DNA of 64,000 nt from an uncultured Acidobacteriota bacterium (GTDB taxonomy: Bacteria > Acidobacteriota > Vicinamibacteria > Vicinamibacterales > UBA2999), in assembly GCA_963846425.1 (NCBI GenBank), contig CAWJVW010000007.1, forward strand, positions 13,759 to 77,758, given 5' to 3'. Below the pieces are notes generated by a model. It made no database searches and had not been told where the DNA came from. It saw only the letters and a program-made list of their open reading frames with translations. Positions 1 to 64,000 of the stretch are shown in pieces. A program made the position numbers and the translations under genes. Within the stretch, counting starts at the first letter, position 1. Every line of letters starts with the position of its first letter.

Positions 1-81
1 GACAAGGGCTTGTGGGTCGCGGGCCCCTATGGGGTAAAACCGTCGCGCCGATAACTCCCTGTTGCACAGACACTTGCCGGT

Positions 82-110
82 TTGACAGCGTAAGTGACTC
101 GAAATAAGAT
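82..110 (+). promoter_or_regulatory. sigma70-type promoter of the HU gene
   Basis: TTGACA (82-87), 17-nt spacer, TAAGAT (105-110), 30 nt upstream of ATG 141. Confidence 0.7.
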
Positions 111-140
111 AGTTAGGCGTCTCGACGCCCCTTTTTGCCC

Positions 141-410
141 ATGATCAAGGTTGATATCGTCAACGAAGTGTCGCGCTTGGCGGAGATCACCAAGGTCAAG
201 GCCGAGCTCGCCGTCGATGCGGTATTCGAGGCCATGCGGCATTCGATGCAGCGTGGCGAACGAATCGAGCTGCGGGGCTTCGGCGTGTTTCAGGTCAAGC
301 CCCGTAAGCGGGGCATTGGCCGTAACCCACGGACCGGTAAGGAAGTTCGCATCCCGCCTGGCCGGACGATTCGTTTCAAGCCCGGCAAAGAGCTTCAGAA
401 TATCGGGTAA
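141..410 (+). CDS. HU/IHF family DNA-binding protein
   Basis: MIKVDIV...IELRGFGVF...GRNPRTG...IRFKPGKEL signature; ATG at 141 preferred over TTG 135. Confidence 0.95.
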   Translation: MIKVDIVNEVSRLAEITKVKAELAVDAVFEAMRHSMQRGERIELRGFGVFQVKPRKRGIGRNPRTGKEVRIPPGRTIRFKPGKELQNIG

Positions 411-1331
411 TTGGATCCCCTTCCGCTCGCGATACCGAAGCAGGACCGTGTCTGGCTGCACGTCCTGTTGCTGCTGCTCACCGTGCTCACCACGACGGCG
501 GTTGGTGCGCTTCACTTCTTCGCGTTCTCGCAGGGGTTTGGGAGCAGTGCGCAGGTCGTCCCACCGTTTCGAGACTACTCGTTCTGGCTGAGCGGCTTTT
601 GGTATAGCGGAACTATTCTCGCGATCCTCGGGTGTCACGAGATGGGGCACTACGTCGCCTGCCGCTACTACAACGTGGACGCGTCACTACCCTTTTTCCT
701 GCCGGCGCCGCTTCCGCTCACCGGTACCATCGGGGCCTTCATCCGCATTCGCCAGCGGATCCCATCGAAGGTCGCGTTGTTCGATATCGGGATCGCGGGA
801 CCGATTGCCGGATTCATCGTTGCGGTACCGACGTTGTTCATGGGACTCACGATGTCGGCGATTGAAGCCCTTCCCGAAGACTTCACAGGCGTGGAATTGG
901 GTGAGCCGCTCCTGTTCCAGGCGGCTGCCTGGCTGGTGTGGGGCGATTTGCCGGACACCATGTCGATCAACATGCATCCCATGGCGTTTGCGTCATGGTT
1001 CGGTCTGCTTGCCACGGCGCTCAATCTCTTTCCGATCGGGCAACTGGACGGCGGGCACGTGACGTATGCGGTGCTCGGCCGGCGATCGGCGTTCGTGACG
1101 ATTGCGATGGTGCTGGTGGCGATCGGTCTCGCTGTCTTTTCGGCAGGCTGGATTGTCTGGACCATTCTGTTGCTGGTGATGGTCCTCGTCATGGGCCCAC
1201 ATCACCCACCGACGCTCAACGACTCGATGGAAATGGACCGTTCGCGTTTCATCCTCGCGTGCATTGCCCTGTTGATGCTAATCGTGTGTTTCACTCCGGC
1301 ACCGATCGAGCCGTTCGTGACGGGACAATGA
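411..1331 (+). CDS. Site-2 protease (peptidase M50) intramembrane metalloprotease
   Basis: HEMGH zinc motif, IAGP, NLFPIGQLDGGH; many hydrophobic segments. Confidence 0.93.
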   Translation: MDPLPLAIPKQDRVWLHVLLLLLTVLTTTAVGALHFFAFSQGFGSSAQVVPPFRDYSFWLSGFWYSGTILAILGCHEMGHYVACRYYNVDASLPFFLPAPLPLTGTIGAFIRIRQRIPSKVALFDIGIAGPIAGFIVAVPTLFMGLTMSAIEALPEDFTGVELGEPLLFQAAAWLVWGDLPDTMSINMHPMAFASWFGLLATALNLFPIGQLDGGHVTYAVLGRRSAFVTIAMVLVAIGLAVFSAGWIVWTILLLVMVLVMGPHHPPTLNDSMEMDRSRFILACIALLMLIVCFTPAPIEPFVTGQ

Positions 1332-1574
1332 CAGGACGCGCGGTCACTACGGCGCAGGACGGGCGGCTGCCTGTAACCCCCGCAGGACCCGCCTGGCCTT
1401 CGGCCGGCGGGCAGGACGCGCGCCGTCAGGCGCGCGACAGGGCCCTCAGTTCCTAAAGGGTTTCCACGCGGCCGCCGAACGGCGGCCGTCGTGCTTCCGA
1501 GCGGAGCGAGGAAGTCCGGCGCGGCGCTGAAAGCCGCCGCGCCCTGCGAGGGCCGCGCGGCAGCCGAGTCCTAC
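1332..1574. repeat. Cluster of GC-rich REP-like hairpins between convergent genes
   Basis: CCCGCCTGGCC-TTCG-GCCGGCGGG, GCGCGCC-GTCA-GGCGCGC, CGGCCGCCG-AA-CGGCGGCCG, GCGCGGCG-CTGAAAGC-CGCCGCGC; four CAGGAC starts. Confidence 0.7.
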
Positions 1575-3817
1575 AGAACACTGATCGGGTCGACGTCCAC
1601 CGCCGCCTTCCGCGCGACTTCGGGCATTGCGGCCAGCGCTTCGCCGAGCGCTTTCCGCATCGCCGCGCGTGACGTGCCTTTCAAGAAGAACTGCGCGCGG
1701 TGTTCGCCTCGGAGGCGCGTCAACGGTGCGGGCGCGGGACCGAGAATCACGAATCCACCTCCGGGCTGTGAGCACTCGTTCGTCATGCGCGCGAGATCTG
1801 CCGCGGCGCTCATGGCGCCGTCGTAGGTCTTGCCTCGCACCACAACATTCACGAGGGCGATCACTGGCGGATAGCGCATCGCCCGGCGAAACCCAATCTC
1901 CTTCTCGAAGAACGCCGTGTACTCCTGCACGGTTGCCAGTCGAATGCTGTAGTGGCCGGGGAACAGCGTTTGGATGATCGCCTCACCCGTCTCATTTCCG
2001 CGGCCCGCGCGCCCTGCAACTTGGGTGAGGAGCTGAAACGTGCGCTCCGCGGCGCGAAAATCGGCAATTCCGAGGCCGACATCCGCCGAGATCACGCCCA
2101 CGAGCGTCACCCGTGGAAAATCATGCCCTTTCGCAATCATCTGTGTGCCAACGAGGACATCGAGTTCCTGGCGTCCGAAGCGTTGCAATAGATTGGTCAG
2201 GCTTCCACGTCGTCTGACGGTATCGCGATCGACGCGGCCCACGCGAGCCTGCGGGAAGAGAGACATGATCTCGGATTCCACGCGTGCGGTACCAAACCCA
2301 ATATGTTCGAGGTATGGCGCCGCGCAGTTCAGACACTGCCTGGGCACCACTCGCGAGTAGTTGCAATAGTGGCACCGCGCATGCCATCGCTGACGGCTTG
2401 AATGAACCGTCAGCGACACGCTGCAGTTTGGGCAGTCGATCGTGCTCCCACACTGGCGGCAGAATACAGACGTCGCATATCCACGACGATTGAGCAGGAC
2501 CAGCATCTGTTCGCGACGATCAAACCTCTGCTGCATCGCCTCGCGGAGCGGCCGCGAGAGGATCACATCCGGCCCTTCATCGGCGTACTCCTCGCGCATG
2601 TTCACCACGCGCACCGTCGCCAGTGCTCGGTCGTAGACGCGCCGTGGCAGCGTGACTGTCGTGTAACGTCGCTGCTGCGCGTTGAAGAACGACTCCATCG
2701 AGGGTGTCGCCGAGCCCAGGACGACGAGCGCGCCGGCGAACTTTCCGCGCATCACGGCCACGTCCCGTCCGTGATAGCGCGGCGTTTCTTCCTGTTTGTA
2801 GGAAGAGTCGTGCTCCTCATCAACGATGATGAGTCCCGGTGTGGCCAGTGGCGCGAAGATCGCCGACCGCGTGCCGATGACCACATCGACTTCGCCACGA
2901 CGAATGCGATGCCACTGATCATGACGTTCGCCGTCCGAGAGACCGCTGTGTTGGATCGCCACGCGCGTACCGAAGCGCGCCCGAAAGGCGGCAGCAACAG
3001 ACGGCGTCAGGGCGATCTCGGGCACGAGCATCAAAACGCCTCGACCGGAGCGCCGCACGCGATCGGCCAGGCGCAAATAGACTTCAGTCTTCCCGCTGCC
3101 GGTGACACCGTGCAGGAGCGCGACGTGAAACGCGCGCGTCTCGGCCAACTGCTCGAGTTCGTCGACCGCACGCTGTTGGTCGGCCGTCAGCTCACGCCCC
3201 TCGTGATCGTTCTGCTCGGCTATCATCACGCCGTCCGCAGCAAACGGATCGCGCTCGACACGCTCTTTGCGGATCGCGACCAGCCCCATGCTCTTCAGGC
3301 GTGACACGACAGCTGCCGAGATGCCCCGACTCGCGAGCATCGATGCGTTGAGACCGTCGGGGGCGCCCTTCAGCACCTGCAGTGCTTCCTGTTGGCGCGG
3401 ACCCACCAAAACGGGGTCGGTTGACCGGCTGGCGACGTCCAGCCCCTCGGCGGTGAGTCCGACGACGCGAACCGTGCGAAAGGTGTCTGTCCGATTCGTC
3501 AGTGCCTGCGGCGGCATTGCGGCCGCGAGGCTTGCCCCCGGGCCAGCCAGGTAGTAGTCGGACACCCATTCGGTCAGTTGCAGCACGTCGGCGGGAAGAA
3601 ACGCCGTATCGTCGAGAATCTCCAACACATCCCGGAGCACGAAGTCTCTCTCCGGCACCGAGGCCTCACCGGTCACGACGCCCGTCAGCCGGCGAGTGCC
3701 AAGCGGCACGACGACACGCGCGCCAGGAACGGGCGTCGGGTACGTGTCTGGAACGCGATAGGTGAGCAAATCCAAGGCGGGGACAGGGACCGCCACTGCC
3801 ACGAGGCGTGCCGCCAC
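1571..3817 (-). CDS. priA: Primosomal protein N' (replication restart helicase)
   Basis: GVTGSGKT Walker A, DEEH, CxxC-rich Zn region, QVAGRAGR. Confidence 0.97.
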   Translation of the reverse strand: MAARLVAVAVPVPALDLLTYRVPDTYPTPVPGARVVVPLGTRRLTGVVTGEASVPERDFVLRDVLEILDDTAFLPADVLQLTEWVSDYYLAGPGASLAAAMPPQALTNRTDTFRTVRVVGLTAEGLDVASRSTDPVLVGPRQQEALQVLKGAPDGLNASMLASRGISAAVVSRLKSMGLVAIRKERVERDPFAADGVMIAEQNDHEGRELTADQQRAVDELEQLAETRAFHVALLHGVTGSGKTEVYLRLADRVRRSGRGVLMLVPEIALTPSVAAAFRARFGTRVAIQHSGLSDGERHDQWHRIRRGEVDVVIGTRSAIFAPLATPGLIIVDEEHDSSYKQEETPRYHGRDVAVMRGKFAGALVVLGSATPSMESFFNAQQRRYTTVTLPRRVYDRALATVRVVNMREEYADEGPDVILSRPLREAMQQRFDRREQMLVLLNRRGYATSVFCRQCGSTIDCPNCSVSLTVHSSRQRWHARCHYCNYSRVVPRQCLNCAAPYLEHIGFGTARVESEIMSLFPQARVGRVDRDTVRRRGSLTNLLQRFGRQELDVLVGTQMIAKGHDFPRVTLVGVISADVGLGIADFRAAERTFQLLTQVAGRAGRGNETGEAIIQTLFPGHYSIRLATVQEYTAFFEKEIGFRRAMRYPPVIALVNVVVRGKTYDGAMSAAADLARMTNECSQPGGGFVILGPAPAPLTRLRGEHRAQFFLKGTSRAAMRKALGEALAAMPEVARKAAVDVDPISVL

Positions 3818-3823
3818 GTGACT

Positions 3824-4600
3824 TTACTCGTCGCCCTGCAGGATGGCCCGCGCCTTTTTCATGTCTTCCCACACCTCCCGCTTGGATGACGGATTGCGGA
3901 GCAGATAGGCCGGATGGAAAGTTGGAATGAGCGACGCACCGCGGTAGTTGAACACGCGTCCCCGTAACCGGGTGATCGGATCCGTCGTCTTGAGCAACGA
4001 CTGCGCAGCAAACTTGCCCAGCGCAATCACGACCTTGGGCTTGATGGCGTCAACCTGGCGAAACAGGAACGGCTCGCACGTATCGACTTCATCTGGCTCA
4101 GGATTGCGATTGCCCGGCGGCCGGCATTTGATGACGTTTGCGATGTAGACCTGATCGCGGGTCAATCCGATGGCCTCGATGATCTTCGTCAGGAGCTGTC
4201 CCGCGCGCCCGACGAATGGCTCCCCCTGCTCATCTTCATCCGCGCCAGGAGCTTCGCCGACAAACATCAGATCGGCGTCGGGGTTGCCGACCCCGAATAC
4301 GACCTGCTTACGTCCCAGAGCGTGGAGCTTGCAACGCGTACAGGCCGGGCCAATCTCCTCCTTGAGGACCCCGAGAAGGCGTCCACCATCGACCTCCGAG
4401 GTCACCGGCAACCTCCGTCCTCGCTCACCGGCACGAGCTGTTTCAGCCATTTGTTCGGCCGTCTCGGTGACGTCGAGGACGGAGGTCGACAAAGAGGACG
4501 GAGGTCGCACCGGCCTCGTGCGCCACGCGGGATCACGACTCACACCGGTAATGCCCAGCTCCTCGAAGAATCTGATGTGTTCGCGCAGGTCTTGCGACAT
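3824..4600 (-). CDS. Uracil-DNA glycosylase family 4 (Fe-S) with repeat-derived N-terminal linker
   Basis: [30 protein letters not shown] motifs. Confidence 0.93.
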
Positions 4601-4605
4601 CGACG

Positions 4606-5859
4606 TCAGGCGCTCGTCTCGTCGTAACTCGCCGCTGGATTCGTGCGAACAGGGGCCGGCGTCGCCGACAGGAGCGCTTCGACGCGATCGAGAATCCGGG
4701 ACGCAACTGCCGTCTTCTGTTGCAGCGGCACCTCTTCGAGCCCGTCGCGGGACACAAGAGTCACGGCATTGGTTGGCACGTCAAACCCCACGCCGGGTTG
4801 TGACACGTCGTTGGCGACGACGAGATCCACGGCTTTGCGATCGAGCTTTTGCCGCGCGTGCGCAACCACGTCATGCGTTTCGGCAGCAAAACCGACGAGC
4901 AGCGGGCGACTCGTGTCCCGACGCGCTGCGAGTTGCCCTAAATCCCCGAGGATGTCTTTGGTTCGTGACAGGGTCAGCACCAGCGGTTCATCGCGCTTGG
5001 CGATTTTCTGACCGCCGGGACTGCTGATGGTGTAGTCCGCGACAGCGGCCGCCATCACGATGACATCCATAACGGCGGCTCGCGAGAGAACTGCGTGATG
5101 CATCTCGGCGGCGCTCCGCACCGGGACGGTCTCCTCCGTCTTGGGCGGCTCGAGGCTGGTCGGTCCTGACACGAGCGTGACCCGGGCGCCGCGCCGTGTG
5201 GCTTCGGCGGCGATGGCGTACCCCATGCGGCCGCTGGATCGATTCCCGATGAATCGCACAGGGTCGATATCTTCCAATGTTGGACCCGCCGTCACGAGGA
5301 CGCGGACCCCGGCCAAAGGCCCCTTGGGGCGCAGCACCCGCTGCGCAGCCTCAACGACGTCGGCCGGTTCCGCGAGGCGTCCCTTGCCGATCCACCCGCA
5401 CGCCAGATACCCTTCGCCCGGCTCGACAAACGTCACGCCGCGAGACGCAAGCGTCTGGAAGTTTCGGACGACGGCTGGGTGCGCGAACATATTCGAGTTC
5501 ATGGCTGGCGCCATCAGGACCGGCGCCGTCGTCGCCAGATACAGCGACGACAAGAAATCGTCCGCGATGCCGTTGGCAAACTTGCCGATGACGTTGGCCG
5601 TCGCCGGCGCCACGAGCAGCAAGTCGGCCGATGAGGCGAGCGCGATGTGCTCGATGTCGGCGTTGGCGCCGGGCTTCCATTGGTCCGTGACAACTTCGTG
5701 CCGCGTGATGGCTTCGAAGGTCACCGGTCCAACGAAGCGCCTGGCTGAACGCGTCATGATGGCCACGACGTCGTGTCCCTGCTTCTGCAGGCCGCGCGCG
5801 ATCTCGACCGCCTTGTAGGCGCCAATACCGCCGGACACCCCGAGTGCAATGAGTGACAT
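4606..5859 (-). CDS. coaBC: Bifunctional phosphopantothenoylcysteine decarboxylase/ligase
   Basis: [49 protein letters not shown]. Confidence 0.97.
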
Positions 5860-5861
5860 GG

Positions 5862-6491
5862 TCAGCTTCCAGCCCGAAAGCTCGTGAGGATCTGTTCGGC
5901 CATCGGCTTCATCCGATGCGTGCGCGACCGTTCGGCGGCGATGATTTCCTGCAGCCGCATCACGGTCGGTTCCAGATCGTCGTTGACGACAACGTAGTCG
6001 TAGTCCACGTAGCTCGAGGCCTCGCCGCGCGCTGTGTCGAGTCGGCGCTGCATCTCGGCCTCCGAATCCTTGCTGCGTCCCCGCAGGCGTTGTTCGAGAA
6101 CCTGGAAGGACGGCGGCATCACGAAGATGGAGGTGTGGTCGGCACCACGCGCCTTGACCTGTCGCGCTCCCTGCACATCGATGACCAGGACGACGTCCTG
6201 ACCGTCAGCCACGAGGTGCTCGACGTCGGCCGCGACAGTCCCGTAATAGTTGCCGAACACATCGGCCCATTCGAGGAAATCGCAATCCTTGATTCGGCGT
6301 TCGAACGCTTCGCGACTGATGAAATTATAGTCCACGCCGTCACGCTCGCCATCACGCGCGGGACGTGACGTATATGACCTCGACATGCGAAGGTTGGGCA
6401 TGATCTGCACGAGTCGCTCGACCAGCGTCGTCTTCCCGGTGGCGGAAGGAGCGGACACGATGAAGAGCAGGCCGCGCCGGTTATTCGACAT
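5862..6491 (-). CDS. gmk: Guanylate kinase
   Basis: SAPSATGKTT, TSRPARDGERDGVDYNF, FGNYYGT, IDVQG. Confidence 0.95.
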   Translation of the reverse strand: MSNNRRGLLFIVSAPSATGKTTLVERLVQIMPNLRMSRSYTSRPARDGERDGVDYNFISREAFERRIKDCDFLEWADVFGNYYGTVAADVEHLVADGQDVVLVIDVQGARQVKARGADHTSIFVMPPSFQVLEQRLRGRSKDSEAEMQRRLDTARGEASSYVDYDYVVVNDDLEPTVMRLQEIIAAERSRTHRMKPMAEQILTSFRAGS

Positions 6492-7371
6492 TCTGAACCT
6501 GCTCCCGCATGCGTTCGAGCTCCGCTTTGGCCTGAATGATCAACTCTGACACGTGCAGGCCGTCGGCCTTCGAGCCGATGGTGTTCACTTCGCGGTTCAT
6601 TTCCTGCAGGAGAAAATCAAGTTTGCGGCCGCAGGGCTCCGGGCCGGCGACGAGCGCGTCCCAATGGGCGAGGTGGCCGCGAAACCGCGTCACTTCTTCG
6701 GTGATGTCCGATCGCTGCGCCACACGCACGATTTCCTGCGCGACGGCATTCGAGTCGGCAGGGGCAATGGCCATCAGGTCTTTCACGCGTTCCCCGAGCC
6801 GTGCCTGCAGATCCACGCGTCCCGCGTTGCTCGCGTCTGCCAAGCCGTCGATGAGCGTGCTGAGTACGGCCTTTCGGGCGCCAAGGTCTGCCGCCAGATG
6901 CTCGCCCTCGCGAACACGCATCGCTTCGAGTTGCTCAATTGCCAGATCGAGGGCCGCTTCGACCGAATCTCCGAGGATCCCACCAAGCGATTCAGCTTCG
7001 CCCACGCGGTCCCGAATCACAAACGCCTGAGGCATCCGCAACAGGTCACCGGGGGTGAGCTCCCCCTTGACGAGCCCCCGTTCGCGGGCGACGTCGATGG
7101 CGGCCGCGACGGCACGAGCGAATTCCTCCTGCAACTCGACCTGCGGCGTCGGTCCTTGACGCAGTTGGAGCGAGACGCCCAGCTCGATGCGGCCACGTGC
7201 CAGCCGCTTCTGCAGTTGAGTGCGCAGCCGGGTTTCAAGGTCCGCCAGCATCGATGGCAGACGAACTTGCAGATCGAGGAACCGGTGATTGACGGCGCGG
7301 ATCGTCAAGCCGATGCTGCCGCGCTCGTCGTCGTGGGTGAGCGAGGCAAAACCGGTCATGCTCTTGATCAT
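6481..7371 (-). CDS. yicC: YicC/YloC family endoribonuclease
   Basis: MIKSMTGF, VNHRFLD, GRKLDFLLQEMNREVNTIGSK, REQVQNVE. Confidence 0.95.
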   Translation of the reverse strand: MIKSMTGFASLTHDDERGSIGLTIRAVNHRFLDLQVRLPSMLADLETRLRTQLQKRLARGRIELGVSLQLRQGPTPQVELQEEFARAVAAAIDVARERGLVKGELTPGDLLRMPQAFVIRDRVGEAESLGGILGDSVEAALDLAIEQLEAMRVREGEHLAADLGARKAVLSTLIDGLADASNAGRVDLQARLGERVKDLMAIAPADSNAVAQEIVRVAQRSDITEEVTRFRGHLAHWDALVAGPEPCGRKLDFLLQEMNREVNTIGSKADGLHVSELIIQAKAELERMREQVQNVE

Positions 7372-9131
7372 GGAGTGCTTTCGGCTTTCTGTTTGCGGCT
7401 GTCGGCCCTGCCCTCGATCAGCTGCATATCGTGCAGCCGTGCATACACGCCTTTCCGAGCCATCAGATCGTCGTGGCGGCCGATTTCGGCAATGCGCCCG
7501 CGCTCGAGGACGATAATCCGATCTGCGCGTTGGACCGTTGACAGCCGATGCGCGATGACGAAGGACGTGCGATTGAGCATCAACGTCGTCAGCGCCTCTT
7601 GCACCAGCCGCTCGGACTCCGCGTCGAGCGCGGACGTCGCTTCGTCGAGAATCAGAATGGGCGAGTTCTTGAGCAACGCACGGGCAATTGCCAGCCGCTG
7701 GCGTTGACCGCCGGAAAGTCGCTGTCCCCGCTCTCCAATCGTCGATGCGTACGCGTCAGGCAGGGCCGTAATGAAGTCGTGAGCGTGAGCCGCTCTCGCG
7801 GCTGCTTCGATCTGCTCGCGAGTCGCGCCAGGTACGCCGTATGCAATGTTGTTGGCAATCGTGTCGTCAAACAGGACGGTGTCCTGCGTCACCATGCCGA
7901 TCTGATCGCGCAGCGATTTCAGCGTCACCTGGCGAATGTCGACGCCGTCGATGGCTATACACCCGGCCGTGACGTCATAAAACCGCGGAATGAGATTGAC
8001 CAGCGTCGTCTTGCCTGCACCGCTCCGCCCGACGATTGCAACCATCTGGCCGGCGCACACGCGGAACGACACGCCCTTGAGCGTGCTGCGCCCATGACCA
8101 TCTTCATATCCGAACACAACGTCGCGAAACTCGATGGCATCACGGAACGCTGGCAGCGGTGCGGCATCCACCGCCTCGCGTACTTCCGTGTGCAGATCGA
8201 GAACCTCGAAGATGCGCTCCAACGCGGCGGCAGCCTGCTGGAGGTTAGCGTTCACGCGACTGAGCTTCTTGACCGGCCCATACATCAGCAGTAAGGCCGC
8301 GACGAAGGAGGTGAATTCCCCCGCCGTCAGCCGGTTCATGGCAATTTCGCGACTGCCGTACCACAGTGCGCCGGCAATCGCGAACCCGCCGAGAAACTCC
8401 ATGAGCGGTGGCAGCACCGAGAGGATGCCTGTCACCTTCAAGTTGGTGCGATAGAGATCGCGCGCCGCCCGTTTGAATTTTGCGGCTTCTCGCGCTTCGG
8501 CACCAAACGCCTTCACAATCCGGTGCCCCGTGAACGCTTCGGCCGCGACATGTGACATCTGCTCCAACCGCTCCTGGCTCCGGCGCGTGACAGTCCGCAG
8601 ACGCTTCCCAAGCCGGACCAGCGGATAGATCGCCAACGGTGCTCCTGTCATGCAGAGCAGCGCGAGCCCGGTGTCGAAATACAGGAGAAGGGCTGCCAGC
8701 CCCACAATCGCGAGCGACTCACGCGCCAAATCTCCCAGCGTCTCGGCGACGGCCCGGTGCACCTGCGCGACATCGTTGTTGATCCGCGACAGCAGCGACC
8801 CGGTCGTGCGTCGCGAGAAGAACGCCGCCGACTGATTCAGCAAGTGGCGAAAGAGGTCATTGCGCAGCTTCATCACGACCCGGTGGCCGAGGTCGTCCAT
8901 CAAGTAACTGGAGAAATATCCGCCGACGCCCTTGAAGAAGTACGCAATCAGAATCGCTACGGCGACAAATTGCAGCGACGACTGATTGCGCAGCACATCA
9001 TCGATGATCGGCTTGATCAACCACGCCTGCGCCGCCGACGCCGCGCCGTACACCAACATCGCCAGCGTGGCGCCGGCGATGAGCAAGCGGTGCGGAGCCG
9101 CATAGCGGAGCAGGCGAAGGTACGTGTCCAT
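7368..9131 (-). CDS. msbA: MsbA-like ABC exporter (fused TMD-NBD)
   Basis: Six-TM N-half, GRSGAGKT, LSGGQRQR, ILDEATSALD, IAHRLST; start MDTY at 9131 overlaps galE stop (TGATG). Substrate not established. Confidence 0.85.
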   Translation of the reverse strand: MDTYLRLLRYAAPHRLLIAGATLAMLVYGAASAAQAWLIKPIIDDVLRNQSSLQFVAVAILIAYFFKGVGGYFSSYLMDDLGHRVVMKLRNDLFRHLLNQSAAFFSRRTTGSLLSRINNDVAQVHRAVAETLGDLARESLAIVGLAALLLYFDTGLALLCMTGAPLAIYPLVRLGKRLRTVTRRSQERLEQMSHVAAEAFTGHRIVKAFGAEAREAAKFKRAARDLYRTNLKVTGILSVLPPLMEFLGGFAIAGALWYGSREIAMNRLTAGEFTSFVAALLLMYGPVKKLSRVNANLQQAAAALERIFEVLDLHTEVREAVDAAPLPAFRDAIEFRDVVFGYEDGHGRSTLKGVSFRVCAGQMVAIVGRSGAGKTTLVNLIPRFYDVTAGCIAIDGVDIRQVTLKSLRDQIGMVTQDTVLFDDTIANNIAYGVPGATREQIEAAARAAHAHDFITALPDAYASTIGERGQRLSGGQRQRLAIARALLKNSPILILDEATSALDAESERLVQEALTTLMLNRTSFVIAHRLSTVQRADRIIVLERGRIAEIGRHDDLMARKGVYARLHDMQLIEGRADSRKQKAESTP

Positions 9132-10132
9132 CAAGATGACGCGGTGGTCCGGTATCCCTGTGGGTGTCCCTGGTGCCACTGCCATGCGTGTCGCACGATC
9201 AGCTCGAGATCAGCGTAGCGAGGCGTCCAGCCCAACTCGCGTTGAAGGCGACTGCTCGATGCGTACAGCGCCGCGGGATCGCCAGGACGGCGCGGCGCAG
9301 GCGTCCAGCGCACCGGCGAGCCCACGACCGCGCTCACGGTGTCGATCACCTGTTTGACAGAATGGGGGCGTCCAGTACCCGCATTGAATGCGCCCGAGGC
9401 CACACCGCTGTCCAGTGCGCGCAACGCACACACATGCGCGCCCGCCAGGTCGCCCACATGAATATAGTCGCGCAGACAGGTGCCGTCTGGCGTCGGATAG
9501 TCCTGCCCAAACACCTGAAGCGGGGCACCACCAGTCGCGGCGTCGATCGCCCGCGGGATGAGGTGAATCTCCGGGCTGTGATCTTCTCCCATCGTGCCGT
9601 CCGGATGAGCGCCCGCGGCATTGAAATAACGAAGAGCTATCCACCGCAGGCCGTTCGCTCGCTCCACGTGCGAAAGCGCGCGCTCAACCGCAAGCTTGGT
9701 TTCGCCGTACGCGTTAATCGGCCGTGTGAACTCCGTTTCCGTGATGGGGACCGTGGATGGCTCCCCGTATACCGCACATGTCGAGGAAAACACCAACCGC
9801 CTCACTCCGGATTCCGCCATCGCATCAAGGAGGGCGAGTGATCCCGCGACGTTGTTCTCGTAGTACCCGAGAGGATCGCGCACTGACTCGGGTACCGACA
9901 ACCAAGCCGCGAAGTGCATGACCGCGTCGATGGCATGCTCCTGCAGGATGCTGGTCACAATGGCCCGATCGTGAACACGCGCCTGCACGAGCGGCACGCC
10001 CGCCGCCACCGATTCTGCGTGGCCCGCGGACAGATCATCGAGGACGACGGCGGCGTGCCCCTCCGCAAGCAGAGCGCGAACGGCGTGACTGCCGATGTAC
10101 CCCGCCCCGCCGGTGACGAGGACGCGCGCCAC
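9131..10132 (-). CDS. galE: UDP-glucose 4-epimerase
   Basis: GGAGYIGSH, YGETK, LRYFNAAGA, DYPTPDGTCLRDYIHV. Confidence 0.95.
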   Translation of the reverse strand: MARVLVTGGAGYIGSHAVRALLAEGHAAVVLDDLSAGHAESVAAGVPLVQARVHDRAIVTSILQEHAIDAVMHFAAWLSVPESVRDPLGYYENNVAGSLALLDAMAESGVRRLVFSSTCAVYGEPSTVPITETEFTRPINAYGETKLAVERALSHVERANGLRWIALRYFNAAGAHPDGTMGEDHSPEIHLIPRAIDAATGGAPLQVFGQDYPTPDGTCLRDYIHVGDLAGAHVCALRALDSGVASGAFNAGTGRPHSVKQVIDTVSAVVGSPVRWTPAPRRPGDPAALYASSSRLQRELGWTPRYADLELIVRHAWQWHQGHPQGYRTTASS

Positions 10133-10133
10133 G

Positions 10134-11429
10134 TTAACGGCCGATCGAGTTGTAGGTAAAGCCGTGAGCCTTCATTTGTTGCGGCTGATAGATGTTACGC
10201 CCGTCGAAAATCACAGGTGTCCGCATGAGCTTCCGCATTCGAGAAAAATCCGGCTCGCGGAACTCGTGCCACTCGGTGATGATCGCCAGCGCATCCGCCC
10301 CTTTGAGCGCGTCATAACTCGACGCGGCATACTGCACCTTCGACCCGAAGATTGCTTTAGCGGTTTTTGACGCTTCCGGATCATACGCCTGCACTTTGGC
10401 GCCTTTCTCGAGCAGAGTCTGCACGATCGGAATCGCCGGCGCCTCACGCATGTCATCGGTCTTGGGCTTGAAAGCAAGGCCCCAGATGGCAATCGTCCGA
10501 CCTTTGATTGAACCGAAGTGCGCCTCCAGTTTCTTCACCAGAACACGCTTTTGCAGATCGTTGACGGCTTCAACCGCCTTCAGGACCTTGAAGTCGTACT
10601 TCCGGTCCGCCGAAAAGCGAATCAGCGCCTTGACGTCTTTCGGGAAACAGCTGCCGCCATATCCGACGCCGGGGAAAAGAAAGGAGGGGCCTATCCGCCG
10701 ATCCGACCCAACCGCCTGACGGACGCGGTCCACATCAGCACCGAACTTCTCGCAGACATTCGCGATTTCGTTCATGAACGAGATCCGCGTGGCAAGCAGT
10801 GCATTGGCGGCATACTTGGCCAGCTCGGCACTCGCGCAGTCCATGATCATGATCGGCGCACCGGTGCGCGTGAAGGGCTGATAGAGGGACACCATCATCT
10901 CGGCGCCTCGCGGATCCTCGGCTCCAATCACCACGCGATCCGGCTTCATGAAATCATCGACGGCCGCGCCCTGCTTGAGAAACTCGGGATTGCTCACCAC
11001 GCTGAACGGATGCGTGGTTTCACGCCGGACGACGGCACGCACCTTCTCCGCTGTCCCAACCGGGACCGTGCTCTTGTTGACGATGACCTGGTACCCGTCC
11101 ATAGCGCGACCGATCTCGCGGGCCACGGCCATCACATGCTGAAGGTCGGCGGACCCGTCCTCGCCCTGTGGCGTGCCAACGGCGATGAACACAATCTGTG
11201 CGCCTTTGACCGCCCGTGGAAGTTGCGGCGTGAATGTCAGTCGACCCTCGGCGGCGTTCTTGCGAACGAGCTCCGTCAGGCCAGGTTCATAGATCGGGAC
11301 CTTGGCCTTCCGCAGCATGCGAACCTTAGCGACATCCTTATCGACGCACGTGACGTCGTTGCCTGTCTCAGCCAGACAAGCGCCGACCACCAGCCCAACA
11401 TAACCAGTTCCCACAACAGCTATCTTCAT
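10134..11429 (-). CDS. ugd: UDP-glucose 6-dehydrogenase
   Basis: GTGYVG, KSTVPVGT, SNPEFL, GYGGSCFPKD, LAFKPKTDDMRE. Confidence 0.95.
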   Translation of the reverse strand: MKIAVVGTGYVGLVVGACLAETGNDVTCVDKDVAKVRMLRKAKVPIYEPGLTELVRKNAAEGRLTFTPQLPRAVKGAQIVFIAVGTPQGEDGSADLQHVMAVAREIGRAMDGYQVIVNKSTVPVGTAEKVRAVVRRETTHPFSVVSNPEFLKQGAAVDDFMKPDRVVIGAEDPRGAEMMVSLYQPFTRTGAPIMIMDCASAELAKYAANALLATRISFMNEIANVCEKFGADVDRVRQAVGSDRRIGPSFLFPGVGYGGSCFPKDVKALIRFSADRKYDFKVLKAVEAVNDLQKRVLVKKLEAHFGSIKGRTIAIWGLAFKPKTDDMREAPAIPIVQTLLEKGAKVQAYDPEASKTAKAIFGSKVQYAASSYDALKGADALAIITEWHEFREPDFSRMRKLMRTPVIFDGRNIYQPQQMKAHGFTYNSIGR

Positions 11430-11555
11430 CAGCTAGGCTCGCTCTCTCGTTAATGTATCGGCTTGACCCGAAACTTTGGAGGGTATCACCCACATATGGG
11501 GCTGTCAACATACTGACCCACAAGGACTTGCCGTGTTTGTGGTACTCTCGGCGCG

Positions 11556-12686
11556 GTGCGGATTCTGCTCGACTACCGGCCGGCGCTGCGCGATCGGAGC
11601 GGCGTCGGGGAGTTCGTGCATGGGCTGACCCGCGCACTCGCGGTTCGGCCGCACGACGATGAGGTGGCGATCTTGACCACCTCGTGGAAGGACCGCCCGT
11701 CGTCGGAGCTCGCCGCCGAGCTGCCGGGTGTCGCCGTGATCGATCGTCGCCTGCCTGTTCGACCACTTACCTGGATGTGGAATCGCATCGAATGGCCGCC
11801 GGTTGAATGGTTGGCGGGCGCCGCTGACGTCGTCCATGGACAGGCGCCTGTCTTGATACCGGCCTCGCGCGCGGCGCAGGTGATCACGATCCACGACCTC
11901 CACTTCCTTGCCTGGCCTCATCGCAGCGAAGCAGAAATCCGCCGGGACTTTCCCGCGCTGGTGCACAACCACGCCCAGCGTGCTGATCATATTGTCGTCT
12001 CCTCGAAATATGCGGCCGGCGAAGTCGTGCGGGAGCTTCGCGTCTCACCCGATCGCGTGACCGTCTGCTCGCCTGGTGTGCCCGAGTGGGCAGGCGCGAT
12101 CGCGTTGGAGCGTGCGAGCCGCAAGAGTGGCTCGATCATTCTGTTTCTGGGCACGTTGGATCTGAGGAAGAACATCACAGGGCTTCTGGATGCGTATACC
12201 GAGTTGCGCGCGCGCCGCGCCGACGCCCCTCCCCTGGTATTGGCGGGGCGCGTGACCGAGTCTGTACGGATCGAGCTCGGCCGCGTCGAGCGGCCGCCAC
12301 TTGCCGGTCATGTCACGGTCCCTGGGTACGTCAGCAACGAGGAACGTCAGCGCTTGTATCGTGACGCACGGATGCTCGTCCTGCCGTCGCTGGAGGAAGG
12401 ATTCGGGTTGCCTGTGCTCGAAGCGATGGCCTGTGGCCTGCCCGTCGTCATTTCCGACCGCGGGTCGCTTCCCGAGGTAGCCGGCGATGCGGCGTCGCCG
12501 ATCGATCCGCTCGATGCGGATGCGATGGCCACCGAGATGGAGCGTCTGCTCGATCCGGACGCCGCCGCGGTGGCGGCAACCAACGGGCTCGCACGTGCCG
12601 CGTGCTACACGTGGGCTGCGACGGCACAAGCCGCGCGAGCTGCCTACCGCGCGGCGATTGCGGCGCGCGCGAGGCGCGCTGGATGA
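11556..12686 (+). CDS. Glycosyltransferase family 4
   Basis: TIHDL, RKN, EGFGLPVLEAMACG. Confidence 0.9.
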   Translation: MRILLDYRPALRDRSGVGEFVHGLTRALAVRPHDDEVAILTTSWKDRPSSELAAELPGVAVIDRRLPVRPLTWMWNRIEWPPVEWLAGAADVVHGQAPVLIPASRAAQVITIHDLHFLAWPHRSEAEIRRDFPALVHNHAQRADHIVVSSKYAAGEVVRELRVSPDRVTVCSPGVPEWAGAIALERASRKSGSIILFLGTLDLRKNITGLLDAYTELRARRADAPPLVLAGRVTESVRIELGRVERPPLAGHVTVPGYVSNEERQRLYRDARMLVLPSLEEGFGLPVLEAMACGLPVVISDRGSLPEVAGDAASPIDPLDADAMATEMERLLDPDAAAVAATNGLARAACYTWAATAQAARAAYRAAIAARARRAG

Positions 12687-13774
12687 GAATCGCCGTCGAT
12701 GCGCGCGAGCTCATCGGCCGACCGACGGGCGTGGGTCGGTATCTGTCGGAGCTAATCGCGCGATGGACGGACAATCCCGCCGCTCGGCGCCATGATTGGG
12801 TGCTTTACGCGCACCAGCGTCCCTCCTTACCCGAGGCCTTCAGACCCGCAATCGAAATCGTACCCGGTAGCGCTGGCACCCGATGGGAGCAGTGGTCGTT
12901 CCCCCGCGCGTTGATACGCGCCCGTGTCGATGTGCTGTTTGCCCCTGGATACACGGCGCCCCTCACGGCTTCCTGTCCGACGGCGCTGACCATCCACGAT
13001 GTCTCGTTCTTCGCGCACCCGGAGTGGTTTTCCTCGAGAGAAGGCGCTCGCCGGCGAGGCTTGACCGCGTGGTCGGCCCGACGCGCGGCGGTCGTGTTGA
13101 CCGACTCGCAGTTCTCGCGTGACGAGATCGTGGATCGCATCGGCATTCCCTCGGACAAGATTCGTGTGGTGCCGCCCGGATTGACGCGGCCGATCACCTC
13201 ACCGAGCCGAGAGCGCGAGCCCGTCATTCTGTTTGTGGGCTCCATCTTCCGGAGACGTCACATCGATCGCCTGATCGCGGCATTCGCCGAGTCAGTGGCG
13301 TTGCGAGTGCCGGGCAGCCGGCTTGAAATCGTGGGCGAGAATCGAGCACACCCACCATTGGACGTGTCCACATTGCTGGCCTCATATCCTCGCGAGGCTC
13401 GAGACCGCATGACGCTGCGCTCGTACGTGGACGAGCACGCGCTGGCGGATCTCTATCGCCGCGCAACCGTGTTTGCGTTTCCATCCCAGTACGAGGGCTT
13501 TGGCTTCACGCCTCTCGAGGCGCTAGCGGCAGGAATCCCCTCGGTAGTGCTGGACACTCCGATCGCCCGTGAGGTGTACGGACCTGCGGCACGATACGTG
13601 AATCCTGACTTGACGAATCACGTGGCCTTGGCCGACGCCCTCGTCGAGCTGTTGACGAGCCCGGCCGCGCGCGACGCGATCCTCCAGCACGCTGACACGG
13701 TGTTGGCCCGCTACGACTGGAGTACGACCGCTGCCGCTACGCTCCGCGCCATCGAGGAGGCCGCGGGTGTCTGA
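12683..13774 (+). CDS. Glycosyltransferase family 4
   Basis: MRIAVDARE start (ATGA overlap with upstream stop), TIHDV, YEGFGFTPLEA. Confidence 0.9.
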   Translation: MRIAVDARELIGRPTGVGRYLSELIARWTDNPAARRHDWVLYAHQRPSLPEAFRPAIEIVPGSAGTRWEQWSFPRALIRARVDVLFAPGYTAPLTASCPTALTIHDVSFFAHPEWFSSREGARRRGLTAWSARRAAVVLTDSQFSRDEIVDRIGIPSDKIRVVPPGLTRPITSPSREREPVILFVGSIFRRRHIDRLIAAFAESVALRVPGSRLEIVGENRAHPPLDVSTLLASYPREARDRMTLRSYVDEHALADLYRRATVFAFPSQYEGFGFTPLEALAAGIPSVVLDTPIAREVYGPAARYVNPDLTNHVALADALVELLTSPAARDAILQHADTVLARYDWSTTAAATLRAIEEAAGV

Positions 13775-14597
13775 TTCGCGATCGCTCGCGATCGTCATCG
13801 TCTCCTACAACGTCCGCGACGAGCTCGAGGCCTGCCTGCGCTCCATCGTGGGACCAACTGAACCCTTCGCGACCACGATCACCATCGTTGACAACGGTTC
13901 GGTTGACGGAACCGTTGAAATGGTCCACGAGCGTTGGCCAAGCGTGAAGTTGATTGTGGCTGGCGCCAATCTTGGATTCGCGCGAGCCAATAACGTGGGC
14001 ATTCGTGAGACGCCCGGCGCTTACGTGCTGCTCCTGAACCCCGACACCGTTGCGCGCCCGGGGGCAATTGCGGCGCTGCTCCGCGCGCTCGAGTCGCACG
14101 TTGAAGCCGGGGCAGCGGGGCCTCGGCTGGTCGATGAACACGGCGCCGCCGAATTGTCGTTCGGCTGGGCAATTGGGCCGTTCGGCGAACTTCGGCAGAA
14201 AATCATCGGCGAGCTCTATCACCGCGGCGTGTCGTCGGTCGTCGATCGCGTCGAGCGTTGGACACGTGAGCCTGGCGAGCGCGAATGGGTCAGTGGTGCG
14301 TGCCTCCTGGTGCGTCGAGTCGATCTCGAGGCCGTAGGCCTGCTCGACGAGCGCTATTTCATGTACACGGAGGACGTCGACCTCTGCGTGCAGCTCGGTC
14401 GCCGAGGCCGCAAGATCCTGTTCGTGCCCGAGGCGGAAGTCGTGCATCTCCGCGGCCGATCGGCGGGACGGAATCCGCGGACCGAGCAACGCCGGCGAAA
14501 CAGTCAGCTTGCCTATTACGAGAAGCATCACCCCGCCTGGCTGCCGCTTCTCAAGCTTTATTTACGCGTGACCGGAAAAAATCCCTCCACGGAATAG
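13767..14597 (+). CDS. Glycosyltransferase family 2
   Basis: IVSYN, VDNGSVDG, NLGFARANN, LLNPD, FMYTEDVD. Confidence 0.9.
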   Translation: MSDSRSLAIVIVSYNVRDELEACLRSIVGPTEPFATTITIVDNGSVDGTVEMVHERWPSVKLIVAGANLGFARANNVGIRETPGAYVLLLNPDTVARPGAIAALLRALESHVEAGAAGPRLVDEHGAAELSFGWAIGPFGELRQKIIGELYHRGVSSVVDRVERWTREPGEREWVSGACLLVRRVDLEAVGLLDERYFMYTEDVDLCVQLGRRGRKILFVPEAEVVHLRGRSAGRNPRTEQRRRNSQLAYYEKHHPAWLPLLKLYLRVTGKNPSTE

Positions 14598-14735
14598 CGG
14601 AAAGGCGGAAAGACAGCCGCAGATTACGCCGATTACGCAGATCTTGAATACGCAAAGACACGAGGGCGTGCCGGCACCGCCCGGGCGGTCCGATTCCGCG
14701 TTTCCGCCGTTCCGCGGATAAACGCAATAATCTGT
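14589..14735. repeat. Short tandem repeats (8-9 mer) arranged as inverted arms
   Basis: CGGAA-containing units x3 and CGCAGATTA-like units x3, then inverse TTCCG units x3 and ATAATCTGTG. Confidence 0.6.
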
Positions 14736-14745
14736 GTCATCCCGA

Positions 14746-15858
14746 ATGCGCATCGCGATTGACGCACGTAAGCTCCACGACTTCGGCATCGGCACCTACA
14801 TCCGCAACATCCTGTCTGGGCTTGCGCGGCTGGACAGTGAGAGCGAGTACATCGTGCTCTGCCGTCCGGAAGACAAGGAGGCCGCTGGCGGAGTCGGGAC
14901 GAATTTTCGAGCCGTGATCGAAACGTCACAGCCCTATTCGGTCAGCGAGCAGATCCGCATCCCGCTGAGTCTGGCCCGCGAAGGCGCACACTTGTTCCAC
15001 GAACCGCACTACGTACTGCCGGTTGCGACGCGATGCCGCGCCGTGGTGACCATTCACGACTGCATTCACCTCATGTTTCCCCAATACCTGCCCGGAACGC
15101 TCGCGCACCTCTACGCGCGCGGGGCGATGTGGGCCGCCGTGCGGAAATCGGATCGGATTCTCACCGTGTCCGAAGCCTCCAAACGTGACATTTTGCGGTT
15201 TTTCGACATCCCTCCCGAAAAGGTGGCCGTCATCTACAACGCGATCGATGAGCGATTTCTCGCGCCGCCGGACGAAGAGCGGATGGATCTGATTCGGCAG
15301 CGGTATCAGCTCGACCATCCGTTTGTCCTCTACGTGGGCAACATCAAGCCGCACAAGAATCTCGAACGCCTGATTGACGCCTTTGGACGGGCGCGTGCCC
15401 GAGGGCTCGATGATTTGCGGCTGGTGATTATTGGCGATGAGCTGTCGAGATATCCGCCGCTTCGGCAAGCGGTGCATCGCCACCGGTTGGACAAGTACGT
15501 CCGCTTTCTCGGCTTTCAGCCGCACGAGACGCTCGCGGGCTTTTATCGGCTCGCACGCGCCTTCGCGTTTCCATCGCTGTACGAGGGTTTTGGCCTGCCG
15601 CCTCTCGAAGCCATGGCTTGCGGCACGCCGGTCGTCACATCGAACGTGTCCTCGCTGCCGGAAGTTGCTGGCGGCGCGGCGTTGCTCGTGGATCCCTACG
15701 ATGCGACATCGATCGCCGATGCTATTACCCGTGCAGTCACCGACGAGCCGCTCCGGCAGGACCTGATCCAACGGGGCCTCGCACGAGCGCGAGCGTTTTC
15801 CTGGAGGCAGTCGGTCGCCGCAACGCACCGCATCTATCTGGAAGTGCTCGAGCGGTGA
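14746..15858 (+). CDS. Glycosyltransferase family 4
   Basis: MRIAIDARK, TIHDC, VGNIKPHKN, YEGFGLPPLEAMACG. Confidence 0.92.
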   Translation: MRIAIDARKLHDFGIGTYIRNILSGLARLDSESEYIVLCRPEDKEAAGGVGTNFRAVIETSQPYSVSEQIRIPLSLAREGAHLFHEPHYVLPVATRCRAVVTIHDCIHLMFPQYLPGTLAHLYARGAMWAAVRKSDRILTVSEASKRDILRFFDIPPEKVAVIYNAIDERFLAPPDEERMDLIRQRYQLDHPFVLYVGNIKPHKNLERLIDAFGRARARGLDDLRLVIIGDELSRYPPLRQAVHRHRLDKYVRFLGFQPHETLAGFYRLARAFAFPSLYEGFGLPPLEAMACGTPVVTSNVSSLPEVAGGAALLVDPYDATSIADAITRAVTDEPLRQDLIQRGLARARAFSWRQSVAATHRIYLEVLER

Positions 15859-16991
15859 AGGTCGCGCTCATTCACGACTGGCTGACGGGCATGCGGGGCG
15901 GCGAGCGAGCCCTCCTCGCCTTATGCGAGCTGTTCCCCGACGCCGATCTGTTCACGCTGGTACGCGTGCCTGGCGCGACCGATCCCATCATCGAGCGTCG
16001 CCGCGTGCGCACCTCGCCGATCCAGTCGCTGCCCTTTGCCGGAAGGTTATATCGACAGTACCTGCCCCTGTTCCCTCTCGCCATCGAGCAGTTCGGGCTC
16101 GACGGCTACGATCTCGTGCTCAGCACGAGCCATTGCGCCGCCAAGTCAGTCGTCGTGCCGGGCCGAACGCGCCACGTGTGCTACTGCTTGACCCCCATGC
16201 GCTACGCGTGGGACCAATTCGAGGCCTACTTTGGCTCCGAGCGCGCCGGCGCGACCACCAGCCGAGTGATGCGGGTGGTGATGGCCGGGCTGGCGCGGTG
16301 GGACCGAGCGACCGAAGGGCGCGTACACCGCTATCTCGCTATCTCTCAATATGTTGCGCGGAGGATCTCGCTCTACTATAATCGCCAGTCGAGCATCGTG
16401 TATCCCCCGGTCGAGACCGCCTTCTACACGCCTGCCCCGAGCGAGCCCCCGCCAGTCGAGGCGAGCGAGCCGGAGCGAGTCGAAGGGTTCTTGGTGGTTT
16501 CGGCGCTGGTGCCTTACAAGCGCGTGGACCTGGCAATCATCGCAGCCCAACGTGCTGGTGCGTCGTTGACCATCGTCGGCGACGGGCCAGAACGCGCGCG
16601 GCTCGAGGCACTGGCAGGCGGACAGGTGCGCTTCCTGGGCTGGTCCACGAATGAAGAGATTCGCGACTTGTACCGATCCACGATCGCCACGATTCTGCCG
16701 GGTGAGGAAGATTTTGGCATCGTCCCGCTCGAAGCCCAGGCGTGCGGCCGTCCCGTCGTCGCGCTCGGGCTTGGTGGCGCGCGGGAGACCGTGATCGATG
16801 GCGAAACGGGTGTCCTCGTCGAGCCAGGCGAAAACGCACTCGTCGAGGGCCTTCGTCGCGCGTCGTCAGGGACGTGGGATTCCGACCGCATTCGTCGTCA
16901 CGCCGAGCGCTTCAGTCGCGAACGATTTGTCCGGGAGATCTGCGAAGTGATTGACGACACCATGGCCGCGCCCCCCGCACATCGATGGTAA
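15855..16991 (+). CDS. Glycosyltransferase family 4
   Basis: GTG start (GTGA overlap) MKVALIHDWLTGMRGGE, EEDFGIVPLEAQACG. Confidence 0.9.
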   Translation: MKVALIHDWLTGMRGGERALLALCELFPDADLFTLVRVPGATDPIIERRRVRTSPIQSLPFAGRLYRQYLPLFPLAIEQFGLDGYDLVLSTSHCAAKSVVVPGRTRHVCYCLTPMRYAWDQFEAYFGSERAGATTSRVMRVVMAGLARWDRATEGRVHRYLAISQYVARRISLYYNRQSSIVYPPVETAFYTPAPSEPPPVEASEPERVEGFLVVSALVPYKRVDLAIIAAQRAGASLTIVGDGPERARLEALAGGQVRFLGWSTNEEIRDLYRSTIATILPGEEDFGIVPLEAQACGRPVVALGLGGARETVIDGETGVLVEPGENALVEGLRRASSGTWDSDRIRRHAERFSRERFVREICEVIDDTMAAPPAHRW

Positions 16992-18427
16992 AGCGCCACA
17001 ATCGGCTGCTGGTCGCCTTTCACATCGTCACCGACGCCCTGCTGGGCATGGCGGCGTTCGTCCTCGCGTATTTCTTCCGGTTCGAGACAGGCTTCATCCC
17101 GGCGCCGAAGGGTCAACCACCGCTCGGCCAGTATCTCGACATCCTGCCGATCATCGCGATCATCGTCCCGCTGGCCTTCCAGCTGCAGGGGCTGTACCGG
17201 CTGCGACGCGGGCGATCGCGCATCGACGACTTCTTCAACGTTCTCGTCGGCAGCGTCATCGCGGTCGTGCTCGGAGTGGTGGTCACCCTGTATGTCGGCA
17301 CCTACTACACGTCGGACGCTCAGAGAGCGCTCGGCGCGTATCAGGTTTCGCAGTGGGGCTGGGCGATCTTTCTTGTTTTCAACATTGTTCTCACGTATCT
17401 GTCGCGCAAACTGGTGCGCGAAGCGTTCGAGCGCCGCTGGATTGCGGGCGTCGGACTTCGTCGAATTCTGATTGCCGGCGCCGGGGAGCTTGGACGGATG
17501 GTGGCCGATAAAGTCCTCGAGCACCGCGAGCTCGGCTACCAGATCATCGGGTTCCTCGACGATCGCGCTGGCGGTGATCACCTGGGGTATCGCGGCCTTC
17601 CGCTGCTCGGTCGCCTGGAGGAGGCGGCGGACATCGTGCGGCGCGAGCGAGTGGACCACCTCTACGTGGCACTCCCGCTCGAGGAGCACATGAAGCTGCT
17701 CGATCTTGTCGAATCAACCAGCCGCGAAGGTGTGGACGTCAAGGTCGTCCCTGACCTGCTGCAGTTCATCGCGTTGCGCGCCCGGCTCGAGGATCTTGAC
17801 GGCGTTCCGGTCATCAACCTCAACGACGTGCCGCTTCAGGGCGTCAATGCCGTCGTCAAACGTGCGCTCGACATCGCGATCTCGTCTGCGGCCCTCGTCG
17901 CGATGTCGGTGCCGATGCTCATCATCTCGTGGCTCATCAAGCGCGATACTGCAGGCCCGATCTTTTATCAGCAGGAGCGGATGGGCCTCGACGGCAAGCA
18001 GTTCGTGGTTTACAAGTTCCGCACGATGCCGGTCGATGCGGAAGCGGACACCGGACCGATCTGGTCCGATCAGGACGACCCGCGCGCGACGCGCGTCGGG
18101 CTGTGGCTGCGTAAGCGCGACCTCGACGAGTGGCCGCAGTTCTGGAACGTGTTGAAAGGCGACATGTCGATTGTGGGCCCACGCCCCGAGCGTCCGTTCT
18201 TCGTCGAGCAGTTCAAGCATCGGATTCCGCAGTACATGCTGCGGCACAAGGTGAAGGCGGGTATAACTGGCTGGGCGCAGGTCAACGGGTGGCGTGGGAA
18301 TACCTCGCTCGAAAAACGTATCGAGTACGACTTGTATTACATCGAGAACTGGTCAGTGTCTCTCGATCTGAAAATCATGTGGCTGACGCTCATCCGCGGC
18401 GTCTTCGCTCAGCGCCCGGCAGCTTAG
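16985..18427 (+). CDS. Undecaprenyl-phosphate glycosylphosphotransferase (WcaJ/WbaP type priming transferase)
   Basis: N-terminal TMs, KRALD, YKFRTM, DEWPQFWNVLKGDMSIVGPRPER, GITGWAQ. Confidence 0.93.
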   Translation: MVKRHNRLLVAFHIVTDALLGMAAFVLAYFFRFETGFIPAPKGQPPLGQYLDILPIIAIIVPLAFQLQGLYRLRRGRSRIDDFFNVLVGSVIAVVLGVVVTLYVGTYYTSDAQRALGAYQVSQWGWAIFLVFNIVLTYLSRKLVREAFERRWIAGVGLRRILIAGAGELGRMVADKVLEHRELGYQIIGFLDDRAGGDHLGYRGLPLLGRLEEAADIVRRERVDHLYVALPLEEHMKLLDLVESTSREGVDVKVVPDLLQFIALRARLEDLDGVPVINLNDVPLQGVNAVVKRALDIAISSAALVAMSVPMLIISWLIKRDTAGPIFYQQERMGLDGKQFVVYKFRTMPVDAEADTGPIWSDQDDPRATRVGLWLRKRDLDEWPQFWNVLKGDMSIVGPRPERPFFVEQFKHRIPQYMLRHKVKAGITGWAQVNGWRGNTSLEKRIEYDLYYIENWSVSLDLKIMWLTLIRGVFAQRPAA

Positions 18428-18433
18428 CCACCA

Positions 18434-19378
18434 ATGTCTCAGGAACGCGTCGTCATCACAGGGGTCGCCGGCTTTATCGGCTCTCACCTGGCCGAGGCTC
18501 TTCTCGATCGTGGCTACGCTGTCATCGGCATCGACAATCTGCTCACCGGCGACATCGCCAATATCGCGCATCTGCACAACCGCGATTTCGAGTTCATCAA
18601 GCACGACGTCACCAATTACATCTACATTCAGGGACCTGTGCACTACGTGCTGCACTGGGCCAGCCCCGCGAGCCCGATCGATTACCTCGAACTGCCGATC
18701 CCTACGCTGAAAGTTGGCGCGCTTGGCACACACAAGGCGTTGGGTCTGGCAAAGGCCAAGAATGCGAGATTCGTGATTGCCTCGACCTCCGAGGTGTATG
18801 GCGATCCGCTCGAGCATCCTCAAAAGGAAACCTACTGGGGCAACGTCAATCCCATAGGTCCTCGTGGGGTGTACGACGAAGCCAAGCGGTTTGCCGAGGC
18901 GATGACCGTCGCTTACCACCGGTATCACGGCCTTGACTCGAAGATCGTACGCATCTTCAACACTTACGGTCCGCGCATGCGCATCCGCGACGGCCGTGCC
19001 GTGCCGGAGTTCATCTCGCAGGCGCTTCGTAACGAAGATGTCACGGTCTTCGGCGACGGGCGGCAGACGCGCAGCTTCTGCTACATCAGTGATCTCGTCG
19101 ATGGCATCATCAGGCTGATGCTTTCATCCGTCAACGATCCGGTGAACATTGGCAATCCGGCAGAGATGACGATCGAGGAGATCGCACGGGTCATCATCGA
19201 GATGACGGGCTCGAAGAGCCGGATTGTCTACAAGGCCCTTCCCGAAGATGACCCGAAGGTGCGCAAGCCAGACATCACCCGCGCGCGTACCTTGCTGGGC
19301 TGGGAACCGAAAGTGGACCTGCGCGAAGGCCTGGGACACACCATCGGGTACTTTCGGTCGAAAGTGCTGGAATCGTAG
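18434..19378 (+). CDS. UDP-glucuronate decarboxylase (UDP-xylose synthase) family SDR
   Basis: [54 protein letters not shown]. Confidence 0.9.
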
Positions 19379-19500
19379 GACCGCTTCGCCCGGTAGGACC
19401 GCTTACACCCGGTAGGAATGAGGGGGCTCGCCGTTCGGCTCGCCTTTAGGCTGCTATCTGGAGGTGCTCCCTCGCCGCGAACGCAGTGAGCGGTCCTAGG
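19375..19500. repeat. GTAG-type REP-like repeats
   Basis: GTAGGACCGCTT x2 plus a third GTAGG, and inverted copy AGCGGTCCTAG at about 19489-19499. Confidence 0.65.
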
Positions 19501-20050
19501 CGTTGATGATCTTCGCCACTCTGAACACGTAGTCGATCCCCGACGCCAGCGTGATCGCGAGCGATCCCCAAATGAAGACGTCGACGACCCACGATGTCGT
19601 GTTGAGATAGTTGAAGTACATCACCACGACGCACGTCAAGATGAAGAATGCCGTGGCGCCCTTGCCGAGCAGCGATGGCTTGAAGGTCCGCGGGCCAACG
19701 GCCAGGCTCACAATCGCAACGGTGAGCACGATGCCCACGTCGCGGCTGATGATGAGAATCGTCAGCCAGATGGGAATTCGGTTTACCAAACCAATGTTTG
19801 GCAGCGTCAGCACGATGAACGTGGTGACCAGGAGGAGCTTGTCGGCCGCCGGATCGAGCCACGCACCAAGGTCCGTCTTCTGATGGGCGGCGCGCGCAAT
19901 CAGACCGTCGAGCGCGTCGGTCGCACCTGCAAATGTGAACACCGCCAGCGCCCAGCCAAAGTAACCATAGACCACCAGCAACACGAATGCCGGGATGAGC
20001 AGCATGCGGAGCATGGTGATCTGATTGGCGATGGTAAAAATGGCGCCCTC
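19496..20050 (-). CDS. CDP-alcohol phosphatidyltransferase (PgsA/Cls-like); start codon uncertain
   Basis: ANQITMLR, TDALDGLIAR...GAWLDPAADK motif. Confidence 0.88.
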   Translation of the reverse strand, partial: EGAIFTIANQITMLRMLLIPAFVLLVVYGYFGWALAVFTFAGATDALDGLIARAAHQKTDLGAWLDPAADKLLLVTTFIVLTLPNIGLVNRIPIWLTILIISRDVGIVLTVAIVSLAVGPRTFKPSLLGKGATAFFILTCVVVMYFNYLNTTSWVVDVFIWGSLAITLASGIDYVFRVAKIINA

Positions 20051-21395
20051 ACGGCACGTCGGCAAGCGCTTCGAGTCTGGCGACGACGTCACCGACCTCA
20101 GCACCCGTGACGGGGCGAAGCAACTGAAACGTGCCGTCGTCGGCGAGAGGCATTACCCCCGAGGCGACGGCTTCCGAGACAGCCGGGTAACTGAGATGGG
20201 CCTGGCCGACATCTGGGATCTGCAAACGTGCGTCCCGCCACCGTTTCGCCGTCTCTGGCTTCTGCGTGGCGATCAGGTCGAGGACCCGCGACACAGTCTG
20301 TGCAAGATCCCCGCGACGCACGCGGCCGCCCGGTTGAAACGTGTAATTCGGCTGTGTGTCCATCACGCCGCTGCGTACGACAGGAACAATCCACTGCTGA
20401 GCCCAATGTCCCCGGGTGTCCGTGACGACTGCTTGGCGCTGGGCGGCGGCGGTGAGCAGCGTGGCGAGACGCACGCCAATCATCGCCGCGACGTCGCCGC
20501 GCGTGGCCACAGGCGCGGCCGGAATTGCTCGGTACTCCTCCGGCATCGTGGCGAGGGCCGCGGCCTCGCGCAATCGCTCGAGACGATCGACGGGCACTTC
20601 GGCTGAATCAAGCGCAAGCGTCTTTTCGTAGATTTCGAGCGCGCCTGCAACATCCCCCTGTTCCTCGAGGATCGCGGCAATTTGCCCCCAGGACCGCGCA
20701 TCGGTGGGATCGAGCGAGACCGCCTTTCGAAAGTGCTCGAGCGCCTGGATCGGGTCGTTCGCCTTGCGGTTGACCAAGGCCAGGTCGCGGTAGAGGAAGG
20801 CGGATTCTGGGGAGGCGGAAATAGCCTGCGCATATGCGGCGCGGGCTTCATCCCATCGGCCAGCGTCGCTCGCTGCCTTGGCGCGCGCGAGGTTGTCCTG
20901 CAGGGCTCGCACCCGCAAGACCTCGATCCGCCCCTTCAGGTCGGTCAGCGACGGATCGGCGGAAAGGGCCGCTTCGAGGCTCGCCAGCGCGTCGCCGTCC
21001 CTTCCCAGTTCGAGCAAGGCACGTCCGCGACCGAGCAGTGCCGGCACATAACTGCTCGTTGTCGCCAGCGCGCGGTCGAATCGACCGACGGCGTCCTTCG
21101 CATCCTTACGTGCCAGCTCGAGATATCCGAGCGCGGTTTCGGCCGGATGAAACGTGGGTTGGTCTTTCAGTGCGGCCTGAAACTCGCGTTCGGCAGCCCG
21201 GAAATTGTTCTCCTGCAAGTACCGCCACCCTGTTTCGACGCGCGTGACCTGAACAGCGTCAGTCCCATCCGGAACGGTCGGGTAGCGGAAGTCGGGATGG
21301 CTGGGAGCCGACGGAACCGGCGGAGCGGCCGCCGGACGGGCCGCACACGATGCAGTGAGCAACCCGATGAAGAATATCGTCGCGACTTTACCCAC
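20049..21395 (-). CDS. TPR-repeat lipoprotein with C-terminal SLH-like domains
   Basis: GTG start overlapping hflX end, lipobox LLTASC, TPR-like helices, TDTRGHWAQQWI / FQPGGRVRRGDLA / VTGAE SLH-like motifs. Confidence 0.75.
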   Translation of the reverse strand: MGKVATIFFIGLLTASCAARPAAAPPVPSAPSHPDFRYPTVPDGTDAVQVTRVETGWRYLQENNFRAAEREFQAALKDQPTFHPAETALGYLELARKDAKDAVGRFDRALATTSSYVPALLGRGRALLELGRDGDALASLEAALSADPSLTDLKGRIEVLRVRALQDNLARAKAASDAGRWDEARAAYAQAISASPESAFLYRDLALVNRKANDPIQALEHFRKAVSLDPTDARSWGQIAAILEEQGDVAGALEIYEKTLALDSAEVPVDRLERLREAAALATMPEEYRAIPAAPVATRGDVAAMIGVRLATLLTAAAQRQAVVTDTRGHWAQQWIVPVVRSGVMDTQPNYTFQPGGRVRRGDLAQTVSRVLDLIATQKPETAKRWRDARLQIPDVGQAHLSYPAVSEAVASGVMPLADDGTFQLLRPVTGAEVGDVVARLEALADVP

Positions 21396-22758
21396 GACGC
21401 CCTCCCACTGCACGAGTGGTGCCGGCGGGCTGGACACGATCGAGCAGACGTCGCGGGACATCGGCTTCGATCGTCGCGCGATCGCCCTGCATCACCTGAC
21501 TGTGCACACGCGCGTGGCGATAGAGCCACGAGAGCCGTTCGCGGTCGCTCTCTGACGTCAGGTCGAGCGCGAGGGAGATCCTAACCTGGTCAAGCGCAAC
21601 GCGCGCCGCGACCGTCTCGAGCAACTCATCGCACCCTTCGCCGGTCGCCGCAGAAATCAGGATCGCCGACGGATCGGCATCCGCAAGCCGTCGGCGTTCG
21701 TCTGGCGTCAGGCGATCTCCCTTGTTGTAGACCTCGATGCGGGCGACTTCGGTTGCGCCCACCTCTTCCAGAACGCGGCCGACCGCAGCCATGTGCCGAT
21801 CGCGCTCGGGTGAAGAGGCATCGATCACGTGGAGCACGAGATCGGCCTCGGCGGTCTCTTCGAGCGTCGCGCGAAAGGCCGCGACAAGGGCATGGGGCAG
21901 GCGATCGATGAATCCGACGGTATCTGACAGGAGCAGCTCGCGTCGATCGGGCAGCTTCACACGTCGCACCAATGGATCGAGGGTCACGAAAAGCGCGTCT
22001 GAAGCCACCGCGTTCGACTCGGTGAGCCGGTTGAAAAGCGTGGTCTTGCCTGCGTTGGTATACCCGACCAACGCCACGGTGGGCACCGCCGTTTTCTGCC
22101 GTCGGTCACGAAGCTGCGAACGGCGCTGCCGGACATCGTTGATATCTTGCTGGAGGACGTGAATGCGATTGCGAATCCGGCGGCGATCGGTCTCGAGTTT
22201 GGTTTCACCGGGGCCACGTGTGCCGATGCCGCCGCCAAGCCGTGACAGTTCCAAGCCAGCGCCGACCAGACGCGGCAGAAGGTACTTCAACTGTGCGAGC
22301 TCGACTTGCAACTTACCTTCGCGGGTGCGGGCACGCCGCGCAAAGATATCGAGGATTAGTTGCGTTCGATCGATGACTTTCAGAGCCAGCCGCTTCTGCA
22401 ACTCGCGTAGCTGCGCGGGAGACAATTCGTTGTCGAAGATCACGACGTCAACGTCCGCCTCGGCCGCGGCACGGGCAAGCAGATCCACTTTGCCGCTGCC
22501 GAGAAAAGTGGCTGAGTCCGGTTTTGGCCGCTCCTGCAGGACACGAAGCACGACTAGCCCGCCGGCAGCGTCGGCAAGTCCGGCCAGCTCCTCCAGGGAG
22601 TGTTCGGCGTCGATCCGGCGATTGTTGCCAGTAACGAGACCGACCAGGGCCGCTCGTTCCCTTCGACTCGCGTGATCCTTTGCTCGCTCAGTGCTGGCCG
22701 CCGTTTTGTACAGGACTTGCGGGGTAGATGACACGAGCGCGGAACGCCGATCAGGCAT
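21388..22758 (-). CDS. hflX: Ribosome-splitting GTPase HflX
   Basis: GIGTRGPGETKLE, GYTNAGKTT, FVTLDP, DTVGF, NKGD. Confidence 0.96.
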   Translation of the reverse strand: MPDRRSALVSSTPQVLYKTAASTERAKDHASRRERAALVGLVTGNNRRIDAEHSLEELAGLADAAGGLVVLRVLQERPKPDSATFLGSGKVDLLARAAAEADVDVVIFDNELSPAQLRELQKRLALKVIDRTQLILDIFARRARTREGKLQVELAQLKYLLPRLVGAGLELSRLGGGIGTRGPGETKLETDRRRIRNRIHVLQQDINDVRQRRSQLRDRRQKTAVPTVALVGYTNAGKTTLFNRLTESNAVASDALFVTLDPLVRRVKLPDRRELLLSDTVGFIDRLPHALVAAFRATLEETAEADLVLHVIDASSPERDRHMAAVGRVLEEVGATEVARIEVYNKGDRLTPDERRRLADADPSAILISAATGEGCDELLETVAARVALDQVRISLALDLTSESDRERLSWLYRHARVHSQVMQGDRATIEADVPRRLLDRVQPAGTTRAVGGRRG

Positions 22759-22818
22759 GCTCTCAACGTAATGTTAGCACGCGCACTTTGCAGCCCCGGC
22801 TCGTGCGGTGCACAGGCG

Positions 22819-22846
22819 TTGAAAGAACTGCCGGGGTTCATATAAT
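22819..22846 (+). promoter_or_regulatory. sigma70-type promoter, probably giving a leaderless transcript
   Basis: TTGAAA (22819-24), 16 nt, TATAAT (22841-46), GTG start 7 nt downstream. Confidence 0.6.
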
Positions 22847-22853
22847 CCCGTTG

Positions 22854-24062
22854 GTGCCGGACATCCCTGCCGAGTTTGTTCTCTTCGCGCTCACTCTCGT
22901 CGGCGTCGCTTTTACACATCATCGTGCGCTGCAAATTGCGGCCGTGGGACTGGTTACCATTGCGCTCTATAAAGTTTTCTTCAGCGGCTTCGCAGAGGGT
23001 ACCGGGTTCGAGGGCCTGGCCAGTCACCTTCGTGAGGAATGGGTCGTCCTGACCAACCTGGCCGGACTCTTGCTCGGCTTCGCACTGCTCTCACGACACT
23101 TCGAAGAAAGCCGCGTACCGAAAGCGTTGCCGCAATTTCTGCCCACAAACTGGACGGGCGCGTTTGTTCTGCTCGTCATGGTATTCGTGCTGTCGTCGTT
23201 TCTCGACAACATCGCCGCTGCGCTCATCGGCGGCGCGATGGCGCATTCGCTGTTCCCCTCCGTTCATACTGGTTTCATCGCGGCCATCGTGGCCGCGTCC
23301 AATGCCGGCGGGTCGGGGAGCGTCGTCGGCGACACGACGACGACGATGATGTGGATCGATCGGGTGTCGCCGGTCCAGGTGTTTCACGCGTATGTGGCCG
23401 CGGTCACGGCGTTGTGCGTGTGTGGCATTCCGGCGGCGTTCCAACAGCACCGTCACGCCCCAATGATTCACCCCACGCCCGGCGCCGTTTGCATCGACTG
23501 GGTGCGAGTCAGCATCGTCGTTCTCATCCTCGCCGCGGCGATTGGCGTCAATGTGATCGTGAATACGCAATTCCCCGAGTATTCAGACGCGTTCCCCTTT
23601 CTTGGCGCGTCAGTGTGGGTCGTATTGCTGCTCATGTCGGCGGCGCGCCAACCTGATTGGAAGGTGCTGCCGGAATCTGCAAAGAGCGCAGCGTTTTTGC
23701 TCTCCCTGGTGCTCGCCGCATCGATGATGCCGGTCGGACGATTGCCGACGCCCTCGTGGCAGACGACGCTGGGGCTGGGGTTCGTGTCTGCCGTGTTCGA
23801 CAACATCCCGTTGACGGCCCTGGCGCTCGAACAGGGTGGCTATGACTGGGGCATGCTGGCGTATGCGGTTGGCTTCGGCGGATCGATGATCTGGTTTGGT
23901 TCGTCAGCCGGCGTGGCCATCTGCAGCATCTATCCCCACGCGCGTTCGGCCGTTTCATGGGTGCGTGCCGGCTGGCACGTGGCCGTCGCGTACGTGATCG
24001 GATTCTTCGTGCTCCTCGCGATCCTCGGCTGGCATCCCACGCCGAAGGGACTCGTCCAGTAG
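22854..24062 (+). CDS. Ion transporter (IT) superfamily permease, NhaD/CitMHS-like
   Basis: LSSFLDNI, ASNAGGSGSVVGDTTT, SAVFDNIPL, GGSMIWFGSSAG; multi-TM. Confidence 0.8.
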   Translation: MPDIPAEFVLFALTLVGVAFTHHRALQIAAVGLVTIALYKVFFSGFAEGTGFEGLASHLREEWVVLTNLAGLLLGFALLSRHFEESRVPKALPQFLPTNWTGAFVLLVMVFVLSSFLDNIAAALIGGAMAHSLFPSVHTGFIAAIVAASNAGGSGSVVGDTTTTMMWIDRVSPVQVFHAYVAAVTALCVCGIPAAFQQHRHAPMIHPTPGAVCIDWVRVSIVVLILAAAIGVNVIVNTQFPEYSDAFPFLGASVWVVLLLMSAARQPDWKVLPESAKSAAFLLSLVLAASMMPVGRLPTPSWQTTLGLGFVSAVFDNIPLTALALEQGGYDWGMLAYAVGFGGSMIWFGSSAGVAICSIYPHARSAVSWVRAGWHVAVAYVIGFFVLLAILGWHPTPKGLVQ

Positions 24063-24064
24063 GA

Positions 24065-25363
24065 ATGAAGGCCCTCCAGCCGTTTCAAGGCTTCTTTCAA
24101 ACCGAATCCGCCGGTGGCGTCGTTCTCTTCCTGAGTGGCTGCGTCGCCGTCGCGTTGGCGAATTCACCGTGGGCGTCTTACTACCACGACGCATGGAGAC
24201 TGCCGATCTCTATCGACATTGCGGGACGTGAACTGTCACTGACGCTGCTCCAGTGGATCAACGACGGGCTGATGGCCATCTTCTTTCTGCTGGTGGGTCT
24301 CGAGATCAAGCGCGAGCTGATCGCCGGCGAGCTGGCCACCCCCCGGCAGGCGGCGCTCCCCATCGCCGGGGCGATTGGCGGGATGGTGGTGCCGGCGTTG
24401 ATCTACTGGATCTTCAACCCCGGCGGCGCTGCCTCCCGTGGCTGGGGGATCCCCATGGCCACCGACATTGCCTTTGCGCTAGGCGCCTTGTCGCTCATTG
24501 CGCCGCGGGCGCCGCTTGGCGCAAAGGTGTTTCTCGCCGCACTGGCCATCGTGGACGACATGGGCGCGGTGATCGTCATCGCCCTCTTCTACACACAAGA
24601 TATCGTGTGGCCGTCGGTGGCACTTGCAGTGGGAATCGTGGTGGCTCTGATCGCCCTCAACCGGCTGGGCGTGAGACGGTTGAGCCCCTATCTGCTCTTT
24701 GGCATCGCTCTTTGGGTGTTCGTGCACGAATCCGGCGTTCACGCGACGATCGCTGGCGTTTTGCTGGCCTTGACGATTCCAACCCGTACGCGCATCAACG
24801 CCGTTGAATTTTCACGCCAAGCGCGCGAGCTGCTCGACGAATTCGATCGAACGGAGACTGGAGATTTTCTTGTGCTGACGAGCAAGGGTCAGCAGGAGGC
24901 GTTGTTTTCGCTCGAACGCGCAAGTGAGCATGTGACCGAACCCTTACTGCGGCTCGAACACGCGCTCCATTCATTCTCGGCATTTTTCGTGATGCCCATC
25001 TTCGCGTTCGCTAACGCAGGTGTGTCGCTGACGGGCATCACCGCGGACGTCGGCGTGACGACCGGTGCGGCATTGGGGCTGATCCTCGGTAAGCCCATGG
25101 GGATCATGGCGGCGTCGTATGCCGCCATCGCCCTGGGCCGCGCCACGTTGCCGGCGGAGGTGACACTCGGGATGCTTCATGGCTGCGCGTGGCTCGGCGG
25201 TATAGGGTTTACCATGTCTCTCTTCATCGCGGCCCTGGCGTTTGGTGACAGCCCGCAACTCGAGGCGGCAAAGACCGGGATCATTGTTGCGTCCGTGGTT
25301 GCGGGAGCCGTAGCAACGCTGGTGCTCCGACGGGCGCTGGGCAATGACCCGAGCCCCGCCTGA
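24065..25363 (+). CDS. nhaA: Na+/H+ antiporter NhaA
   Basis: WINDGLMAIFF, GWGIPMATDIAFALG, LAIVDD, SGVHAT, GIGFTMSLFI. Confidence 0.96.
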   Translation: MKALQPFQGFFQTESAGGVVLFLSGCVAVALANSPWASYYHDAWRLPISIDIAGRELSLTLLQWINDGLMAIFFLLVGLEIKRELIAGELATPRQAALPIAGAIGGMVVPALIYWIFNPGGAASRGWGIPMATDIAFALGALSLIAPRAPLGAKVFLAALAIVDDMGAVIVIALFYTQDIVWPSVALAVGIVVALIALNRLGVRRLSPYLLFGIALWVFVHESGVHATIAGVLLALTIPTRTRINAVEFSRQARELLDEFDRTETGDFLVLTSKGQQEALFSLERASEHVTEPLLRLEHALHSFSAFFVMPIFAFANAGVSLTGITADVGVTTGAALGLILGKPMGIMAASYAAIALGRATLPAEVTLGMLHGCAWLGGIGFTMSLFIAALAFGDSPQLEAAKTGIIVASVVAGAVATLVLRRALGNDPSPA

Positions 25364-25372
25364 GAGGTCTCC

Positions 25373-25516
25373 GTGGCAAAGAAGAAAAGCTCGCGACGAA
25401 AGCCACGCCTCCCGCGCGTGCCGTTACCTCGTCAAACCGGCGGCGTGCACGAGGACAAGTCGAAGCGTCCGTTCAGGAAGCAGAAGCATCGGAAGCGGCC
25501 CACGGACGAGGGTTGA
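25373..25516 (+). CDS. Small Lys/Arg-rich protein (47 aa), not in the ORF track
   Basis: GAGAGG SD then GTG: MAKKKSSRRKPRLPRVPLPRQTGGVHEDKSKRPFRKQKHRKRPTDEG. Confidence 0.55.
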   Translation: MAKKKSSRRKPRLPRVPLPRQTGGVHEDKSKRPFRKQKHRKRPTDEG

Positions 25517-26999
25517 ATACCTCGCGCATGCGCCGCGAAAGACGTTGCTGCGACGACTCGCGGTTCTGATGTGTTTGGTCCGACACCTCGTCCAGAATCC
25601 GCCTAGCCCAATGGCCCGCACTCGCTCGAGCGACCACGCAACGCATCCGACGCATTCGATCGCGCTGCTCGGAGGCTGGCATCGCAAGGGCAGTCCCCAA
25701 GGCAGTGGCGGCAGCGTCGAGGTCGTACGGATTGACGATCAGGGCATCCTTGAGTTCCTGTGCAGCGCCGGCAAACAGGCTCAGGACGAGTACGCCACGT
25801 TCGTCGTCTCTCGCGCACACAAACTCCTTGCTCACCAGGTTCATGCCGTCGTGCAGGCTGCCGACATAGCAGAAGTCCGAGCCCCGAAGAAACCGTGCCA
25901 CTGTTTGCGGCGTGTGATGTCCCTCGATGAGACGAATCGGACCTTCGGCCTCCCTGGAGAATTTCCGGTTGATACGAACAGCCGTCTCCAGCACGCGCGC
26001 CCGCGTGTGCCGGTATGCGGGCAACACTTCCCGGCTTGGCTCGACCAGCTGAACGAACACGAACCGGTCGACGAGATCCGGGCGATGTTCGAGCAGCCAC
26101 TCGAGAGCCAGAAACTTCTGCTCGATGCCTTTGGTGTAATCCAGGCGATCGACTCCCACGCCTACGAGAGTCGTCTGGTCGATCCCGAGCTCATGCCGAA
26201 TGTCGACGCGACACTCGCTCACAGAGGGTGACTCGTTCCAGTGGCCCGGCCACGCGATCGAAGCCGGAAACACGCCAATCGACACCCGGCGATGCTTGTA
26301 CGTCACAGCACTGTCGCCGTGATCGACTTCGGCCTGAAGCAAGTGCTCGACGGAGGCAAGGAAATGATCGCGGTCAGCGATGGTCTGAAAGCCGATGCTC
26401 GTGCTCCCCAGCAGACCCTCGAGAATCGCACGGCTCCACGGACACAGCGCAAACGTCTCCGGGCGCGGCCAGGGGATGTGCCAGAACGTGCCGATGCGAC
26501 TTAGGGGTAGCTGTCGGCGGATCAGCAGGGGCGCGAGCGCGAAGTGATAGTCCTGCACGAGGACGATTGGTGAGGGCCCGATGGCTTCCTCGGAGACGGT
26601 ATCCGCAAATCGACGGTTTACGATCTCGTAAGCGTGGAAATGAGCCGGGTAGAACGCTGGTTCGACCGACGTCCGATGACACAACGGCCACAACGCGGCA
26701 TTTGAAAACCCTGCGTAGTAGCCATGTTGCTCGATTTCCGTCAGCCAGACTCGGCGGAGGCGATACCGCGGCGCCCCCGGGGGGACGAAAACGCCGTGAC
26801 GGTCTGACGCGCCTTCACGGTCCGCCTCACCGACTCCTTCTGAGATCCAGACACCGGAGTGTGCCAGCAGCAACGGTTCCACGGCATTGACGACACCCGA
26901 CGCCGACCGCGACACGATCAACCGGCCGTCGCCATCGTGCAGGTGACGATAGGGCTCGCGATTGGCCACGACGATGAGCTGAGGATGTTGGTGGCGCAT
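25473..26999 (-). CDS. otsA: Trehalose-6-phosphate synthase (GT20)
   Basis: VVANREP, LWPLCH, VQDYH, FWHIPWP, GVDRLDYTKGI, DGMNLVSKEF, LSLFAGAA; start ATG 26999 or GTG 27005. Confidence 0.88.
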   Translation of the reverse strand: MRHQHPQLIVVANREPYRHLHDGDGRLIVSRSASGVVNAVEPLLLAHSGVWISEGVGEADREGASDRHGVFVPPGAPRYRLRRVWLTEIEQHGYYAGFSNAALWPLCHRTSVEPAFYPAHFHAYEIVNRRFADTVSEEAIGPSPIVLVQDYHFALAPLLIRRQLPLSRIGTFWHIPWPRPETFALCPWSRAILEGLLGSTSIGFQTIADRDHFLASVEHLLQAEVDHGDSAVTYKHRRVSIGVFPASIAWPGHWNESPSVSECRVDIRHELGIDQTTLVGVGVDRLDYTKGIEQKFLALEWLLEHRPDLVDRFVFVQLVEPSREVLPAYRHTRARVLETAVRINRKFSREAEGPIRLIEGHHTPQTVARFLRGSDFCYVGSLHDGMNLVSKEFVCARDDERGVLVLSLFAGAAQELKDALIVNPYDLDAAATALGTALAMPASEQRDRMRRMRCVVARASAGHWARRILDEVSDQTHQNRESSQQRLSRRMREVFNPRPWAASDASAS

Positions 27000-27193
27000 C
27001 TTCACAGTTAAGCGGGCGGGGCGAATCGAAGGAATCCAGTCAACAGGGGAAACCCGTGATATTTGAACCGGAGACAGGCGGTTCTCCGACGGAAGCTCGA
27101 CCTTGGGCAGCTGCCGCTCCCCTATTGACGGGATGTTTCGCGCAGCGTCAAACCATTACGCTTGAGGCATGAGATGCAGGAGGGGCTGAAGCC

Positions 27194-28558
27194 ATGAGGT
27201 TTCGCACATGGCCCGTCGCGGCCGTGGGACTGACCGCGCTGTTGCTGCTGGTGGTGTTTTCGGTCTCGACGGCATCACGGCGGGCGCAGGAAATCTACAC
27301 GCACCTCGATGCGCTCAACACCGACAATCGCGAAGTAGAGTCAAAGCTGCGGCAGCTCCGCGTCGATGTGCACTTGTCCGGGATCTACGTCCGCGATTAC
27401 TTGCTGGACTCAGCCCGCGAGCGGGCGCCGGAATATCGACAGCGGCTGGCCGCGTTGCGGGAGACCAATCGCGTGACGCTCGCCGAGCTGCTGGCGATCG
27501 CGCGCGGCCGCGGCGAAGACGACAGCCGCATTCTGAGCCTCGAAGCCAAGCTCCACGATTACTGGGAGGGCTTCGAGCCCCTTTTTGACTGGACGGTCCC
27601 CGAGAAAATCAACCGGAGCGCGAGCTTCTTGCGCCGCGAAGTGCTGCCGCGACGCGAGGCCGTCATGACGATGGCCCAGGAGATCGAGGAGCTCAATCAT
27701 GCGAACCTCATCACGCAGCGTGCCGAAGTCACCCGTCAGCACGCCGCTTTCCGGACCGAGCTGTACAACCTCGTCTGGCGGACACTCATCGTGGGCCTGG
27801 TCCTCGCCGTTCCCGCGGTGATTCGACTGCGCGTGCTCGAACGCCGATCCGAGCAGCAGAAAGATCTGGCGCGTGAGGCCGAGCATCAGATGCGCGAGCT
27901 CTCACAACAGCTTGTGGCGGCGCAGGAAGAAGAGCGGCGCAAGCTGTCCCGTGAGCTGCACGACCACGTCGGTCAGACGTTGACGGCGCTCAGAATGGAG
28001 CTGGGACGCATCGACCGGCTTCGGGTCGGCGCGAATCCGCGCCTCGCGTCAACGGTCGGTGAATGCCGGCAACTCGTCGATGACATGGTGCATACCGTAC
28101 GAGATCTCGCGCTTGGCCTGCGTCCGAGCATGCTCGACGATTTTGGTCTGCAGCCCGCGCTGGAGTGGCAGGCACGGGACTTCACCAGGCGTTCGAACGT
28201 CCCTGTCGACTTGGCGATGACGGGCGCGCTCGACTCGCTGAGCGATCAGCATCGCACGTGTATTTATCGAGTCGTGCAGGAGTCGTTGACCAATTGCGTA
28301 CGCCACGCACGAGCCGGGCGCATCAGCGTTGGGGTTCACGCACATCGGGACGCGCTCGAAGTATCTGTGAGCGACGATGGCGTAGGTCTGGACCCCACCC
28401 GGCGTCGCTCCGGATTTGGGTTGCGGGGTATCGAGGAACGCGTCCGGGAGCTCGGGGGACGTGTCAGTCTGCAGAGCGCGTCAGGCCAGGGCGCGACGCT
28501 GGCCATCTGGCTCCCCCTCGACAGCATGGAGCCCACGCTTGCGCGTTCTGCTAGCTGA
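27194..28558 (+). CDS. Membrane sensor histidine kinase (HisKA_3, NarX/UhpB type)
   Basis: Two TMs, EERRKLSRELHDHVGQ, QESLTNCVRHA, DDGVG, GFGLRG. Confidence 0.93.
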   Translation: MRFRTWPVAAVGLTALLLLVVFSVSTASRRAQEIYTHLDALNTDNREVESKLRQLRVDVHLSGIYVRDYLLDSARERAPEYRQRLAALRETNRVTLAELLAIARGRGEDDSRILSLEAKLHDYWEGFEPLFDWTVPEKINRSASFLRREVLPRREAVMTMAQEIEELNHANLITQRAEVTRQHAAFRTELYNLVWRTLIVGLVLAVPAVIRLRVLERRSEQQKDLAREAEHQMRELSQQLVAAQEEERRKLSRELHDHVGQTLTALRMELGRIDRLRVGANPRLASTVGECRQLVDDMVHTVRDLALGLRPSMLDDFGLQPALEWQARDFTRRSNVPVDLAMTGALDSLSDQHRTCIYRVVQESLTNCVRHARAGRISVGVHAHRDALEVSVSDDGVGLDPTRRRSGFGLRGIEERVRELGGRVSLQSASGQGATLAIWLPLDSMEPTLARSAS

Positions 28559-29180
28559 CGACCACGCCATTGTCCGACGGGGACTGCGCAGCCTGATCGA
28601 GTCGGAACCCGGCATTGCGGTCGTCGGGGAAGCGGCCGACGGGCTCGAAGCACTCCGCATGTGCGACGAGCTTCATCCGGACGCGATCATTCTCGACGTC
28701 GCGATGCCCAAGCTGAATGGCATCGAAGTCGCCGAACGTGTACAGAAGCTCCAACGCGCGCCCAGTGTGATCATCCTGAGCATGCATGCCGACGAGTCGT
28801 ACATCATTCGCGCCCTCGCGGCCGGAGCGCGTGCCTACCTTCTAAAGGACGCGACCGACGAAGATTTGATGCCCGCGCTGCGTGCGGTGGCGGCCGGCAA
28901 ACCCTTCTTCAGTCCGAGCGTTACGGCTGTTTTGATCGAGGATTACGTTCGGCAATTGCAGGCGCGCGGGTTGACTGATTCCTATCATTTGCTCACCGAT
29001 CGCGAGCGCGAGGTGCTGCAACTACTGGCGGAGGGACGGTCCAACAAAGAAGTGGCTGTGTTGCTCGATGTCGGTGTGTCAACGGTCGAGACCCACCGCG
29101 CGAATCTGATGCAGAAGCTCAACCTTCACAACACGGCGGAAATAGTGTTGTACGCCGTCCGTAAACGGATCATCGTCTGA
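28539..29180 (+). CDS. NarL/LuxR family response regulator
   Basis: LRVLLADDH, LDVAMP, LTDREREVL, TVETHRANLMQKL; TTG start at 28539. Confidence 0.93.
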   Translation: MRVLLADDHAIVRRGLRSLIESEPGIAVVGEAADGLEALRMCDELHPDAIILDVAMPKLNGIEVAERVQKLQRAPSVIILSMHADESYIIRALAAGARAYLLKDATDEDLMPALRAVAAGKPFFSPSVTAVLIEDYVRQLQARGLTDSYHLLTDREREVLQLLAEGRSNKEVAVLLDVGVSTVETHRANLMQKLNLHNTAEIVLYAVRKRIIV

Positions 29181-29224
29181 CCATGTGAGGCGGTCACGCT
29201 TGAACCGGGCACTCATGACCCAGT

Positions 29225-30535
29225 TCAAGGGACGGTCACATCCGTTGGTTCCGGTGGCAGCGCTGCCCCACGCGTCGGTCGCAACCGGGTGGCGACCGCA
29301 ATGCCTAAACCTACGAGCAACAGAACGTCAACGATGAAAACCACGAGCAAGCCGGAGGCGCCCACAACGCCGGCCAGCACCGGACTGAAGGCCAGCCCCA
29401 ACAGCGACGCCGTCGTCAGGATGCCGAACCCGGTGACGTGAGCATCGGAGGGCAACAATGCGCCGGCCATGCTGTAGGCTGCAGTCATCGCCACACCAAT
29501 GCCAACGCTGGCAACTACCAGCGCCAGCGACAGCGTCCAGAGGGACGGGATCAACACAATGACGATCAGAGCGATCGCGGTCGTTGCCGCCACGGTCGTC
29601 ATCAACGCACGCGACGAATAACGCTCCATCAAGCTGCCAGCCATCCTGTGGCCGAGCGCGGCAAAGCTTGCAGCCATTGAAAACAGTACGCCCGAGACCG
29701 TGGTGACCTGGTCCGCTGACACGCCGAGCTGCACGACAAGCAGCGGGAGGATCGGGCTGAAGCTTCGATCCACCGTCTGGAGACCAAAGATCACAGCGAG
29801 CACCAACAAGAAACCGGGCGTGGCGGCGAGTTCGCGAAACACCGATCCCAGACTCCGGCCCCGCTCTTTCGCCCGTCGAGTTCGAGGCTCCCGATAGAGG
29901 AAGGCAATCATCAGCAGCGCAACGAGGTAGAAGGCCGCCGTCACGAGGAAGGCGGATCGCAAACCGACGACTGGCGCAATGAGTCCGCCGACTGCGGGTC
30001 CGACGGCCGGACCCAACCGCTGCCCCATCTGCACGGCGCCAATGGCGCGCGGCATGCGCTCGCGAGGGACTGACTCGGCCGCCATCGAGAGCGTCAGCGC
30101 GCCGTAGCCCGCGAACACTCCGAGCAATCCGCGCAGCGCGACAAGCTGCCACGGCGCTGTGACAAAGGCCATGGCCGCCTTGGTCAACACAAACGCGCCG
30201 AGCGACCGAATGACGAGGAGCTTGCTGCCGTAGCGGTCGCCGACGCGCCCCCACAATGGCGCGCTGAGTGCCGTGATGGCGGGCGTCGCGCCCAGCGTAA
30301 GACCACTCCACATCGCAATCTCGCCGACGTCACGAACGCCAAGCTCGCGGATGTAGAGAGGCAGAAACGGCATGACCAGCGTGAAGCCCGCGAAGCCGGT
30401 GAACCCGGTGGCCGCCGCGACGAACACGTTGCGCCGCGATTGCGCCTCGGACAGCGCATCTGGCGATCGAGGAATCTGATGGTCTGACGCTCTCGAGATC
30501 TGGCGATCTCGAGCTTGGTCGTGTGCTTCAGACAT
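29225..30535 (-). CDS. MFS transporter (DHA1/MdtG-like)
   Basis: MPFLPLYI, WGRVGDRYGSK motif A, about 12 TMs; N-terminus derived from repeats, start uncertain. Confidence 0.88.
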   Translation of the reverse strand: MSEAHDQARDRQISRASDHQIPRSPDALSEAQSRRNVFVAAATGFTGFAGFTLVMPFLPLYIRELGVRDVGEIAMWSGLTLGATPAITALSAPLWGRVGDRYGSKLLVIRSLGAFVLTKAAMAFVTAPWQLVALRGLLGVFAGYGALTLSMAAESVPRERMPRAIGAVQMGQRLGPAVGPAVGGLIAPVVGLRSAFLVTAAFYLVALLMIAFLYREPRTRRAKERGRSLGSVFRELAATPGFLLVLAVIFGLQTVDRSFSPILPLLVVQLGVSADQVTTVSGVLFSMAASFAALGHRMAGSLMERYSSRALMTTVAATTAIALIVIVLIPSLWTLSLALVVASVGIGVAMTAAYSMAGALLPSDAHVTGFGILTTASLLGLAFSPVLAGVVGASGLLVVFIVDVLLLVGLGIAVATRLRPTRGAALPPEPTDVTVP

Positions 30536-30590
30536 CGTTAGTGAAGATCACTAGATCACCAGATCACCAGATCGCCAGATCACGAGATCT
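30459..30590. repeat. Octamer tandem repeats in inverted arms
   Basis: ATCTGGCG-like units (30459-30520) facing AGATCACC/AGATCGCC x5 (30546-30590). Confidence 0.7.
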
Positions 30591-31627
30591 CAGAATCTGA
30601 TCTTGATAGCCGGCCCAGGATGGACCTGAATGCTGTCGATGAAGCGAATCCGATGCGGATGGGTCTGCATGATCATCGAGCTGATCCGGATACCCTCACC
30701 AAAGAATCGCACGCCTTTCATCAGCGTCCCCTCGGTCACACCGGCTGCGGCAAAGATGATCTCGCGACCGGACGCAAGGTCTTCGGACTTGAACACGCGA
30801 CGCGGGTCGGTGAGGCCCATCGCACGACAACGCTCTTCGTCCTCAGGCTTGGACACAACGAGCCGCGCGTAAATTTCTCCGTTCAAACACCGCATGGCCG
30901 CCGCCGTCAGCACACCCTCCGGCGCACCGCCCGTCCCCATGACGGCATGTACGCCGCTGCCCGCAACCGCGGCGGCGATGCCAGCCGACAAATCGCCGTC
31001 ACCGATGAGTCGGATCCGTGCGCCCGTCGCGCGAATGTCGGCAATCAGTTTCTCGTGCCGAGGGCGATCGAGCACCACCACCGTGAGCTCGTCGATTTGC
31101 CGGCCAAGGCACCGCGCGATCGCCCGCAAGTTCTCGCGAACGGGTGCGTCGAGGTCAACCATGTGCTTCGAACTGGGCCCGACGACGAGTTTCTCCATGT
31201 AGACGTCGGGGGCGTGCAGCAACCCGCCACGCTCGGATGCCGCGAGCACCGCAATGGCATTGGGCTCGCCGGTCGCACAGAGGTTGGTGCCCTCGAGCGG
31301 GTCGACGGCGATGTCCACCTCATCGAACTGCCGAGTTGTCGGCCCGTTGGGGTGATGCGCCATCCCGACCTTTTCGCCGATGAAAAGCATCGGCGCCTCG
31401 TCGCGCTCGCCCTCGCCAATGACGATCGTGCCGTCGATGGGCACGGTGTCGAGCTCTTTGCGCATGGCCTCGACGGCCACCTGATCGGACAAATGTCGAT
31501 CGCCCTGGCCCATCGTGTGGGCGCAGGCGATGGCGGCCTGTTCGACCACGCGTAAGAACTCGAGAGAAAGATCGGATTCCATCTTCTTGCGTTGCGGTGG
31601 CCGTGAGGCAGCGGTTTGTATCGCCAT
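30590..31627 (-). CDS. glpX: Fructose-1,6-bisphosphatase class II
   Basis: [43 protein letters not shown]. Confidence 0.95.
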
Positions 31628-31681
31628 AACGCGTCCTTTGTTTCGCGGGACCGTAGTCCTGCGACTCTCGTCCCGCGAATG

Positions 31682-32890
31682 TTACTCCGCAGACGCCGCC
31701 GGCAACTCGCACCGGAGCGCCTTGTCCTGCCGGAACCCCAGCACATAGTCGGCCTGCATAATCGTGTGAATCTCGCGCGTGCCTTCGTAGATCACCGCGC
31801 CTTTGCAATTGCGATAGAAGCGGCCGACCGGGTATTCGTCCGAATAGCCATTGGCGCCATGAACCTGGACCGCGTTGCCGGCTGCCGTTTCCGAGGCTAC
31901 CGTGGCGTACCACTTGGCCAGGCTCGTCTCTCGAGTATTGCGCTGGCCGCGGTTTTTCAGCCAGCCTGATCGCATCCACAGCAGCCGCGAGATCTGATAG
32001 TCGGCCTCCATGCGCGCGATCATCTCCTTCACCAGCTGATGTTCGCCAATGCGCTGCCCAAAGGTCGTGCGCTCGAGTGCGTACTTCGCGCTCGCATCCC
32101 GGCAGGCGCGAATCAGCCCCGTCGCGCCAGCTGCCACGGTGTAGCGACCTTGGTCGAGCGCGAACATGGCGATCTTGAACCCCTCGCCCTCACGACCGAG
32201 GACGTTCTCGGCCGGCACTTCCATGTCGTCCATCTTGAAGAATCCGGTATTGCCCGCGAGAATGCCCCATTTCTCCTTGAGGGTTCCGCTGGTGAATCCC
32301 TTGAAGCTACGCTCGACGATGAAGCACGTGATGCCCGACGGGTCCCGCTGCTTTTTCTTTTCGGCGTTTGACCATGCAAATACGAGATAGTGGTCGGCAA
32401 CGTCGGCAAGCGAAATCCACATTTTTTCGCCGTTGAGCACCCATCGATCGCCTTTCTTGACTGCGGTGGTCTGTATCCCGCGGGCGTCGCTGCCAGCCGA
32501 GGGCTCTGTCAGCCCGTACGTCGCAAGCTTCTCGCCTTGGGCCTGGGGAACCAGATACCTCTGTTTCTGGTCGTCTGTGCCCCACGTCAGCAGCGACAGG
32601 CAGTTGAGGCCGGCGTGGACCGACATGATGACGCGGAGCGAGGTATCGATATACTCCAGTTCCTCGCTGGCAAGGCCAAGCGCCAGGTAGTCCATCCCTG
32701 CGCCTCCGTATTCCTGGGGGACCGAGATGCCGAGCAACCCGAGTTTCTTCATCCCGCCGATGATGAGAGCCTTATCGAATTGATGGGCGCGATCGAGATC
32801 CCGGATCCTTGGCGCGACTTCGCGTGCGCCCCACTCGCGGACACTCTGCTCGAGCAGGCGCTGTTCGTCTGTGAACTCAAAATTAAGCAT
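31682..32890 (-). CDS. Acyl-CoA dehydrogenase
   Basis: GLTEPSAGSD, LNGEKMWIS, VQVHGANGY, IYEGTREI. Confidence 0.93.
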   Translation of the reverse strand: MLNFEFTDEQRLLEQSVREWGAREVAPRIRDLDRAHQFDKALIIGGMKKLGLLGISVPQEYGGAGMDYLALGLASEELEYIDTSLRVIMSVHAGLNCLSLLTWGTDDQKQRYLVPQAQGEKLATYGLTEPSAGSDARGIQTTAVKKGDRWVLNGEKMWISLADVADHYLVFAWSNAEKKKQRDPSGITCFIVERSFKGFTSGTLKEKWGILAGNTGFFKMDDMEVPAENVLGREGEGFKIAMFALDQGRYTVAAGATGLIRACRDASAKYALERTTFGQRIGEHQLVKEMIARMEADYQISRLLWMRSGWLKNRGQRNTRETSLAKWYATVASETAAGNAVQVHGANGYSDEYPVGRFYRNCKGAVIYEGTREIHTIMQADYVLGFRQDKALRCELPAASAE

Positions 32891-32950
32891 GGCAACCGGG
32901 AATAGTACTCCAGGGTGCCTTGGGTGCCAACGTTCCGCAGGTGCCGAGAT

Positions 32951-33742
32951 CTACGTCACGCGCGTGATCGTCACGGGCGTGCCCCGGGCGGCGCCCAGGA
33001 CCTCGGCGGCGTTGCCACCGTTCACCGCGATTTCGAGGTGATCGGTGCTTCCGAACAGGGCGCACAGAGTCCCGGTGGGAGCCTCAGCGTAAGTCGAAAC
33101 GGTGCGGTCCACTTCATGCTCGCCGGCCCGGACGGCAATCGACCCGGCATGCGAAAGGCGCTCGAAAGTCCTGCGATCGATGTTTGAAATCAGGTTGCCG
33201 AAGCGATCGATGCGTAGGACTTCGCCGGAGACGCTGCCCTCGTCCACACGCGGTTCAGCGATCGGCAGCATCTGGTAGTCGGTGATTGCGCGCCCGAATG
33301 ACGACACGCCCGTACCCCTGGCGAGCCACCCAGCGGCCGGCGCAAAACGGTCTCGGCCCTCGAACGTGCGGCTCACCGTCGCACGCGCAAACTTCCGGTC
33401 GCTGAGTTCAACAACGCGCTTGGGCGGCGTATCGCGAAACACACCGGTCAGTACGCCGTTGTCCGGCGCAACAAAGCGGTAGTCGCCAGCTTCGGCAGCA
33501 AGGCCGCGGCGGCTCGATCCAACGCCCGGGTCAACCACGACCAGGAAGACCGTGCTGGAGGGAAAGTACCGATAGCACGCCGCAAGCTCGAGCGCGGCCC
33601 CGAGCACGTCGTGCGGCGCAATCTCGTGACCAATGTCGATCAACGTCGCGTCGGGACATACGCTGACCACGACCGCCTTCATCGCGCCGGCGTAGTGATC
33701 GCGCGTCCCGAAGTCCGACAATAGCGCAACGATAGGGCGCAT
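32951..33742 (-). CDS. SAM hydroxide adenosyltransferase / DUF62 (halogenase-like fold)
   Basis: LSDFG, VVDPGVGSSRR, APDNG, SRTFEGRDRFAP, IDRFGN. Confidence 0.9.
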   Translation of the reverse strand: MRPIVALLSDFGTRDHYAGAMKAVVVSVCPDATLIDIGHEIAPHDVLGAALELAACYRYFPSSTVFLVVVDPGVGSSRRGLAAEAGDYRFVAPDNGVLTGVFRDTPPKRVVELSDRKFARATVSRTFEGRDRFAPAAGWLARGTGVSSFGRAITDYQMLPIAEPRVDEGSVSGEVLRIDRFGNLISNIDRRTFERLSHAGSIAVRAGEHEVDRTVSTYAEAPTGTLCALFGSTDHLEIAVNGGNAAEVLGAARGTPVTITRVT

Positions 33743-33760
33743 TTCAGGTTTAGCGGTGCC

Positions 33761-33822
33761 GGAGTTGAGGAGTTCAGGAGTTCAGGAACTTCCGAACCTC
33801 TGAACCTCCGAACCCCTGAACC
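33761..33822. repeat. Octamer tandem repeats in inverted arms
   Basis: GGAGTTCA-like x3 followed by (C/T)GAACC(T/C)C x4. Confidence 0.7.
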
Positions 33823-33826
33823 TTTA

Positions 33827-34510
33827 TTATTTTCCCGCGAGATAGGCGGGTTTGCGGAACAGAATCTCGCGGACGTTGTTCTTCATCAGAAACGACTCGG
33901 TCACGCGCAACCCTTCGAACATCTTGATGATGTCGCGGTTGAGCAGGACGCGCTGTCGCGCCCGTGCGGATGGGTACGTCTTGTAGCGGAGGGTCGAATC
34001 ATCCGCGACGATGTACTTCGTGTAGACCTGTGCTTTGGCTTCGGCGGTGTTGAAAAATGCGAGCAGTCCGCCATCCGGCTTGAGAATGTGAGTCAGCGCC
34101 AGCGCCAACGCGTTGCCTGCCGGCCGATCGAGGAAGTCCAGGACATCCCAGCACAAGATCCCGTCGACGCTCTCGGCTTCCTGCGCAAAGCGTGACTCGA
34201 AGAACTTCGGCAGCGCGTCGGCCTTGCCCTCTTTCACGTGGCGCTCGATGTCAGCAACGACGTCCTCGACCCGGATGCGGCACCCCAACGCCTCGCCGAA
34301 GAACGTGACGTTCGGCCCGACCACGGGACCCAGGTCGATGAGCGCGGGATTCTGGCGTCCCTTGAGCAGCTTGAGAAATTTCGCCAGCGCCTTGGTGGGA
34401 TACGTGGGGTCGTTCGTCGACGTGGCGTCGGCGGCGACGCGCGACTCGGGCGCGCGCCGGCCGCCAAACATCGAGAACAAGTCAGTCAATGACCGCGTGG
34501 CCCCGGACAT
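33827..34510 (-). CDS. Class I SAM-methyltransferase-like protein
   Basis: LIDLGP, VDGILCWDVLDFL, ILKPDG; start MSGA at 34510, 10 nt after bactofilin stop. Confidence 0.7.
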   Translation of the reverse strand: MSGATRSLTDLFSMFGGRRAPESRVAADATSTNDPTYPTKALAKFLKLLKGRQNPALIDLGPVVGPNVTFFGEALGCRIRVEDVVADIERHVKEGKADALPKFFESRFAQEAESVDGILCWDVLDFLDRPAGNALALALTHILKPDGGLLAFFNTAEAKAQVYTKYIVADDSTLRYKTYPSARARQRVLLNRDIIKMFEGLRVTESFLMKNNVREILFRKPAYLAGK

Positions 34511-34520
34511 CGGCAGGTTA

Positions 34521-35081
34521 CTATGCGCCCACCCTCTGGCCCGTCGGCGCAGGCTGCGGAGGAGACGTTGACGGTGTCGTCGTCTTCGCGTCGGTCTTAC
34601 CCGCCGCCGCAGCAGGCTTGGCACCGGTGCCGGCACGCTGCATGTCCACGCTGCCGCGGAAATGCGCGCCCTCGGCAATCGCGACCCGTGGCGAGATGAT
34701 GTCGCCATCCACCGATCCGTTGTCGCGAATGTCGACCTTTTCAGAAGCCGTCACATTCCCGACGACCTCGCCGAGCACGACGACCGACTTGGCAAACACT
34801 TCGGCGCGGATCTTCCCGTTGGGTCCGATGGTGAGCACGTTGTCGCGTAACTCAATGCGACCTTCGGCATGGCCTTCGATGGTCAGATCCTCACTGCCGC
34901 TCAACTCGCCCTTGATGACGACCGACTTGCCGATGTTCACCTTATCCCTCTCAATCTGGGGGCGCGTATCGCTACCTGGTTTGGACGCCGAGGCCGCCGA
35001 CGCTTGCGCCGGAGCCGCTGGCGCTGCTGGGGCTGCTGGCGGTGGGGGCGTCGGCTTCGCCGACTCATCACGCTTCCACAT
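34521..35081 (-). CDS. Bactofilin (polymer-forming cytoskeletal protein)
   Basis: GGAGG SD; MWKR membrane-targeting-like N-terminus, Pro/Ala linker, IGKSVVIKGELSGSEDLTIEG...GAHFRGSVDM beta-helix. Confidence 0.9.
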   Translation of the reverse strand: MWKRDESAKPTPPPPAAPAAPAAPAQASAASASKPGSDTRPQIERDKVNIGKSVVIKGELSGSEDLTIEGHAEGRIELRDNVLTIGPNGKIRAEVFAKSVVVLGEVVGNVTASEKVDIRDNGSVDGDIISPRVAIAEGAHFRGSVDMQRAGTGAKPAAAAGKTDAKTTTPSTSPPQPAPTGQRVGA

Positions 35082-35246
35082 TGCTGAAAATCCTCCCCCT
35101 CTGATGGAGAAGTCCGCCGGAGGGTGTGCTTGTGAGACCGGGGAAGGGGTCTCGGTTGAAGCGACGGTCAGTATATTGAGGCTGAGCGAGCGTTGTCTAC
35201 CCCTTTTATTGCTGGGGGTTAGCAGGAATGCTACGATCGACACACG

Positions 35247-36413
<1,167 letters not shown>

Positions 36414-36420
36414 CCACGTT

Positions 36421-36490
36421 GCACGGAAACACAGAAGCACGGAAACCATTTTTAGCGGAATAAAGATTCCGCGCTTCCGTGATTCCGCGC
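36421..36490. repeat. Octamer tandem repeats in inverted arms
   Basis: CACGGAAA/CACAGAAG/CACGGAAA facing TTCCGCGC/TTCCGTGA/TTCCGCGC. Confidence 0.65.
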
Positions 36491-36509
36491 ATCGTACGTG
36501 CTGACCCGA

Positions 36510-37595
36510 ATGCGAATAGTTGTTGCCATGTCAGGCGGCGTGGATTCGTCCGTGGCCGCGGCTCTGCTCGCCGAGCAGGGTCATGACGTCATCGGTGTGT
36601 CCATGCAGCTCTATGACCAGCGCGAGGGACAGGACCATTCGGGCAATTCCGCGCTCGCGAACTTTGGCACCTGCTGCACCATCGACGATCTCCACGATGC
36701 CCGGCGCGTCGCTGCCACGCTCGGCATCCCCCATTACATCGTCAATTTCGAGAGCCGCTTCGACGAGCAGGTCGTCTCCAACTTCATCCGGGAGTACGGT
36801 GCCGGTCGTACGCCGATTCCGTGCGCGCATTGCAATGCCGATTTGAAGTTTTCGACGCTGCTCGAACGCGCGATAGGCTTCGGCGCTGATGGACTCGCGA
36901 CAGGCCACTACGCGCGTATCGATCGCGCCCTGGATGGGACATATGTCCTCCGCCGCGGCATCGATCCGGCCAAGGATCAGACGTATTTCCTGTTTTCGCT
37001 GACACAGGAGCAATTGGCGCGCGCCTCGTTTCCGGTTGGCCATCTTGATAAGGCCGAGGTCAGGCAGCACGCTCGACGATTGCAGCTTCGCGTCGCGGCC
37101 AAGCCCGACAGCCAGGAGATCTGCTTCGTTCCCGACGGGGACTACGCCGGCTTCCTCGAGCGCGCGGCTCCCGAACTGAAGCGACCGGGGGCACTCGTCG
37201 ATCAAGCAGGCGAGGTCGTCGGCAGTCACGCGGGCGTTCACCGCTTCACGATTGGACAGCGCAAGGGGCTGGGGTTGTCTGCCAGCGAGCCGCTGTATGT
37301 CCTGGCCATTCGTCCGGACACGGCGCAAGTCGTGGTCGGCCCGCGCGACGCGCTTGGCCGGACCGCGTTGACCGCATCGCAAGTGAACTGGGTTTCAGGA
37401 CGGGCCGCCGACGATTGGATGCGGGTTACGGCCCAGATCCGCCATCGCCACTCGGCTGCACCTGCTCGTGTCCGGGCCATCGACGTCGAGCGTGCCGAGC
37501 TGGAATTCGACGAGGCCCAAAGCGCAATTACCCCAGGGCAGGCTGTTGTGTTTTACAACGACGATGTTGTCGTTGGCGGTGGCTGGATAGATTGA
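36510..37595 (+). CDS. mnmA: tRNA-specific 2-thiouridylase
   Basis: AMSGGVDS, GRTPIPCAHCN, ATGHYA, KDQTYFL, DSQEICF, TPGQAVVFY. Confidence 0.96.
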   Translation: MRIVVAMSGGVDSSVAAALLAEQGHDVIGVSMQLYDQREGQDHSGNSALANFGTCCTIDDLHDARRVAATLGIPHYIVNFESRFDEQVVSNFIREYGAGRTPIPCAHCNADLKFSTLLERAIGFGADGLATGHYARIDRALDGTYVLRRGIDPAKDQTYFLFSLTQEQLARASFPVGHLDKAEVRQHARRLQLRVAAKPDSQEICFVPDGDYAGFLERAAPELKRPGALVDQAGEVVGSHAGVHRFTIGQRKGLGLSASEPLYVLAIRPDTAQVVVGPRDALGRTALTASQVNWVSGRAADDWMRVTAQIRHRHSAAPARVRAIDVERAELEFDEAQSAITPGQAVVFYNDDVVVGGGWID

Positions 37596-37596
37596 C

Positions 37597-37620
37597 GGGG
37601 ACAGGTTAAAACCTGTCCCC
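37597..37620. repeat. GGGGACAG palindromic REP-like element; possible terminator between convergent genes
   Basis: GGGGACAGGTT-AA-AACCTGTCCCC; second copy at 63004-63028. Confidence 0.7.
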
Positions 37621-37648
37621 GGTGTCGATATCTTCGTGTCTGTTCTTT

Positions 37649-38608
37649 TCAGGCGTGCGCGGTTTCTGCGGGCACGTCGTGCGCGAGGCCGGACAGGAAA
37701 CGCTCAGCATCGATCGCGGCCATGCAGCCGCTGCCGGCTGCAGTGACGGCCTGGCGGTAGATGTGATCCTGTAGGTCGCCAGCGGCGAAGACACCGGGGA
37801 CGTTCGTGCGGGTGCCCCCGTAGGTCACGATATAGCCGCCATCATCCAACGTCACCTGACCCGCGACGAGTTTCGTGTTCGGAATGTGGCCGATCGCGAT
37901 GAAGAGACCACTGACTGCCAACTCGCTCGTCTCACCTGAAGGAATGTTGCGAAGCACGAGGCCCGTGACCGTACCCTGGGTCACGTCCTTGATGTCCACG
38001 ACTTCGGTGTTCCAGATGAAGTGGACGTTGGCCAGCGACCGCGCCTTGTCCTGCATGACTTTCGATGCGCGGAGCGTATCGCGACGGTGAATGACCGTCA
38101 CGGACGAGGCCAGCTTCGACAGATAGATCGCTTCTTCCATGGCGGTGTCACCGCCACCAACGACCGCGACCGCCCGCCCCTTGAAGAAGAATCCGTCACA
38201 GGTCGCGCACGTTGACACACCGCGTCCGGACAACTGCTTGTCCACCCCCAGATCCAACCACTTGGCAGTCGCGCCGGTTGCCAGAATCACGGCGTCGGTC
38301 AGGTATTCGGTGTTGCCCACCGCGATGTGGAAGGGTCTCTGCGCGAGATCGATCGACGTAACATCACCCGGGATGAAGGTCGCTCCGAAGCGCTCCGCTT
38401 GAAGCCGCATTTCCTCCATCAAGTCGGGGCCCATGATGCCATCGCGGAAACCGGGATAGTTGTCGACCGCCGTGGTCAGCATCAACTGCCCACCCTTTTC
38501 GATACCTTCGATGACGAGCGGACTGAGATTGGCACGTCCGGTGTACAGCGCGGCAGTCAGACCGGCTGGTCCGGTGCCGATGATCGTGACTTGATGATGT
38601 TGGGGCAT
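37649..38608 (-). CDS. trxB: Thioredoxin-disulfide reductase
   Basis: GTGPAG, GVSTCATCDG, GGGDTAMEEA, HRRD, GVFAAGD; start MPQH at 38608. Confidence 0.95.
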   Translation of the reverse strand: MPQHHQVTIIGTGPAGLTAALYTGRANLSPLVIEGIEKGGQLMLTTAVDNYPGFRDGIMGPDLMEEMRLQAERFGATFIPGDVTSIDLAQRPFHIAVGNTEYLTDAVILATGATAKWLDLGVDKQLSGRGVSTCATCDGFFFKGRAVAVVGGGDTAMEEAIYLSKLASSVTVIHRRDTLRASKVMQDKARSLANVHFIWNTEVVDIKDVTQGTVTGLVLRNIPSGETSELAVSGLFIAIGHIPNTKLVAGQVTLDDGGYIVTYGGTRTNVPGVFAAGDLQDHIYRQAVTAAGSGCMAAIDAERFLSGLAHDVPAETAHA

Positions 38609-38618
38609 GGTGTCGCGT

Positions 38619-38966
38619 CTACGCAAGACTGCGACGGTCATCGTCAAGATGCTTGTCGATGACGCGGACGAGATCGTCTTTGTTGGCAAGCCCGACAACG
38701 GTTTCTTTCAGCTCGCCGTTCTTGAACAGAAGAATCGTCGGAATACCACGAATGTAGAATCGGACGGGAGTCATCGGATTCTCATCGATGTTGACCTTGG
38801 CGACGGTGACGCGTCCGTTGTAGTCGTCGGCCAGTTGATCGACCGTTGGCGCGAGCCGGCGGCACGGCGCGCACCACTCCGCCCAGAAATCCACGAGCAC
38901 GACGCCGTTTTTGACGGACTGGTCGAAGTCCGCATCGGTGAATGTCTTGATCTTCTCGGAAGCCAT
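38619..38966 (-). CDS. trxA: Thioredoxin
   Basis: DFWAEWCAPC, IRGIPT. Confidence 0.93.
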   Translation of the reverse strand: MASEKIKTFTDADFDQSVKNGVVLVDFWAEWCAPCRRLAPTVDQLADDYNGRVTVAKVNIDENPMTPVRFYIRGIPTILLFKNGELKETVVGLANKDDLVRVIDKHLDDDRRSLA

Positions 38967-38983
38967 AAAAGTGCCTCAACCGG

Positions 38984-40633
38984 TTAGATGCCGGGGCCCG
39001 TCGATTGGATACGCGGCGCCACCTTCGTCCCGCTCTTTCGTCGAGCGGCGATCACTCTTTTATACACCTTCACGTACTCCGCCGCCGAACAGTCCCAGGA
39101 GAAGTCCTTCTTCATGCCGTTTTGCTGGAGGCGCTGCCAGGCACGCGGCTGCCGGTAACCGTCCAGCGCCCGCTGCAGCGCGTCGAGGAGTGCCGCCGGC
39201 GAATAGTCACTGAACAAAAAGCCTGTGCCTTGCCCGGTCTTGCTGTTGTACGGCCGCACGGTATCCACTAATCCGCCAACCGCTCGGACGACGGGGACCG
39301 TGCCATAGCGCATGCTGTACATCTGATTCAATCCGCACGGTTCGAATCGCGACGGCATCAGGAACAGATCCGCGCCCGCCTCGACCAGGTGAGCCCGCCG
39401 CTCATCGAAGCCCACGAACGCGGCAATGCGATCCGGGAAGGCATTGGCCAGTGCACGCCACATCCGTTCGTATCGCGGGTCGCCGGAGCCGACCACAGTA
39501 AACGCGGCGTCGAGCCGCGGGAGTTCGAGGGCAACAGCCTCGACGAGATCCAGCCCTTTCTGTTCCACCTGCCGTGACACCATCCCGACAACTGGTCGCG
39601 CCATCGCGGCATCGTCTGCCGGCAAGCCAAACAGTTCGAGGAGCGCGCGCTTGGCGTCCCGCTTGCCATCCAGCGTCTGGGCATCGAATGGTCTGGGTAT
39701 GTGACGGTCAGTCGCGGGATTCCATTCGTCGACGTCTATGCCATTGAGGATGCCCACGAGAACGTCGGCGCGCGACCGCATCACCCCTTCGAACCCGTAT
39801 CCGTACTCGGGGCGTTGAATTTCTTTTGCATACGTGGGACTGACGGTCGTCAACGCATCGCTCAGCATCAGACCGGATTTGAGAAAGCTCAAGTGGTCCC
39901 AGAACTCGAAGCCCCTGACGGAGAAATCGTCCCAACGAAGACCGAGACGCGGCACCCATGACTTGTCGAAGATCCCCTGGTAGGCAAGGTTGTGGATCGT
40001 GAAGACACAAGGAATCGTGCGGGTTGCTCGGTGCGGCGTGCGGAGAGCCGATGCGGAGTGCGGGGTGCTTGGTGCTGGTGCGTAGTGCCGTGAATAGACT
40101 GGAAGCAGTCCCGACTGCCAGTCGTGAGCGTGGAACACCGACGGTAGCGTCGGTTGCGCTGTGGACCATTCGAGGGCAGCGATGGACAAGAATGCGAATC
40201 GTGTGGCGTTGTCCGGGTAGTCGATATTGTTCTCGGTGTAAATGCCGGCGCGATCATAGAGCGCCGGGCAATCGACAAGCATTACGCGTACGTCTGGCCC
40301 GATTGGCACTTCGATGAGTTGCGCGTCGAACCAGTCGTCGGCGACGTATGCGCGAAAGGGGTCGCTGCGCCGAGCAGAGCCGGGGATCTCGACACTCCGA
40401 TATCGGGGTGTGAAGAGTGTCACCTGGTGCCCGAGACGACCCAGCGCGCGTGACAGTGACGTCGACACGTCGGCCAGGCCTCCCGTTTTCGAAAACGGCT
40501 GCGCTTCAGAAGCGACCATCACAATCGCAAGTGCCGCAGGTGCCGAAGATGCGGCAGGTGCTTCAGACGATCGGGGTGTCTTACGGCGAGTTGTTGCTGG
40601 CGTACGGCGAGTCGTTGCTGTCTTCCGCGCCAT
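38984..40633 (-). CDS. glgA: Glycogen synthase
   Basis: KTGGLAD, HAHDWQ, TIHNLAYQG, MPSRFEPCGLNQM, GGLVDTV. Confidence 0.95.
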   Translation of the reverse strand: MARKTATTRRTPATTRRKTPRSSEAPAASSAPAALAIVMVASEAQPFSKTGGLADVSTSLSRALGRLGHQVTLFTPRYRSVEIPGSARRSDPFRAYVADDWFDAQLIEVPIGPDVRVMLVDCPALYDRAGIYTENNIDYPDNATRFAFLSIAALEWSTAQPTLPSVFHAHDWQSGLLPVYSRHYAPAPSTPHSASALRTPHRATRTIPCVFTIHNLAYQGIFDKSWVPRLGLRWDDFSVRGFEFWDHLSFLKSGLMLSDALTTVSPTYAKEIQRPEYGYGFEGVMRSRADVLVGILNGIDVDEWNPATDRHIPRPFDAQTLDGKRDAKRALLELFGLPADDAAMARPVVGMVSRQVEQKGLDLVEAVALELPRLDAAFTVVGSGDPRYERMWRALANAFPDRIAAFVGFDERRAHLVEAGADLFLMPSRFEPCGLNQMYSMRYGTVPVVRAVGGLVDTVRPYNSKTGQGTGFLFSDYSPAALLDALQRALDGYRQPRAWQRLQQNGMKKDFSWDCSAAEYVKVYKRVIAARRKSGTKVAPRIQSTGPGI

Positions 40634-40665
40634 CCGTATCAGCGTACACGATTCGTACAGACGAA

Positions 40666-40690
40666 CGCCCCCGGAAGGCTTCCGGGGGCG
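40666..40690. terminator. Hairpin downstream of TonB-receptor gene
   Basis: CGCCCCCGGAA-GGC-TTCCGGGGGCG 11-bp stem; weak U-tract. Confidence 0.55.
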
Positions 40691-40711
40691 TCACAAGAGA
40701 TCAGGCCGGTC

Positions 40712-43436
40712 TTAGAACGACCAGCGGAGGCCGAACGTCGCCTGACGCGCCGCCGTGACCGCCGTGGCCCCGCCGAAGTCGACAAAGACGCTGTCTCCGG
40801 TTGGACTGGTGATGCTGGCGCCCGGGAAGCGCGTTTGTCTGGTGGTCACGGTACCCACGTTGAACAGGTTATCCACATCCACGTAGATACCGAATCGGTT
40901 GAAGCCGGCATTGAAGACCTTTTCCAGTCGCAAGTCGACGAGGTTGAGCGTGTCGTTGCGGAAGCTTCCCTGCGGTTCGATCTGGACGTCATTCGAAGTG
41001 TTCCAGCCGAAGGTACCTGCGGTAATCCGCTGAAACGGTGTGTACGTGTTGCCGGTCACGCTTCGAAATAAGGTATTCAACCCGACTTCGATTCGTGGAA
41101 TCTGGTAGCCGAAGAAAATCTTGACCTCGTGTCGGGGATCGATCGGTACCGGCCCGTCACGATTGATGAGAATCGTGTTTGGCGTCTCGAACTGGGAGCT
41201 TTGGAAGCCATTGAAGGCCGCGCTCGTCACCCGGCCTTCGGTCTTCGACAGGACATAGGAAATCTGCCCTTGCCACCGGTTTTGGAGCGGCCTGTTGAGC
41301 ACGAACATCACACCATCGTACTCACGAGTTGCATCGCTAGTGCCAATCGGCTGGCCGCCCGGCCCGAGGTAGGTCACATCATCGACGTTGGTGATGTTGA
41401 AGTGCTGCTCTCCATCTCCTCGGTTCGCCCAGCGATAGATGGTCAACGGCGCGCCCGTCTTCGAGTTGGTGACCGTCAAGGGCGCCCACTGCCCGTCTAT
41501 CAGGAACGAGTTGATGAAATTCTCCGATCGCCTCCGGATGTAGGTCACAGTCGCCTTCATACGACCGAACAGTTGTTGTTCGAGCGCAACGTTGAACTCA
41601 TCCGTGCGTGGGTGCTTGATGTCTGGATCCACCGCGTACTTGTCCTCTGCTGGAACACGATCGATCTCGACCAGCCGGTTGCCAGGCTGCAGAACTTCGT
41701 AGGTCACCTCGTCAAAGATGCCTGGGACCGCCCGGCTCCAGGACGCAAACACGGCGCCGCCGTACAGCTGACCATAGAACGCTCGCACCACAGAGGTCGC
41801 GCGACCGGTCAAGTCCACGGCGATGCCAAGCCGCGGCGCAACAGCATTGCTCGAGTAGTACTCCGTACCATTGGCGCCCACACCGCTATGGCCGTCGATC
41901 CGCACACCGAGGTTTGCCGTGACGCGGCCAAACGTCCACTGATCCTGCGCGTAGAAGGTGTTGCGACGGTTGTCGCCCTCGACGTCGTAGCCGTAGCTGT
42001 AGGCGTACGCCGGCACACCTCCGATGTCGTAGTAATACACATCGTCTACGTAAGTGGAGCGGTTACGGGTGGTGCTGCGCTCGATCTCCATCCCGAACTT
42101 GAAGTTGTGAGTGCCCTTCGCGTCGACGTATCTCGTGTATGACGCGTTGAGCTGGTTGCGCAACCGATCGTATTTGGCGTTGTAGCCGCCTCCGCCCGAG
42201 TACCCGCCATCATCCTGGATGTGAAGCGAGCCCGGTGAAGCGGGATCGAGATCGAAGTATCCCCAGTAACCGGTGAACTTGGCTTCGAAGAAGCTGGACG
42301 ACCCCAGGACCTTGCGGTACTGCCCGTTCCAGACGAACTCGGGCGAGTCCTGTTCGATGGCGAGCGCATCGGTGGTTCCAGGCACAAGGGCGAACGCGTT
42401 GGGACGACCGGTCTGATTGTACTGGTCGGTACTGGAACGTGCCCGTGATGCTGTCGCTCGCTGTCGGTTGAAAGGTGACCTTGGTGTTGAACCGGGGGCT
42501 CACCTCCGTGTGAATCGTGCGAGGCCCGGCCGGATCGTCCCTGATCGAGTACCGCTGGATGCTGGCGAAGAAAAACGCCTTGTCGCGACGGATAGGGCCA
42601 CCCAGCTGCACCGTGTAGTCATTCAACTTGTCCGCGCCCGTCGCGGCAAGCGTCTCATTCTCCGTGTGAACCTCGTCGCTGATGTTGTCACCCCGAAGAT
42701 CCTTCCCGCTGTAGCGATATTCGAACAGGCTGGAATATCGGTTCCCACCGGATTTCGTGATGGTGTTGACCACGGCGCCCGTAAAGCCGCCGTACTCGGC
42801 CGGTTGTCCAAGCGCGCCAATCTGGACCTCGTCGATGATGTTGTAGTTGAAGAAGGTCCACGCGGTGCCGCCTTCAGGGTCACTCGTGTCAACGCCGTCG
42901 AGCAGCAGCGCGTTCCCCGAACTCGCCGAGCCACCAAAGGCTGAGCCGCTGTTCACGCCGGGGGAATAATTCAGCAATTGCGTTGCAGCATTGGTCCGCG
43001 CGATCGGCATGCTGAAGAGTAAGTCCTGCGAAATGGTGGTGTCCGTGGCGGTGCTCGTCGTGTCGACGCTGATTGGACTGGCCGTGACTTCAACTCGTTC
43101 TTCGAGACCGCCGACTCTCATCCCAACACGTAGTGTGATGGTGCGCCCGATGCCGAGATCGAGGTTCTGCTCTTCGTACGGCCGGAACCCTGACAGCTCG
43201 GCGCGCACTGCGTAAGGCCCCGGAGTCAAGCCCACGAAACGGAACACGCCTTGTTCATCGCTCACCGTGTTCTGACTGCCGGTGCGACCGGTCAGCGTGA
43301 CATTGACACCGGGCAAAACAGCGCCCTGATCATCGGTAACGGTGCCCGTGATCGTTCCTGAAAGCGTCTGCGCCGCCGCCAGGGCCGGTAGCGCCGTGAG
43401 GAGCAACGCCAAAAAACCAACTTTGATTCGATTCAT
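40712..43436 (-). pseudogene. Oar-like TonB-dependent receptor with N-terminal carboxypeptidase-regulatory-like domain, split by a 1-nt frameshift near 42428
   Basis: Signal peptide, GTVTDDQGAVLPGV, AEYGGFTGAVVN, C-terminal LRWSF; deleting one G at 42428/9 restores TFQYDQYNQTGRPNAFALVPG and joins both ORFs. May be a sequencing error. Confidence 0.85.
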
Positions 43437-43448
43437 GTTCGCCTCGCC

Positions 43449-43835
43449 TCAGCGACCTGACGACCTGATGCGATCGTTCGACGACGAATACAACGCGTAA
43501 CTTACGCCGACGCCGAACACCGCCAGCACGGCAATGCCGACGGGTCGTTTGAAGAACGACCCAGACTGGAGTTCCGAACTACCGGAGGTCTGCGCCTGCG
43601 CCTCAACCTCTGTATTGCGCACGACCGGGCCCGGTTTGGCCTGCTGGAGGCGATGGACCTCTAGAGCAGCCGCTCGCTCGGCGGATACGCGCAGGGGCGT
43701 CAAACGTTCTGTGGTGGAAGTGGCCGAACTGGGAGGTTCATTTGCCCACACGGTCGTAGGCAGACAACTCAAACCGACAGCCAATGCGCAGACGATCGCG
43801 CACGGCCGACTTGCGAGCCGCACTAACCTAGTCAT
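43449..43835 (-). CDS. Hypothetical exported/membrane protein
   Basis: Signal-peptide-like N-terminus, C-terminal TM (VGIAVLAVFGVGVSYALY); directly upstream of the receptor gene; start uncertain. Confidence 0.65.
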   Translation of the reverse strand: MTRLVRLASRPCAIVCALAVGLSCLPTTVWANEPPSSATSTTERLTPLRVSAERAAALEVHRLQQAKPGPVVRNTEVEAQAQTSGSSELQSGSFFKRPVGIAVLAVFGVGVSYALYSSSNDRIRSSGR

Positions 43836-43993
43836 AACCCTCACCCCCAAAAAGACAAGCGGAAGTCGCGGTCCAGTTGAAGCGTCGGCACACGACCGTC
43901 CGGGGCGGAGTATAAACTAATCACACCACGCTTGGTACCATTCATGGGTTTTGAGGTCTGAATATCACTGGGACGGGTTCCGGTGGTCGAATA

Positions 43994-46351
43994 ATGTTGA
44001 GCTGGCGTTGGCTGTTGGCTCTCTCGCTCATGGCCGGAGCCGTGGCAATTGGGTGGCGATATCTGGTGCCGTCCGAACACCTGGCGGGAGCAGTCAATCT
44101 GGGAAGCCTCGAGCGCGGCATCGATCGGGACGCCTTGAATCTCGTGGTCGTCACGCTCGACACCACACGCGCCGATCGCCTCGGGTCATACGGCGGAAGC
44201 AAAGCCGCTCAGACGCCCACCTTCGATCGGCTGGCGCGAGAAGGCACGCTTTTCGAGCGCGCCATGACAACGGCGCCGCTGACGCTGCCCTCCCACGTGT
44301 CGATGTTCACGGGCCAGTTCCCGCCCGCACACGGCGTGCGCGACAACGGAGGCTTCTTTCTTTCAGCCGATGCCATCACGCTGGCCGAGCATGTGCGCGG
44401 GCTGGGGATGAGGACCGGCGCATTCGTTGGCGCCTTCGTGCTCGATTCAAAGTGGGGCCTCGACCAAGGCTTCGAGCGGTACGCGGACGACTTCGACATG
44501 GCCAAGGCACGCGCCGCGTCGCTCGCCGTGCAGCGGCCAGCCAACGAGGTCGTCGACCTCGCGTTGCCCTGGCTCGAGACGGTAAAGGCCGAACGGTTCT
44601 TTGCCTGGCTCCACTTTTACGATCCGCACGCACCCTACGCGCCGCCGGAGCCCTTCGCGACGCAGTACGCCGGGCGCTTGTACGACGGAGAGGTCGCCTT
44701 TGCGGATGCGCAGTTGGGCCGCGTCGTGGAGTTTCTCGAGTCGCGGGGAATTCTTGAACGCACGATTGTCGCCGTGCTTGCCGATCATGGCGAGAGCCTC
44801 GGGGAACACGGTGAGGGCACTCACGGATTCTTCATTTACGAATCGGCCACGCACACACCGTTTGTGATTCGCGCGCCGTTTGCGCGAACCAAGGGGCGAC
44901 GGGTCCCTGACCTCGTCCGCACAGTGGATCTGACACCAACCCTGCTCGACCTGCTCGGGCTTCCGCCGCTGACTTCGAAGATCTCGGGGCGAAGCCTGAT
45001 CCCCGCGATCACCGGCGATCGGCTCGAGCTCGAACTGGACGGTTACGCCGAAGCGATGTATCCGCTTCATCACTACGGATGGAGCGAGCTGCGGGCGCTC
45101 CGGGCCGGCCGGTTCAAACTCATCGACGCGCCACGACCCGAACTCTACGACCTCGAACAGGACCCGGCGGAAACGCAGAATCTGTTCGAGGAACGGCTGG
45201 CGCTCGGGCAGCGGATGCAATCCGAGCTGCAGACGCTCGAGGCTCAGCTGTCGGCAACGGCGTCGGCAGAAGCACCGTCTGCGGATGTGGATCCAGAGGT
45301 CCGGGAACGGCTCGCTGCGCTTGGCTACGTGGGGTCGTTCGTGGCCTCGGCGTCGAGCCCCGACACGGCGCGCGCGGATCCGAAGGATAAAATCAATCTG
45401 TTCAACCTGATGAGCCGCGCGCGCAATCGAGGCAGGGATGACCCCGAGGGCTCGTTCAAAGAAGTCGTGGCGTTGCTGGACGAAGTGGTGCGGGCCGACC
45501 CGCAGGTGATCGACGCCTGGTTCACCCTGGGCAACACGTATTTCAAGGAGGCGCGATTCACGGAAGCGATCGTCTATTTCAAGCGCGCACTCGAGCTCAA
45601 GCCCGACTACGATCTGGCGCTCATCAACATGGCCAACTCCTATCGGGCGCTCGGACAGGACGAAGCGGCGCTTGCCGGATACGAGCACTACTTGCGCGTC
45701 GATCCCAAAAACGCGTGGGTTCACTATCAGGCAGGAGAAGTTTGTCTCGATCGCAACGATCTGGAGGCCGCCGAAGCACACTTCAATCAGGCCATCGCAA
45801 TCGATCCGAAAGTTGCGGCGGCCCGCAACGCGCTAGGGACGATGGCGTTCAGACGCGGCGACGTCTCCGGGGCTGAGAAGCTCATACGCGCGGCGCTCGT
45901 CGACAAACCCGACGTCCGGCTCGCACACTTCAATCTAGGATTGATTGCGGAGGCAGTTGGTGATTCCGCGAAGGCGGCGCAAGAGTACACGCGTGAGCTG
46001 GCGCTTCACGACACCGCCTATCGCGCAGCCTTCAATCTTGCGCGTCTGCATCAGCGCGAGAACAGACATGGCGAGGCCCTCACCTATTTCGAGCGAGCAG
46101 TAGCCATCAATCCACGCTTTGGCGAGGGGCACTTTTATCTCGCGAAGGCTCAGCTGGACACTGGCCGACTGGAGTCGGCGTTGGCGTCCGCACGGAAAGG
46201 TCTCGAGATCGATCGACATGGCCGGGTCGCCGCGATGGGCTACTTCGTCATCGCGGACGTGTTCGCGCGCCAAGGCAACATGGCCGCCGCCGAGCGCGCC
46301 TTTTCGCAGGGTCGTGCCGTCGAAAGCCGCGTGGCCGGCCAGGGGCGCTGA
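43994..46351 (+). CDS. Membrane-anchored sulfatase/alkaline-phosphatase-superfamily hydrolase fused to TPR repeats
   Basis: TLDTTRAD, PLTLPSH, HFYDPH, ADHGE, ELYDL, LAALGY, then TPRs. Confidence 0.88.
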   Translation: MLSWRWLLALSLMAGAVAIGWRYLVPSEHLAGAVNLGSLERGIDRDALNLVVVTLDTTRADRLGSYGGSKAAQTPTFDRLAREGTLFERAMTTAPLTLPSHVSMFTGQFPPAHGVRDNGGFFLSADAITLAEHVRGLGMRTGAFVGAFVLDSKWGLDQGFERYADDFDMAKARAASLAVQRPANEVVDLALPWLETVKAERFFAWLHFYDPHAPYAPPEPFATQYAGRLYDGEVAFADAQLGRVVEFLESRGILERTIVAVLADHGESLGEHGEGTHGFFIYESATHTPFVIRAPFARTKGRRVPDLVRTVDLTPTLLDLLGLPPLTSKISGRSLIPAITGDRLELELDGYAEAMYPLHHYGWSELRALRAGRFKLIDAPRPELYDLEQDPAETQNLFEERLALGQRMQSELQTLEAQLSATASAEAPSADVDPEVRERLAALGYVGSFVASASSPDTARADPKDKINLFNLMSRARNRGRDDPEGSFKEVVALLDEVVRADPQVIDAWFTLGNTYFKEARFTEAIVYFKRALELKPDYDLALINMANSYRALGQDEAALAGYEHYLRVDPKNAWVHYQAGEVCLDRNDLEAAEAHFNQAIAIDPKVAAARNALGTMAFRRGDVSGAEKLIRAALVDKPDVRLAHFNLGLIAEAVGDSAKAAQEYTRELALHDTAYRAAFNLARLHQRENRHGEALTYFERAVAINPRFGEGHFYLAKAQLDTGRLESALASARKGLEIDRHGRVAAMGYFVIADVFARQGNMAAAERAFSQGRAVESRVAGQGR

Positions 46352-46408
46352 AACGTGCGTCAAAGGCGGCCGACTCGACCGGAAAAAGAAAACGCTACAA
46401 TCTCAACT

Positions 46409-47251
46409 GTGTCGCGCCCTCCTCGTGTCGGACGCCAGGATCCGCGCGAAGTCGCTGAGCTTCGCGCACTTGCCGAGCGGCAGCCGGAGCTCTCCGCCGC
46501 GGCCTCCTTGCAAATCGATCTGGTAAGCGCGCTGCGTCGCATTCAAGGTCGCACCGCCACGGCATCGGTCATCGTGTCCGACGGAGAAATGGCATCCCGT
46601 CTGTCGAGCGGCCGTCCGTTGATTGATTTCGATCGGCTTCCGATCGATTGGAACGAGGCGCGCTTGCTGTTTCGTCAGGTGACCGATGTGCTGCGTCGAC
46701 ATGACGCGCTCGATGCGGCCGCCGCCACGCGCCTGCACGAGATCGGACGCGGCTCGTCGCTGCCCGATCTGGCGAGGCGTTGGTTCGAACACGGTAGTAA
46801 CGAGCCGCCGGTCGAAATGCTCGACGAAGTGATCGCCTGGTCCATGCGCCCGTTTCTCGTGCGCACCGCCGATGTGCTCCAGCAACGCCGTGAACACAGC
46901 GTGCCGTTTGGCGCGTGGAAGCGGGGCGTGTGCCCTGTGTGTGGGGGCGAGCCGGATTTCGCGTGCATCACGACGTCTGGCGAGCGTTTGTTGATTTGCT
47001 CGCGTTGTCAGACGCGCTGGCCGACCGAGCCGTTTGCGTGCCCATTCTGCGGCGAAGCCGACAAGCGCCGCATCACGAGCTTTGCCACGCCGGACGGCAC
47101 GTACCGCGTGACGGCCTGTCAGTCCTGCAAGCGGTATCTGAAGACGCTCGACATTCGGCGCGCAGGCCGCGCCGTGATTCCAGCGCTTGATTCGATCGCG
47201 ACCTTGCCGCTCGATGCGGTCGTGATGCAGAAGGGGTTTTCCAACAGTTGA
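46409..47251 (+). CDS. fdhE: Formate dehydrogenase accessory protein FdhE-like
   Basis: Four CxxC (CPVC, CSRC, CPFC, CQSC) and YLKT, LPLD; start GTG 46409 or 46355. Confidence 0.8.
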   Translation: MSRPPRVGRQDPREVAELRALAERQPELSAAASLQIDLVSALRRIQGRTATASVIVSDGEMASRLSSGRPLIDFDRLPIDWNEARLLFRQVTDVLRRHDALDAAAATRLHEIGRGSSLPDLARRWFEHGSNEPPVEMLDEVIAWSMRPFLVRTADVLQQRREHSVPFGAWKRGVCPVCGGEPDFACITTSGERLLICSRCQTRWPTEPFACPFCGEADKRRITSFATPDGTYRVTACQSCKRYLKTLDIRRAGRAVIPALDSIATLPLDAVVMQKGFSNS

Positions 47252-47289
47252 AGCAAGGCTCCCCACGAAGCACACGAAGGAATTAATCC

Positions 47290-47610
47290 ATGCTTCTCAG
47301 CACAACCAGCGTCATCGACGGTAAACGCATCGTGACGTATCACGGGCTCGTCACCGGCGAGGCGATCCTCGGCGCGAATATTTTTCGGGATCTCTTCGCC
47401 GGCATCCGCGACATCGTCGGCGGCCGGTCGGGCGCGTACGAGAAAGAGCTCCGACGCGCGAAGGATCTGGCGATCCAGGAAATGATCGACCAGGCCCAGG
47501 CGATGGGCGCGAACGCCATCATCGCCATCGACCTCGATTACGAGACCGTAGGGCAAGGCGGATCGATGTTGATGGTCAGTGCGAGCGGGACGGCGGTGAC
47601 GTACTCATGA
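47290..47610 (+). CDS. ybjQ: UPF0145/YbjQ family protein
   Basis: [41 protein letters not shown]. Confidence 0.92.
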
Positions 47611-47679
47611 GTCACGTGAGTTTCCAGTTGTCAGTTACCTGTTCAAAGACAAAAGGTAACTTGGTCGATGGCAAAAAAT

Positions 47680-47706
47680 AAAAGGGGCGCCGCGAGGCGC
47701 CCTTTT
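47680..47706. terminator. Bidirectional intrinsic terminator flanked by heptamer repeats
   Basis: AAAAGGGGCGCC-GCGA-GGCGCCCTTTT between convergent ybjQ and pbpG. Confidence 0.8.
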
Positions 47707-47733
47707 GAAGTGAAACTGATAACTGAAACTGTT

Positions 47734-48861
47734 TCAGTGCAGCGTCTCTTCCTGCGGCTGCGGCGGCGGCGCTGGACTGCCAATGCCGAGCAGCCGTTGC
47801 GTGTGTGCGGTCATCCAATTGAGAAGATGGCGCGTCTCCCAGAACCGGCCCTGGTTCGACTTGGCGCCGAGGACGACGACCGCGACCTGCTGGCCGGATT
47901 GCGGCAGACGAAGAAGCGTCGCGACGCAGTAGCCGGAGCGGCTGATGAATCCGGTCTTGCCGCCCAGCACGTCGAATTCGCCACTGCGCACGAGATGATT
48001 CGTGCTCGAGATGTTGATGGTGCGTTTGCCGCTGTAGACGGTATGGGTGGCCCTGCGCATGATCGCGCCGAGCCGATCGTCGGCTGAGGCAAACGCAATG
48101 AGGCGCGCCATGTCGTACGCCGACGAAACATTCGACGCCAGCAACCCAGACGGGTCGGCGTATCGCGTCTGCTCGAGCCCGAGCTCAGCGGCCTTTTCGT
48201 TCATCCGATCGATAAACCCCGAGGCGCCATATGGCGAGATGCGCGCAAGCGCCCGTGCCGCAGCGTTGTCGGATCCAATGAGCAGGAGATTCATCAGATC
48301 ATCGGCTGTGACCTGATATCCTGCGCGCAGATACGTCGTGGACGCACGATACACGTCAGCGCGAACGACGTTGACGGGTGTCGTCATCGGCGTGCCGGAT
48401 TCGAGGAACACGAGCGCGGTCATGACCTTGGTGATGCTGGCGATCGAGCGCTGATCTTGCGCGTTCGATTCCCACAAAACCTGATTGGTCTCAGGGTTGT
48501 AGATGATGGCGGCCTCGGCACGCACATCCGGTACCTGCTGACCGAGATCGTCGAGCTTGAAGCGCGGGGTCTGGACTTCGCGGACTTCGCGGGCCCGCGC
48601 TTCGGCGCGTGCCCTGGCGAGTCGCGCGCGACGAGCGCGAGAGGCGCTGGCCGAATATGCTTTCTTTGTACTACGGCGCTTGACAGACGCTTTCTTCGCC
48701 GTTCCCGACTGGGCGCTCTTGGTAACTGGCGGGCGTGTGGATCTCGTCCGCTGAGGCGACGTTTGAGCGGACAGCGGTTGAGCTGGCAGACCAAGGACTA
48801 GCCCGACAATAAGGGCCGCGCTAAGCCGAACCATTCTCTGAAAGGCACCCGGATGCTTCAA
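47734..48861 (-). CDS. pbpG: D-alanyl-D-alanine endopeptidase/carboxypeptidase (peptidase S11, PBP7-like)
   Basis: ASITK, SDN, KTG catalytic motifs; basic N-terminal extension; start uncertain. Confidence 0.82.
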   Translation of the reverse strand: MKHPGAFQRMVRLSAALIVGLVLGLPAQPLSAQTSPQRTRSTRPPVTKSAQSGTAKKASVKRRSTKKAYSASASRARRARLARARAEARAREVREVQTPRFKLDDLGQQVPDVRAEAAIIYNPETNQVLWESNAQDQRSIASITKVMTALVFLESGTPMTTPVNVVRADVYRASTTYLRAGYQVTADDLMNLLLIGSDNAAARALARISPYGASGFIDRMNEKAAELGLEQTRYADPSGLLASNVSSAYDMARLIAFASADDRLGAIMRRATHTVYSGKRTINISSTNHLVRSGEFDVLGGKTGFISRSGYCVATLLRLPQSGQQVAVVVLGAKSNQGRFWETRHLLNWMTAHTQRLLGIGSPAPPPQPQEETLH

Positions 48862-49029
48862 AATCTCGCCCCTAGAGCCGGAAGGAGAACCACAGCAGAG
48901 ACAGTGGTCCTCTAGTTTCTATAAACGTTTAGTCGGCATTGTAACATGTTCCCTGTAGAGGTCAAGGCTATCCCTCAGCAAAATATGGCTTTAGGGCGAT
49001 CGAAATCGCCGCCGTGTAGAAATTACCCC

Positions 49030-49590
49030 ATGACCGAGCTAGCACAGCAGGAATATACCCTCCTCCGCGAAACCATCAGATCTCGCGGCGGAGCTCGACC
49101 ATTGGTGGCATTGGCGGGGATTTCCGCCTGGGCGGGCGCCATGTTGGGCGTGCTCATATGGCTCCCAAACCCTCTTGCAGCAGTGGTGCCGCTGCTCATA
49201 TTGGTGACAGCCTTCGAGGTCATCCGGTCGCTCCATCTCGGCGTTGAGCGCATCGGACGTTACATTCAGGTATTTTTCGAAGAGGACGTCGCCAAAGAGG
49301 TTGCGTCCCTTCAACCGCCCGCGTGGGAGCACACAGCGATGGCGTTCGGGCCAAGCGTACCCGGCGCCGGAGGCCATCCGCTGTTTTTTCCGATTTTCCT
49401 GCTGGCAACGTTCGTGAACTTGATTGCCGTCATCCTGCCGGGCCCGCTGCCCATCGAGATTGGCACGCTCCTCGTTCCTCACGTGGCCTTCATCGCGTGG
49501 ATGCTGTATTGCGATCGCGGGATGCGGCAGCAGCGGACGACTGAGCTAGTGCGTTATCGCGCGCTCAAGAAGGACTCGCTCCGCTCGTAG
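49030..49590 (+). CDS. Hypothetical four-TM membrane protein
   Basis: ATG 49030; EYTLLRETI followed by hydrophobic segments. Confidence 0.7.
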   Translation: MTELAQQEYTLLRETIRSRGGARPLVALAGISAWAGAMLGVLIWLPNPLAAVVPLLILVTAFEVIRSLHLGVERIGRYIQVFFEEDVAKEVASLQPPAWEHTAMAFGPSVPGAGGHPLFFPIFLLATFVNLIAVILPGPLPIEIGTLLVPHVAFIAWMLYCDRGMRQQRTTELVRYRALKKDSLRS

Positions 49591-49735
49591 GAGTCGCTCG
49601 CCTTTGGCTCGCTCCTGGGACTCGCGCCTTCGGCGCTCGTATGGGCTCGGCCGTTCGGCCTCGCATTCGTGGTTCCCGTCAGCATACTGGAGCCGCGGCC
49701 GAACGGCCGCGGCCCTCACGAGCAAAGCGAGTCCC
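49575..49735. repeat. REP-like palindromic cluster between convergent genes
   Basis: CTCGCTCCGCTCGTAGGAG, GCGCC-TTC-GGCGC, GGCCG-TT-CGGCC, CCGCGGCCG-AA-CGGCCGCGG. Confidence 0.7.
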
Positions 49736-52327
49736 TCACTGAACGACGATCGTGCGCTCGTTGGAGACGACGCTTCTCCCCAGCGCATTGACGGCTCGCG
49801 TGCGGACGTAATAAGTGCCAGGTGGCACACCCGAGAATGTCGCCGTGGTCGCCGTGCTCCCTGTATTGAGCACTGCGATGTTGGTCAGACCTGGCTCGGT
49901 ACCCGCCTCGATCACATAGCTGGTGGGCGCGCCGAAGAACGGCGCCTGCCAGGTCAACGTCAGCGATGACGCCGTTAACGTGTGAGTGAGGTTCCGCGGA
50001 GGCTCCGGTGGTGCCGGGACATTCCCGACCACGAGCATGATTTCAGCGGATGGCGGGCCGATCTGCGAATGACGGGATCGCACACGGAAGAAGTAGACGC
50101 CGTTCGGGACGCCGAGATACGTGAAGTTCCGCTCCGTCAGCGGAAGCGACGCGATGTTCGACAGCCCTGTCCCTGTTCCGACCTCGAGCAGATAGCTGGT
50201 CGGCACGCCGCCAAACGTCGCAGCAGCCCATGTCGCCGTCAGCCGGCCCCCGTTGATCCGGACGACCAGATTCGTCGGTGCCAGCAGACCTCCCGAGCCG
50301 TCCGCGTTGATGACGAGCACGAACTCGGTGGACGCCTGACTCGTGCCGTAGGCGTTGACGGCTTTGACACGCACATAAAAGCGGCCGGGCGGCGCGCCGG
50401 GAATCTCCAGCGACGTCGACCCTGTGGTGAACGTCACGGCCGTGGTGCCGGGCGCGACGCCGGCTTCGATGATGTAGCTCGTGGCTGGGGCGCCAGAGGT
50501 GGGCGCACTCCACGAAAAGCTCACGCGGAAGCCAGAGACGACGGCCCCGAAACTCGTTGGCGCGCTCGGAGGCCGAGTGCTGGGCGACAGGCCAAAGTTG
50601 ATCCCCGATGTCGTCGCGGCCGCGTTGACGGTGATGGGTGTCCCGCTCGATGTGGTCGCCACCGCGGAACAGAAATCCCCACACTGGATGTTGTCGTAGA
50701 TCTCGTTGTTGAGACGGAAGCTCGAAGACGAGGAGGTGGAGGCGTAGTAGGTGCCCGCTGCAAGGCCGCCAAGCGACCAGGCGCCCACGCTGTTGGTGAA
50801 ACCGCTCCCAACATACAGCGAACTGCTGCCCACGCGAACGTACACGTCGACGGAGATGCTCGGGAGAGGCGCCGCCGTTGCCGCATTCGTCACGGTCCCA
50901 GTGATGGTGCCGGCGGGATCCAAGGAGAAATTCCTCCCTCCCGTCGTCGCACCATCCGTCACGGGAATCGGCGCACCAGTGAGGACCGTCGCAGTATTGC
51001 AAGCCCCCGTACACGGGATGTTGTCGTAGACCTCAGGCACGTACGTGGCTGAGGGGAACGCCACGACGTAATAGTTGCCGGTCGGAATGCCCGCCACGTT
51101 GTAGACGCCCGCTACAGTCGTAAATCCCTGAGCGACCTGCTGAACCCCGGAACCCGATGACTGATAGACACCCACGAAGACATTCTGGAGCGGCAATGCC
51201 GTAATCGAATCAGTGATCGTTCCTGCGATGGCACCGCCAGGATCGAGCTGGAAGTCGATCCCGCTGGTCGTGTTGCCAAGGCTGACTTGCACCGGGGCGC
51301 CAGGCGCGGGCACCGTTGGAGAGCAGCCCCCCACGCATTGCACGTCGTTGTAGATCTCGTGCACCAAGCCTGAACTACCAGAGGTGGCGAGATAGTAGGT
51401 CCCCGTGGGCAATCCCTGGACGGTGTACACCCCACTGGCGTTGGTGATGGCGGAAGCGACAAAGGTCAGAAAGGTGTCGTGCGCGATCCGAGTCCGGACG
51501 TTGACGAAGACGGACTGTGCTGGAGCGGATGTCTCAGCGTTGGTGATCGTGCCGCTAATCTTGCCGCCGAGGTCCAGCGCGAAATTCTTCCCTGTGACTG
51601 GTACTCCGGTCGTCACCGGAATCGGTGTTCCGCTATTCACCGCAATCGTCGACGAACACGACCCCGGGCACAGCACGTTGTTGTAGATCTCGTTGGTGTA
51701 GCCAACGGAGTTCGACGTAAAAGCGTAATAGGTCCCGGCGGGCAATCCCGAAACCGTGTAGCCGCCAGAGGCATTTGTATTGTTGCTCGCGACAAACGTC
51801 GTCGAGGTGCCAACGCGCGCGTAGATGTTGACGGTCACCGACTGGACCGGCGCGGATGTCGCCGCGTCGAAGACCGTGCCGCTGATGCTGTCGCCCGGAT
51901 CAAGAGCGAAGTTGATCCCCGGTGTCGTATTACCCGCGGTTACCACAATCGGCGCGCCGCTCGCTAAGGCGAACTGTGTTGAGCAGGCGCTCACGGGACA
52001 TTGAACGTTGTTGTACACCTCGTTGATCAATCCCGAGTTCGACGTGAGGGCATAGTAGGTCCCCGCGGGCCGACTGATGGAGAACGCGCCGGATGCGTTT
52101 GTCGTAGTCCCGGAGCAGTTGGAACCGCCTCCGCCGGTGTCCATGCAAACGAACACCTGCGCTCCCTGCACCGCCGCTGCCGTCGCGGCGTTTGTTACCG
52201 TGCCGGTCATTGTTCCGTTCTGCCCAAAGGCAAGTACCGGCATGAAGACAACGGCCGAGGCCGCTAGGAGTAGCTGGCGAGAGAGACTCGTGTTTGATCG
52301 ACTGATTCGGCGGAGTATCAGGGACAT
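49736..52327 (-). CDS. Secreted surface protein with five carboxypeptidase-regulatory-like repeats and three FN3-like domains
   Basis: Signal peptide; repeats of about 110 aa with G(T/N)YY and E(I/V)Y(N/D)(N/D)xxC-x3-4-C; FN3-like W...TSYxxExG...GxYYxRxR. Confidence 0.8.
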   Translation of the reverse strand: MSLILRRISRSNTSLSRQLLLAASAVVFMPVLAFGQNGTMTGTVTNAATAAAVQGAQVFVCMDTGGGGSNCSGTTTNASGAFSISRPAGTYYALTSNSGLINEVYNNVQCPVSACSTQFALASGAPIVVTAGNTTPGINFALDPGDSISGTVFDAATSAPVQSVTVNIYARVGTSTTFVASNNTNASGGYTVSGLPAGTYYAFTSNSVGYTNEIYNNVLCPGSCSSTIAVNSGTPIPVTTGVPVTGKNFALDLGGKISGTITNAETSAPAQSVFVNVRTRIAHDTFLTFVASAITNASGVYTVQGLPTGTYYLATSGSSGLVHEIYNDVQCVGGCSPTVPAPGAPVQVSLGNTTSGIDFQLDPGGAIAGTITDSITALPLQNVFVGVYQSSGSGVQQVAQGFTTVAGVYNVAGIPTGNYYVVAFPSATYVPEVYDNIPCTGACNTATVLTGAPIPVTDGATTGGRNFSLDPAGTITGTVTNAATAAPLPSISVDVYVRVGSSSLYVGSGFTNSVGAWSLGGLAAGTYYASTSSSSSFRLNNEIYDNIQCGDFCSAVATTSSGTPITVNAAATTSGINFGLSPSTRPPSAPTSFGAVVSGFRVSFSWSAPTSGAPATSYIIEAGVAPGTTAVTFTTGSTSLEIPGAPPGRFYVRVKAVNAYGTSQASTEFVLVINADGSGGLLAPTNLVVRINGGRLTATWAAATFGGVPTSYLLEVGTGTGLSNIASLPLTERNFTYLGVPNGVYFFRVRSRHSQIGPPSAEIMLVVGNVPAPPEPPRNLTHTLTASSLTLTWQAPFFGAPTSYVIEAGTEPGLTNIAVLNTGSTATTATFSGVPPGTYYVRTRAVNALGRSVVSNERTIVVQ

Positions 52328-52431
52328 GAGGGGAGACCCTTTCTGCGCTCCGAGCTTGCGATTGAGTTAACGACGAGGGGGAGAGGCTAGCTCAACAATT
52401 CTTTCTGTGCAAGCATTTTTGTGCAGATTCC

Positions 52432-53685
52432 CTACGGCTGTGCCAAAGCCACCGCCAGCAACAACGCCCGCTGGGTGCCCTGCCAGGAATTCGTCGAGTC
52501 GAACGTTTCATCAAGCGCGTGCGCGCCGCTGCCGCGTCCTCCGCCGTCGATTGTGATCGCGGGAATGCCAAGACTCATCGGAATGTTCGCATCGGTTGAT
52601 CCTTCATCGAGAGTGACGGGAAAGCCGAGCGCCTTGGTCACCGACACCGCAGCAGCGACGATGGGGTGATCGCTGGCGGTGCGTCCCGCGGGACGATTGC
52701 CGACCACGGTCTTGTCCACCGAAAGCTGGCGACTTCCCCACCGCGTGTTTTCATCCGCGACCGCATCGTCCATCGCCTTGTGAAACTTTGCATCGAGTGA
52801 CTGCAGCGAGGCAGCGTCCGCGGAACGCATGTCGACTTCGGCCCACGCCTCGAACGGAATGGCGTTGACCGAGGTCCCGCCACCAATTCGCCCGACGTTG
52901 AAGGTTGTCTTGGGCTCGCGTGCCACTTCGAAGTCCGCCACGCGCGCCATCGCGCGCCCGAGCGCATGAATCGGGTTGACCATGCCGAAGGCGCCGTAGC
53001 TGTGGCCGCCGGGACCTTTGAACGTGACGCGATAACGAAGGCTTCCGACCGCGATATGCGTGATGCCAAGACCGGTGCCGTCAATCGACACGAAGCGGTC
53101 GATCTGGCCTTTGAGCCCGTCGCGGAACAGATACTTCACGCCGCGCAGGTCGCCGAGACCTTCCTCTCCGACCGTGCCGACGAACGTGATGGTGCCGGGC
53201 GTCTGAATGCTGCCTTTGATCATCGTGCGCGCGACGGCGAGCACGACGGCGAGCCCACGGCAGTCGTCGCCGATGCCGGGCGCGCGCAGTGTGGTGCCCT
53301 CGCGTTTCACGGTGACGTTGGTGCCTTCGGGAAAGACCGTGTCGAGGTGCGCGCTGAAGACGAGATGCGGCCTGGCCTGCGTTCCGCGTTTTTCGCCGAG
53401 AACGTTGCCCTCCTTGTCGATACGTACGTTAGTGAGACCGATCTCCTTGAACATCTGGGCATACAGCTGCGCTCGCTTTGCTTCCTTGAATGGCGGCGCT
53501 TCGACCTCGCACAAACGAATCTGATCTTCCAGCGTCTGCGGCTCAGCCGCCCGTACGGCATCGAGCGCTGTTTTCACGGCCGCGTCTTGTAACAAGCGTG
53601 CGCCGATCTGGGCCGCCTCTTGCTGGGCGATGGCCGGCGTCGCGATCGCCATAATGACAACAAGTACGCAATTCGTTTGGTGCAT
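52432..53685 (-). CDS. M20/M25/M40 family metallo-peptidase, exported
   Basis: Signal peptide, SAHLDTV, GIGDD, GEEG, GPGGHS, GSTDAN, AHALDE. Confidence 0.88.
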   Translation of the reverse strand: MHQTNCVLVVIMAIATPAIAQQEAAQIGARLLQDAAVKTALDAVRAAEPQTLEDQIRLCEVEAPPFKEAKRAQLYAQMFKEIGLTNVRIDKEGNVLGEKRGTQARPHLVFSAHLDTVFPEGTNVTVKREGTTLRAPGIGDDCRGLAVVLAVARTMIKGSIQTPGTITFVGTVGEEGLGDLRGVKYLFRDGLKGQIDRFVSIDGTGLGITHIAVGSLRYRVTFKGPGGHSYGAFGMVNPIHALGRAMARVADFEVAREPKTTFNVGRIGGGTSVNAIPFEAWAEVDMRSADAASLQSLDAKFHKAMDDAVADENTRWGSRQLSVDKTVVGNRPAGRTASDHPIVAAAVSVTKALGFPVTLDEGSTDANIPMSLGIPAITIDGGGRGSGAHALDETFDSTNSWQGTQRALLLAVALAQP

Positions 53686-53703
53686 GGGCGACAGTATCGA
53701 TCA

Positions 53704-54090
53704 GGGTGAGGACGGAGGTTTGCGGCGACCTCCGTCCTCGGTGGCGACCTCGGAGGTTGCCCGCAACCTCCGTCCTCACCCGCAACCTCGGAGGTTCCCC
53801 CCGGCAGCCTCGAGCAACCTCTGTCCTCGGTGGCGACCTCGGAGGTCGCCCGCAACCTCCGTCCTCACCCGCAACCTCGGAGGTTCCCCGCGACCTCGCA
53901 ACCTCCGTCCTCGCCTGCGACCTCGGAGGTCGACCGCAACCTCCGTCCTCACCCGCAACCTCGGAGGTTCCCCCCGGCAGCCTCAGGCAACCTCCGTCCT
54001 CGCCGACAACCTCGGAGGTTCCCCCTGCACACTGACCAGCAAGGAGGTTCCCCCTGCACACTCGCCAGCAACCACAGGTTCCCCCTCCCG
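53704..54090. repeat. Hierarchical tandem array of palindromic units (BIME-like)
   Basis: 7 units of GCRACCTCCGTCCTC-N4-RCRACCTCGGAGGTY in alternating subtypes, one inverted half-unit at the left, three degenerate AGGTTCCCCCT units at the right. Confidence 0.9.
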
Positions 54091-54248
54091 CACACGTCAC
54101 CCCGAGGCCGCCCCACACTCGTCCCAGCCGATTCAATTGATCGAATCCGCGAACTCAGATTCGCGAACTGAAATACGGCGCCAAGGGCCGAGCGGCGAAT
54201 TTTTGGGTGCAGGTCGCACTTGACCCGGGACGGTCCCTAACCTCGTCC

Positions 54249-54264
54249 CGGCACCCCCATTGCT
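54249..54264 (+). promoter_or_regulatory. sigma54 (-24/-12) promoter
   Basis: CGGCAC-CCCCA-TTGCT, exact GG-N10-GC spacing. Confidence 0.55.
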
Positions 54265-54585
54265 CCTGACCCCTGCCGTTTAACGCTTTGTACTCAGTCT
54301 GCGAAGGGAGATCACATGAGGAAGATGATGGTGCTGGGACTTTGCCTGATAGCGCTTGGACAGAAATGGAAGGGGCGGTTAACCATAGTTGCCCGGGCCT
54401 TCGTGTTTCCCACCGCGAGACAGGCCGAGCCGGGCACCAATCCTTGCCATTTTCCGCCCATAGGTCTAATATTCGGCAGATTTAGTCCCAGGCAACCAGG
54501 CCCTTATCTTCCCGGCGCGCGGCCGTTCGTGGTGCGCGCCGTAGGTTGTCGGGCATTTGTTCGACCTTTGCTTTGGAGGTCCTCC

Positions 54586-57516
54586 ATGAGGCTGACCCGG
54601 ATAGGCATGTTTTTTCTGTGTGCGGGACTGCTTGGCGCAGCAGTACCGGCCAGCGCGCAGGAATTCCGCGGCCGTATCAACGGCACGGTTACTGACAACT
54701 CCGGCGCAATTCTGCCGGGAGTCACCGTCACAGCTAGCAGTCCTGCAATGATTCAGCCGCAGGTGCAGGTGACTGGAGAAGCTGGCGACTATCGCCTTAT
54801 TGCCCTGCCGCCGGGCGTCTACGATTTGACGTTCGAGCTGACCGGTTTCCAGACGGTCAAACGCGAAGGCATTCGCGTCGTCATCAACACGACGCTGAGC
54901 GTCGACCAGCAATTGCAGGTCGCCACCCTGCAGGAAACAGTCACCGTGACGGGTGAATCGCCGGTCGTCGACACCTCGACGACGCTGGTCGGGACGAACT
55001 TCACGAGGGAGCTCCTCACGGAAATCCCCAACGGCCGGGACATCTGGGCCGCCATGGCGCAGGCGCCGGGGTTCCAGATGACCGGGTTTGACGTCGGCGG
55101 CTCTCACACGGGAACGCAGACGGGCTTCCTCGCCTACGGTGTGAGTCAGCAACGCACCACCCGTATCGAGGGAGTCAACACCACCGAAAACACCGACGCC
55201 AACGCGGGCTACTTCGATTTTGGATCGTTCGAAGAGTTCCAGCTGGGTGGCGCAGGCAATATGGCGGACCACGACACGCCCGGCGGCTCGATGAACATCA
55301 TCGTGAAGTCAGGTGGCGATCGCTTCACCGGGAATTGGTACAGCGATTGGCAAGGCGACGCGACGATCTCGGACAACGTGCCCGATAAGTTCAGGACGCC
55401 AAACGTGCGTGACGACGACGGCTTCTTCGTGCGCGCGCCGCTTCGGCACGGCAACGAAATCGATCGCCAGTACGACATCAACGCAAATATTGGCGGGCCC
55501 CTCTACAAAGGCAAGGCCTGGTTCTTCTATTCCTACCGCCTGAACGATCAGTACAAGTACGTGTTGAACTTCGACGACCTCGCCCGATCGAAGTTGAGCA
55601 ATCAGTACACGTTCAAGGGTACGTTCCAGATCACTCGGAACAACCAAATCATCGGGTATCTGAACAAACGCGAAAAGTTGCAGGCCTTGCGCGACATCGG
55701 TCCCACGGTGCCGGTATCGGCGGCCTATTTCCAATCGTCTCGGAACTACCCGATGAAAGTCGAGTGGACCAGCGTCGTCAGCGACCGGATGTTCCTCGAT
55801 GTGATCGTCGGGAACTGGTACAACTTCTTCCCATTGGACACAACGCTAAACAGCGGAGCGTTTGCGGGACCGTTGATGCCGGCCCGGCTCGACCTTGCTG
55901 CCGCGGCTGCATCCGCCCAACGGATCGACGGCGGGGCGAATATTACGTATCAGAATCAGCTGCGGTACAAGCCCCAGTTCGCTGCATCGCTGTCCTACGC
56001 CAAGGACGGCTGGCACGGCAGCCACGACTTCAAACTCGGCACCGAGGGCCGGCGCGAGCGCCGCAGCTTTTTCGCGCCGCAGCCATACAACCTGGCGTAC
56101 TACGATGCGGCGGGACAGCTTGGCCGCGTCCCCGCGGAGGTCGAGTTCTACAACACGCCCAACACCGGTATCAACCAGACCAATAACGTCAGCGCGTATC
56201 TCAACGACACGTGGCGGTTCAACCAGCGCCTGACCATTAACCTGGGCATCCGCGTCGATTACTACAAGGATCTGTATCCCGAGCAGAGCGTCACGCCCGA
56301 AGGCGTTCCAGGCCTGATTGGAGTCACCACGGACACCAACCTGCGCGCGCTCTGGGCGCCCTTCACTGTCCAGCGTACCGAGCTCGCGGAATCGACGACG
56401 GCAGCGCCTCGCGTGGGCTTTGCGTATGACCTGACAGGCGACGGCAAGTCGGTGATCAAGGGCTTCTACGGCCGTTTCTACTTCAACTCGGCGCCAGACA
56501 CGATTGCCGCGCTCGTCAATCCAGTCGGCCGCACCCGCCTCCGATATCGCTGGCAGGATCTCAACGACAACCTGATCATTGACAACACGGCCGAACTTGG
56601 CGGGTTCCTTCGAACGGTCACCGGCTCGCTGCCAGGCGCGGCCGGGGTCACCGTCGATCCGAGTCTCAAGCGACCGTATGGGGACGAACTCTCTACCCAT
56701 TTCGAGCGAGAGATCGTTGAAGGGCTCTCAGCGCGGGCCTCGTACGTCTACAAGAACATCCGCAACGAATGGGAAATCGTCGACGTCAACCGAATCGGTG
56801 CCTACACGACCCCGTTCACTTTCATCGACCCAGGTCCCGACAACGTGCGCGGCAACGGCGATGACCAGACTCTCAGTCTCTTCGACCGCACGACAGTCGC
56901 CGAGAACCGCGTCTTTATGAATCCCACGGATCCTGAGTCGAAGTCCGACTACAACACCGTCGAGTTTGCGGTAAACCGGCGCTTCCGTGGCAAATGGATG
57001 TTCCTCACCTCGTATGAGTACACGTGGTTGAACCAGTTCCACAATAACTCGAATTCGACTAACGCCCTCGACTCAGCGGGCAACGGAAAGCTGTACGACT
57101 GGCGGCCGAATGTCCGGCGCTTTGGTCTCGAGACGAGCACGGTCTGGAACTACAAAATCTTGGGACGCTACGTGCTGCCATTCAACATCGGTGTCAGCGG
57201 GTCTTACAAACTCCAGAGTGGCCGTCAGTGGGGACGTGACGTCTCCGTAACGCTTCCGGTCGCCGGCAACGAATCGATTCGCGTGGAGTCGGTCACAGCC
57301 AATCGTGCACCGAATATCTCGATCCTGGACTTCCGCATCGACAAAGGGATCAAGTTCGGCAAGGCGGGCACGTTCACCGGTTTCGTCGACATCTTTAACG
57401 TGTTCAATCCGCCGACTGTCACCACGTTCCGCAGTTCGACGGGTGCGACCTTCGGTGAAGTCACCTCGCTTCTCGATCCGCGCATCGTACGGTTCGGGCT
57501 GAGGTACGACTTCTAG
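54586..57516 (+). CDS. Oar-like TonB-dependent receptor with carboxypeptidase-regulatory-like domain
   Basis: GGAGG SD + ATG 54586, signal peptide ending ASA-Q, GTVTDNSGAILPGV, KSGGD, APRVGFAYDLTG, C-terminal LRYDF. Confidence 0.9.
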   Translation: MRLTRIGMFFLCAGLLGAAVPASAQEFRGRINGTVTDNSGAILPGVTVTASSPAMIQPQVQVTGEAGDYRLIALPPGVYDLTFELTGFQTVKREGIRVVINTTLSVDQQLQVATLQETVTVTGESPVVDTSTTLVGTNFTRELLTEIPNGRDIWAAMAQAPGFQMTGFDVGGSHTGTQTGFLAYGVSQQRTTRIEGVNTTENTDANAGYFDFGSFEEFQLGGAGNMADHDTPGGSMNIIVKSGGDRFTGNWYSDWQGDATISDNVPDKFRTPNVRDDDGFFVRAPLRHGNEIDRQYDINANIGGPLYKGKAWFFYSYRLNDQYKYVLNFDDLARSKLSNQYTFKGTFQITRNNQIIGYLNKREKLQALRDIGPTVPVSAAYFQSSRNYPMKVEWTSVVSDRMFLDVIVGNWYNFFPLDTTLNSGAFAGPLMPARLDLAAAAASAQRIDGGANITYQNQLRYKPQFAASLSYAKDGWHGSHDFKLGTEGRRERRSFFAPQPYNLAYYDAAGQLGRVPAEVEFYNTPNTGINQTNNVSAYLNDTWRFNQRLTINLGIRVDYYKDLYPEQSVTPEGVPGLIGVTTDTNLRALWAPFTVQRTELAESTTAAPRVGFAYDLTGDGKSVIKGFYGRFYFNSAPDTIAALVNPVGRTRLRYRWQDLNDNLIIDNTAELGGFLRTVTGSLPGAAGVTVDPSLKRPYGDELSTHFEREIVEGLSARASYVYKNIRNEWEIVDVNRIGAYTTPFTFIDPGPDNVRGNGDDQTLSLFDRTTVAENRVFMNPTDPESKSDYNTVEFAVNRRFRGKWMFLTSYEYTWLNQFHNNSNSTNALDSAGNGKLYDWRPNVRRFGLETSTVWNYKILGRYVLPFNIGVSGSYKLQSGRQWGRDVSVTLPVAGNESIRVESVTANRAPNISILDFRIDKGIKFGKAGTFTGFVDIFNVFNPPTVTTFRSSTGATFGEVTSLLDPRIVRFGLRYDF

Positions 57517-57556
57517 GAGCACGGAAGCGCGGAAGACGCGCAGAAGCACAGAAAAG

Positions 57557-57595
57557 AAAAGGCCGGGCGCCCTTCGGGGTTCACGGCCTTTTTTT
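57557..57595 (+). terminator. Intrinsic terminator
   Basis: AAAAGGCCG...CCCTTCGGGG...CGGCC followed by T7. Confidence 0.75.
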
Positions 57596-57679
57596 CTTGG
57601 CGGGACATCCAATCATCCGCCCGCGCGCTCGATTGACGATCGCCAAACATCATCACCCGAAGTCCTCTACCGCCCCACG

Positions 57680-57760
57680 ACAGTGACGAGTGATCGGTGA
57701 CCAGTGATGCGCATCTGAACACTGATCCTTGGTCACTGATCCCTGATCACTGACCCTGAT
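57680..57760. repeat. Heptamer tandem repeats in inverted arms
   Basis: CAGTGAC/GAGTGAT/CGGTGAC/CAGTGAT facing CACTGAT/CCCTGAT/CACTGAC units. Confidence 0.65.
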
Positions 57761-57773
57761 ATGCTCGATCTGA

Positions 57774-60700
57774 ATGCGATCGAGGTTCGCCCTCATCTTC
57801 GCCGCCTCCGGCGCGGCAGCCCTCATCTACGAAGTCACCTGGACGCGTCTGCTCACGCTGCAGCTTGGGCATGGCGTGGCTGCCGCGAGCACGGTGCTCG
57901 CGGCCTTCATGGGTGGGCTCGCGGCGGGTTCGGCTGTCGGCGGCAGTCGAGGGTCCACTCTTGATCCGGCTCGCGCACTGCGCGTGTATGCCGGTCTCGA
58001 GATCGGCATAGCCGTTCTCGCGCTGGCCATGCCCTATGCAATACGCGCCCTCGATCCTCTACTGGCGTGGGCCTATGCCGATGGGGCCGGCGGTGCGCGC
58101 TTCGGCGCGCTGCGGCTGATGGCGAGCCTGGTGCTTTTGTCGGTGCCCGCCGCAGCCATGGGTGCCACGTTCCCCATCGCGTCGAGATGGTTCGTCCAGC
58201 ATGTGGGCCGGGCTGCCCGGGATGCCGGCACGCTCTACGCAAGCAACACCATTGGCGCGGCGCTTGGCGCGCTCGTCGCGGGTTTCGTGCTCCTGCCCTT
58301 CCTTGGCCTGAGTGGCGCGACGTGGATCGGCGTTGCGCTGAATATGGTCGCGGCCGCAGGCGCGTGGCAGATCGCAAAATCTCCTACGAGGGGTCACGTC
58401 CCGAGTCCTACGAGAGCGCAGAGCGCCGGAGTCCCACGAGCGAAGCGAGCTCACCAATCGGCCGAAGGTCGCGCGGCCCTCAGAGCGCGGCCGGCCCTGG
58501 CCGCGGCCGCGCTGGGAGTTTCCGGCTTTGCATCGCTCACCTTGCAAGTCGTCTGGACGCGACTGCTCGCGCTCATCCTCGGACCGACCACCTACGCGTT
58601 CAGCACCATGGTCGCCGTGTTCATCGCGGGTCTTGCCATTGGGGCCGCCGTCGCGTCGCGTTTCGTCGCGCGGAGCCGCGATCCGCTGCTGGGGCTCGCG
58701 ACCTGCCTGGCATTGGCAGTGGGATTCGGCGCTGTCGCGGCAGGCCTCGTCGACCGCGGGCTGCTCGCAATCGCGGAGGTCGTCGCAAAGCCAGACGTCA
58801 CGTTCACCGAGGTCATCGCTCGCCAGGCACTGCTGGCCATTGGTCTGCTTTCGCCGATGACGATCGCGTTTGGCGCCGCCTTTCCGTTTGCAGTTGCGGT
58901 CGGCGCGCGCACGGACCACACGATTGCCTCTGATCTCGGGTTGATCTATGCCGTGAACACGACGGGTGCGATCGCCGGCGCGTTGCTCGCGGGGTTTGTG
59001 TTCATCCCCTGGCTCGGCTTACACGGGACGATTCGCCTGGTGACAATCGCCGGAGCCATCGGTGCGCTGGGCCTCGTCGCCGCAAGCCGCCGCGGCCGCT
59101 GGCTTGCTGGCGCCGCAGTGGCTGTCGTCGTTCTGGCGACAGGCATCCTCCTTCCTGACTGGGACAAGCTGCTGCTGTCGAGTGGCGCGTATAAGTACGC
59201 GTCGGTCATGCAGGCACCCGATCTGGAGACCGCTCTCAAGGCCGGCGAATTGCTGTATTACGGCGAAGGGCCCAGCGGCACGGTTACCGTTCGACGAGTG
59301 GGCGGTACGACATCGCTCGCGATTGACGGTAAGGTCGACGCCTCCAACGCGGGCGACATGCTCACGCAGCGTCTGCTCGCGCACGTCCCCCTGCTGCTGC
59401 ACCCTGATCCCAAACAGGTCGCCATCCTCGGGCTTGGCAGCGGCGTTACATTGGGCTCAGCCTTGCGACACCCGATCGAGCGCGCGGATGTCCTCGAGAT
59501 CTCACCGCAGGTCGTGGACGCGGCACGCTATTTCGATCAGGAGAATCATCGCGCCACACTCGACCCGCGCACACGCGTGATCCTCGGTGACGGACGCACG
59601 CATCTCCTTCTGACGCGGCAGCGCTACGACGTGATCGTGTCAGAGCCGTCGAACCCGTGGATGGCCGGCATCGCGTCGCTGTTCACGCGGGAGTTTTTCG
59701 AGGCCGCGCGCAGCCGGCTGGCGCCCGGCGGCGTGCTGTGTCAGTGGGCGCATACCTACGACATCAGCACGCGCGATCTGCAGTCGATTGTCGCGACGTT
59801 CGCGTCCGTCTTCCCGGATGGCACGCTGTGGCTCGTTGGCGATGGTGACGTTCTGCTGGTCGGATCCAACCAGCCGCTCGAGTCGCGACTGGCAGGGTTG
59901 GCCAGCGCCTGGCAGCGTCCCGGCGTGGCTGAGGACCTGGCCACGGTCGGCGCCCTGGAGCCCTTCCACGTCCTCTCGATGTTTGTCGCGCAGGGGCCGC
60001 GGCTGAGCGAATGGGCCTCTGGCGCGCCAGTCCAGGCTGATAACCGGGTTGCGCTGGAGTTCTCAGGTCCGCAAAGCGTGTTCGGACGGGAATCGGCTGA
60101 CAATGCCGCACTGCTGCGCACGCTGGCAGGTGGCCCGGCAGCCCGCCCGCCCCCGGTGGCCCAGGCGGAAGCCAGCGCAACGCCAGCCGCGTTCAGAGAT
60201 CGGGGTTGGATGTTGCTCAATGCCGATTCGGTCCGACCGGCGTATGACGATTTCGTGACCGCCGTCGGGGCGAATCCGCACGACGCGCGCGCGCTGGAGG
60301 GGCTGATCCGCGCTTCCGCGCCGCTTCGACGTGGGTCGCAGACACGGGCGCTCCTTGAACGTTTTGCGGCCGATCCGACCCATCAGGCCGCCAAGCTCGC
60401 GCTCGCCCGCCAGCTCGCGTCCGAGGGATCATTCGACGAGGCCGCCAGGATTGTCTTTGGCATTCTCCAAACCGACCCGGGCAACGTGCCGGCACTCGAG
60501 GGCATGGCGTCAGTGCTGTCCGATGCCGGCGATCTCGAACGGATGAAGCCGGTGGTTGCCCGGCTTCGGGCGGAAGCGCCCTCGAGCGAGGCTGCGCACT
60601 ATTACAGCGCCGCTCTGCTCTTCATGGAGGACCGGACGGACCTGGCACTGATGGAAGCGCGTCGGGTGATTGCAGTGAACCCGTCTCACTCGAAAGCCCA

Positions 60701-60935
60701 CAATCTGATGGGGGCCTGTCTGGCGAATCTCGGTCAACGGGACGAGGCACGTGCCGCGTTTCAGGCCTCGATTGCGGCGGACCCCCGCGACCCGGCGACT
60801 TATTCCAACCTCGCCACGCTCGAACTCCAGGCGGGCAATCGCGATCGGGCGGCGCGCTACTTTGCCGAAGCCCTCACAATCGATCCGTCATCGGAAACCG
60901 CCCGGCGCGGGATTGCCGACCTTCAAGTTCGTTAG
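57774..60935 (+). CDS. Fused membrane (MFS-like)/spermidine-synthase-like protein with C-terminal TPRs
   Basis: SGAAALIYEV, GATFP, LYASNTIG, IDGKVDAS, LGLGSGVT, LEI, DGR, YDVIVSEPSNPW, TPR tail. Confidence 0.87.
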   Translation: MRSRFALIFAASGAAALIYEVTWTRLLTLQLGHGVAAASTVLAAFMGGLAAGSAVGGSRGSTLDPARALRVYAGLEIGIAVLALAMPYAIRALDPLLAWAYADGAGGARFGALRLMASLVLLSVPAAAMGATFPIASRWFVQHVGRAARDAGTLYASNTIGAALGALVAGFVLLPFLGLSGATWIGVALNMVAAAGAWQIAKSPTRGHVPSPTRAQSAGVPRAKRAHQSAEGRAALRARPALAAAALGVSGFASLTLQVVWTRLLALILGPTTYAFSTMVAVFIAGLAIGAAVASRFVARSRDPLLGLATCLALAVGFGAVAAGLVDRGLLAIAEVVAKPDVTFTEVIARQALLAIGLLSPMTIAFGAAFPFAVAVGARTDHTIASDLGLIYAVNTTGAIAGALLAGFVFIPWLGLHGTIRLVTIAGAIGALGLVAASRRGRWLAGAAVAVVVLATGILLPDWDKLLLSSGAYKYASVMQAPDLETALKAGELLYYGEGPSGTVTVRRVGGTTSLAIDGKVDASNAGDMLTQRLLAHVPLLLHPDPKQVAILGLGSGVTLGSALRHPIERADVLEISPQVVDAARYFDQENHRATLDPRTRVILGDGRTHLLLTRQRYDVIVSEPSNPWMAGIASLFTREFFEAARSRLAPGGVLCQWAHTYDISTRDLQSIVATFASVFPDGTLWLVGDGDVLLVGSNQPLESRLAGLASAWQRPGVAEDLATVGALEPFHVLSMFVAQGPRLSEWASGAPVQADNRVALEFSGPQSVFGRESADNAALLRTLAGGPAARPPPVAQAEASATPAAFRDRGWMLLNADSVRPAYDDFVTAVGANPHDARALEGLIRASAPLRRGSQTRALLERFAADPTHQAAKLALARQLASEGSFDEAARIVFGILQTDPGNVPALEGMASVLSDAGDLERMKPVVARLRAEAPSSEAAHYYSAALLFMEDRTDLALMEARRVIAVNPSHSKAHNLMGACLANLGQRDEARAAFQASIAADPRDPATYSNLATLELQAGNRDRAARYFAEALTIDPSSETARRGIADLQVR

Positions 60936-61122
60936 CCATCCAAGGCGACGGATTGTGATCCAAAACGTCCACAGTGTGTCAAAGATGCTCTCGCTGTCCT
61001 CTACATAATTTGCACAATTGCGCAGCTGCCGACAAGCGACGATCTGCGCGCTCGCGCGATTTCAGGCCGACTTTGCAGCACTCGTCGGAGATCAAACTCG
61101 CACTCGTCGTAACAAACTCGTG

Positions 61123-61138
61123 CGGCACTGAACTTGCT
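61123..61138 (+). promoter_or_regulatory. sigma54 (-24/-12) promoter
   Basis: CGGCAC-TGAAC-TTGCT, exact GG-N10-GC spacing, followed by GGAGAG SD and ATG 61165. Confidence 0.65.
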
Positions 61139-61164
61139 TTTGAGCGTGTCGGAGAGAGAGCACA

Positions 61165-61374
61165 ATGAGCGTCGTCAGGCTCCTCGGCTTCGCAACGTTG
61201 CCCTGCGGGTGCGTGGTAGGCCGCTATCGGGACGTGGGCAGCATGAAAGAAGTTGCCTACATCGAAGAAAAAGGGTTGGGCTGTGACAGCCACGCGCACC
61301 GTCGTAACCACACGATCTCCGCTCACCGCGAGCGGGAACCAAAGGTCATGCCCGTGTTGACGGCTTCTGCCTAA
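61165..61374 (+). CDS. Small Cys/His-rich hypothetical protein (69 aa)
   Basis: SD, sigma54-like promoter, LPCGC...CDSHAH motif, downstream hairpin 61389-61425. Confidence 0.7.
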   Translation: MSVVRLLGFATLPCGCVVGRYRDVGSMKEVAYIEEKGLGCDSHAHRRNHTISAHREREPKVMPVLTASA

Positions 61375-61436
61375 TAACGAACACCACCGTACCGGGGGTT
61401 GTACTCCCCCCTCGTCCCCCGGTACAATTCCGTCTG

Positions 61437-62294
61437 TTGCGTCTTTCCAAACCCTACGCTCTCTTTGGTAGAGGGTCACGCGCGCACCGCTTCTACCTCG
61501 GAGATTCTGTCGACGTCCTCCGGAGGTTCCCCGCCGCTGTCGCCGATGTCGTTGTCACGTCACCGCCCTATAACCTCGGGGTGCGGTATCGCACCTATGA
61601 CGACCAACGGCCTCGCGAGGAATACCTGAGATGGACCGGCCAGTGGATTGCGGCAGTCGCTCGTGCGCTGTCGCGCCAAGGCTCATTGTTTTTGAACGTC
61701 GGGTCCAAACCAACGGATCCGTGGACGGCACTTGACGTTGCGCAGGCGGCGCGACCCCACCTGCAGCTCCAGAACATCATTCACTGGATCAAGTCCATTG
61801 CCATCGAGCGGGACGCGGCGGGGGCTCGGGCGGGGCTCGCCGCCGACCTGGCCGTTGGTCACTACAAGCCAATCAACTCGGATCGCTTTCTCCATGATTG
61901 TCAGGAGTTTGTGTTTCATTTTTCTCCGGACGGGCACACGGCACTCGATCGTCTGGGGCTGGGCGTCAAGTACCAAGACTCCTCGAATCTAACCAGATGG
62001 GAAGCAGCCCGGCAGGGTCTGCGCTGCCGAGGCAATGCGTGGTTCATTCCTTACGAAACGATCCAAAGCCGCGACCGGGATCGCCCGCATCCGGCCACGT
62101 TTCCGCCAAAACTCCCCGAATACTGCATTCGCCTGCACGGCGTGACCCGGACACGCATCGTCCTGGATCCGTTCCTGGGCCTGGGCAGTACGGCCGTCGC
62201 AGCGGCCCGCCTGCGTGTGGGATTCATCGGGATCGAACTCGACGAGCATTATTTGAAAGAGGCTATCGCACGAACACGCACTGAGCTCGCGTGA
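61437..62294 (+). CDS. Orphan beta-class N4-cytosine/N6-adenine DNA methyltransferase
   Basis: TSPPY (motif IV) before HPATFP and DPFLGLGST (motif I), GIELD. Confidence 0.88.
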   Translation: MRLSKPYALFGRGSRAHRFYLGDSVDVLRRFPAAVADVVVTSPPYNLGVRYRTYDDQRPREEYLRWTGQWIAAVARALSRQGSLFLNVGSKPTDPWTALDVAQAARPHLQLQNIIHWIKSIAIERDAAGARAGLAADLAVGHYKPINSDRFLHDCQEFVFHFSPDGHTALDRLGLGVKYQDSSNLTRWEAARQGLRCRGNAWFIPYETIQSRDRDRPHPATFPPKLPEYCIRLHGVTRTRIVLDPFLGLGSTAVAAARLRVGFIGIELDEHYLKEAIARTRTELA

Positions 62295-62367
62295 TCAACG
62301 GCTCGCCTGACAGCCTCCGGTCCCCGTGGGCTTCCCTGCAGCGAGCGAAGCGAGTATCCTTCACGGC

Positions 62368-62973
62368 ATGAAGCGCGCGTTGATAGCACTGGGTGTGCTT
62401 GCGATCGGCCTGATGGCTGCGGTTCCAGTCGCCGCAGCGGGTCAGGGCGGCGCAGCCCCCGCGGCGCAGGCTCCGCCACCTCCACCCCCGCCGGCGGTGA
62501 AGATCGGCGAGCCGATGCCGGACTTTTCGTTGAACTATCTCGAGCCCGCTGCCGATGGTGGACGCCCCCAGTCGAAGACCGCCAAGCTCTCCGACTTCAA
62601 GGGCAAGCAGGTGGTCGTGCTCGCTTTCTTCCCGGCCGCGTTCTCGCCGGGTTGAACGACTGAGATGTCCCGGTACCGGGACAACTATGCGCAGTTCAAC
62701 GCCAACAACGCCGCCGTCTTCGGCGTGAGCGTGGACTCGACCTGGGCCAATCTCGCATTCCGCGAGCAGATGAAGCTGGACTTCCCGCTCCTCAGCGACT
62801 CCAAGAAGGACTACTCGCGGCAGCTTGGCATCCTCGACGAGAACTCCGGCTTCGCCCGCCGCTTTACCTTCGTCGTGGACGACCAGGGGATCCTTCGCCA
62901 CATTGACTCGGCCCAGGCCGCCTTGGATCCAGCGGGCGCCGTAGGGGCCTGCTCGCTACTCAAGAAGAAATAA
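62368..62973 (+). CDS. Exported peroxiredoxin (AhpC/TSA; AhpE/BCP-like), probable selenoprotein with in-frame UGA at codon 96
   Basis: Signal peptide; FFPAAFSPG-TGA-TTEM continues in frame into GVSVD...FPLLSD...RFTFVVD; UGA sits at the peroxidatic-Cys position. Confidence 0.85.
62666..62683 (+). promoter_or_regulatory. Putative bacterial SECIS element
   Basis: TGTCCCG-GTAC-CGGGACA perfect hairpin starting 10 nt after UGA (62653-55), G-U at start of apical loop. Confidence 0.65.
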
Positions 62974-63003
62974 AGGACGGCCGCGAAAATACGAAGACAC
63001 GAC

Positions 63004-63028
63004 GGGGACAGGGTTTGAACCTGTCCCC
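63004..63028. repeat. GGGGACAG palindromic REP-like element
   Basis: GGGGACAGG-GTTTGAA-CCTGTCCCC; near copy of 37597-37620. Confidence 0.7.
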
Positions 63029-63135
63029 GGAATCGTGTTACTCGTGGGCGATCTTTCTATTACTTTTCGAGCTGTCAGGCCTTGAAATCATCTCTCTCCG
63101 AGATATAAGCTTGGGCTCTTTTCGCGAGAGCCTGC

Positions 63136-64000
63136 TTGGACCTTCGACAACTCGAAATCATTCGCGCCATTGCCGAGACCGGCTCGTTTACGGCGGCTGG
63201 CAACAAGCTGCACGTGTCGCAATCCGCGATCAGCCGACAGATCCTGCTGCTGGAGGACGAGCTGAAGGAACCGGTCTTCTTACGGGTCGGGCGGCGCATT
63301 CGCATCACGCCGGCCGGAGATGCCCTGCTGCAGCTGTCGCATCGGATGTTTCAGGATCTCAAGGACACGCTGGCCGGGATTACCGACAGCCAGGAATCCT
63401 TGCGCGGTCAGATCCGGCTGTTGGGCGGGATGACCGTGTGCCTCTACGTGTTCCCGGCCCTCCTCACCGAGTTGAAACGGCAACACCCAGACATCGATCT
63501 CAAGCTCGTCGCCGGCAGCTCTGAGCGATGCCTGGCGCATCTCAGGGCCGGCACCGGGGATCTCGCTCTGCTGACCCTGCCGGTCGATCAGCCGGACCTG
63601 GTCACGGTGCCCGTGATGCAGGAGGAACTCCTGCTCGTCACCAGCGCCAAGCATCCCCTCTCGCGGAAACGGAAGATCTTTCCGCAGGATCTCGTGCGCC
63701 AACCATTCGTCCTGTTCGAGACCGGCTCGAACTCTCGGCGCGTGGCAGACGAGTTTTTTACGACCTCGCGCATCGAGCCTCAGATTGTGATGGAGACCGA
63801 GAACGTCGAGATCATCAAGGCCATGGTCCGCAACGGCATCGGCATCACGATCATTCCGTTTCAGGCCGTCGCCCGGGACGTGTCGAGCGGTCAGCTCTTC
63901 TGTGCCCGGATCGAAGGGCGGTCTCTCGTACGTGAAACGGGCTGGGTCTACCCGAAGATGAGCCGAACGCCGCGGACCGTGCAGGAGGTCATTCGCGCGT
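63136..64000 (+). CDS. LysR family transcriptional regulator (runs off window end; missing from ORF track)
   Basis: TTG start, LDLRQLEIIRAIAETGSFTAAGNKLHVSQSAISRQILLLEDEL HTH, open to 64000. Confidence 0.92.
   Translation, partial: MDLRQLEIIRAIAETGSFTAAGNKLHVSQSAISRQILLLEDELKEPVFLRVGRRIRITPAGDALLQLSHRMFQDLKDTLAGITDSQESLRGQIRLLGGMTVCLYVFPALLTELKRQHPDIDLKLVAGSSERCLAHLRAGTGDLALLTLPVDQPDLVTVPVMQEELLLVTSAKHPLSRKRKIFPQDLVRQPFVLFETGSNSRRVADEFFTTSRIEPQIVMETENVEIIKAMVRNGIGITIIPFQAVARDVSSGQLFCARIEGRSLVRETGWVYPKMSRTPRTVQEVIRA

Follow-up and report, generated by a model that had tools for sequence, protein, structure and literature searches.

The plus-strand locus at 62368-62973 of the window very probably constitutes a single gene, which encodes a BCP/PrxQ-like selenocysteine (Sec) peroxiredoxin (Prx) that is predicted to be exported and would operate a catalytic cycle between Sec96 (U96) and Cys195 (C195), and which probably has a promoter of its own. 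The window is the whole stretch of 64,000 nucleotides that was analysed, and its source is a metagenome-assembled genome (MAG) of a soil Acidobacteriota of the order Vicinamibacterales, 100% complete and assembled in 7 contigs. On the sequence evidence, the gene is most probably a genuine selenoprotein gene. The following features of the locus are considered in this work:

62355..62360, plus strand: TATCCT, a -10-like hexamer separated from the ATG by 7 nt; possible promoter of a leaderless transcript
62368..62973, plus strand: complete predicted selenoprotein gene of 201 codons, including the UGA-Sec at codon 96, plus the TAA stop
62368..62439, plus strand: signal-like segment, residues 1-24 (MKR, a hydrophobic core and AAA), supported by hydropathy
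62440..62493, plus strand: Gly/Ala/Pro-rich linker ending in PPPPPPP, residues 25-42; PPP run in 128 of 128 family members
62653..62655, plus strand: predicted UGA-Sec codon for the peroxidatic residue U96; all 22 Sec-form genomes have TGA here
62666..62683, plus strand: bSECIS apical hairpin UGUCCCG-GUAC-CGGGACA with a 7-bp stem and a GUAC loop; putative SelB target
62694..62698, plus strand: GUUCA, able to pair with UGAAC (62653-57) as an outer helix around the hairpin in the minimum free energy (MFE) structure
62860..62862, plus strand: R165 codon; this active-site Arg, conserved in peroxiredoxins, is found in all 128 family members
62950..62952, plus strand: codon of C195, the sole Cys of the protein and candidate resolving residue, invariant in 128 of 128
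63004..63028, plus strand: inverted repeat GGGGACAGG-N7-CCTGTCCCC, 31 nt past the stop; possible terminator without a U-tract
63136..64000, plus strand: gene of a LysR-family regulator of 300 aa, running past the window end; conserved neighbour

The open reading frames (ORFs) 62326-62655 and 62665-62973 have one reading frame in common and are separated by the TGA at 62653-62655 and three sense codons. When the TGA is taken as U, the product reads ...VVVLAFFPAAFSPG-U-TTEMSRYRD..., with the motif region FFPAAFSPG-U-TTE, which places the TGA at the Cys position of the peroxiredoxin motif P-x3-S/T-x2-C. The start kept among the orthologues is the ATG at 62368, from which the protein is 201 residues long and contains U96 and, as its sole Cys, C195. 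The match to the Pfam model AhpC-TSA (PF00578) runs across the TGA and covers model positions 1-124 of 124 (E = 3.2e-35; 121.2 bits against a cut-off of 26), a result that two chance ORFs would not produce. An earlier reading of the same DNA from its letters alone (the sequence-only reading) had proposed two same-frame ORFs split by a TGA at the catalytic Cys and one Cys near the C-terminus; the former is confirmed by the coordinates, the translation and the full-model match, and the latter by the invariant C195 codon at 62950-52. Past the stop codon, the inverted repeat at 63004..63028 was not called in a terminator scan, which found two terminator-like sites, neither of them at the gene end.

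Conservation of the TGA was assessed in two genome samples. A search of 41 related genomes gave 12 matches at E <= 1e-70, each with one TGA; they come from 10 of the 12 genomes of the genus, the source genome included, and from two of the 16 genomes that represent other families of the order, and no match at this threshold was found in the 13 other genera of the same family represented in the sample. The order-wide sample of 301 genomes contains an orthologue at E <= 1e-45 in 24 genomes, 15 of them with a TGA and nine with none. The catalytic codon is TGA in 12 of 12 and 10 of 10 inspected loci, that is, in 22 of 22 Sec-form genomes, which belong to several families. Cys occupies the peroxidatic site in all 119 full-length database homologues aligned, and the codon is TGC in all four Cys-form loci that were fetched, so that homologues of both kinds proposed for checking in the sequence-only reading, those with Cys and those with TGA at codon 96, do exist. 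Three MAG copies of the gene (loci L028, L032 and L035) contain frameshifts, which may be assembly indels or decay. In a quick tree of 141 rows, from which the Sec locus L111 was left out as it has no PPP run, the Sec forms group (four label changes, where shuffling gives 17.2 on average), a clade of 115 Cys forms has good support, and the Sec forms have a few Cys forms among them; from this topology, the Sec forms may have a single origin.

The sel genes, whose presence had likewise been left for checking, were all identified in the genome. The tRNA-Sec scores 65.9 bits, above the Rfam cut-off, and is called SeC(tca) by ARAGORN, while selA (534 bits), selB (346 bits) and selD (359 bits) each exceed the curated cut-off; selD has an in-frame TGA of its own. 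In the window, TGA is the stop of 20 of the 37 non-overlapping long open frames, including the methyltransferase gene directly upstream of the Prx gene. TGA is not reassigned and is otherwise the main stop codon in this DNA.

The perfect GUAC-loop hairpin that the sequence-only reading had placed 10 nt past the TGA was recovered at 62666-62683, conserved and with compensation: 10 nt lie between the UGA and the first paired base, and the loop is separated from the UGA by 17 nt. The fold of 60 nt has an MFE of -18 kcal/mol with a z-score of -2.29, and 5 of 200 shuffles fold equally well. In its published description (PMC13188914), a model of bacterial SECIS elements sets limits of 3-9 nt for the loop, 4-16 bp for the upper stem, 16-37 nt from the UGA to the loop and an MFE <= -7.5 kcal/mol, with a G within the first two loop positions, mostly as GG or GU. 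The hairpin, with its 4-nt loop, 7-bp stem, G followed by U, and 17 nt at -18 kcal/mol, lies within all four of these published constraints, and it is absent from the four Cys-form loci that were fetched. In 17 of the 20 Sec forms, the loop reads GUAC, GUAU or GUUC, and in the other three it is AGUAUC; compared with the model, these three orthologues, without the closing pair, have a 6-nt loop with the G at position 2. The E. coli fdhF SECIS has a bulged U, which the hairpin at 62666-62683 does not have. An Rfam scan of 62300-63100 at E <= 10 returned weak, chance-level matches only, none of them to a bacterial SECIS family. Two thioredoxin-fold paralogues encoded in this genome have GU-containing loops and the selD hairpin has the loop CCA; the GU loop is thus not universal in this genome, and no organism-specific SECIS consensus can be drawn.

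Across the 20 distinct Sec forms, 92.5% of the cells are paired, against 23.6-45.4% when the 3' partners are slid by one to three columns, and the covariation score is reached by none of 500 shuffles. Only one pair is changed on both sides (pair 24-33 of the apical stem, C-G in 16 forms and U-A in four, with both changes, TCC to TCT and CGG to CGA, being synonymous), a count that is not above that of the shuffles (321 of 500), so the covariation is real but thin. In addition, the stem overlaps conserved codons, and part of its conservation could therefore be protein constraint. The contrast between the Sec and Cys forms is a stronger argument than covariation: folds of 50 nt reach -4.1 to -11.7 kcal/mol in four Cys forms (TGC) versus -13.1 to -20.7 kcal/mol in nine Sec forms, and the residues at the hairpin codons are K/Q/A-Q/K-Y-Q in the Cys forms and S-R/Q-Y/F-R in the Sec forms. 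The weak folding and different residues of the Cys forms indicate that the peptide S-R-Y-R-D is imposed on the protein by the SECIS stem. The outer helix, with 96% of the cells paired in 20 sequences and no double-sided change, is weaker evidence than the apical stem.

Two explanations of the locus that do without Sec were weighed against these data. If the TGA were a nonsense mutation or a sequencing error in the gene of a Cys-peroxiredoxin, the locus would be a pseudogene, as the existence of frameshifted MAG copies (L028, L032, L035) and of Cys forms in the same subfamily might suggest. The sequence-only reading had associated this outcome with a genome that lacks sel genes and with close homologues that all have TGC or TGT; we found instead the full Sec machinery in the genome and the identical TGA codon in 22 of 22 genomes of several families. 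Moreover, the half of the gene downstream of the TGA is still conserved at the protein level, with R165 and C195 invariant, and the hairpin is particular to the TGA forms and carries a compensatory change. A pseudogene is, therefore, extremely improbable. The other explanation, which corresponds to the database annotation, assumes two products: an exported N-terminal fragment of 95 residues ending at the UGA and a C-terminal protein of 102 residues translated from the ATG at 62665. This ATG is found three codons past the TGA, and gene callers do yield proteins of 102-104 aa, but the break would fall inside one thioredoxin-fold domain, exactly at the catalytic residue, and would divide the active site, leaving P89 and S93 in one half and R165 in the other. 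The Cys forms are single chains, and the Met in question is the conserved M100 of a T-x-E-M motif that is found in the Cys forms too, all of which makes two separate products highly improbable.

The single Sec peroxiredoxin gene is, in the databases, divided in a systematic manner. A search with the C-terminal half gave 331 clusters at E <= 1e-25; the best 120 of these 331 are all 102-104 aa long and are named 'peroxiredoxin' or 'redoxin domain-containing protein', and all seven of the 102-104-aa proteins that were fetched start with MSRYRDNY. A full-length record (P0002), 89% identical, has W at the Sec site, where the caller would have read the TGA as Trp. The uniform length of the best 120 of 331 clusters indicates that the Sec form is common in soil metagenomes and that annotation splits it as a rule. 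Since it is stored almost wholly as 102-aa fragments, surveys of the Acidobacteriota selenoproteome and counts of peroxiredoxins are probably too low.

A leaderless mRNA had also been proposed in the sequence-only reading, and this proposal gains support from comparison. The pattern TANNNT is present in nine of nine close orthologues with an in-frame start, at -13 in eight of them and at -12 in one, as counted from the start codon aligned with M1; it ends 6-7 nt ahead of the start in flanks that have otherwise diverged, and its background frequency is 0.0022 per position. No Shine-Dalgarno sequence is visible in these nine orthologues. A consensus sigma-70 scan gave 0 promoter-like sites and no two-hexamer site, and L034 and L036, the most distant of the orthologues whose start is clear, have AGAGG 6-8 nt upstream and no -10 box there, so leaderless expression is not a feature of the family. 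Within this genus, the conserved hexamer makes a leaderless mRNA plausible: a promoter of the gene's own is probable, and its -10 box, located 7 nt upstream of the ATG, would yield such a transcript.

The LysR-family gene adjoins the Prx gene in 22 of the 24 loci examined, several of which are duplicates of the same genomes; it was not seen in the short flanks of L034 and L036. A DNA methyltransferase gene is next to the Prx gene in 12 of the 24 loci. In two loci (L054 and L060), both neighbours are the same but the Prx gene between them has the opposite orientation, which argues for a promoter of its own. As for the identity of the regulator, OxyR (99.6 bits against a cut-off of 329) and the 'selenium metabolism-associated LysR' (164.9 bits against a cut-off of 250) were considered and rejected, and no NCBIfam model scores above its cut-off; the protein is named here as LysR-family only.

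The family alignment comprises 128 members, nine Sec forms and 119 full-length database homologues, and the identity of the fetched full-length Cys homologues is 53-66%. Residues P89, C/U96, T97, E99, R165 and C195 are invariant across the 128 members, S93 is present in 127, and each of the 128 has exactly two Cys/Sec positions in its mature part. Many BCP/PrxQ enzymes have a resolving Cys at +5, an arrangement that is common but not universal in the subfamily; none of the 128 members has Cys at this position, which is occupied by K/Q/S/T/E/A. The AF2 model has a mean pLDDT of 87.6, with 49-56 for residues 1-30, and C195 is located in its last predicted helix (residues 189-199). Foldseek puts Prx1 and Bcp chains level (E from 8e-15 to 3e-14; TM 0.62-0.88), and the best PDB matches by sequence are Sulfolobus Bcp proteins (2.6e-23). 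No NCBIfam model scores above its cut-off, BCP (NF006960) reaching 68 bits against 140, and the protein therefore receives no equivalog name; the PrxU equivalog (NF040737), with 64.1 bits, is far under its cut-off of 270 and was rejected. By family membership, the protein is a putative thiol-dependent peroxidase. We read it as a member of a distinct, presumably exported, BCP/PrxQ-like subfamily of 2-Cys type with the C-terminal Cys as its second redox residue, in which some Vicinamibacterales lineages would have Sec instead of the peroxidatic Cys.

The closest solved structures, archaeal Bcp1/Bcp4 (PDB 3drn, 3hjp, 2ywn) and the typical 2-Cys Prx1 (2z9s), have the same active-site residues. In contrast to this family, with S/K/Q/T/E/A at +5, the aligned Bcp1, Bcp4 and Prx1 chains have C or S there, and the archaeal Bcp and Prx1 chains are not exported and contain no Sec. 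The C-terminal Cys motif, G-A-C-S-L-L-K-K-K, differs from the C-terminal resolving motif of Prx1.

The N-terminus, MKRALIALGVLAIGLMAAVPVAAA, has K/R residues followed by a hydrophobic stretch, for which the 12-residue Kyte-Doolittle means are up to 2.76, and then by AQAPPPPPPP. By hydropathy, a hydrophobic N-terminal segment with K/R is present in 125 of the 128 family members, while the three members without it look like mis-called starts. The signal peptide and poly-Pro linker of the sequence-only reading are thus supported as a signal-like N-terminus in 125 of 128 members and a PPP run in 128 of 128. Judging by the hydropathy, the K/R n-region and their conservation, the protein would be sent via the Sec translocon to the cell envelope. 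The same segment could instead be an uncleaved anchor, in which case the enzyme would not be soluble in the periplasm and the poly-Pro spacer would link it to the cytoplasmic membrane, on the outer face. Envelope thioredoxin-fold proteins of the TlpA/ResA type are anchored by an N-terminal segment, which by analogy lends this arrangement some appeal, and the rigid poly-Pro spacer that immediately follows the hydrophobic segment in all 128 members would suit a tether. In most orthologues, however, the core is followed by A-x-A-type small residues (VAAA-G, VTA-G, VAAA-Q) typical of signal peptidase I sites, and we regard an anchor as possible, on the unlikely side.

Both elements of an exported Sec peroxiredoxin have precedents. 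Peroxiredoxins with T/SxxU are listed as a bacterial selenoprotein family with repeated conversion of Cys to Sec (PMC1794560, PMC13188914), for which Table 1 of the earlier survey gives 12 selenoproteins and five Cys-to-Sec events (PMC1794560). As described for this family (PF00578), which includes PrxU of Eubacterium acidaminophilum, the peroxidatic Cys of P-x3-T/S-x2-C is replaced by a UGA-encoded Sec and Cys homologues exist, as is the case here. Unlike PrxU, the protein studied here has a signal-like N-terminus, a poly-Pro linker and a C-terminal Cys, and its lineage is represented by soil MAGs of Vicinamibacterales, whereas the organisms with Sec-peroxiredoxins in the published accounts are mostly anaerobic Deltaproteobacteria and Clostridia. 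PprX of Caulobacter crescentus has been described as an exported BCP/PrxQ protein with a signal sequence and a non-canonical resolving Cys; in the envelope, TlpA reduces it and the DsbD-family protein ScsB supplies the electrons (PMC3322552). By this description, our protein would resemble PprX in a PrxQ-like domain, a candidate signal segment and a candidate resolving Cys at an unusual position, and a DsbD_TM protein is encoded in this genome too; the peroxidatic site is Cys in PprX and predicted Sec here. A limited search, partly by title and abstract, of the literature on exported or periplasmic Sec-peroxiredoxins and on selenocysteine in Vicinamibacter found no account of this case.

In the mechanism that we propose, SelB with Sec-tRNA(Sec) would bind the hairpin at 62666-83, just 3' of the UGA at 62653-55, leading to insertion of Sec at position 96. 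Sec96 would be located at the N-terminus of helix alpha2 and would form, with P89, S93 and R165, a canonical Prx active site. The N-terminal segment would direct the protein through the Sec translocon into the cell envelope, where the poly-Pro stretch would act as a spacer. Following established Prx chemistry, the U96 selenolate would reduce peroxide and be converted to a selenenic acid, which C195 would then resolve to a selenenylsulfide. By analogy with the Caulobacter PprX-TlpA-ScsB system, regeneration of the enzyme may depend on a thioredoxin-like protein of the envelope that receives electrons from a DsbD-family transporter; one DsbD_TM homologue (130 bits) is found in the genome, at C2:409423-410046. 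That this is the first recognised bacterial cell-envelope selenoperoxidase, one that is exported, operates a U96-C195 selenenylsulfide cycle and is recharged by a DsbD-type system, is about as likely as not.

The protein could also be a genuine Sec-peroxiredoxin in which C195 is not resolving and an external thiol or thioredoxin-like partner reduces the selenenic acid (a 1-Sec mechanism); C195 might then form a mixed disulfide with the reductant, cross-link a dimer or have a regulatory role. The BCP/PrxQ group includes 1-Cys members, which makes such a mechanism conceivable, as do the position of C195 in the last helix of the AF2 model and the treatment of the TxxU Prx family in a review, which in its part on this family names no partner Cys. 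Nevertheless, C195 is invariant in 128 of 128 members and is the only other Cys in every one, the +5 resolving Cys is missing in all 128, and a lone unused Cys would be unusual for an exported protein. The 1-Sec mechanism is thus improbable, and C195 is retained here as the candidate resolving residue of a U96-C195 cycle.

Since Sec-peroxiredoxins and exported PrxQ proteins have each been published already, the mechanism as such is not new. Sec may make a peroxidase harder to over-oxidise, and the closely related Sec and Cys orthologues would serve as natural matched pairs in which the benefit of Sec to a peroxiredoxin could be studied. With Sec (15) and Cys (9) orthologues in one order, together with the presence or absence of the hairpin, the family forms a clean natural system for the study of Cys/Sec exchange, and the same pairs are suited to the analysis of the constraint that an in-frame SECIS places on protein sequence. 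If the predicted export is true, selenium chemistry would join the short list of envelope peroxide defences, and if the protein is indeed an envelope selenoperoxidase, soil Acidobacteria would gain an envelope peroxide scavenger.

The genes that precede the peroxiredoxin (Prx) gene in the window include the following two:

57774-60935, + strand, 1053-aa ORF with many hydrophobic segments in its N-terminal part
61437-62294, + strand, DNA methyltransferase gene, directly upstream of the Prx gene, with weak matches to adenine-specific methyltransferase models

By eye, the C-terminal part of the 1053-aa protein contains TPR-like repeats. None of the adenine-specific models matched the 61437-62294 gene above its cut-off. 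The methyltransferase and Prx genes remain side by side even in genomes G036 and G037, whose orthologues are distant. At two orthologous loci, L054 and L060, the Prx gene is inverted between the same two neighbors, the methyltransferase and the LysR-family regulator, so that the latter is transcribed divergently from it. Runs of short repeats of the CCCTGAT, CACCTGA or GCCCTGT type are located 5' of the -10-like box in several Prx orthologues, and were observed within 100 nt upstream of the Prx start in L026, L027 and L054; no repeats of these types were seen in the window's own region upstream of the gene.

Frameshifts were found in three Prx copies, L028 (G005), L032 (G004) and L035 (G010), placing either the signal peptide in another frame or shifting the C-terminal part. 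Since the adjoining LysR gene of L035 is likewise matched in three pieces, these frameshifts suggest indel-prone assemblies rather than decay of the Prx gene. The database protein P0002 (a full-length record of 200 aa, 89% identical) carries tryptophan at the selenocysteine (Sec) position (FSPG-W-TTEMSRYRD), likely because the gene caller applied a TGA=Trp code to that contig.

Elsewhere in the window's own genome (G000), further genes contain an in-frame TGA:

G000:C5:1474646-1475566 (L020), selD, TGA in the motif VSCAG-U-ASK
G000:C5:1810753-1811154 (L046), thioredoxin-fold gene, one TGA at the redox motif
G000:C3:200560-201006 (L048), thioredoxin-fold gene, one TGA at the redox motif
G000:C5:2577141-2577512 (L047), thioredoxin-fold gene, one TGA at the redox motif

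Because of the position of its TGA, the selD product is, judging by sequence, a Sec-containing SelD; the hairpin downstream folds with a CCA loop, not GU. GU-containing loops are present in the hairpins 3' of the TGA in L046 and L048. The motifs of the thioredoxin-fold genes include WFPKAFTGG-U-TAEC, conserved also in the related genomes G001, G006 and G012, and FRSADW-U-PYC. The genome seems to be rich in redox selenoproteins.
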